Shown here: piece by piece, positions 1 to 10,612 of the stretch
How positions within the stretch are numbered: position 1 is the first letter of the stretch
Layout of the letters: the number at the start of each line of letters is the position of its first letter
Source of the DNA: a virus
Virus genome (UHGV): UHGV-0162104
Direction: 5' to 3' (one strand)
DNA length: 10,612 nucleotides
The notes under the pieces: generated by a model
The model's input: the letters and a program-made list of their open reading frames with translations, nothing else
The model's database searches: none
What the model was told of the DNA's origin: nothing
Program-made: the position numbers and the translations under genes

Positions 1-49
1 ACTTACTTCTTTATGTGAGCAGTTCATATTTTTGACACCAACGAAACAT

Positions 50-2995
50 TTAGTGCTTCCCTTCTATTAAGTCTAACCTAGCTTTTATTCTTTCTATTTC
101 TCTGCGCTGCCATGCTGCCTCGATATAGAATAAGAGATCAGGTCTGACCCCCCATCTAGATCCTGCTGGCGTTATTTCAACGCGCTCAATGATGTCTTCC
201 ATTACCATCACTGGATTATCATCCTCATCAACAATGATGCTCCCGTCATTATCAGTCAGCGGCATTTCCCTTTGGCCAGTAATGACGTCATCATATACTG
301 CGGGATAATCGTCATAACAAAGAAAGGCATAGCGGCATGTTGTGCTTTCTTCTTCCATGAGTCCGTGAGAAATAAGAACATCACGAAGTTGCTGCGCGAT
401 TACACCATGATGTATCCTCGCCCCTTCTTCCCCCTTTATAGCGACAGCGTTCAGCCATTTATAAGCGATATACCTGACGTCACCCCAGGCATCCAGCAAT
501 GCTTCATCAGGAGAGACCGGCTCTGTCTTTAATGTTCCGTCACTGGTAACTACAGGGTTGGAGCCAAGATAAACTGTCGAGAACCTGTTTCCCGGATCAC
601 CAAGAGCATTTACATTATCAAGATAAGGTTTAACATCTCCGTTCTCAAAAAGATGTTCGAGTGCGTTATATACCGCGCGACGTGGAGTACTGCTTCCGGA
701 ACCATGCAACGTTATCATTGCACCATCTGCTGAAGACGTTGTTTCACCGCCGCTAACGATTAATCTCTGAGCGGTAACATCATCAGACGGTACTTTCTTC
801 GCAATAATGGCGTAATTACCCTCAAGTTTGACTTCCGCGCGAACTTGTCCTGATGTACCGGCATGGACAGTCAGTGACTGGACGGCAACATCATCTGTGA
901 AATCAACGGGTACAGGAACCGTCCTCACGCCTGACGTCGACATAAAAGTAGGAAGCGTTCTGTTAGGAGTGGCTCCGTAGACAAAATCCCTTGAAACAAA
1001 TTCTTCCTGTTTAATTTTCACCCTGAAACAATACAAATCAGCCGGGTGACCATCGTGAACATAAGGATATTTTCTGTTGTTATCCCCTATGCTCCATGGG
1101 TTTAGAAAGTCTTCCCCACCGAAAATGTAGTACAGCCAGTTGTCTTTGATACAAACTGAACCAACACCAACCGCAGAGTTAACTATTCCGCCCTGATAAA
1201 TCTGATCAGTAACATTAACCCACTCTACATTATCCAGACTCCACTCATTGACGTTAACTCTGGTCATAAATGTTCTTGGATAATTTCCTGCATAACGGTT
1301 ATCAGGTTCTCCTCCTTCCCACTCACCAAATGCGCGCTCACTGCCAAAAATAATCAGCTCATCGCCAACTTTGGCAAAAGGAAGGTTTGAGTGATGAACA
1401 TTATTTGGGAAGCGAAGAGAATTCCATGATGCACCTAAATCAGAGCTTCTGTGTAATGAACTACCGGGTTGAGTACTTAATGTTCCCCTGGTCGTCAGAT
1501 ACAGAATGCCATCATAATATTTTACACATGGCTCAGATGCATTCGCCTCATATTCTGCAGGTATGCGTCTGCGAACAAAGCTACCAGGAGAACCGAAAGC
1601 ATCAGAGAAATAGAGTATCCCAAGCTCGCGTGGCTCAATATCACCATTATGGTAGCCAACAGCAAAACTGTTATCGCTAATCGTCGCAAAACTGTGAATC
1701 TCAGTAACAGGAGTGCTTCCATCAACAAAAGAAGGAATAGTTCCAAGACGGGTTTTTCTCCATGGTGACGAGTGAAATGATGTACCAAAACTCCAGTATC
1801 TACCCTCGTTATTCTGATCCACATCCTGGGTATTTTGCGTCGTAACTGTAAAAGTATTTTTATCAATAACAGTAGTCACCGTCATATTCCCGGTAACACC
1901 TGTAACACCAGAGTTTGAGAAGTTGACAAAATCACCAGCAAATAATCCGTGATCAGTAATGCGAATATAAGCGACTTGCTGATTTGCTGCTTTCGTTATA
2001 CCACCATAAACGCGAAGGCTGCGACTCATTGGGCGATCCCACAACTCTGCAACCTGCAGTTTATTTCCGCTCACGGTCCGCGTCTCAATTACAGCAAAAA
2101 GGCGATTTCTGACAACCCCCATACTCATGCAGTGATAGTTAACTGTGGGATAGTTTTCATGTAAATCTGTAAGCCATTCCGGCGTTGTCCAGGTCTTCCC
2201 GTCATCTCCTGAGCGAACCCATGCAACATGGAGGTTATTTACACCATGGCGGTCTCCAGCCATAAAAGGCGCATAGATGACATTGTCATATACAAACGTC
2301 TTATCCTGCGTCCAGGCGTTGTACCACGGTGTATCTGTAATTTTAAACAACTCTCCCTGGATAAAATCTTCAGAAGCATAAAAAAGAGGCTGACCCGGTA
2401 TTCTCTCAAATAAAAAACGAGCATTTTTAAATCGACTGACATCCGGAAGAGTTGACACTTTAAAAGTAAGCCCTCGCCCATCTATCTTTTCACCACCTGT
2501 TGCAACAGAAAGTAATTCTGATAGAGCTGATGTGTCATCATGAACACCATCACCAATAGCCCCCCAACCTCTTAGATCATAACTGTCTCTCCATCTTGCT
2601 ATCTGAAGTTTTGGGTATTTATCCGCTCCATCTGGGTCTTCTAATTGCTGCCGTAGCTGATCAGGATCATACTTCAGCACATTAGGAAAATAGAACTGCT
2701 GTGCACCATACGCGTCATAAACAGCCATAGAATGGCCTTGCACAGTTACGAATTTGGCAATCTTCCCGTTATATACTGGGAATCCTGCTGCGTTAATAAC
2801 AATTGGCTGTGCTACCTGAACATGTTTACCATCTTCTCGTTCCAGATATACAGGGATCTGGTTTTCAGGATTTACAGGGTCAGTGTCAATTTTGCCGATA
2901 TAAATTTTGCCATTGGCTACGGCTTTAAAAGAACGCGCCATAGTGAAGAGTTGCGAAGGCATACTCACTACAACATTGGCTGTAATGTCTGTCAT
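50..2995 (-). CDS. Tailspike protein: P22-type head-binding N-terminal domain, sialidase-like central domain, C-terminal intramolecular-chaperone-like domain (predicted endosialidase-type capsule depolymerase)
   Basis: Intact 981-aa ORF with ATG at 2995..2993 and a GGAGA Shine-Dalgarno about 9 nt upstream. The first ~115 residues ([11 protein letters not shown]...[12 protein letters not shown]...VTVQGHSMA...NVLKYDPDQ) match the P22 gp9 head-binding domain as I recall it. Two Asp-box motifs (S-x-D-x-G-x-T/S-W) occur: SGDDGKTW at residues 262-269 (nt ~2189..2212) and SSDLGASW at residues 517-524 (nt ~1424..1447). The C-terminal ~150 residues (...[28 protein letters not shown]...) resemble the self-cleaving chaperone domain of endosialidases and other tail fibres. 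Confidence 0.8.
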
Positions 2996-3159
2996 TTAAT
3001 TTTCTCCAGACGTAGCAATGCGGAACAAGATGCAACTTGCCCGGCATTGCATTAATGTCAGTTATGATTTGTTAACTATGAGATGAGTCTATGCAAAAAG
3101 ATCTGTTGAATATTGCGTTCTATATATTTGGTTTTTGCACATTCCTGGTGTTTGCAAAG

Positions 3160-3885
3160 CTATTCTGACAACGAATCAGACTTCGCACCCTGCGTCAGGG
3201 CGTTAATTGCCTTTTGTGCCTGCTGCATGGCTTTCTCAAACGCTGTTGATCCGCGTGTGGTGTTTGCCATTCGGAGCATTGCATTTCTGAATGGCTCGCT
3301 CTCATAGGCGCGAGTAAGAAGTCCGTAGCTTACTGCTGCGCCAGTTGTCGCCGGGTTCATTGCCGTCCCATATCCAATAATGAACGGGATGGTTTGCTGC
3401 CCTGTGGGTGTTGTTACTGCCGCTTTTGCTGCCTGCTGAGTGGACTGAAGGTAGTTTTTCAATCCTTTCAGATAAGCAGCGTCCTGACCCTTAAATGTGA
3501 TGCCAGTCTGGTTTTGCAGGATGTTAAGCTGTCGAAGGAACTGGTCAGGGGAACCGCCTGATTTCTCCATTGCCTTGGCAATGATGCCATTGCGCATTTG
3601 CGCCCTGCCAACACGACCAACTGAGTTATACAGCGTCTTAATTTCCGATTTGTTCTTGCTGAATAGCATGTTGTTGACAACTTCCGGCGTCAGGTCGCCT
3701 TTCATGAGAACATTCTTCAGCCTGGTATTCTTTAGTTTCGCCGCTTCGTCAGCGTAGACGGCATTGGCCTGCTGATATTTACGGAGAGTATCGTTGCCAA
3801 GATTCTGACCAATGGCACCATTGATATCGTCAGTCATAGCCTTGTAAACGCGCTGAATGGCGGCATCGGAACGGTTTGGTAACAC
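3160..3885 (-). CDS. Ejection/DNA-transfer-like protein, either a separate 241-aa gene with a GTG start or the C-terminal part of a frameshifted larger gene
   Basis: 241-aa ORF directly upstream of the tailspike on the same strand, the position held by ejection proteins in P22-like phages. GTG start at 3885 preceded by AAGGG. It overlaps the upstream ORF by 51 nt. Function is assigned by position and composition only. Confidence 0.45.
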   Translation of the reverse strand: MLPNRSDAAIQRVYKAMTDDINGAIGQNLGNDTLRKYQQANAVYADEAAKLKNTRLKNVLMKGDLTPEVVNNMLFSKNKSEIKTLYNSVGRVGRAQMRNGIIAKAMEKSGGSPDQFLRQLNILQNQTGITFKGQDAAYLKGLKNYLQSTQQAAKAAVTTPTGQQTIPFIIGYGTAMNPATTGAAVSYGLLTRAYESEPFRNAMLRMANTTRGSTAFEKAMQQAQKAINALTQGAKSDSLSE

Positions 3886-5153
3886 AGGTCACCCTTCACG
3901 TCCATTCTGAACTGGCTGCGCAGATCGCTTAATTGCTTCAAATCCAGAGTTACCGGGCCATTAGGACCAGCATTGCGAACAAGCTCATCACGATATGACT
4001 GAAGTTTTGAAATCGTCTCGTTATCAGCGACCTTACCAAGCTTCTGCAGGTTAGATATCTCAGTATCTATCTGCTGAATTGCTCTGGCAGGTTGAATGTT
4101 GACTCCTGCCATTGCATTCCGAACCTGCTCAAGTCTATTACCTGCGGCACGACGAATTCCTGATGTTTTCGCTTTAAGGCTGTCAATAATAACCGCTGGA
4201 TCATACTCACCGAATTTATCAGCAAATCTCTGCACCAACTGACTTCTCGCTTCCTGTTGCGTTGCTCTCATTCCGCTTGTGCCAGCCAGGGGGATATTTT
4301 CTGCTGTCGTTTGCGCCATTTTTCCGACGCGGGAAGTAGGCTGTAAGAGGTCAGTAGTATGAAGAGGTACTCCTTCACGCTCTGCAAATCTGATAGCCTG
4401 TTGCGCTTCTGGTGCGATAGCACCACGAACGCCACGATAAGCAGCACCTAATCCACGTCCGGCAGCGTTAATAGCGCCTCCAGCCAAAACACCAACGCCT
4501 AAATCGGTGGCGAGTGCTTCCGCATCATCTTTCGCACTATTTGCAGCAAGTGTTCCGACTGCGTTTTCTGCGAGAAGGCGAGTTGCACCCTGAGCAATTC
4601 GACCAGCAAGTGTTGGTGCCAGTGTTGCCGCTCTCTCAACGCCAGCAGGAGTGAGATAAGGCAATGCCTCCGCAAATACCCTGCCCTCTGTCGTTTGTGG
4701 AGTCAGCGCGCCTTGCTGAAGACCAAAGTCCTGTTCTAATCCCTGCGTTGTTACTCGTGGCGCTGGTTGATATGTCCCATCGCCAATGCCGAGTTTACCG
4801 CCAGCCCATGCCGCCGCGCTTGTTACAGCATCGGCAACTGATGCAGGTATGTTTGCCACGTTCACGCCAGCCTGCACCAGTCCGCGACCAGTCTCTTTCA
4901 CTGCTTCACCAAGGTCAGACATAAATCTACTTTGCTGTGGTTGTTGCTGTGCTACTGGTTGCTGTGTCTCCACTGGCTGCACAGATGGCAATGGATAGGC
5001 AGCATAGAAAGCTTGCTTAGCCTGCTCTGCATTTTCTCCGGCTTGCGGTGCCACGACTTCATTGAAGTATTGCTCCTGAGCCTGCGCTTTTTGTTCTGGT
5101 GCTAACGCCTGATACTGTGGAGAGGCGATAACATCTTTCCATGCTTTAGCCAT
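3834..5153 (-). CDS. Ejection/DNA-transfer-like protein (P22 gp20/gp16-like by position), Ala/Gln/Gly-rich
   Basis: 439-aa ORF with ATG at 5153..5151 and GGGGTGA about 5 nt upstream. Its start overlaps the upstream stop in a TAATG coupling motif. The last ~18 residues (DLCYQTVPMPPFSAFTRL) look non-native, which suggests a frame problem near the 3' end. Confidence 0.5.
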   Translation of the reverse strand: MAKAWKDVIASPQYQALAPEQKAQAQEQYFNEVVAPQAGENAEQAKQAFYAAYPLPSVQPVETQQPVAQQQPQQSRFMSDLGEAVKETGRGLVQAGVNVANIPASVADAVTSAAAWAGGKLGIGDGTYQPAPRVTTQGLEQDFGLQQGALTPQTTEGRVFAEALPYLTPAGVERAATLAPTLAGRIAQGATRLLAENAVGTLAANSAKDDAEALATDLGVGVLAGGAINAAGRGLGAAYRGVRGAIAPEAQQAIRFAEREGVPLHTTDLLQPTSRVGKMAQTTAENIPLAGTSGMRATQQEARSQLVQRFADKFGEYDPAVIIDSLKAKTSGIRRAAGNRLEQVRNAMAGVNIQPARAIQQIDTEISNLQKLGKVADNETISKLQSYRDELVRNAGPNGPVTLDLKQLSDLRSQFRMDVKGDLCYQTVPMPPFSAFTRL

Positions 5154-5769
5154 TAATCACCCCATAGTGAAGAAAAGTTACTGCCAGTAGTAGATTGTTG
5201 CCCTGGCATATTCTGCACCGGCTCCTGATAATCAAACTGTTTTTTAACAGTGCTCAACTTGCTTTCAAGCTGATTTCTAATCTTTCCGATAGAGTCACGA
5301 AAAGCCTTTTCACTCATTTTGGGGCTTAGGGCACCAACCGCATCGGATAATTTTTTACCCTCAGCATCTGAAAGAGCGCCCATACCCTTCAGGGACTGCA
5401 CCATAGGAAGGAATGTTTGAGCTTTAAAGGTGTCGAGCCTTGCTTCAAAGTTAGCCGCATCAGAGCCAGGAACTGTCGGAAACGCTGAGCGAATTCCTAC
5501 TGCTTTTGAAAGGCCGGGGCTTTGCTCTATCTCGTTGAGAGAATCAAGCGCGGTGCTGAACGTATCAACTGCACCCTGAGCGGCGGCCTGCCTGTCAGCG
5601 CGGGCTATGTCAGCCTTTTGCCGAACATCTGCCTGTTTCTGTTTTAGCTCTTCAAGCTTTAACTGATTGCTTTCTCTGGCTATCTGTCTGTCCAGAGCCT
5701 TTTCTTGTAATTCTGCTCTTTGTATTTCGCGGGAAAGAGCAGCATTCTGTGCGCTGATGTTCTGTCCAC
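5153..5769 (-). pseudogene. 5'-truncated gene fragment encoding the C-terminal ~205 aa of a coiled-coil protein (ejection-protein-like by position); no start codon
   Basis: The minus-strand frame is open from ~5807 to the stop at 5153 and reads ...[68 protein letters not shown]...MVQSLKGMGAL...SSLWGD. There is no ATG, GTG or TTG upstream of the internal Met at 5404. Its 5' end runs into the truncated holin in another frame. The 83-aa ORF 5153..5404 in the supplied track is its tail. Confidence 0.55.
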
Positions 5770-6012
5770 GTAGCCGATGAACACGCTCGTTATATAAGCG
5801 AGATTGCTACTTAGTCCGGCGAAGTCGAGAAGGTCACGAATGAACCAGGCGATAATGGCGCACATCGTTGCGTCGATTACTGTTTTTGTAAACGCACCGC
5901 CATTATATCTGCCGCGAAGGTACGCCATTGCAAACGCAAGGATTGCCCCGATGCCTTGTTCCTTTGCCGCGAGAATGGCGGCTAACAGGTCATGTTTTTC
6001 TGGCATCTTCAT
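5770..6012 (-). pseudogene. S: Lambda-type class I holin S, 3'-truncated after codon 81 (of 107 in lambda S as I recall it) and fused to unrelated sequence
   Basis: Translation [81 protein letters not shown] matches lambda S from memory, including the Met1-Lys2-Met3 dual-start motif. After Y81 (nt 5772..5770) it continues as [29 protein letters not shown], unrelated to the lambda S tail, while another frame opens into the downstream fragment. Confidence 0.75.
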
Positions 6013-6303
6013 GTCTTACCCCCAATAAGGGGATTTGCTCTATTTAATTAGGAATAAGGTCGATTACTGATAGAACAAATCCAGGCTACTGTGTTTAGTA
6101 ATCAGATTTGTTCGTGACCGATATGCACGGGCAAAACGGCAGGAGGTTGTTAGCGCAGCCTCTTGCCACCCGCTTTCACGAAGCCAGCCATTGCGCTGGT
6201 TTTCATTTATGCAAAACACACCGCACCGTAGCCACAGCGGATAATGTGATTATTTTTGTCTGTCTGGTATTTGGTTTGATGTGCTTTCAGAAATGTCGTG
6301 CTT

Positions 6304-6338
6304 AAAACGCAAAAAGCCCCGAGCTATTAACTCAGGGC
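6304..6338 (-). terminator. Intrinsic terminator downstream of the late promoter (tR'-like)
   Basis: On the minus strand: GCCCTGAG / TTAATAG loop / CTCGGGGC, an 8-bp stem with one internal mismatch, followed directly by TTTTTGCGTTTT. It lies about 30-60 nt downstream of the predicted promoter. Confidence 0.6.
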
Positions 6339-6367
6339 TTTATTTAACGAGTGCATTTATCCATCGT

Positions 6368-6403
6368 TGAGTCAAATTTACCCAACTTTATTCAAAAAGT
6401 CAA
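6368..6403 (-). promoter_or_regulatory. Late promoter pR'-like with the adjacent Q-utilisation region
   Basis: On the minus strand: -35 TTGACT (6403..6398), 17-nt spacer, -10 TAAATT (6380..6375), then TGACTCAACGATGG. This closely matches the lambda pR'/qut sequence as I recall it, and it sits between the Q fragment and S in the correct orientation. Confidence 0.6.
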
Positions 6404-6445
6404 TATTATGCCGTTAATATGTTGCCATCCGTGGCAATCATGCTG

Positions 6446-6841
6446 CTAACGTGTGACCGCGTTCAAAATGTTGTCTGCGATTGACTCTTCCTTGTGGCAT
6501 TGCACCACCAGAGCGTCATACAGCGGCTTAACAGTGCGTGACCAGGTGGGTTGGGTAAGGTTTGGGATTAGCATCGTCACAGCGCGATATGCGGCGCTTG
6601 CTGGCATCCTTGAATAACCGACGCCTTTGCATCTTCCACACTCTTTCTCAACAACTCTCCCCCACTGCTCTGTTTTGGCAATATCAACCGCCCGACCTGT
6701 ACCGTGGCAATCTCTGCATCTTGCACCAGGCGTCGCGGCACTACGGCAATAATCCGCATAAGCGAATGTTGCGAGCACTTGCAGTACCTTTGCCTTAGTA
6801 TTTCCTTCAAGCTTTGCAACGCCACGGTATTTCCCCGATAC
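6446..6841 (-). pseudogene. Q: Late antiterminator Q (lambda Q family), 3' portion only; no credible start codon
   Basis: Residues ...VSGKYRGVAKLEGNTKAKVLQVLATFAYADYCRSAATPGARCRDCHGTGRAVDIAKTEQWGRVVEKECGRCKGVGYSRMPASAAYRAVTMLIPNLTQPTWSRTVKPLYDALVVQCHKEESIADNILNAVTR match the C-terminal ~130 aa of lambda Q from memory, including the CxxC...CxxC zinc-binding pattern. The frame is open upstream only to 6955, with no ATG; the track's start at 6919 is a TTG. The first ~26 residues do not resemble the Q N-terminus. Confidence 0.65.
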
Positions 6842-6872
6842 CGCAACAGCTACTCCGGCGAAAGCAAAGAAA

Positions 6873-7004
6873 ATGGCTGCTCTGATAGAAAACTGGACTC
6901 CACCTGATGGTTGGTGCAATGGGAATGATCGAGATTGGCATGAAAAAATGAAGGGCTATATCTGCGATTTCTTACGTAAATGCAACGGCTTCAGGGTGAT
7001 GTGA
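6873..7004 (+). CDS. Small ORF (43 aa), either a remnant 3' end of a deleted early gene or a small protein translationally coupled to the next gene
   Basis: ATG at 6873, translation MAALIENWTPPDGWCNGNDRDWHEKMKGYICDFLRKCNGFRVM, stop TGA at 7002..7004 and ATG of the next gene at 7006. The upstream ribosome-binding site is weak and the frame stays open upstream, antisense to the Q fragment. Confidence 0.3.
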   Translation: MAALIENWTPPDGWCNGNDRDWHEKMKGYICDFLRKCNGFRVM

Positions 7005-7005
7005 T

Positions 7006-7566
7006 ATGACCACCATTACCAAAGAACGCGCGGAGATTAAATCATTCATCACTGGTTTCCTGAGCGACCCGGCGCACGATAACCAATCTTCAGACAGCCT
7101 GCTTGCCAATGTGTTTCGTATCGCACTGGCATCGCTGGAAGCCGAACCTGTAAGCCAGACTTACAACTTGCCAGAATTAATCGAAGGGATGGAAGTTTCC
7201 ATTGATGTAAGCACTTGTGATGCTGATTTAGGTAATCGCTATTTCGGTACCGTCACCGAGGCGTTAGAACTTGATACAGCCAAGAATGGTTACATCCTCC
7301 TTGTTCAGGACGCAGAGCCAAACTTCGATGTAAATGGCAACTCTCCGGTAACTCCGGATGGTTGGATAAGCTGTAGTGAGCGAATGCCAGAAGAAACGGG
7401 TGACATTATTGTTGTTTCGGATGGCATTGTAATGTCCGGGATTTCTTATTCTCGTCGTGACGGGTTCTATATAGCCGCATTGGAGTACGACGACGATGAA
7501 CCAATTGACGGTGTAACCCACTGGATGCATCTACCAGAACCGCCGCAGGAGGTTAACCGTGGCTAA
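7006..7566 (+). CDS. Early-region protein with a C-terminal DUF551-like domain
   Basis: 186-aa ORF with ATG at 7006. The C-terminal motif ...TPDGWISCSERMPEE...VTHWMHLPEPP is characteristic of DUF551 proteins common in prophage early regions. Same strand as xis and int. Confidence 0.7.
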   Translation: MTTITKERAEIKSFITGFLSDPAHDNQSSDSLLANVFRIALASLEAEPVSQTYNLPELIEGMEVSIDVSTCDADLGNRYFGTVTEALELDTAKNGYILLVQDAEPNFDVNGNSPVTPDGWISCSERMPEETGDIIVVSDGIVMSGISYSRRDGFYIAALEYDDDEPIDGVTHWMHLPEPPQEVNRG

Positions 7567-7843
7567 CCTGCAACTTGCCGTTAAAGGTGAATATTTCGAC
7601 CAGATGAAGTCAGGCGAGAAAACGGAAGAGTATCGCCTGTGTAATGACTACTGGAAAAAGCGCCTCGTTAACCGTAAGTATGACCGCCTGATTATCACAA
7701 AGGGATATCCGAAGCGCGACGACTTCAGTCGCAGAATTGATGTTCCGTATGACGGATATGAAATCAAGACAATCACACATCCGCACTTCGGCGATAAACC
7801 GGTAAAGGTGTTCGCGATAAAGGTGAATATCGGCAATGAATAA
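7559..7843 (+). CDS. ASCH-like (PUA-fold) domain protein
   Basis: 94-aa ORF with GTG start at 7559 and AGGAGG 6 nt upstream, overlapping the previous stop. It contains GEKTEEYR, which fits the ASCH GxKxxExR signature. Confidence 0.55.
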   Translation: MANLQLAVKGEYFDQMKSGEKTEEYRLCNDYWKKRLVNRKYDRLIITKGYPKRDDFSRRIDVPYDGYEIKTITHPHFGDKPVKVFAIKVNIGNE

Positions 7844-7847
7844 CAAT

Positions 7848-7874
7848 CCTCGCACTCGCGGGGATTTCTTTTAT
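7848..7874 (+). terminator. Candidate weak intrinsic terminator or attenuator after the ASCH-like gene
   Basis: CCTCGC / ACTC loop / GCGGGG, a 6-bp stem with one G-U pair, followed by ATTTCTTTTAT. Confidence 0.3.
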
Positions 7875-7885
7875 ATGGGGATAAT

Positions 7886-8686
7886 ATGACCATCCACTTT
7901 CACGGCAGCCCAATATGGGGTGATGAGCATGCCCCTACAGATATGCTGATTAAAGCCCTTTACCGTGATGGTGGGGCTTTTGTTTCATTTGCCAGACCAG
8001 AGCAGATGAAAAAGATTGCCATGTTCCCTTGTGATATACGCCTTGATAACGGCGCTTTTAGCGAATGGATGAAAGCATTAAAGAAAGGCACTCCGGTAGA
8101 CTGGAGTAAGAGACGAGCAAAATTCTACGACTTTGTTGGGAAGTGGTTCAGCAGAATTGAATGGTTTCTTATACCTGACGTTATCGAAGGGACAGAGGCA
8201 GAAAACGACGAGCAGATTGAGTTGGTTCCTGATTGGCTAAAATCAAAAGCGGTTCCGGTCTGGCATACCGACGAATCAATTGAACGTCTTTTACGCCTTT
8301 CTGGCAAATTTGAATGGGTGGCGATTGGATGCTGCGGCCCACACAGGCACATACGCTCTAAATGGTGGGAACAGAGAATGGATGAAGTTTTCACTGAGCT
8401 TTATATCAATCGTAATTTGAAAGTGAAAATTCATGGTCTTCGAATGCTCGACGTGAGAGTTCTTGGTATGTATCCGTTCGCCAGTGCGGATTCTACTAAT
8501 GTTGCTGTTAACGTACCGAAGACAGAGAAGCGATTTCCTGAGATTACCGACAAACTGGCACGTACAGCTGTACTTCGCGCAGCTATTGAAAAGGTGCACC
8601 CACCATCGATATCAGCGTGGGTAGACAGAAAGATGAGAGAGCCGGCGCAAGCCGGTTTTTTATTTGAATTCATCGACGCCGCTTAA
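7886..8686 (+). CDS. Hypothetical early-region protein of unknown function (266 aa)
   Basis: ATG at 7886 with GGGGA 5-6 nt upstream; long ORF on the same strand as the neighbouring early genes. No motif I can assign with confidence; it has an N-terminal HFHG and an internal GCCGPHRH. Confidence 0.6.
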   Translation: MTIHFHGSPIWGDEHAPTDMLIKALYRDGGAFVSFARPEQMKKIAMFPCDIRLDNGAFSEWMKALKKGTPVDWSKRRAKFYDFVGKWFSRIEWFLIPDVIEGTEAENDEQIELVPDWLKSKAVPVWHTDESIERLLRLSGKFEWVAIGCCGPHRHIRSKWWEQRMDEVFTELYINRNLKVKIHGLRMLDVRVLGMYPFASADSTNVAVNVPKTEKRFPEITDKLARTAVLRAAIEKVHPPSISAWVDRKMREPAQAGFLFEFIDAA

Positions 8687-8743
8687 TGCGGATTTCTTTT
8701 ATCTGAACTCGCTACGGCGGGTTTTGTTTTATGGAGACAAGAA

Positions 8744-9088
8744 ATGTCAGATTTGGCTATGAAGGTTTTGAAATGGCAATCAACTGGCGATGTCGGCATC
8801 AGTAGCGCAACTCTTGCCTCAATCGCATGTGGACTGAAAAAGAATATCTATGGTCATCACTTCGGCGCTCCACATGACGCAGCCGATTTCCGACGATGCG
8901 TTGCACTTGTTGAGCAGATTCCAGAAATCAGAGATTCATTCGACAAGGTTGCAAAGCGCGTTCCGGCATTCAAAGGCATCCTCAACGAATGGGATTCCCT
9001 CGTTGCTCTGTTGAAGTCTGAAATGAAGATACACGGAAACAAAGCACCAGAAACTTACAGAAGAATTAGCGAGCTACGCAAGGACTAA
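8744..9088 (+). CDS. Hypothetical early-region protein (114 aa)
   Basis: ATG at 8744 with GGAGA 6 nt upstream. No recognisable motif. Confidence 0.5.
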   Translation: MSDLAMKVLKWQSTGDVGISSATLASIACGLKKNIYGHHFGAPHDAADFRRCVALVEQIPEIRDSFDKVAKRVPAFKGILNEWDSLVALLKSEMKIHGNKAPETYRRISELRKD

Positions 9089-9094
9089 CCACAG

Positions 9095-9125
9095 CCTCAC
9101 ACTCGATGAGGCCTGTTCATTTCTC
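9095..9125 (+). terminator. Candidate intrinsic terminator between the early cargo genes and xis
   Basis: CCTCA / 7-nt loop / TGAGG (9095..9111) followed by the T-rich CCTGTTCATTTCTC. Confidence 0.3.
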
Positions 9126-9178
9126 AATGATATCCAGACCTACCGCAATAATACCAATTCAATAAATGGAGATTCCAA

Positions 9179-9469
9179 GTGGAAGAAGAAATCTTCACTC
9201 GTGAAGAAGCTGCGTCGTATCTGAAGGTAGACAAAGGCACTATCACGCAGTGGATACGAAGTGGACGACTTCAGGCCGCAAAGATAAATCCAGATAAACC
9301 TAAAAGCCCATATCGCATTTGCAAGTCAGACTGCATTGCGGCGCTTAAGTCTGTGAGACACAATAGCGCGGTGAATGCGGTTGATGTGCAGGAGGTTAAA
9401 GCATGTCAATCAAACTACGCGGTGGCACGTGGCACTGCGATTTCGTCGCGCCAGATGGATCAAGATTAG
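9179..9469 (+). CDS. xis: Excisionase (Xis/AlpA-like HTH DNA-binding protein), possibly shortened at its C-terminus by the same indel that disrupts int
   Basis: GTG start at 9179 with GGAG 7 nt upstream. The N-terminus FTREEAASYLKVDKGTITQWIRSGRL is a typical excisionase helix-turn-helix. It lies immediately upstream of and overlapping int. Stop TAG at 9467..9469. Confidence 0.7.
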   Translation: MEEEIFTREEAASYLKVDKGTITQWIRSGRLQAAKINPDKPKSPYRICKSDCIAALKSVRHNSAVNAVDVQEVKACQSNYAVARGTAISSRQMDQD

Positions 9470-10562
9470 ACGCTCTCTTGAAACATCGGACAAAAGGCAA
9501 GCGCAAGAACTTCACGATCGTCTGAAAGCAGAAGCGTGGAGAGTAAAAAATCTCGGGGAATCACCGAAAAAGCTATTCAAGGAAGCCTGCATACGGTGGC
9601 TGCGTGAGAAATCGGATAAGAAGTCCATTGATGATGACAAGAGCATTATATCGTTCTGGATGTTGCACTTCAGAGAAACCATTCTCTCTGACATAACAAC
9701 AGAAAAAATAATGGAGGCGGTAGACGGGATGGAAAACCGCCGCCATCGCCTGAACTGGGAGATGAGCCGGGACAGGTGTTTGCGGCTTGGCAAGCCAGTG
9801 CCGGAGTATAAACCAAAGCTGGCAAGCAAAGGAACGAAGACGCGGCATCTGGCAATACTTCGCGCTATTCTCAATATGGCTGTTGAATGGGGATGGCTTG
9901 ACAGGACGCCAAAAATATCAACACCACGCGTTAAGAATGGACGAATCAGATGGCTTACAGAGGAGGAATCGAAGCGCCTGTTTGCAGAAATTGTTCCTCA
10001 TATCTTCCCTGTGGTCATGTTTGCAATCACGACAGGCCTTCGCCGTTCCAACGTTACAGACCTTGAGTGGTCACAGGTCGATCTGGATAAGAAAATGGCA
10101 TGGATGCACCCTGATGAAACAAAAGCTGGCAATGCGATCGGAGTTCCTCTTAACGAAACCGCATGCCAGATATTAAGAAAACAGCAGGGACTCCATAAGA
10201 GATGGGTATTTGTCCACACCAAACCTGCCTACCGAAGCGACGGAACAAAAACAGCAGCGGTAAGGAAGATGAGAACCGACAGCAACAAAGCATGGAAGGG
10301 AGCGTTAAAGCGGGCAGGCATTAGCAATTTCCGCTTCCATGACCTGAGGCATACCTGGGCAAGCTGGCTGGTTCAGTCCGGTGTCTCTCTTCTTGCACTT
10401 AAAGAAATGGGAGGATGGGAAACTCTCGAAATGGTTCAAAGATACGCTCACCTTTCAGCCGGGCATCTCACCGAGCACGCGAGCAAAATCGATGCGATTA
10501 TAAGTCGCAATGGCACAAATACGGCACAAGAGGAGAACGTAGTTTACTTAAATGCGAGGTAA
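9403..10562 (+). CDS. int: Tyrosine site-specific integrase (P22 Int family) with an apparent 1-nt frameshift near codon 20-21; possible pseudogene or sequencing error
   Basis: ATG at 9403 with GGAGG 7 nt upstream gives MSIKLRGGTWHCDFVAPDGS..., resembling the P22-family Int N-terminus as I recall it, then stops at 9523..9525. The body of the protein is in another frame (track ORF 9375..10562) and contains the catalytic signatures HDLRHTWASW and VQRYAHL. Stop at 10560..10562, 15 nt before the tRNA 3' end. Confidence 0.85.
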
Positions 10563-10576
10563 CTTATTGATTTAAA

Positions 10577-10612
10577 TGGTGCCGATAATAGGAGTCGAAC
10601 CTACGACCTTCG
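10577..10612 (-). tRNA. thrW: tRNA-Thr (thrW-like), 3' portion only; the gene continues beyond the window. Likely overlaps the prophage attachment core.
   Basis: The plus-strand sequence TGGTGCCGATAATAGGAGTCGAACCTACGACCTTCG is the reverse complement of a tRNA 3' end (...CGAAGGTCGTAGGTTCGACTCCTATTATCGGCACCA) with T-arm, acceptor stem and CCA. It matches E. coli thrW as I recall it, the known integration target of P22. Confidence 0.8.

Follow-up and report, generated by a model that had tools for sequence, protein, structure and literature searches.

A mosaic endosialidase tailspike gene of CUS-3 type, probably an intact relic in a decayed thrW prophage

The open reading frame (ORF) near the start of UHGV-0162104 (10,612 nucleotides, the whole stretch analysed, here called the window) very likely encodes a CUS-3-type endosialidase (endo-N-acetylneuraminidase) tailspike. 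The gene is a mosaic, probably left as an intact relic in a decayed thrW prophage that could not deploy it by itself. Based on the sequence comparisons, we put the probability of this reading at about 0.88. The ORF is 97.6% identical in DNA and 97.8% in protein to siaK1, the K1-capsule-degrading tailspike of prophage CUS-3 (ABQ88383.1, CP000711.1), and 22 of the 981 residues differ. The architecture is shared with CUS-3, as the original prediction had proposed: both proteins have 981 residues and the same six domains, 959 residues are identical, and neuO is the next gene in both. The computed mass is 109.4 kDa, consisting of a mature chain of 90.7 kDa and a chaperone of 18.7 kDa to be released; the predicted 109 kDa is the size given for the CUS-3 enzyme. 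A good Shine-Dalgarno sequence precedes the ORF. No NCBIfam model matches the protein. The CUS-3 record annotates the endo-alpha-sialidase activity of siaK1 as directly assayed (Stummeyer et al. 2006, PMID 16689790), and from the 97.8% identity the window tailspike is expected to hydrolyze alpha-2,8-polysialic acid. The adjoining neuO, which encodes a polysialic-acid O-acetyltransferase, supports the link to polysialic acid. The combination of a P22-type head-binding domain, an endosialidase and a chaperone is a textbook case of tailspike module swapping (PMC5380687); the architecture is already known and the protein itself is nothing new.

The domains are arranged in the order of Table 1, where the beta-barrel and the stalk are assigned at the level of domain profiles. 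The N-terminal ~115 residues had been called P22-type, and this is borne out by the full-length Head_binding match. Among structures, the Sf6 tailspike 7sg7 (E = 4.2e-60) and the P22 tailspike 8tvr (E = 5.1e-51) match aa 1 to ~120, and 1lkt is also found. The PF12217 profile is covered in full (1–367). Both of the sialidase-type Asp boxes that had been proposed are present, and they are the only S-x-D-x-G-x-x-W matches in the tailspike. The suggested search against endoNF of coliphage K1F (1v0e, 3gvl, 3gw6) and CUS-3 endosialidase finds both. The catalytic unit of endoNF aligns end to end with the window tailspike: 3gvl/1v0e match aa 145–817 with 1048 bits (E = 0), and residues 246–910 of endoNF are 66% identical (439/665) to aa 146–817. 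The scores of the structure matches lie far above chance level. According to the 1v0e alignment, H350, R549, E581, R596 and R647 of endoNF correspond to H250, R456, E488, R503 and R554 here (catalytic residue list from PMC12632334). Q330, D331, H527, S528, K585 and N699 of endoNF are also conserved. K410 of endoNF is replaced by Gly, which is also seen in the active CUS-3 enzyme, and phage-based screens show that K410 is not required (PMC12632334). The two proteins differ in the N-terminus, which is a T7-type adaptor in endoNF but a P22-type head-binding domain here. The window tailspike also has seven extra residues (FVDGSTP) following aa 422. Divergence from endoNF is greater in the chaperone domain, which carries an insertion of 8–9 aa.

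Table 1. Features of the tailspike gene and of the prophage remnant in the window.
Feature	Residues	Window position	Strand	Remarks
Complete tailspike ORF	981 aa + stop	50..2995	minus	ATG start, no internal stop
Head_binding (PF09008), Sf6/P22 type	1–113	2657..2995	minus	Pfam 1–113 of 113, E = 4.5e-64
End_N_terminal (PF12218), endosialidase N-terminal extension	146–212	2360..2560	minus	Pfam E = 8.8e-37
End_beta_propel (PF12217), six-bladed catalytic beta-propeller	213–662	1010..2359	minus	Pfam E = 8.4e-233
Asp box 1, SGDDGKTW	262–269	2189..2212	minus	motif match
End_beta_barrel (PF12195), lectin-like, polysialic-acid-binding type	324–406	1778..2026	minus	inserted in propeller; Pfam E = 1.2e-46
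Asp box 2, SSDLGASW	517–524	1424..1447	minus	motif match; SSDLGTSW in CUS-3
End_tail_spike (PF12219), stalk (triple beta-helix/beta-prism)	663–817	545..1009	minus	Pfam E = 3.5e-77
C-terminal intramolecular chaperone domain	818–981	53..544	minus	Peptidase_S74 (PF13884) aa 818–878, E = 1.6e-10
gp16-type DNA-ejection gene		3160..5153	minus	4-nt deletion at ~3885–3888, split into ORFs of 439 aa and 241 aa
gp20-type ejection gene, last 620 nt		5153..5772	minus	5' half deleted
Lambda-family holin, truncated after ~codon 82		5773..6012	minus	fused to gp20 DNA; chimeric 110-aa ORF 5680–6012
Late-promoter-like site (TTGACT-17-TAAATT) and strong terminator hairpin (PR'/tR' type)		6313..6403	minus	upstream of truncated holin and tailspike
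Lambda-type Q antiterminator		6446..6842	minus	truncated, first ~76 codons missing
Excisionase-like HTH gene		9179–9469	plus	part of 9179..10562
Tyrosine integrase, thrW-targeting type		9375–10562	plus	part of 9179..10562
thrW, tRNA-Thr(CGT), 3' 36 nt		10577..10612	minus	host gene, attL end; tRNA found on longer locus

The tailspike gene is a mosaic. A local, Sf6-like head-binding module is joined around codon 114 to a CUS-3-like catalytic and chaperone module. The identity to CUS-3 is 86.7% at nucleotides 1–345 of the gene and 99.0% at nucleotides 346–2946, and 11 of the 22 replacements fall in aa 9–78. Homology to Sf6 starts exactly at window position 2657, and the homology to Sf6 and to the E. 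coli G4/9 remnant begins at 2649–2657. The resemblance to P22 gp9 and Sf6 gp14 is limited to the N-terminal ~113–120 residues; both of these proteins bind their receptor through a right-handed beta-helix endorhamnosidase that has no cleaved chaperone. The best overall match is the tail fibre of vB_EcoP-720R6 (ON470605.1), with 97.9% identity in DNA and 19 aa differences, and prophages identical to 720R6 are found in E. coli Ecol_AZ159, M21816 and others. The gp16 and gp20 genes of 720R6 are homologous to those in the window (95.8%). However, 720R6 is a full-length Lederbergvirus: its ejection genes are intact, an mnt region separates gp16 from the tailspike, and neuO is absent. In the Uetakevirus vB_EcoP_ZX5 (MW722083.1), which belongs to another phage genus, the tail fibre has 1039 aa and an epsilon15-type N-terminus, while its endosialidase module (nucleotides 522–2914 of the gene) is 99.1% identical. 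The 99% identity of the catalytic module across P22-like and epsilon15-like temperate phages indicates a very recent module exchange.

The element carrying the tailspike gene is what remains of a P22-like prophage, ~12 kb at the tRNA-Thr gene thrW, with the tRNA gene and an att repeat of 219 nt as its boundaries. A metagenome scaffold in ENA, on which host genes flank both sides, matches the window at 100% identity. ARAGORN detects no tRNA on the window alone, because the window end cuts thrW, and the tRNA is found on the longer locus. An Rfam scan of the window gives no match. The excisionase-like and integrase region is 97.5–98% identical to HK75 and mEp213. The remnant lacks genes for head, tail, lysis, replication and immunity; the Q antiterminator and the holin are truncated, and gp16 is frameshifted. 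The original prediction had implied a functional phage tailspike, and this part does not stand: the gene lies within a virion-incompetent remnant distinct from CUS-3. CUS-3 has the order attL-int-neuO-siaK1-ant-mnt with a complete virion module, and its integrase adjoins neuO. In the window element this order is not seen; the integrase is of the thrW type and lies at the opposite end, 6.4 kb off, and the immI region, ant, mnt, and the morphogenesis, lysis and replication genes are missing. The host of CUS-3 is an E. coli K1 strain, while the host flank here falls outside E. coli. The gene order, the integrase and attachment site, the gene losses and the host flank rule out that the element is prophage CUS-3 itself. 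A satellite or PICI-like element was also considered and rejected, because no gene for replication or capsid redirection is present and truncations or frameshifts are evident in the late genes.

The C-terminus had been predicted to resemble the endosialidase chaperone, and PF13884 and the endoNF chaperone domain 3gw6 do match directly after the stalk (3gw6, E = 7.6e-94, also E = 1.9e-69 over aa 780–979). The cleavage serine and the Ser-Lys dyad, whose conservation had been proposed as a check, are present as Ser818 (nucleotides 542–544) and Lys823 (nucleotides 527–529). The stretch VVT-S818-DGTL-K823 aligns to IVT-S911-NGER-K916 of endoNF, where S911 is Ala in the crystallised chain. The numbering of the endoNF dyad, S911/K916, follows Schwarzer 2007 and Schulz 2010. 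The stalk-chaperone contact pair R866 and D994 of endoNF corresponds to R773 and D902. By analogy with endoNF and CUS-3, self-cleavage at Ser818 with Lys823 is predicted to occur on trimerisation. The C-terminal chaperone domain would assist three 109-kDa chains in folding and forming a trimer, and would then cut itself off at Ser818, aided by Lys823. The product would be a trimer of 90.7 kDa per chain whose N-terminal domain could dock on a P22/Sf6-type tail. The beta-propeller (E488, R503, R554, H250 and R456) would cleave alpha-2,8-polysialic acid, and the polymer may be held by the beta-barrel and the stalk.

Compared with CUS-3, the window tailspike has the lineage-specific residues R416, E454, A522 and D800. 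The last of these, G800D (nucleotides 596–598), is in the stalk within the conserved ALGG motif, just ahead of the cleavage site. An intact ORF might therefore encode a non-functional protein, in which case the gene would be a silent relic crippled by such missense changes. It is consistent with this idea that only the window allele and a single sister contig carry D800, that Gly is conserved in endoNF, CUS-3 and 720R6, and that the endoNF tailspike is described as structurally fragile, with about two-thirds of variants not tolerated (PMC12632334). However, all residues for catalysis, cleavage and stalk-chaperone contacts are conserved, and the lineage-specific changes are 4–6 replacements against 12 synonymous changes in 867 codons. 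Since the other sister contigs have Gly800, at most this one allele would be affected. We consider a dead protein unlikely.

Without head, tail, lysis, replication and immunity genes or an intact Q, the element would be unable to deploy the tailspike alone. The tailspike in the remnant is probably not expressed, and we infer that the gene is a still-intact relic kept alongside the capsule-modifying neuO. Here neuO is an in-frame, intact ORF of 223 aa with three imperfect heptads, compared with 19 in CUS-3. An undisrupted ORF of 2.9 kb beside disrupted neighbours could reflect selection instead of a relic, although the counts are too small to tell the two apart. Outside the head-binding domain, there are 14 synonymous and 8 non-synonymous changes relative to CUS-3, which are mostly older than the prophage decay.

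Such selection might act if the tailspike were a reservoir or helper part. In this case, a lambdoid phage, either co-resident or infecting, would with its lambda-type Q read through tR' and turn on the late transcript of the remnant, so that the endosialidase would be produced while the helper assembles. Its compatible head-binding domain could allow it to be mounted on P22-like tails (phenotypic mixing); alternatively, the gene could recombine into the helper. The progeny would then be specific for polysialic-acid capsules. The PR'-like promoter, the qut region and the tR' hairpin are intact upstream, though Q is truncated. The tailspike gene retains its ribosome-binding sequence and is undisrupted, next to a frameshifted gp16. 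The sharing of the catalytic module at 99% identity between Lederbergvirus prophages and a Uetakevirus indicates that the module is actively exchanged. On the other hand, the copies of the remnant are near-clonal, differing by at most two substitutions in the tailspike, so its intactness may only reflect recent decay. Besides, the tailspike of the related thrW remnant in E. coli G4/9 is destroyed by IS3, which shows that thrW remnants do not generally preserve the tailspike. Maintenance as a helper part is thus improbable. To a similarly small degree, it can be speculated that the virion-less E. ruysiae remnant is a functional cassette, in which an intact late promoter and terminator, dependent on Q, precede the intact depolymerase and a non-phase-variable neuO, and which is used by the host lineage or by passing P22-like phages. 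If so, a tailspike supplied in trans would retarget helper phages to polysialic-acid capsules; alternatively, the two genes might serve as a capsule-remodelling pair that acetylates and trims.

A chimeric metagenome assembly, with the gene derived from an ordinary, complete CUS-3-like prophage, could be suspected, as the window derives from a metagenome scaffold. No complete E. coli genome contains the junction between the truncated holin and gp20 or covers at least 80% of the window, and an exact 29-mer of the junction has no match in JGI metagenome contigs, a negative that is uninformative. However, the junction-specific ORF of 110 aa is seen in 12 contigs of independent origin from NCBI, ENA and Logan assemblies, with 99.6–100% identity and an unchanged order of genes from proBA through yagU; one of them is from the NCBI assembly GCA_019839765.1. 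This recurrence rules out an assembly error, and the absence from E. coli genomes is accounted for by a different host species. A chimera is therefore very unlikely. Practically negligible is the idea that the central domain has the beta-helix of a depolymerase other than a sialidase, with coincidental Asp boxes: nothing was found in its favour, and full-length endosialidase Pfam domains (E down to 8e-233), the 1048-bit endoNF match and the conserved catalytic residues refute it, so that neither of the outcomes that had been looked for against the original prediction, a beta-helix fold or lost catalytic residues, was found.

Among 5,426 complete E. coli genomes compared, none exceeds 92.7% identity to the host core flank, and the host PhoE has an exact match labelled E. 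ruysiae or E. marmotae. Judging from these sequences, the host is a non-coli Escherichia, probably E. ruysiae. It may have a K1-type capsule, as the original prediction suggested, for which the intact neuO beside the tailspike gene is indirect support only. Scanning species-representative genomes with the tailspike yields relatives of the head-binding domain only (Pantoea, Arsenophonus, Yokenella and one E. coli), none of which has the endosialidase part. A literature search retrieved no paper tying neuO or an endosialidase prophage to the cryptic Escherichia clades, and none that mentions the assembly or run accessions. In E. marmotae, K1 capsule genes have already been described. This case also illustrates that a genome scan may show an undamaged receptor-binding gene where there is no active phage. 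Finding a CUS-3-type endosialidase together with neuO in an Escherichia other than E. coli hints that polysialic-acid capsules and their phages are also in circulation outside E. coli.

The tailspike ORF of the original prediction is real and lies where it was placed, with the Shine-Dalgarno sequence GGAGA upstream of its ATG. Six parts of the protein are assigned by Pfam (see the table). The N-terminus matches the tailspike structures of Sf6 (7sg7, 4.2e-60) and P22 (8tvr, 5.1e-51; also 1lkt). The central 673 residues match endoNF, the endosialidase F of phage K1F (3gvl, 1v0e; E=0, 1048 bits), and the centre also matches the phi92 endosialidase (4hiz; E=3.9e-272). The C-terminus matches the crystal of the endoNF chaperone domain (3gw6; E=7.6e-94). 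The P22-type head-binding domain, the sialidase-like centre with two Asp boxes, and the chaperone-like C-terminus, all proposed at first without database searches, are recovered here. The precursor has a predicted mass of 109.4 kDa and would yield a mature chain of 90.7 kDa and a released domain of 18.7 kDa; a review gives 109 kDa for the CUS-3 enzyme (PMC5380687).

Coordinates of the tailspike domains and of other features (window positions unless aa or L006, the scaffold locus holding the window, is indicated)
Feature	Position	Strand	Remark
Tailspike ORF	50..2995	minus	Sole long ORF of the window; 981 aa, ATG start
Head_binding	aa 1-113		Pfam, E=4.5e-64
End_N_terminal	aa 146-212		Pfam
End_beta_propel	aa 213-662		Pfam, E=8.4e-233
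End_beta_barrel	aa 324-406		Pfam; inside End_beta_propel
End_tail_spike	aa 663-817		Pfam
Peptidase_S74	aa 818-878		Pfam
Asp boxes	aa 262-269; aa 517-524		Only S-x-D-x-G-x-x-W matches in the tailspike
G800D	596-598		
gp16-type DNA-ejection gene	3160-5153	minus	4-nt deletion at ~3885-3888
Holin/gp20 fragment junction	5772		
Truncated Q region	6313-6842	minus	
tR' terminator	6341-6313		Intact; 13-bp stem, strong hairpin
PR'-like promoter	6403-6375		Intact
Early-region ORF	7886-8686	plus	266 aa
Part of thrW, tRNA-Thr(CGT)	10577-10612		Window end
neuO-like gene	L006 13100-13771		Just outside the window, beside position 1
thrW / direct repeat	L006 2344-2419; L006 14435-14653		

Counted from the printed alignment, 439/665 residues (66%) are identical to endoNF, with one 7-residue insertion. 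The key catalytic residues listed by a deep mutational scan of the K1F tailspike, H350, R549, E581, R596, and R647 (PMC12632334), correspond to H250, R456, E488, R503, and R554 here, and 5/5 are conserved. Also conserved are the further intolerant or network positions Q330, D331, H527, S528, K585, and N699 (PMC12632334), which are Q230, D231, H434, S435, K492, and N606. K410 of endoNF is replaced by Gly, as in CUS-3, and is dispensable for phage infection (PMC12632334). R773 and D902 correspond to the R866-D994 pair of endoNF, noted as conserved (PMC12632334). The sequence VVT-S818-DGTL-K823 aligns to the endoNF cleavage site with Lys five residues after Ser; both the chaperone cleavage serine and the Ser-Lys dyad are thus kept. 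The crystallised endoNF chaperone chain has Ala in place of S818, and we take it to be the S911A mutant. The replacement G800D, in the conserved ALGG motif upstream of the cleavage site, is confined to this allele and a single sister contig; codon 800 is Gly in endoNF, CUS-3, the full-length Lederbergvirus prophage 720R6, and three other sister contigs.

At the DNA level, the gene is 97.9% identical to vB_EcoP-720R6 and 97.6% to CUS-3 siaK1 over the full length, 98.8% to phiv205-1 across nt 220-2946, and 99.1% to the Uetakevirus vB_EcoP_ZX5 across nt 522-2914 (window 82-2474; positions 3001-5393 of the ZX5 locus). The CUS-3 protein differs at 22 residues, 11 of which are inside aa 9-78. The first 345 nt of siaK1 are only 86.7% identical, whereas the other 2601 nt are 99.0% identical (26 mismatches), and the homology of Sf6 and a related E. 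coli remnant begins at window 2649-2657, the end of the head-binding domain. Based on these comparisons, the gene is a mosaic of modules joined at the classical boundary, which has been described for CUS-3, HK620, Sf6, and P22 (PMC5380687). The reading as a CUS-3-type chimeric endosialidase is correct: the protein is, at 98% identity, an allele of the characterised CUS-3 enzyme, whose endo-alpha-sialidase activity is annotated as directly assayed (the record cites PMID 16689790). Both architecture and enzyme are already known. The epsilon15-like temperate phage vB_EcoP_ZX5 carries the endosialidase module on a different N-terminus (1039 aa), and the 99.1% module identity indicates a very recent exchange across phage genera.

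The window is the reverse complement of L006 2384-12995 (100% identical), from a 32-kb ENA metagenome scaffold. The gene order is proB-proA, thrW, integrase, an excisionase-like gene, four early-left genes, truncated Q, late promoter and terminator, truncated holin, the 3' part of gp20, frameshifted gp16, tailspike, the neuO-like acetyltransferase, a partial second thrW/int end, and yagU-type host genes. The element is ~12.1 kb, with a 219-nt direct repeat (87% identity) at both ends; at attR, the repeat takes in the 3' fragment of an older integrase. The early-region ORF matches PHROG 887, "queuine tRNA-ribosyltransferase" (DpdA/TGT-like; E=6.9e-101), with no match in Pfam or NCBIfam, and may be what remains of a system for 7-deazaguanine DNA modification.

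The lambda-type Q lacks its first ~76 codons in comparison with mEpX1. The PR'-like promoter and the qut region, both 3' of Q, are intact. Without Q, the late transcript should stop at tR', and late transcription would need Q in trans. The holin family match ends at about residue 82, where the last 620 nt of gp20 adjoin. The gp16 deletion is defined by comparison with 720R6 and E. coli G4/9, in which the gene is intact, and the sister contigs L007 and L010 have an additional 2-nt deletion. Terminase, portal, coat, tail, lysozyme, repressor, and replication genes are absent. The element cannot make particles. A P22-like remnant in E. coli Tig228 (NZ_CM196107.1 1522682-1531904), also with no morphogenesis genes, has holin-lysozyme directly against gp20-gp16-tailspike; it represents an intermediate state, beyond which the window has a 1.2-kb deletion. 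Remnants that have lost their head-and-tail module but kept the lysis, ejection, and tailspike genes seem to arise repeatedly. The window shares the exact end of its gp20 fragment (...CCACGTA) with the thrW remnant of E. coli G4/9 (L003 12290), where the fragment is joined to a DUF551 fragment instead of the holin. This shared breakpoint could reflect either successive deletions or a hot spot.

No complete E. coli genome covers at least 80% of the window, and the holin/gp20 junction is absent from complete E. coli genomes. A chimeric 110-aa ORF dependent on this junction is found in 12 contigs, drawn from NCBI assembly GCA_019839765.1, four metagenomes in ENA, and four Logan run assemblies; gene order is the same in all of them, and each has the 981-aa tailspike intact. 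They are mutually 99.6-100% identical, with a few substitutions and the one extra gp16 deletion inside the element. The arrangement is genuine and comes from one closely related lineage. Its core flank frsA-crl-phoE-proB-proA (5.3 kb; L007 1-5300) does not exceed 92.7% identity in a comparison with 5,426 complete E. coli genomes; the ANI between E. ruysiae and E. coli is 92.8% (PMC8346766). UniRef and NCBI assign the exact PhoE sequence to E. ruysiae, and one record assigns it to E. marmotae. These facts indicate that the host is a cryptic-clade, non-coli Escherichia, probably E. ruysiae, which accounts for the lack of this arrangement among E. coli genomes.

The gene next to the tailspike is 98.7% identical in DNA to CUS-3 neuO and encodes a hexapeptide acetyltransferase of 223 aa. 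NeuO is a polysialic-acid O-acetyltransferase, phase-variable through a poly-psi heptad tract (PMC8653822). CUS-3 neuO has 19 perfect AAGACTC heptads, whereas three imperfect ones (AAGATTC AAAACTC AAGACTC) remain here, in frame. By that mechanism, the gene is probably constitutively translatable and not phase-variable. It lends indirect support to the proposed K1-type host. K1 capsule genes are reported in E. marmotae, another cryptic-clade species (PMC10457355); the literature search turned up nothing comparable for E. ruysiae.

The 2946 nt of the tailspike are undisrupted, and the neighbouring gp16 has one or two frameshifts. If 2.6 kb takes one or two such events, a 2.9-kb stretch stays free of them with a probability of ~0.1-0.3, so the intact frame is not evidence of selection. 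Of the codons that differ from CUS-3 in the catalytic-plus-chaperone part, 14 are synonymous and 8 non-synonymous, a ratio that indicates purifying selection, which would have acted mainly during the past in working phages. In the G4/9 remnant, IS3 cuts the tailspike after the head-binding domain; thrW remnants do lose this gene. A recent relic is the favoured reading, possibly protected through linkage to neuO, and a trans-activated or helper role is very improbable. What is new here is confined to two points: the tailspike sits in a non-coli Escherichia, within a decayed prophage at thrW, and a collapsed neuO repeat lies alongside.

Follow-up and report, generated by a model that had tools for sequence, protein, structure and literature searches.

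The locus described here raises the question of why a tailspike gene remains intact in a prophage whose lytic genes are missing or broken, and of whether such a gene can still be expressed or passed on. The window (the whole stretch of DNA analysed, 10,612 nt of virus genome UHGV-0162104) carries at 50..2995, on the minus strand, an uninterrupted ORF that starts with ATG and encodes an endosialidase (K1 polysialic-acid depolymerase) tailspike of 981 residues. The ORF has the same length as that of SiaK1 from phage CUS-3 (981 aa, 2946 nt), and the two proteins share 97.8% amino acid identity. A GGAGA ribosome-binding site is found at 3007..3003, 7 nt 5' of the ATG, and the six Pfam domains matched by the protein (Head_binding, End_N_terminal, End_beta_propel, End_beta_barrel, End_tail_spike and Peptidase_S74) are all full length. 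The initial annotation had described the gene as full length, with a good ribosome-binding site and a conserved P22-type head-binding domain, and both descriptions hold. The head-binding domain covers residues 1-113 (window 2657..2995, minus strand; PF09008, E 4.5e-64), and the N-terminus of the protein matches the N-terminal structures of Sf6 gp14 and P22 gp9 (E 4e-60 to 1e-45).

The remainder of the protein corresponds to a complete endosialidase of family GH58 (PF12218, PF12217 with E 8e-233, PF12195 and PF12219), with the N-terminal extension, a six-bladed beta-propeller that carries an inserted beta-barrel, and a beta-helical stalk. Residues 146-817, comprising the catalytic propeller, the barrel and the stalk, align from end to end with endoNF of the lytic phage K1F (PDB 1V0E, 3GVL; phmmer, E = 0). 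The self-cleaving C-terminal chaperone domain begins at S818; PF13884 (Peptidase S74) is found at residues 818-878 and the match to the endoNF structure 3GW6 spans residues 698-979. In the alignment to endoNF, the cleavage motif VVT-S818-DGTL-K823 retains the S818/K823 dyad. The catalytic residues of endoNF (E581, R596 and R647 in the numbering of Stummeyer et al. 2005) align with the glutamate of ASEPC and with the arginines of TTRGT and GSERA, and all are kept. Thus, the two proteins resemble each other in the catalytic part with its Glu/Arg/Arg residues, in the stalk and in the Ser-Lys dyad of the chaperone, whereas the N-terminal adaptor is of the T7 type in K1F and of the P22 type here. 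A further difference is that the window allele has D where endoNF has G893. This derived change, G800D, is carried by the window's own tailspike allele and affects a glycine that is invariant in seven homologues as well as in endoNF; the residue is not mentioned in a deep-mutational-scan preprint on K1F. The tailspike, if made, should form a trimer, lose its chaperone domain by cleavage at S818 and display the predicted enzyme activity, that is, cleavage of alpha-2,8-polysialic acid. When the tailspike was searched against GTDB species representatives, the only matches were relatives of the head-binding domain (E. coli, Pantoea, Arsenophonus, Yokenella), and no endosialidase was retrieved.

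The gene has a mosaic structure, in which upstream DNA of the Sf6/G4-9 type is followed by a patchwork head-binding domain and by a body of the CUS-3 type; the body is 99.1% identical to that found in an epsilon15-like phage. SiaK1 of CUS-3 (E. coli K1 RS218, CP000711) has been characterised experimentally; its record and PMC9659370 cite Stummeyer et al. 2006 and King et al. 2007. Both tailspikes have 981 residues and the domain order head-binding, endosialidase, self-cleaving chaperone, and each gene is followed directly by neuO in the same orientation. CUS-3 differs in carrying a different mosaic of the head-binding domain, in having ant/mnt/arc immI genes where the remnant has a 165-nt spacer of the Sf6 type between gp16 and the tailspike, and in using argW and IntS, where the remnant has int and att of the thrW (SfX/mEp213) type; moreover, the remnant is gutted. 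The late region of the Shigella phage Sf6, where gene 13 (the homologue of P22 gp16) precedes the tailspike gene 14, shares 94% DNA identity over gp20', gp16 and the spacer, which in Sf6 also measures 164-165 nt and lacks an immI region. In this case it is the tailspike body that differs, since that of Sf6 is an endorhamnosidase and only the first ~114 residues can be aligned (86%). The earlier suggestion that the gene could be taken up by other phages gains in plausibility from this mosaic structure, which indicates that exchanges do affect the tailspike gene.

What surrounds the tailspike is a defective (cryptic) P22-like prophage. The element measures 12,061 bp and is bounded by thrW and a repeat of its 3' part; thrW lies at 2344..2419 of a longer scaffold (L007), with a second copy of its 3' half at 14435..14480. 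The window holds only the 3' part of this tRNA-Thr gene, on the attL side (10577..10612, minus strand), the tRNA extending past the window end. With no more than 36 nt of thrW inside the window, a tRNA scan of it gave no hit, and a search of the window against Rfam at the gathering threshold was likewise negative. The remnant has lost all repressor, replication, terminase, portal, coat and tail genes. As the initial annotation had proposed, the genes upstream of the tailspike are decayed. The gene for the DNA-ejection protein of the P22 gp16 type (3160..5153, minus strand) is a pseudogene, in which the loss of 4 bp (GAGC) near 3888 has left two ORFs, 3834..5153 and 3160..3885. The neighbouring gp20-type ejection gene (5153..5776, minus strand) has lost 224 codons and retains residues 225-432. 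It forms the left side of a deletion junction, J1, at a 3-bp 'GTA' microhomology (5770-5772), where it is joined out of frame to the N-terminal 81 of the 107 codons of a lambda S-type holin (5770..6012, minus strand); a fusion ORF of 110 aa results (5680..6012). The gene for the lambda-type antiterminator Q (6446..6842, minus strand) is reduced from 207 codons to the C-terminal 132, its N-terminus and promoter having been deleted. The second junction, J2, lies at a 7-bp microhomology (6836-6842) and has on its right side the 3' fragment of an early-left gene resembling Sf6 gene 22 (6836..7005, plus strand).

Four intact early-left (ea) ORFs follow on the plus strand, encoding a DUF551 protein (7006..7566), an ASCH protein (7559..7843), a Tgt/DpdA-like protein of 266 aa (7886..8686) and a protein similar to mEp213 gp26 (8744..9088). 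Then come the overlapping xis and int genes of the SfX/mEp213 thrW type (9179..10562, plus strand). The disruption of the integrase that had been claimed is real and consists of a 1-nt deletion at ~9466, in the xis/int overlap, which frame-shifts int codons 1 to ~20 and the last 20 codons of xis. Residues 21-387 of the integrase, which is 98% identical to thrW-type integrases of mEp213 and G4-9, stay in one frame. The tailspike had also been called an orphan; this view needs correction, since an intact neuO gene, for a capsule O-acetyltransferase, starts 153 nt after the tailspike stop codon, just beyond the window, and the four early-left ORFs are intact too. The thrW remnant of E. coli G4/9 was considered as a simple derivative and rejected: it has the same gp20 breakpoint but another partner sequence, another DUF551 allele and 6% divergence.

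Taken together, the tailspike is likely to be the intact gene of a P22-like prophage that decayed recently, combines DNA of the Sf6 and CUS-3 types and is located at thrW; lacking a promoter of its own, the gene is predicted to be silent unless Q is supplied in trans. The prophage inserted at thrW, and its host belongs to an Escherichia lineage distinct from typical E. coli. Loss of the immunity/replication block and of the lysis/morphogenesis block is due to two deletions at microhomologies, and two small deletions account for the broken gp16 and xis/int. The attR end is left with gp16', the tailspike and neuO. The locus offers a well-documented case of how a prophage decays, in which the kind and sequence of the lesions are resolved to the nucleotide.

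The predicted silence concerns late transcription, which the initial annotation had considered lost. This is only partly so. No functional Q gene exists in cis, as only the C-terminal 132 codons are left, without an upstream promoter. The lambda-type late promoter PR' (TTGACT-17-TAAATT, 6403..6375), qut and tR' (6341..6313, a hairpin followed by a T-run) are, however, intact on the minus strand at 6313..6403. From the -35 hexamer through tR', the sequence is 100% identical to that of the viable phage HK544, in whose record PR' and qut are annotated. PR' lies 3.4 kb upstream of the tailspike in the same orientation, with only weak terminator-like sites in between. Because these elements are identical to those of a viable phage, tailspike expression is probably gated by Q provided in trans. 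With a truncated Q and no promoter of its own, the gene is thus predicted to be silent in the carrier cell and to be transcribed only when another lambdoid phage brings in a Q of the lambda/HK97 type.

This raises the possibility that the remnant acts as a donor activated by helper phages. A lambda/HK97-type Q acting at PR'-qut would allow transcription through holin', gp20' and gp16' into the tailspike and neuO. The endosialidase might then decorate P22-like virions by means of its head-binding domain (phenotypic mixing); alternatively, the gene might be recombined into P22-like phages through homology in gp16 and the head-binding domain. The intact PR' region, its orientation relative to the tailspike and the completeness of the head-binding domain are in keeping with this idea. 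Moreover, ~2.6 kb of gp16/gp20' upstream of the tailspike are 94-96% identical to Sf6-like phages, and the mosaic gene attests that exchanges of this kind have occurred. Cryptic lambdoid prophages are known as recombination donors, with lambda acquiring qsr' from DLP12 and the Rac-derived lambda reverse as examples. They resemble the present remnant in being defective prophages whose late-region modules are still usable and lie between stretches homologous to active phages; they differ from it in that no capture event has been observed at the present locus. On the other hand, retention of PR' may be a mere accident of where the two deletions ended, and a P22-like phage would have to possess an endosialidase beforehand in order to infect a K1 cell. 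Downstream homology for a second crossover is restricted to neuO and att, and the gp16 variants match sampled phage alleles at only 1 of 5 positions, which gives no sign of ongoing gene conversion. For these reasons we regard the donor scenario as rather unlikely. A stronger version, in which the remnant would be a helper-dependent tailspike and capsule-modification cassette inducible by the Q of any co-resident lambda/HK97-type phage, is very doubtful. If it were true, infection by or induction of an unrelated lambdoid phage would release tailspikes that strip the K1 capsule, P22-like virions could be re-armed with K1 specificity and the module could spread across phage types and Escherichia species. 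More generally, if gating by Q is true, defective prophages would serve as live reservoirs in which unrelated helper phages could switch on host-range determinants, with a bearing on the spread of capsule-specific host range and on phage therapy against K1 strains.

Transcription from a promoter within the spacer, apart from the late operon, would make Q dispensable, and the initial annotation had indeed suggested that the region 2996..3160 holds a promoter. The gp16-tailspike spacer (~165 nt, 2996..3159, minus strand) is of the Sf6 type, without immI genes. It is AT-rich and 91-96% conserved with Sf6 and G4/9, two features that speak for a promoter; upstream of position 3010 it is unrelated to CUS-3 and 720R6. 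Nevertheless, a promoter scan of 2996..3160 at the standard threshold returned no site, and the best match under relaxed conditions (TTAACA-18-TGCAAT) was equalled by 51% of shuffles, with the caveat that consensus scans may miss weak or non-sigma-70 promoters. Moreover, the conservation of the spacer is that of the flanking coding DNA, and the Sf6 record marks promoters elsewhere but none ahead of its tailspike gene. The proposal therefore finds no backing in what looks like an ordinary Sf6-type spacer, and an own promoter appears very improbable.

Another suggestion of the initial annotation was that the tailspike is retained under selection. The dN/dS comparison with relatives gives pairwise values of 0.12-0.19, and the head-binding domain shows a dS of 0.39-0.54 against the CUS-3 type. 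These low ratios reflect the period that the gene spent in functional phages. After the gutting, the tailspike changed only twice, by one nonsynonymous (G800D) and one synonymous substitution, so that dN/dS has no power to test selection over this period. Furthermore, the other coding DNA, ~7.6 kb, has taken 2 small indels, which gives a calculated probability of ~0.46 that 2.95 kb escaped any hit. The gene has probably stayed intact because the decay is young and lesions are still few; recent decay suffices as an explanation, and selection on the tailspike is not demonstrated. Thus the observation of an intact gene stands, and its reading as retention under selection does not follow.

Domestication of the depolymerase, with the host keeping it under purifying selection for capsule remodelling or shedding or for interference with K1 phages, would fit the conserved catalytic and maturation residues, the low dN/dS against relatives and an ORF that is open in all copies. 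It would also fit the retention of the tailspike in an independent remnant: in E. coli 19AR1321, a gutted CUS-3 prophage of 11.6 kb at argW keeps intS, neuO and a tailspike of 981 aa. Its deletion is, however, adjacent to ISEc52, and the position of the IS explains the retention; in the present remnant, two microhomology deletions have left an island of Q', PR' and holin' between them. Moreover, the low dN/dS built up in functional phages, the single nonsynonymous change after gutting (against one synonymous) falls on an invariant glycine, the tailspike has neither a promoter nor a working holin for release, and no signal-peptide-like segment can be read in its N-terminal sequence. An endosialidase in the cytoplasm would presumably leave capsule synthesis unaffected or impair it. 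Domestication is accordingly highly improbable. It may be added that the gutted prophages at thrW and argW both end their deletions just short of the tailspike, which counts against the view of the gene as a passenger.

The preferred explanation, recent decay, presupposes that the lesions are real. A metagenome scaffold matches the window at 100% identity, and the junction-specific holin-fusion ORF of 110 aa is present on 12 contigs from ~10 samples, including an NCBI isolate assembly, GCA_019839765.1. All 12 show identical junctions and small deletions, which therefore cannot be assembly errors, and the 3-bp and 7-bp microhomologies are too short for the junctions to be assembler joins. That the prophage is really intact and its disruptions artefacts might be argued from the match to a metagenome scaffold and from the fact that neither junction is shared by any complete E. 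coli genome, but this idea has a negligible probability given lesions that recur across different assemblers and sources and indels that lie outside homopolymer runs. No complete E. coli matches the flanks of the remnant at more than 95.9% identity, and on this sequence evidence the host lineage is an Escherichia outside typical E. coli.

Across the prophage, the copies of the remnant are 99.96-100% identical, which speaks for a recent decay. The ORF is open in every copy that covers the tailspike, namely in 4-5 haplotype contigs of full length and in 2 partial ones. Two of the copies (L024 and L027) have a further 2-nt deletion in gp16, at 4315-4316; the tailspike staying open while gp16 gained this deletion points towards selection, in a tiny sample. 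The gp16 pseudogene shows 5 substitutions among remnants, 4 of which are synonymous. Gene conversion from P22-like phages was considered as the origin of this excess variation and found no support, with only 1 of the 5 matching any sampled allele. An IMG/VR contig from an intact-type phage (L034) has the same head-binding patch and a tailspike that differs at 5 of 606 codons; its gp16, gp20, gp7, gp14, gp26, gp10, gp4 and coat genes are intact, and this closeness likewise speaks for a recent decay. Two other hits (H15 and H16) at first resembled small remnants but proved to come from prophages of full size, in which this is the usual order of genes across att.

The tailspike also adjoins neuO, the lysogenic-conversion gene that, as argued in the literature, hosts keep from such prophages. 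CUS-3-like prophages commonly decay with neuO kept, as in CE10, SCU-175 and others (PMC9659370). Those cases resemble the present one in the large loss of phage genes and the retention of neuO, but they are located at argW or pgl-bioA in E. coli. The remnant thus makes thrW the third chromosomal site for CUS-3-like endosialidase/neuO elements and extends their host range beyond typical E. coli. The new site and host are relevant because K1 capsule genes have been reported in cryptic-clade Escherichia, for example E. marmotae (PMC10457355). By inference, neuO would be the selected cargo of the remnant. The gene encodes 223 aa with 2 differences from the crystallised NeuO (3JQY). In its heptad VNTR, no tandem AAGACTC repeat tract is detected; the VNTR is reduced to 3 imperfect in-frame copies (AAGATTC-AAAACTC-AAGACTC), compared with 19 perfect copies in CUS-3, and neuO is here a natural 'locked-ON' allele.

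The longest ORF of the window (50..2995, minus strand) encodes 981 aa from an ATG preceded at 7 nt by a GGAGA motif. Six Pfam domains are found in the product, each at full length: Head_binding, End_N_terminal, End_beta_propel, into which End_beta_barrel is inserted, End_tail_spike and Peptidase_S74. In comparisons with solved structures, the alignment to phage K1F endoNF runs the whole length of residues 146-817 (E = 0), residues 698-979 match the endoNF chaperone domain, and residues 1-118 match the head-binding domains of the Sf6 and P22 tailspikes. The endoNF alignment places conserved E, R and R at the positions of the endoNF catalytic residues Glu581, Arg596 and Arg647; the Ser-Lys pair of the cleavage site is present as S818 and K823. 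Moreover, siaK1, the endosialidase tailspike gene of the K1-specific P22-like prophage CUS-3, has exactly the same length, with 97.8% protein identity, and its GenBank record marks endosialidase activity as experimentally shown. On the strength of the domains, the endoNF residues and the likeness to siaK1, the ORF is predicted to be a complete K1-capsule depolymerase tailspike. Its description in the initial annotation as full length, with a good ribosome-binding site and a P22-type head-binding domain, is thus confirmed.

The prophage around this gene is indeed gutted. Leftward from thrW, which lies at the window's right end, the order is int/xis, early-left ORFs, a gene-22-like fragment, Q', PR'-qut-tR', holin', gp20', gp16', the 165-nt spacer and the tailspike; int/xis, Q, holin, gp20 and gp16 are all damaged, and four early-left ORFs are intact. 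At 6836-6842 (7 bp microhomology), a fragment resembling Sf6 gene 22 is joined to codon 76 of a lambda-type Q gene. At 5770-5772 (3-bp 'GTA'), the holin gene, of which codons 1-81 out of 107 remain, is joined to codon 225 of a P22 gp20 homologue. From these two junctions, it follows that two deletions took out the entire immunity/replication block and the entire lysis/head/tail block. In addition, a single-base deletion at ~9466 shifts the frame of both int and the overlapping xis, and 4 bp are missing from the gp16 homologue. One intact early-left ORF (7886..8686, plus strand, 266 aa), equal in length to mEp213 gp32, matches PHROG 887 'queuine tRNA-ribosyltransferase' (E 7e-101) without a Pfam match, and is a putative Tgt/DpdA-like moron.

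A 32-kb metagenome scaffold (L007) contains the whole window at 100% identity. A 110-aa holin-gp20' fusion ORF, impossible without the holin/gp20 deletion, was used as a junction marker and recurs in 12 contigs from ~10 samples; among the sources are an NCBI isolate assembly, ENA metagenomes and Logan assemblies. The sole gap in the alignments of all 12 to the scaffold is one extra 2-nt deletion in gp16, so both junctions and both small deletions are common to all. Assembly error as the cause of the disruptions, which would have undone the initial reading, is therefore excluded. Neither junction is present in any of 5,426 complete E. coli genomes.

The tailspike was called an orphan, which does not hold. 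An intact neuO, the capsule O-acetyltransferase gene, lies 153 nt past the tailspike stop codon on the same strand, outside the window (L007 13100..13771; 153 nt beyond window position 1). Its product, a 223-aa hexapeptide acetyltransferase, differs at 2 residues from the crystallised polysialic-acid O-acetyltransferase NeuO (PDB 3JQY). The phase-variation tract consists of three imperfect heptads, in frame (AAGATTC AAAACTC AAGACTC), whereas that of CUS-3 has 19 perfect copies; the gene resembles a naturally occurring ON allele, phase-locked and with a minimal number of repeats. NeuO is reported to protect against K1 phages, and CUS-3-like prophages often decay, to ~8 kb, with neuO kept (PMC9659370; PMC13001214). 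The remnant is a decayed CUS-3-like prophage keeping its endosialidase tailspike and neuO. Such prophages were already known; the integration site, the mosaic and the host lineage are new here. An independent argW remnant of 11.6 kb in E. coli 19AR1321 (tRNA-Arg - intS - neuO - intact 981-aa tailspike - ant' - ISEc52 - erf ... dsdC) arose by deletion beside ISEc52, which its relatives carry in ant.

Why the tailspike stayed intact is sufficiently accounted for by recent decay. Prophage DNA is 99.96-100% identical among the remnant copies, and only one synonymous and one nonsynonymous change (G800D) separate their tailspikes. The progenitor phage has an intact-type relative in L034 (IMGVR_UViG_2917865565_000002, 1..12289), whose virion module (gp16, gp20, gp7, gp14, gp26, gp10, gp4, coat) is intact, with both gp16 (665 aa) and gp20 (431 aa) uninterrupted. 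It has an Sf6-type spacer and the same head-binding patch as the window, and its tailspike shows 5 codon differences over 606 covered codons. Given 2 small indels in ~7.6 kb of other coding DNA of the element, we calculate a probability of ~0.46 that 2.95 kb escapes. Retention under selection had been proposed, and pairwise dN/dS against CUS-3-type alleles is indeed low (0.12-0.19), with 10 synonymous and 4 nonsynonymous codons unique to the window allele in the enzyme body; this value, however, reflects a history spent mostly in working phages, and with only two changes after the gutting the data show selection neither for nor against. G800D (window 597), 18 residues before the cleavage serine, is the derived state and is carried by the window haplotype; the glycine is invariant in seven homologues and endoNF (G893), and sister copies L024, L027 and L028 keep it.

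The gp16 pseudogene (3160..5153) of the otherwise near-identical copies L024-L030 carries five substitutions, four of them synonymous in the old frame, and a 2-nt deletion at 4315-4316. Only one of these five variants matches a sampled phage allele. Unlike this pseudogene, ~2.7 kb of other non-functional DNA shows zero changes.

Pick-up by other phages had also been suggested. DNA upstream of 3010, through gp16, is of Sf6/G4-9 type; a head-binding-domain patch (2783..2878), unlike Sf6 or CUS-3, is common only to L034; from 2648 downward, the DNA is of CUS-3 type. Over 2474 to 82, the endosialidase body also shares 99.1% DNA identity with the tail fibre of phages ZX5 and Phi05_2388, epsilon15-like (Uetakevirus) temperate phages with a different N-terminal adaptor, which indicates that podovirus genera exchanged the module very recently. 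The mosaic gene shows that the tailspike module moves between phages, but it is no proof that this remnant served as donor.

A promoter of its own in the 165-nt spacer (2996..3160) finds no support: a consensus scan of the spacer gave none, the best relaxed candidate was equalled by 51% of shuffles, and the spacer is the usual Sf6-type gene 16/tailspike spacer (91-96% identical to Sf6 and G4/9), in which the Sf6 record annotates no promoter. Rfam returned nothing. Q-dependent late transcription had been thought lost. This is true only in cis, where the Q gene is truncated, since a lambda-type late promoter (TTGACT-17-TAAATT) with qut and tR' hairpin (6313..6403), directed toward the tailspike, is base-for-base that of viable phage HK544. 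The tailspike lies 3.4 kb from this promoter, with just two weak terminator-like sites in between. Because there is no Q, the tailspike would be silent in the carrier cell, and any read-through would be prone to Rho termination over the long pseudogene stretches left untranslated. A lambda/HK97-type Q from another phage would switch on its transcription; such helper-gated expression is the most interesting open possibility, although we hold it to be improbable. Overall, the observation of an intact tailspike in a gutted prophage stands, and its interpretation does so in part.

In the thrW remnant of E. coli G4/9 (L004 13290), the gp20 fragment stops at the same nucleotide as at window 5770..5772 (...CTGTCCACGTA). 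Both remnants have the 'GTA' microhomology at the gp20 end, with different partners (holin in the window, the DUF551 3' end in G4/9), and identity across their common DNA reaches only 94%. No other complete genome has the G4/9 junction. The common breakpoint could be a hot spot or reflect shared ancestry.

On the longer scaffold, the element spans 12,061 bp, with thrW at one border and the repeated thrW 3' half at the other. This repeat (2 mismatches) and the integrase fragment that follows (L007 14435..14653), a 51-aa C-terminal piece of a second integrase (87% identity to the element's first), are left from an older element that sat at this tRNA, and mark attR. Host flanks (L007 1..2340 and 15400..22946; flanks of L024, L025 and L026) are at most 95.9% identical to E. 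coli (proBA), with 93-94% for phoE and proB and 87% for the right flank, which makes a cryptic-clade Escherichia the probable carrier. For E. marmotae, K1 capsule genes have been reported (PMC10457355). In proA, 39 SNPs between contigs carrying identical remnants indicate a recombination tract adjoining thrW.

Follow-up and report, generated by a model that had tools for sequence, protein, structure and literature searches.

The DNA analysed here, a stretch of 10,612 nucleotides from the virus genome UHGV-0162104 (the window), very probably represents most of a ~12-kb defective P22-like prophage (Lederbergvirus; related to Sf6 and CUS-3) at thrW, in which a deletion has left a scar between the holin gene and gp20, the gene of an ejection protein. 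The host lineage of the remnant is Escherichia (E. coli / E. ruysiae). The chimeric structure of the holin-gp20 junction is unambiguous. Heavily decayed P22-like prophages with deletion scars are objects of a well-known kind, and by itself the junction documents how one prophage was disarmed. What is unexpected is the gp20 breakpoint, as four or five other remnants, whose left partners differ, are broken within 10 nt of it; otherwise the holin-gp20 junction is ordinary prophage decay.

The holin gene is fused out of frame to an ejection-protein gene

The original prediction held that the holin follows lambda S through Y81 and then changes to unrelated sequence, and this is accurate to the base, as judged from both the open reading frame (ORF) and the split between BLAST matches. 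When the minus strand from 6250 to 5100 was used as a megablast query against 50,697 phage records, the matches parted exactly at the junction, into query positions 1-481 (6250..5770) and 479-1151 (5772..5100). The first part is ~98% identical to the pR'-holin regions of HK140, HK544, Sf101, Gally and others, and the second is 98.7% identical to Sf6 genes 12/13 and 99% identical to vB_EcoP-720R6 (both on the minus strand). In a three-way alignment, in which a slash marks the joint, the holin parent reads ...TTCATCGGCTAC/ATCGG, the gp20 parent ...ATCCAGATAC/GTGGACAG and the window ...TTCATCGGCTAC/GTGGACAG, so that 3 nt (TAC) are common to both parents; on the minus strand this TAC, at 5772..5770, is the Y81 codon of the holin ORF. 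Because the C at 5770 both ends the S codon and begins a gp20 codon, the two reading frames are one base apart in the fusion. Microhomology, which had been suggested as something to look for at the breakpoint, is thus present; as at least 3 nt are expected to be shared at ~5% of random junctions (P about 0.05), a 3-nt microhomology is typical of illegitimate joining and weakly informative alone. The features of the window are listed in Table 1.

Table 1. Location of the junctions, genes and signals in the window.
Feature	Position	Strand	Description
Tailspike gene, intact, CUS-3 type	50..2995	-	981 aa; P22 head-binding and endosialidase domains
gp16-family ejection-protein gene, pseudogene	3156..5153	-	PF26808; ORFs of 439 and 241 aa
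3' part of gp20 / Sf6 gene 12 ejection-protein gene	5153..5770	-	Codons 227-431 and stop; from BLAST and the ORF list
Holin fusion ORF	5680..6012	-	110 aa; S codons 1-81 and 29 out-of-frame gp20 residues
Deletion junction	5770..5772	-	Shared TAC; holin ...GGCTAC/ATCGG, gp20 ...CCAGATAC/GTGG
tR'-like terminator	6341..6313	-	Upstream of holin; equivalents annotated in HK140
pR'-like late promoter	6403..6375	-	TTGACT-17-TAAATT, upstream of holin
Truncated antiterminator Q gene	6446..6842	-	PF03589; homologous to Gally Q from ~codon 76
Second deletion junction	6836..6842	+	7-nt microhomology CGATACC; Q joined inside a DUF7739 early-left gene
Surviving early-left end	7006..10562	+	DUF551, ASCH-like, two unknown genes, excisionase-like HTH, tyrosine integrase by thrW

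Across the joint, another minus-strand frame, one base out of register with the holin ORF, stays open from ~5807 to a stop at 5153, and its first ATG lies only at 5404. This frame had been described in advance as open without a start codon and coupled by TAATG to the next gene, and its translation confirms the description: the TAATG at 5153-5157 closes the gp20 frame and overlaps the start of the gp16-family gene, an arrangement of translational coupling. The structural gene into the middle of which S codons 1-81 had been said to run proves to be that of the ejection protein gp20, the Sf6 gene 12 product being the homologue of the P22 gene 20 protein. The gp20 frame is read from R at 5770..5768 and, from codon 227 of 431, is 99% identical to Sf6 and vB_EcoP-720R6. 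The fragment lacks both a start codon and a ribosome-binding context, and gene callers report only an 83-aa ORF (5153..5404). Compared with the Sf6 gene 12 protein and P22 gp20, the remnant retains this C-terminal half (codons 227-431) but lacks the conserved N-terminal module (~225 aa, PF16928) together with its start codon, and a search of 2.2 kb upstream of the fragment did not find the N-terminal half of gp20. Since the N-terminal 226 residues and the start codon are absent, no functional ejection protein would be possible. The C-terminal half of gp20 is widely called an 'acyltransferase' in RefSeq (L003, L004, L077; P0005, P0012-P0014), a name that is misleading.

On the other side of the joint, residues 1-81 of the 110-aa ORF are lambda-type S, whereas the remaining 29 residues are unlike anything in holins. 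The profile PF05106 (Phage_holin_3_1) aligns to residues 8-82 over profile positions 9-83 of 99 with a score of 83.3 bits, the Pfam gathering cut-off being 23.8. Residues 1-81 are essentially the same as in the lambda S holin (class I, S105/S107 dual start), including the first two membrane segments and the Met-Lys-Met dual start (MKMPEKHD... at 6012), and a 108-aa version from the second Met is also on record. In contrast to lambda S, 29 frame-shifted residues take the place of the last part of the third segment and of all of the cytoplasmic regulatory tail. Homology stops at Y81, and the fusion therefore does not have the full three transmembrane segments with a native charged C-terminal regulatory tail; in a hydropathy profile its third hydrophobic segment is shortened, falling after residue 82 as compared with approximately residue 91 in HK140 S, and the new 29-residue tail is basic, with a net charge of +5.

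One might suppose that no deletion has occurred, the different C-terminus of the ORF being that of a naturally occurring holin allele and the small gene behind it an independent one. The NCBI record of the product (WP_309246991.1, MULTISPECIES Escherichia) is named simply 'phage holin, lambda family', and a basic tail is what holin tails have. However, the tail comes from wrong-frame translation of gp20 DNA, the frame downstream of it matches Sf6 gene 12 at 99% identity from codon 227 and has no start codon, and the arrangement is found in the thrW remnant context only. Neither the phage records nor the complete E. coli genomes contained an intact phage with such a holin C-terminus. A natural allele is therefore extremely improbable; WP_309246991.1 represents a frame-shift fusion of holin and gp20 rather than a normal holin, and its database name is misleading.

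An assembly or scaffolding artefact, joining lambdoid lysis reads to P22-like ejection-gene reads, deserves no more credence. It is true that no sequence spanning the junction was found in the phage records or in 5,426 complete E. coli genomes, and that a 42-nt junction string did not occur in the GTDB representative genomes. Yet at least 12 contigs, which come from drafts at NCBI, metagenome assemblies at ENA and Logan assemblies, encode exactly this 110-aa product, so that the identical fusion, in an identical gene order, recurs in independent assemblies made with different assemblers, and the protein stands as a MULTISPECIES record at NCBI. UniRef places the product in E. ruysiae, which probably accounts for the fusion missing from the E. 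coli genome set.

A single deletion would account for the junction

Where the two flanks map in intact phages had been posed as a check, and both map in single intact P22-like phages, namely vB_EcoP-720R6 (hereafter 720R6), Gally and Sf101. The most useful of these is 720R6 (ON470605), the record of an intact P22-like prophage with the same orientation and the same holin type as the window. Positions 3089-5772 of the window correspond to 12772-15459 of the 720R6 record, with 95.5% identity to relatives on this right side, and positions 5770-6181 correspond to 28983-29394, with 99.3% identity on the holin side. The flanks are consequently ~13.5 kb apart in 720R6 (15459 versus 28983). The parents are identifiable, collinear in 720R6 and overlapping by 3 nt, as in a simple microhomology-mediated deletion.

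The interval that separates the flanks in 720R6 holds what the deletion had been predicted to remove, that is, the rest of the lysis cassette and the terminase, portal and capsid genes. At the lysis end it contains S codons 82-107, endolysin, spanin, two small ORFs, Rha and gene 67; these are followed by the packaging and head genes, which comprise both terminase subunits, portal, scaffold, coat and then a small ORF; the rest consists of homologues of gp4, gp10, needle, gp14 and gp7 and of the first 226 codons of the gp20 homologue.

We propose that the holin end at codon 81, either a DNA end or a nascent 3' end, was joined to gp20 codon 227 via TAC, and that this joining would have been one illegitimate-recombination deletion of ~13.5 kb inside the late operon. 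Because intact P22-like phages carry both flanks in the same order and orientation, one deletion within one prophage suffices. The size and the single-step origin of the deletion are estimates, as the parents are deduced from mosaic relatives rather than from the true ancestor. Illegitimate recombination between two elements, such as a P22-like prophage and a lambdoid phage that entered the cell or already resided there, seems improbable to us. In its favour, phage-prophage exchange is well documented (PMC3945230), and the best relatives differ between the part from int to S, which has an mEp043/HK75-type int and a lambda-type Q-S module, and the part from gp20 to the tailspike, which resembles Sf6, CUS-3 and 720R6. 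Nevertheless, the Q-S module and these ejection genes already occur together in 720R6, Gally and Sf101, ordered and oriented as in the window; Gally and Sf101, like 720R6, combine a lambda-type Q-S module with P22-type virion genes. A deletion within a single mosaic prophage is thus the reading that we prefer.

Such a deletion resembles the illegitimate recombination that microhomology mediates in E. coli (by alternative end joining, or by template switching once a fork has collapsed): the junctions in this and related remnants share 2-7 nt, and DNA is lost on the kilobase scale. It differs from random end joining in that different elements have one end in common, at an identical position, which random joining would not predict.

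Contents and decay of the remnant

The contigs that carry the fusion have a constant gene order: proA, tRNA-Thr(CGU), integrase, HTH/excisionase, three small genes, DUF551 and truncated Q, and then the holin fusion, the 83-aa ORF, the split gp16 gene, the endosialidase tailspike and a hexapeptide acetyltransferase. The element is bounded by attL and attR, a 219-nt direct repeat that begins inside thrW, ~12.1 kb apart.

The holin-gp20 junction is not the only lesion. A second deletion, which joins Q to the early-left end, cost the element its ea, recombination and N genes along with those of immunity, replication and the nin region, a stretch of ~13.4 kb in Gally. Also lost, from between 3010 and 3089, is the immI region with mnt and its neighbours, which spans 1.46 kb in 720R6 and more, with ant, in CUS-3; the gap adjoins the gp16 homologue on one side and the tailspike gene on the other. 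Finally, relative to three intact homologues, the gp16 homologue has suffered a 4-nt deletion near 3890, which shifts the frame. A further split of the gp16-family gene was seen in a related assembly (L067).

The tailspike gene alone among those of a functional Lederbergvirus prophage is intact, since gp16 is frameshifted and gp20, S and Q are truncated, and the remaining genes that a P22-like prophage requires are absent between attL and attR. With the lysis, packaging, head and most tail-hub and ejection genes deleted, the remnant is, on its gene content, predicted to be able neither to lyse the cell nor to make particles. Expression of lambda S requires Q, and in the remnant Q is truncated while pR' and tR' are intact; for this reason the holin fusion is probably silent and would not be transcribed beyond tR'.

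The closest parallels are found among other P22-like elements. The E. coli O104:H4 outbreak strain carries a defective P22-like prophage that keeps its tailspike and a surface-modifying acetyltransferase (PMC3303846). Like remnants of that type, ours has undergone a large internal deletion of virion genes and has kept the tailspike and the adjacent acetyltransferase gene at the integration site; in contrast to them, it lies at thrW, has an endosialidase tailspike and shows the holin/gp20 junction and three further lesions. CUS-3, the K1-specific P22-like prophage of E. coli RS218, has the same endosialidase domains, with ~97% DNA identity in the tailspike region. However, CUS-3 is complete whereas the window element has lost ~27 kb, and the integrase of the window is closest to the thrW integrases of the mEp043/mEp213/HK75 type.

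The receptor-specific end of the phage, a K1-type endosialidase tailspike, thus survives in an otherwise dead element. In longer contigs the tailspike is followed by a hexapeptide-repeat acetyltransferase gene (neuO-like; L064 16115-16786). The intact K1-capsule-specific endosialidase tailspike and the acetyltransferase are parts that the host may domesticate or that incoming phages may reuse.

The break in gp20 recurs in other remnants

The gp20 end of the junction corresponds to nt ~670-680 of Sf6 gene 12 (L001 1494-1503; window 5770-5772), and breaks at this site were found in the loci L003, L004, L028, L177 and L092. The PGAP annotation of two complete E. coli genomes shows an 'acyltransferase' truncated at its 5' end at the gp20 fragment, which starts at the same point of gp20 as in the window but adjoins different DNA. 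The left partners of the clustered breaks include DUF551, portal, terminase, needle and gp10. The break falls at TA(C)/GTGG in three cases: in G4/9 the left partner is antisense DUF551 (left parent CCATTAC/CCGG, shared TAC); in L028 (IMG/VR UViG_2737471841_000007) it is the start of portal (CCTGTA/T, shared TA); and in L177 (GCA_053408335.1) it is codon 106 of the terminase large subunit (ACTGTA/A, shared TA), which is joined in frame to give the protein P0004, ...GETNETV/RGQNISAQ. In P276M the partner is the needle gene and the crossover lies 9 nt upstream. L092 (IMGVR_UViG_2718218434_000004) has a different C-terminal module ('type E') and is cut right after the RGQDI codons, at the equivalent position, ~783 nt upstream of the start of gp16.

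Other gp20 ends, in six or so remnants, lie at +35 nt (W13-16 and ETEC strains related to it), +110, ~+200, +248, +306 and ~+380, and some remnants end in the N-terminal half of gp20 (proteins P0017 and P0020). If the window event is taken as given, three of the ten other end points fall within ±3 nt of it, for which the binomial tail is 3e-4 under a uniform distribution across 500 nt and 2e-5 when the entire gene is taken as the target, in a sample that is small and comes in part from searches anchored at the junction. Of 59 other IMG/VR contigs that carry the 31-mer following the site, 58 were intact over at least 100 nt upstream, the sole exception being L028. Likewise, a pattern that combined a non-intact base at -4 with the right flank matched only L028 in IMG/VR and had no match in the JGI metagenomes or GTDB genomes. 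No mirror-image remnant, with the N-terminal half of gp20 kept and the C-terminal half lost, was present in ~165 viral contigs, and for type E no right-only partial match was seen in a sample of 60 out of 1,087 E. coli genome records.

The site coincides with a discontinuity in the gene itself. Homologues of gp20 share a nearly invariant N-terminal region of 220-odd residues (...AGEALxxRGQ), after which they diverge completely; between Sf6 and the other C-terminal types, DNA homology stops at 1474-1511 of the Sf6 locus, a stretch that takes in the clustered deletion ends (1494-1503). Mosaic modules within the gp20 gene have been described before (PMC10883804, citing Casjens and Thuman-Commike). 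A clustering of deletion ends at the joint between these modules was not described in the literature that we searched.

We consider it somewhat probable that the gp20-side end is non-random and marks a zone of 10 nt, prone to breaks or joints, where the conserved module meets the variable one. That the common breakpoint arose by coincidence or shared descent from a deletion with a random end is quite possible, if not the reading we favour. The sample is small and some of the searches were junction-anchored, other end points are scattered through the gp20 gene, and L177 could derive from an L028-like junction by a secondary deletion at 5 nt (CTGTA). Against this, the left partners are unrelated (holin, antisense DUF551, portal, terminase and needle), the downstream modules differ in gp16 and tailspike type, including between L028 and L177, a C-terminal module of a different type breaks at the equivalent point (L092), and the binomial tail is 3e-4 to 1e-5. 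The broader statement, that the conserved/variable boundary of the gp20 gene is a preferred site of DNA breakage or strand-joining in P22-like prophages, is put forward tentatively and with some doubt. If true, the recurrent breakpoint would tie prophage decay and phage gene mosaicism to one physical site, and would be an experimentally tractable handle on the placement of illegitimate joints in temperate phage genomes.

Possible causes of the recurrence

Across the remnants the retained end is fixed, 2-3 nt are paired and the lost side is variable. We propose a model in which a 3' end or a template position would be fixed at the gp20 boundary and would then be primed or ligated after one-sided resection. 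Recombination intermediates formed with heterotypic phages, stalling where homology ends, are a possible cause; a site- or structure-specific nick or nuclease is an alternative. The same process would make the mosaic joints of gp20 and would start the one-sided deletions that produce remnants.

The left end in L092 lies 3 nt 3' of a Chi octamer (GCTGGTGG) that is oriented for RecBCD arriving from the gp20 side. A left end just 3' of a correctly oriented Chi is expected after RecBCD resection, and the position of this Chi suggests that RecBCD resected one side, starting from a break close to where the gp20 modules meet. For the retained side, resection limited by Chi was rejected, as the window has no Chi in either orientation, the nearest resemblance being ACATCAGC, with two mismatches.

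Several other causes were considered and set aside. CRISPR self-targeting was rejected on finding no spacer-sized match in the 5,426 E. coli genomes, where the weakest match was 60 nt. The sequence CCAGATAC/GTGG fits the cutting positions of BstXI (CCAN6TGG) and BsaAI (YAC/GTR), a post hoc match. A restriction-type cause was set aside, since the sites are not unique (11 in 720R6), the Q junction is not at one and the type-E sequence differs. Breakage driven by a hairpin is likewise unsuitable: the 13-nt imperfect inverted repeat is 24 nt away, inside the retained DNA, and a cut there cannot give the observed end. That repeat is also the sole repeat nearby, and the joint is unlike the thrW att core, so that we do not regard the junction as a scar of site-specific recombination or transposition. 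An adjacent deletion mediated by an insertion sequence (IS) that was later lost was discarded because none of ~250 related loci had an IS at the site. Finally, an HNH/NUMOD4 endonuclease gene was dismissed as the cause, being present in few loci only, in varying places and several kb from gp20.

Two minor observations were made in the course of these comparisons. In E. coli W13-16, a P22-like remnant has an HNH/NUMOD4 homing-endonuclease-like gene (L077 4099-4632) with gp10 on one side and the needle gene on the other, and distant homologues of it occur at other positions in a few viral contigs. In Salmonella enterica, P0012 and P0027 are gp20 variants that lack the seven residues DITVRGQ through a slip of 21 nt from one imperfect RGQ(D/N)I repeat to the other, the two repeats lying on either side of the clustered breaks.

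Follow-up and report, generated by a model that had tools for sequence, protein, structure and literature searches.

The stretch of viral DNA analysed here (the window; UHGV virus genome UHGV-0162104, 10,612 nucleotides) is very probably part of a decayed P22-like prophage in which a deletion killed the Q antiterminator gene and left the adjacent late control unit untouched, so that the late promoter would give only a short RNA and the genes downstream would be silent. What remains of Q lies in an open reading frame of 169 codons on the minus strand (6955..6446, with the preceding stop at 6958–6956), of which the front part is not Q at all. The features around the joint are listed below, with strands in brackets.

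6843..7004 (+): 5'-truncated DUF7739 gene of the early-left (pL) operon, last ~54 codons, by identity to E. coli SJC33 and Pfam PF24881
6843..6955 (−): non-Q front of the open frame, 38 codons, an antisense reading of the DUF7739 gene fragment
6836..6842 (no strand): deletion junction, a 7-bp microhomology (CGATACC) common to the Q side and the DUF7739 side
6769..6801 (+): paQ (P-a23), a CII/C1-dependent antisense promoter inside Q, with TTGC-N6-TTGC at 6769–6782 and the −10 element TAGTAT at 6796–6801
6446..6842 (−): 5'-truncated lambda/P22-type Q antiterminator gene, comprising codons 77–207, the stop codon and the last base of codon 76
6375..6403 (−): late promoter P-late/pR', with −35 TTGACT at 6403–6398, a 17-nt spacer and −10 TAAATT at 6380–6375
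6377..6397 (−): qut or Q-binding element, TTTTGAATAAAGTTGGGTAAA, within the promoter spacer and identical to the feature annotated in HK544
6352..6368 (−): transcription start, sigma-dependent pause element and pause site, with +1 at 6368, AACGAT at +1 to +6 and the expected pause at +16/+17
6311..6341 (−): intrinsic terminator t-late/tR', a 13-bp stem with a 3-nt loop followed by UUUUU

Positions 6842..6449 (−) encode Q residues 77–207 in lambda numbering, followed by the stop codon at 6446–6448. These 131 residues agree with the original prediction, made from the sequence without database searches, that only the C-terminal ~130 aa of a lambda-type Q are present. From frame codon 40 onwards, the encoded protein is 100% identical to the Q proteins of mEp234 and Kapi1; it shows no difference from HK544 Q and a single one (L to Q) from lambda Q. 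The frame matches Pfam PF03589 (Antiterm, E 2.7e-37) and Q residues 74–207 of PDB 7ubm (E 2e-86), as well as PDB 4mo1 (both E about 1e-86), and the zinc ribbon of the family (CxxC...CxxC) is kept as CRDC...CGRC. No nonsense or frameshift mutation is found in the 131 retained codons. In the alignment with lambda, DNA identity extends leftward from 6842 over what remains of Q with its stop codon and on through pR' to about the 27th transcribed base. A megablast search of 50,697 phage records returned 40 that match query positions 169–1011, corresponding to 6842..6000 of the window; these 40 intact phages are collinear with it over 843 bp at 96–97% identity, from 6842 through the promoter and terminator to the start of the holin gene. 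The fragment is located directly upstream of its own qut-bearing late promoter, and the spacing from its stop codon to the −35 hexamer at 6403 equals that in HK544, P22 and lambda. The deletion breakpoint had been expected near 6842, with alignment to lambda and P22 Q proposed for locating the start of homology; the homology to intact phages begins exactly there, at residue 77.

The front of the frame has a different origin. Using the whole 169-codon frame as a tblastn query, we obtained matches in 259 phage records, and each Q match begins at frame codon 40 at the earliest. The first 25 codons matched unrelated places only, and no Q homologue covering the N-terminal part of the frame was detected among the 50,697 phage records, nor, in the same set, was one whose N-terminus matches residues 1–26 of the ORF and which starts at TTG or GTG, the finding that the original prediction had named as contrary to it. 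The non-Q N-terminus that it described is real: the front 26 residues are the antisense of the 3' part of the DUF7739 gene. The possibility that they represent a variant Q N-terminus was ruled out by the tblastn result together with this antisense identity.

On its DUF7739 side, the joint was defined by reference to a single relative, the P22-like prophage of E. coli SJC33, with the 3' part of whose 99-aa gene the fragment shares 98.4% DNA identity; positions 48–94 of the 98 in the Pfam PF24881 (DUF7739) profile are matched. The SJC33 gene belongs to the early-left operon and lies downstream of recT-type recombination genes. In a three-way alignment of the window, the SJC33 DUF7739 gene and lambda Q, the two homologies overlap, that of the DUF7739 side covering 6836–7027 and that of the Q side reaching up to 6842. 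A 7-bp overlap is expected by chance in roughly 1 in 10,000 random joints (an estimate, 4^-7), and this rarity points to microhomology-mediated illegitimate recombination. The Q and DUF7739 remnants are divergent, each without its 5' part. In SJC33, about 12 kb lie upstream of the DUF7739 breakpoint in the stretch examined, with Q beyond that stretch, and these 12 kb hold early-left genes, cI, cro, cII, replication genes and nin genes; since these early genes lie in the deleted span, both early promoters are gone. One internal deletion, resolved at the 7-bp microhomology, would have removed everything from about codon 44 of DUF7739 to codon 76 of Q, that is, pL, the immunity region, pR, the replication and nin genes and the 5' third of Q.

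Mosaicism is pronounced in lambdoid phages, and the joint is rare: an exact 34-mer across it had no match in 185,579 species-representative (GTDB) genomes, and among 5,426 complete E. coli genomes the junction region was nowhere covered on both sides and the whole window was absent at ≥80% coverage. Both points could be taken to favour a chimeric assembly, or a naturally mosaic border where phage modules meet, over a deletion. We consider this extremely improbable, given that the identical junction is carried by seven independently assembled contigs (99.95–100% identity), one of them from an NCBI isolate assembly and the others from ENA and Logan, and it is therefore not an assembly artefact. 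The isolate of assembly GCA_019839765.1 is one carrier. Moreover, two genes are cut internally and left divergent with both 5' parts missing, the flanking genes are ordered as in a normal integrated P22-like prophage that has lost its centre, and the 7-bp microhomology sits at the joint itself. For the deletion that we favour, the intact Q codons and the near-identical copies of the remnant, which differ by 0–3 bases, fit a recent date, though non-function is not proved thereby. Comparing remnant copies as a test for selection was uninformative, the copies being near-identical. This specific deletion is undescribed, but it is ordinary prophage decay, and it illustrates cleanly how decay by microhomology can leave a constitutive promoter-terminator pair unharmed. 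All the elements concerned fall into well-described families and are identical or almost identical to those of characterised phages.

Four start-like codons occur in the Q frame: TTG at 6919, GTG at 6778 and ATG at 6607 and 6574, the two ATG codons corresponding to Met155 and Met166 of lambda Q. The earlier statement that the open frame lacks an ATG thus holds for the N-terminal 116 codons and fails at 6607 and 6574. Upstream of the Q homology, the TTG at 6919–6917 is the sole start-like codon and opens an ORF of 157 aa. No Shine-Dalgarno sequence or purine-rich run was found in the 20 nt before it, and no sigma-70-like site upstream of the frame on the minus strand between 6919 and 7300. Across eight contigs, no gene caller predicted a gene in the Q frame that starts at TTG 6919 or spans the junction; a single call lies in frame, a 95-aa piece (Pfam Antiterm) where contig L011 is cut off, and it falls short of the junction. 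An out-of-frame ORF at 6577..6846, called as 60 aa and 82 aa in contigs L009 and L012, respectively, was judged spurious. As an expressible gene, the fragment has only a TTG and no Shine-Dalgarno sequence, and the pR and nin region that would precede it is deleted. With neither promoter nor ribosome-binding site, and with a TTG as its only start, the fragment is unlikely to be expressed.

The structure of Q-lambda bears on what such a product could do. Residues 1–44 form the torus that narrows the RNA-exit channel, residues 45–60 fold on the paused complex, and the body consists of residues 61–113 and 153–207 (a four-helix bundle), with residues 114–152 as the zinc-ribbon arm (PMC9388147). Q-lambda without residues 1–38 no longer antiterminates yet keeps its DNA (QBE) binding (PMC9388147). 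With homology beginning at residue 77, the fragment has neither residues 1–60 nor a complete body, the first part of the four-helix body (residues 61–76) being absent as well; it cannot antiterminate because residues 1–76 are missing. The retained binding of the shortened Q-lambda nonetheless allows one to imagine that translation of the fragment from TTG 6919 gives a 157-aa product, which binds qut and acts as a competitor or repressor of late activation by incoming phages with a lambda-type Q. The frame is open and agrees with functional Q proteins at 100% over its Q part, and the zinc-ribbon arm and the HTH-containing part of the body are kept. We regard such a role as very unlikely: besides the loss of residues 61–76 from the body, both early promoters are deleted with no sigma-70-like site to replace them, the TTG is a weak start not preceded by a Shine-Dalgarno sequence, gene callers omit the ORF, and its N-terminus is plainly the antisense of the DUF7739 gene. 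On the evidence of its sequence, the Q open frame is a pseudogene fragment and should be annotated as such. Residues 77–207 would remain without promoter, ribosome-binding site, proper start or torus segment, as a dead pseudogene. Its correct annotation is the main value of this analysis, which has little wider significance.

The late promoter next to the fragment (TTGACT-17-TAAATT) matches the consensus at 9 of 12 positions. This score alone does not exceed chance, since a consensus scan found one such site, compared to 2.4 expected in shuffled sequences. The promoter is counted as real not on its consensus score but because of its homology to lambda pR' and to the HK544 and P22 late promoters: it is identical to the annotated promoters of P22-pbi and HK544, and both hexamers are those of lambda pR'. 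The near-consensus pR'-like promoter of the original prediction is therefore upheld by homology and not by its score. The qut annotation in HK544 reads 'similar to lambda Qut site with 2bp mismatch', and the P22 qut has the same two differences from lambda as that of the window. We set +1 at 6368 by homology to the annotated 5' nucleotide of the P22 late RNA; the sequence of the start and pause element is identical in lambda, P22, HK544 and the window, and AACGAT at +1 to +6 is presumably the −10-like sigma-dependent pause element, as in established knowledge of lambda pR'. From −35 to +27, the window equals P22 and HK544. The terminator, whose G+C-rich core and U-tract occupy +31 to +58 (6338..6311), where some 30–60 nt downstream had been predicted, corresponds to the annotated terminators of P22-pbi (37917–37945) and Emek. 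The 70-nt leader folds at −23.4 kcal/mol (z = −4.0), and none of 200 shuffled sequences folds as well.

Between the Q stop and a point past the terminator, a single base, at −39 (6407), separates the window from HK544, so that the impression of an intact late promoter and terminator proved right. Window position 6407, just upstream of the −35 hexamer, has A instead of G on the sense strand; G is found at −39 in HK544 and all other aligned phages, and A only in the window. At 6219–6239 (−), some 130 nt past the late start, there is a second, weak terminator-like hairpin whose conservation extends to HK544, HK022 and Emek; none of these three has it annotated. The module as a whole has the −35, −10, qut, pause element, initial transcribed sequence and terminator ~30–60 nt after the start that characterize the P22/HK022 type, and its promoter, qut and terminator are best annotated together, under the name P22-type late control unit.

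What can be read directly from the DNA is the anatomy, the breakpoints and the match to functional modules; from these we infer promoter activity, termination and silencing, the activity of the promoter and the efficiency of termination being predicted from sequence identity alone. Host RNA polymerase with sigma-70 would initiate constitutively at 6368 and, after a pause at +16/+17, terminate at about +54 to +60, so that the transcript would measure some 56–60 nt (~58). Of the genes downstream, the intact tailspike would be silent, as would the truncated holin, the frameshifted gene 16 and what is left of gene 20 at its 3' end. Since the qut element is undamaged, a Q of lambda or P22 type that reaches it in trans, from another prophage or an infecting phage, could load there and read through.

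Short RNAs regulated by antitermination are made from the late promoters of lambda, 21, phi80, 82 and P22, and pR' is constitutive and terminated in lysogens (PMC7547250). StxS of the Shiga-toxin phages shows that such pR'-tR' by-products can become Hfq-dependent regulators (PMC7547250). By analogy, the promoter-terminator unit might have been retained in the window because its ~58-nt RNA gained a regulatory function of its own. The leader has the corresponding anatomy, lying between a constitutive-type late promoter and its terminator; in the predicted RNA, a hairpin at the 5' end is joined by an A/U-rich linker to an intrinsic terminator that ends in a U-tail, and the late module is unchanged while both neighbouring genes are truncated. 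This explanation is nevertheless quite unlikely. A scan of 5900–7100 found no Rfam family at E up to 1, the 99.95–100% identity of the copies makes conservation uninformative on selection, and the module is equally intact in functional phages, in which Q control fully explains its presence; the adjacent Q codons have likewise escaped damage, a sign that the deletion is young and not that the module was retained by selection. StxS occupies the same genetic position as the leader and has the same origin, a constitutive late promoter and its terminator without Q, but it belongs to a different Q/pR' type, in which 258 nt separate promoter and terminator, and it is processed by RNase E to 74 nt; its Hfq binding and targets have been demonstrated (PMC7547250), whereas the window leader is known from its sequence, with no sequence relation to StxS shown. 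Constitutive promoter-terminator pairs are thought to be raw material for sRNAs such as StxS, and nothing here shows such a change.

Within the Q fragment, the antisense promoter paQ is preserved, with its −10 element 17 nt downstream of the −35 position flanked by the TTGC tetrads. Its sequence is identical to that of lambda and differs by one base from that of P22, and P22-pbi has homologous features, annotated as 'P a23' and 'C1 binding site'. Its own terminator, t-a23 (nt 36–68 of P22 gene 23), lies within the deleted segment. The promoter points over the junction, and its transcript would run in sense into the DUF7739 fragment, a DUF551 gene, three ORFs and xis-int. It is conceivable, though unlikely, that the remnant as a whole responds to other lambdoid phages, with an StxS-like ~58-nt RNA, activation of the tailspike by a foreign Q and activation of the early-left and xis-int genes by a foreign CII via paQ. 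For a possible sRNA role, trans-activation of the tailspike and CII activation of the early-left remnant, the support is confined to the anatomy.

The gene order of the window is that of an integrated P22-like prophage minus its centre, with Q', the late promoter, S', ejection genes and the tailspike following one another on the minus strand. The main genes on either side of the control region are the following.

9179–10562 (+): int and xis
7006–9088 (+): early-left genes
5680..6012 (−): truncated lambda-S-type holin, about 81 codons plus 29 unrelated codons (Pfam PF05106, profile positions 9–83 of 99)
50–2995 (−): intact endosialidase-type tailspike of 981 aa (Pfam End_N_terminal, End_beta_propel, End_tail_spike and Peptidase_S74)

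The truncated holin is the first gene downstream of the late terminator. Homology to the lambda S region covers 6183..5770 and homology to CUS-3-like E. coli prophages reaches up to 5772, an overlap of 3 bp; this holin breakpoint at about 5770–5772 marks a second large deletion, with lysis, packaging and head genes gone. Judging by position, an 83-aa ORF at 5153–5404 (−) represents what is left, at the C-terminal end, of a gene-20-type ejection protein, which has 433 aa in E. coli M21816. The P22-gp16-family ejection gene at 3160–5153 (−) is split into ORFs of 439 aa and 241 aa by a 4-bp deletion at about 3890/3891 relative to the intact 665-aa gene of M21816, and in one metagenomic copy (L008) it is split further. 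Between gene 16 and the tailspike, ~1.4 kb present in M21816 (L015 6011–7468) is absent at 3011–3088 of the window; in M21816, this segment holds an Arc-family repressor and two further genes, in the position of the immI/ant moron. Beyond the tailspike, outside the window, lies a gene for a 223-aa hexapeptide-repeat O-acetyltransferase (L005 16115–16786). The layout of tailspike and acetyltransferase resembles that of the K1-capsule-specific CUS-3-type prophages, and a search around the acetyltransferase gene showed no array of heptanucleotide repeats.

On the plus strand, three early-left ORFs at 7559–9088 (94, 266 and 114 aa) are intact in all copies. They have no match in Pfam, NCBIfam or PADLOC, and four early-left remnant proteins were assigned to no family in the NCBIfam and PADLOC scans. 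The remnant is located at tRNA-Thr(CGT), next to proA (L005 5361–5436), and the chromosomal flank frsA-crl-phoE-proBA (L005 1–5450) is about 93% identical to the 5,426 E. coli genomes, a level at which the host appears to be a non-coli Escherichia. A direct repeat of 209 bp (86.6% identity) is shared by window 10404–10612 and L005 17460–17668, beyond the acetyltransferase gene; it is probably the other attachment-site flank or an older remnant of an integrase 3' end, and bounds a remnant of ~12 kb.

In comparison with known phages, the short leader is not exceptional. The original prediction noted that the promoter-to-terminator distance is much shorter than the ~194 nt of lambda, and this is correct against lambda, in which the same computation gives 193 nt from +1 at 44587 to the end of the tR' U-tract at 44779, the classical 6S RNA; it is no peculiarity of the window, being the norm of the P22 type. 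The P22-pbi record (AF527608) annotates P-late, qut, the late-RNA 5' end at 37887 and the terminator at 37917–37945, that is, +31 to +59, the last labelled 't late or t R', antiterminated by gene 23 protein', and Emek is annotated alike. A 161-bp module was matched by 124 phage records, 84 of which cover at least 80% of it, and lambda and its close relatives match only its first 105 bases. Lambda has the same pR' hexamers and pause element, a qut that differs at two bases, and near-identity to about +27 and again over the last ~170 bp before S; the lambda and short-leader versions diverge after about +27, where lambda carries about 135 extra nt before a different terminator, giving the 193–194-nt 6S RNA. 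We reject the idea that a deletion shortened a lambda-like 194-nt leader to the present one, since P22, HK022, HK544, Emek and dozens more intact phages share it. Judged by its sequence, the ~58-nt leader is the wild-type P22/HK022-type allele and not a feature of decay.

The closest correspondences are thus with P22 and with a group of lambdoid phages that combine a lambda-type Q with the short leader. The P22 late region has the same hexamers, spacer, qut, pause element and initial transcribed region (95.7% identity over the 161-bp module), a terminator in the same place (+31 to +59 in P22, +31 to +58 in the window) and, like the window, paQ/P-a23. Unlike P22, the window has no gene 23 codons before codon 77, no t-a23 and none of the genes upstream, and its downstream holin is of lambda-S type and truncated. 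HK544, HK022, mEp234 and ECP1 share with the window both the lambda-type Q and the short leader, in the 843-bp collinear segment at 96–97% identity, but these are complete, plaque-forming phages with a full 207-aa Q, whereas the Q of the window is truncated.

Follow-up and report, generated by a model that had tools for sequence, protein, structure and literature searches.

We conclude, with a probability of about 90%, that a genuine, inherited 1-bp deletion of a G in the overlap of xis and int disables both genes, and that it is one step in the ordinary decay of a prophage. The element that carries the deletion sits at thrW and is a patchwork remnant, about 12 kb long, of a CUS-3/P22-like prophage; most of it falls within the window (the whole stretch of DNA that was analysed, 10,612 nt). 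The features on which the argument draws are collected in Table 1.

A one-base deletion in the overlap of xis and int

Alignment with four intact relatives (phages mEp213 and HK75 and the prophages of E. coli 536 and H1) places the missing G between A9465 and T9466, where AGAGTT has become AGATT; the window reads TCAAGA-TTAGAC, compared to TCAAGAGTTAGAC in the relatives. This G is the only difference in length from the relatives inside the xis and int genes, and it falls inside the 124 nt that the two genes share. With the G put back in silico, int is 1161 nt (386 aa) and xis is 348 nt (115 aa), with a xis stop that corresponds to 9523-9525 in the present numbering. The restored Int differs from those of mEp213, HK75 and the two E. 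coli prophages by 3-5 amino acids, and the restored Xis differs from its counterparts in the same four relatives by 0-1 substitutions. Since both restored proteins are nearly identical to those of the relatives, the deletion is the sole disabling lesion in either gene, and one lost base disables both genes because they share this stretch in different frames.

The consequences for the two frames differ. After the deletion, the frame of the int start enters the former xis frame and yields a 40-residue peptide, which consists of MSIKLRGGTWHCDFVAPDGSR followed by 19 out-of-frame codons up to the stop at 9523-9525. The xis frame enters the third frame and stops after a single wrong residue; the truncated Xis thus comprises native residues 1-95, then D, then TAG, and the last 20 conserved residues (ELDALLKHRTKGKRKNFTIV) are gone. 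The sequence-only reading had proposed an integrase N-terminus that runs from ATG 9403 to a stop at 9523, a catalytic body in another frame, a switch between frames at about 9460-9466, and a 1-nt deletion whose repair would reunite int and extend xis to about 115 aa. Our results bear this out in each particular: the coordinates are correct, the body lies in the frame of the ORF at 9375-10562, the missing G falls within the range given for the switch, and the deletion shortens xis from 115 to 96 codons.

Table 1. Features of the xis-int module and of the surrounding remnant (window coordinates unless a contig is named)
Feature	Position	Strand	Evidence
Intact 981-aa tailspike with P22-type head-binding domain and K1 endosialidase	50..2995	-	Pfam
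P22 gp16-type ejection gene, split into 3834-5153 and 3160-3885	3160..5404, including gp20-type stub	-	both pieces PF26808
Lambdoid late-control fragment: 3' part of Q, late promoter with qut, 5' part of holin	5770..6842	-	Pfam Antiterm, Phage_holin_3_1
Early-left accessory genes: DUF551 protein (7006-7566) and ORFs 7559-7843, 7886-8686 and 8744-9088	7006..9088	+	same genes annotated in relatives
Truncated xis, 96 codons, GTG 9179, stop TAG 9467-9469	9179..9469	+	ORF list; 115 aa in intact relatives
Ribosome-binding site AGGAGG	9391..9396	+	read directly, 6 nt upstream of int ATG 9403
40-codon ORF from the true int start	9403..9525	+	Int residues 1-21, then 19 codons that normally end Xis
1-nt deletion site	9465..9466	+	alignment with four intact relatives
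Int body, native residues 22-386	9465..10562, stop 10560-10562	+	otherwise intact, lacks the native start
3' end of thrW, tRNA-Thr(CGU), att core at the int end; gene runs off the window	10577..10612	-	complete copy in extended contig
Intact Ints with late-start RefSeq calls	L003 809-1963; L004 810-1964; L006 2242-3360	n/a	PGAP annotation

The deletion is a real allele

The assemblies indicate that the deletion is real and is fixed in an Escherichia lineage other than E. coli, since it recurs in independent assemblies, is present in named isolates and is joined to a chromosomal flank unlike that of E. coli. Fourteen contigs encode the exact 96-aa Xis; they come from the NCBI isolate assembly GCA_019839765.1, ENA metagenome assemblies and Logan assemblies (the last from five SRA runs), and every contig with the truncated Xis is 100% identical to the window over 9100-10612. 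Counted by assembly, the deleted allele is present in at least 10 independent ones, with 100% identity over 1.5-10.6 kb; two contigs match the window at 100% over all of its 10,612 bases, and for the isolate the identity is 99.96%. The truncated Xis and the 377-aa Int each have three NCBI accessions, assigned to organisms named Escherichia marmotae or E. ruysiae, and between proA and gpt the chromosomal flank shares only about 93% identity with E. coli.

If the missing base were instead an error of sequencing or assembly, the true genome would carry the G and both genes would be intact. The sequence-only reading had offered this as an alternative, in the form of a homopolymer error, and single-base indels are indeed the commonest assembly artefact. 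Moreover, this segment occurs in 116 complete-genome records of E. coli, none of them with the deleted allele: all align 60 nt to the 59-nt query and thus have the extra base. An exact 45-mer across the deletion had no match among the GTDB species representatives. However, an artefact of this kind would be expected in one assembly and, typically, in a homopolymer, and we find neither. The site reads AAGA[G]TTAG, which is no homopolymer, and within 9403-9525 four or more identical bases in a row occur only at 9492 (AAAA); the identical allele occurs on all 14 contigs, which come from unrelated projects and assemblers (an NCBI isolate, ENA metagenomes and Logan SRA assemblies); and three NCBI protein accessions carry it. 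An extra base that restores the frame had been proposed as the sign of an error, and the independent assemblies show the same missing base. The homopolymer explanation thus fails, and an error of any kind at this position is extremely improbable.

The native start of int

The ATG at 9403 is, on the evidence of its ribosome-binding site and of conservation, the native start of int. It follows AGGAGG at a distance of 6 nt, and the first 21 residues that it encodes are identical to those of intact Ints, including the Ints of mEp213 and HK75. In an alignment of 46 sequences, M1 is nearly invariant and R6, W10 and R21, all of which lie upstream of the deletion, are invariant. We also examined the best 120 members of the family from a collection of 5.8 billion proteins; about 100 of these 120 are 385-388 aa long. 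Homologous intact integrases that start downstream of 9466 would have argued that the present body frame is complete, and none was found: P22 Int and mEp213 Int, like the roughly 100 listed proteins, have the full length of 385-388 aa, and the invariant residues R6, W10 and R21 precede the deletion.

One candidate for a naturally shorter integrase, in E. coli G4/9, is annotated to begin 15 codons in, but the full MSLFRRGEIWYASFT N-terminus is present in frame upstream and the short form is an artefact of annotation. RefSeq (PGAP) starts several intact Ints of this family between 2 and 15 codons past the conserved ATG (Table 1), and the annotated lengths of 372-384 aa thus understate the true lengths of 386-387 aa. 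In the window itself, gene callers begin the Int body at GTG 9429 (377 aa) or at ATG 9729 (277 aa), while the 395-aa ORF at 9375-10562 was not on record among the called genes.

What is left of Int and Xis

The catalytic part of Int is preserved. The tyrosine-recombinase domain (PF00589) is found in the body frame with an E value of 1.2e-34, and the residues that are invariant in the family, based on the 46-sequence alignment (R214, K241, H313, R316, W339 and Y348), are all present and all lie outside the 3-5 positions at which the restored Int is substituted. The break falls in the N-terminal domain. An AlphaFold model of an intact relative has β strands at residues 3-6, 9-15 and 21-25 and a helix at 31-51, with a block pLDDT of 83-87 over residues 1-40. 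The best PDB matches to this model, from Foldseek, are full-length λ integrase (1z1b, E value 1.2e-9) over about 383 aligned columns, whereas for constructs that contain λ Int 75-356 the alignment covers only about 311 columns. In λ Int, the arm-binding domain comprises residues ~1-60 (PMC2629481), and the predicted fold of the N-terminal domain of this Int fits a resemblance to it. Sequence searches were less informative: a search with full-length Int for a solved N-terminal domain returned only matches to the catalytic domain, a search with the N-terminus of P22 Int alone returned only noise, and in Pfam the N-terminal domain gave only a sub-threshold match to DUF6538.

The break after codon 21 coincides with the start of β3 and separates strands β1-β2 from the rest of Int, and in the window the arm-binding domain is no longer in one ORF with the core-binding and catalytic domains. 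Integrases of the λ/P22 type require the arm-binding domain to assemble integrative and excisive complexes. Ribosomes that start at the native int ATG would make only the 40-residue peptide, in which Int residues 1-21 are joined to the displaced Xis tail, and any product of what remains of Int (native residues 22-386) would lack β1-β2 of the predicted arm-binding domain.

In Xis, the helix-turn-helix domain is retained (Pfam HTH_17 at residues 6-51, E value 1.1e-8). Intact members of this family are 115-116 aa long and end in a conserved, basic C-terminal tail (LLxxRTKG), for which the codons lie where xis overlaps int, while the Xis in the window ends at residue 96. The lost tail is conserved between mEp213 Xis and the C-terminus of P22 Xis, and the truncated protein would keep its helix-turn-helix domain and lose the tail that it shares with P22. 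By analogy with λ Xis, the tail probably contacts Int. We infer that Int and Xis are both inactive. Some residual or altered activity is possible, given intact Int catalytic and Xis helix-turn-helix domains.

The module could still be alive if a functional Int arose by −1 frameshifting near 9463-9470 or from a start at ATG 9375 or GTG 9429. The body frame is open from 9375, and a −1 shift anywhere between 9403 and 9523 would give a fused protein; gene callers accept GTG 9429; and contig L011 (see below) may place the same module in E. coli, behind a different lambdoid prophage that is more complete. However, 9403-9525 contains no in-frame heptamer of the form X_XXY_YYZ and no run longer than AAAA, and in every relative Int is a single uninterrupted ORF, which argues that frameshifting is no feature of the family; on these two grounds we rejected a programmed −1 ribosomal frameshift. 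The alternative starts are poorly placed, GTG 9429 having only GGTGG, 3 nt upstream, and ATG 9375 having GGTGA directly abutting it, and either start would replace the conserved β1-β2 residues R6, W10, P17, G19 and R21 with out-of-frame sequence. Contig L011, moreover, is a metagenome contig of 2.8x coverage and may be chimeric. A functional Int from this allele is thus highly improbable, and we retain the reading that the deletion disables int as well as xis.

The module lies in a remnant of a P22-like prophage

The window contains no repressor, replication, terminase, portal or head genes. The tailspike gene is intact and its product has the Pfam domains Head_binding, End_N_terminal, End_beta_propel (E value 8e-233), End_tail_spike and Peptidase_S74. 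This region matches that of CUS-3, a prophage of E. coli K1, at about 97%, with all endosialidase domains present, but of a phage of this kind the window retains no more than the tail end. CUS-3 uses argW rather than thrW, with a different integrase. Just outside the window, an intact neuO (13100-13771 in the extended contig L018) encodes 223 aa and matches NeuO (PDB 3JQY) with an E value of 9e-147.

The other phage genes are damaged in several ways. The gp16-type ejection gene is split by a net deficit of 4 nt near 3886-3892, as compared to phage vB_EcoP-720R6, in which it is a single ORF of 665 aa, and it is preceded by an 83-codon stub of a gp20-type gene (5153-5404). In the isolate assembly, the gp16 fragment has lost another 2 nt, at about window position 4313, which indicates that decay is continuing. 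The late-control piece, 1.07 kb long, is stranded between unrelated fragments, with Q and the holin gene cut at its edges, and phages ECP1, HK140 and HK544 match the window here over 5770-6842 alone. The truncation of Q and holin at the fragment edges implies at least two large internal deletions.

The sequence-only reading had suggested that inactivation of int locked the prophage in. Nominally this holds, since an element without working Int and Xis would be unable to excise or integrate on its own. It does not hold in the sense that a viable prophage was trapped, as no such prophage is left: what remains is the remnant of about 12 kb, devoid of immunity, replication, packaging and head genes and with other frameshifts. 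The deletion in int and xis may have grounded the prophage in the first place or may have come late in its decay.

Attachment sites and the ends of the locus

Int is encoded next to an att site, which lies at the 3' end of a tRNA gene, and the opposite end of the element has a second copy of att. Between the int stop and the 3' end of thrW are 14 nt. ARAGORN found no tRNA in the window, where thrW is cut by the window end, but the complete tRNA-Thr is present in the extended contig L018 at 2344-2419, and a tRNA-Thr is annotated in the E. coli relatives. The second, partial copy of the tRNA is about 12.06 kb away in L018.

Both ends of the locus show traces of other elements. The far att copy (L018 14435-14653) consists of the partial tRNA-Thr, with 2 mismatches. 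Beyond it lies what is left of another integrase, a 3' stub of 51 codons that shares 87% identity with the 3' end of int; this stub is a trace of an older element that lay in tandem at thrW. In contig L010 (Logan SRR32638993, from 3234 onward), the sequence diverges inside the att core, at window position 10595, and continues into a different integrase of 444 aa, with a DUF6538 N-terminus, and phage structural genes, which indicates that a second element has inserted at the same tRNA gene.

Relatives of the module

Copies of 9100-10612 with 98.2-98.9% identity were found by megablast in phages and in about 120 complete E. coli genomes. They include the coliphages HK75, mEp213, mEp043, mEpX2, HK446, HK542 and ECP1, Shigella phage SfX and E. 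coli thrW prophages such as that of strain 536, with the identity given over 1513 nt. Modules of the HK75/mEp213/SfX type have the same order of xis, int and att at the 3' end of thrW, the same 124-nt overlap and the same start codons, but all of them have the G, an uninterrupted int of 386 aa and a xis of 115 aa; the allele in the window alone has the deletion.

The assignment to a P22-type module, proposed earlier, is backed by the layout as well as by alignments of Int and Xis. Salmonella phage P22 (NC_002371) has an int of 1164 nt (387 aa), a xis of 351 nt (116 aa, the length that the sequence-only reading gave for P22 Xis), the same 124-nt overlap and an attP downstream of int. Intact Int of the window type is 54% identical to P22 Int, from residue 1, and Xis of the window type is 42% identical to P22 Xis over its full length, including the C-terminal tail. 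P22 differs in that it belongs to another allele class, about 46% diverged in Int, and in that its genes are intact. P22 integrates at thrW (PMC2629481), and CP4-6 occupies the same site, according to the att annotation of mEp213.

Possible exchange between strains and possible new uses

The 1522-bp segment that comprises int, xis and att, including the deletion, recurs in contig L011 (1-10171, ENA ERZ1304745, 2.8x coverage). Upstream of it lies a different lambdoid prophage, with genes for Gam, RecT, an exonuclease, Dam, TraR and a DUF4222 protein, and the chromosomal flank of this contig is 99.3% identical to E. coli G4/9, as compared to 94.1% for the flank of the isolate. Either the dead module has entered an E. 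coli prophage by homologous exchange, or this contig is an assembly chimera whose parts join at the borders of the shared segment. A comparison of the flanks of the isolate assembly (L007) and contig L008 points to exchange in the host chromosome: after thrW, the first 841 bp are the same in both, the next stretch of about 2.7 kb, in proA-proB, differs at 82 sites, and identity resumes beyond it. This difference is a recombination patch in the host chromosome, and the remnant is identical in both despite it.

It is conceivable, from the identical copies in strains with a patched flank and, if L011 is no chimera, from the copy in E. coli, that the K1-capsule island, together with its broken module, moves between strains by homologous exchange, or that it is moved in trans by Int and Xis of the HK75/mEp213/SfX type; movement in trans can be envisaged because both att sites are intact. 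We regard such mobility as unlikely. The dead int-xis module may, on this account, not merely be decaying; if so, grounding might have been selected because it fixes capsule O-acetylation in cryptic-clade Escherichia.

The lesion could also be real and its products reused, with new roles for a tailless Xis and an Int that lacks the arm-binding domain, in a grounded island that is kept for neuO and the tailspike. The tailless Xis could bind DNA as a regulator or could inhibit excision by related phages, and the shortened Int could be a core-only recombinase. The helix-turn-helix domain of Xis and the catalytic residues of Int are untouched, the tailspike gene and neuO are intact while their neighbours are wrecked, and strains that a recombination patch in the proBA flank sets apart have identical remnants. 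However, there is no variation among the carriers with which to test selection, and a recent deletion would leave the genes looking just as intact. Since the allele is 100% identical in all carriers, there is no signal of relaxed selection after the deletion. We consider reuse very unlikely, and favour loss of both genes in a decaying prophage.

Discussion

The deletion is an instance of ordinary pseudogenisation in a decayed prophage, of a kind that is already known, and its biological significance is low. Prophages in which excision was lost by mutation, followed or accompanied by large deletions and by the retention of a few genes useful to the host, have been reviewed as grounded prophages (PMC6379469). 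The element in the window fits the same scenario as the cryptic prophages DLP12, Rac, e14, Qin and CP4-6, but unlike these it is a P22/CUS-3-like remnant in Escherichia other than E. coli, and in it a single base affects two overlapping genes. It thus provides a clean natural example in which one base grounds both arms of a recombination module by way of the 124-nt overlap typical of P22.

For annotation, int and xis should be flagged as pseudogenes, with one frameshift that affects two overlapping genes, and the region should be described as an immobile prophage remnant. The names under which the products now stand at NCBI, a 377-aa ‘site-specific integrase’ and a 96-aa ‘helix-turn-helix protein’, are to be avoided.

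The deleted allele also marks a cryptic-clade lineage of Escherichia in which a remnant at thrW has preserved a K1 endosialidase and neuO. The remnant carries both of these genes in hosts named E. marmotae or E. ruysiae, rather than in E. coli K1; it could be a domesticated island for capsule modification, and a lineage with endosialidase and neuO could aid studies of how the K1 capsule is modified outside E. coli.
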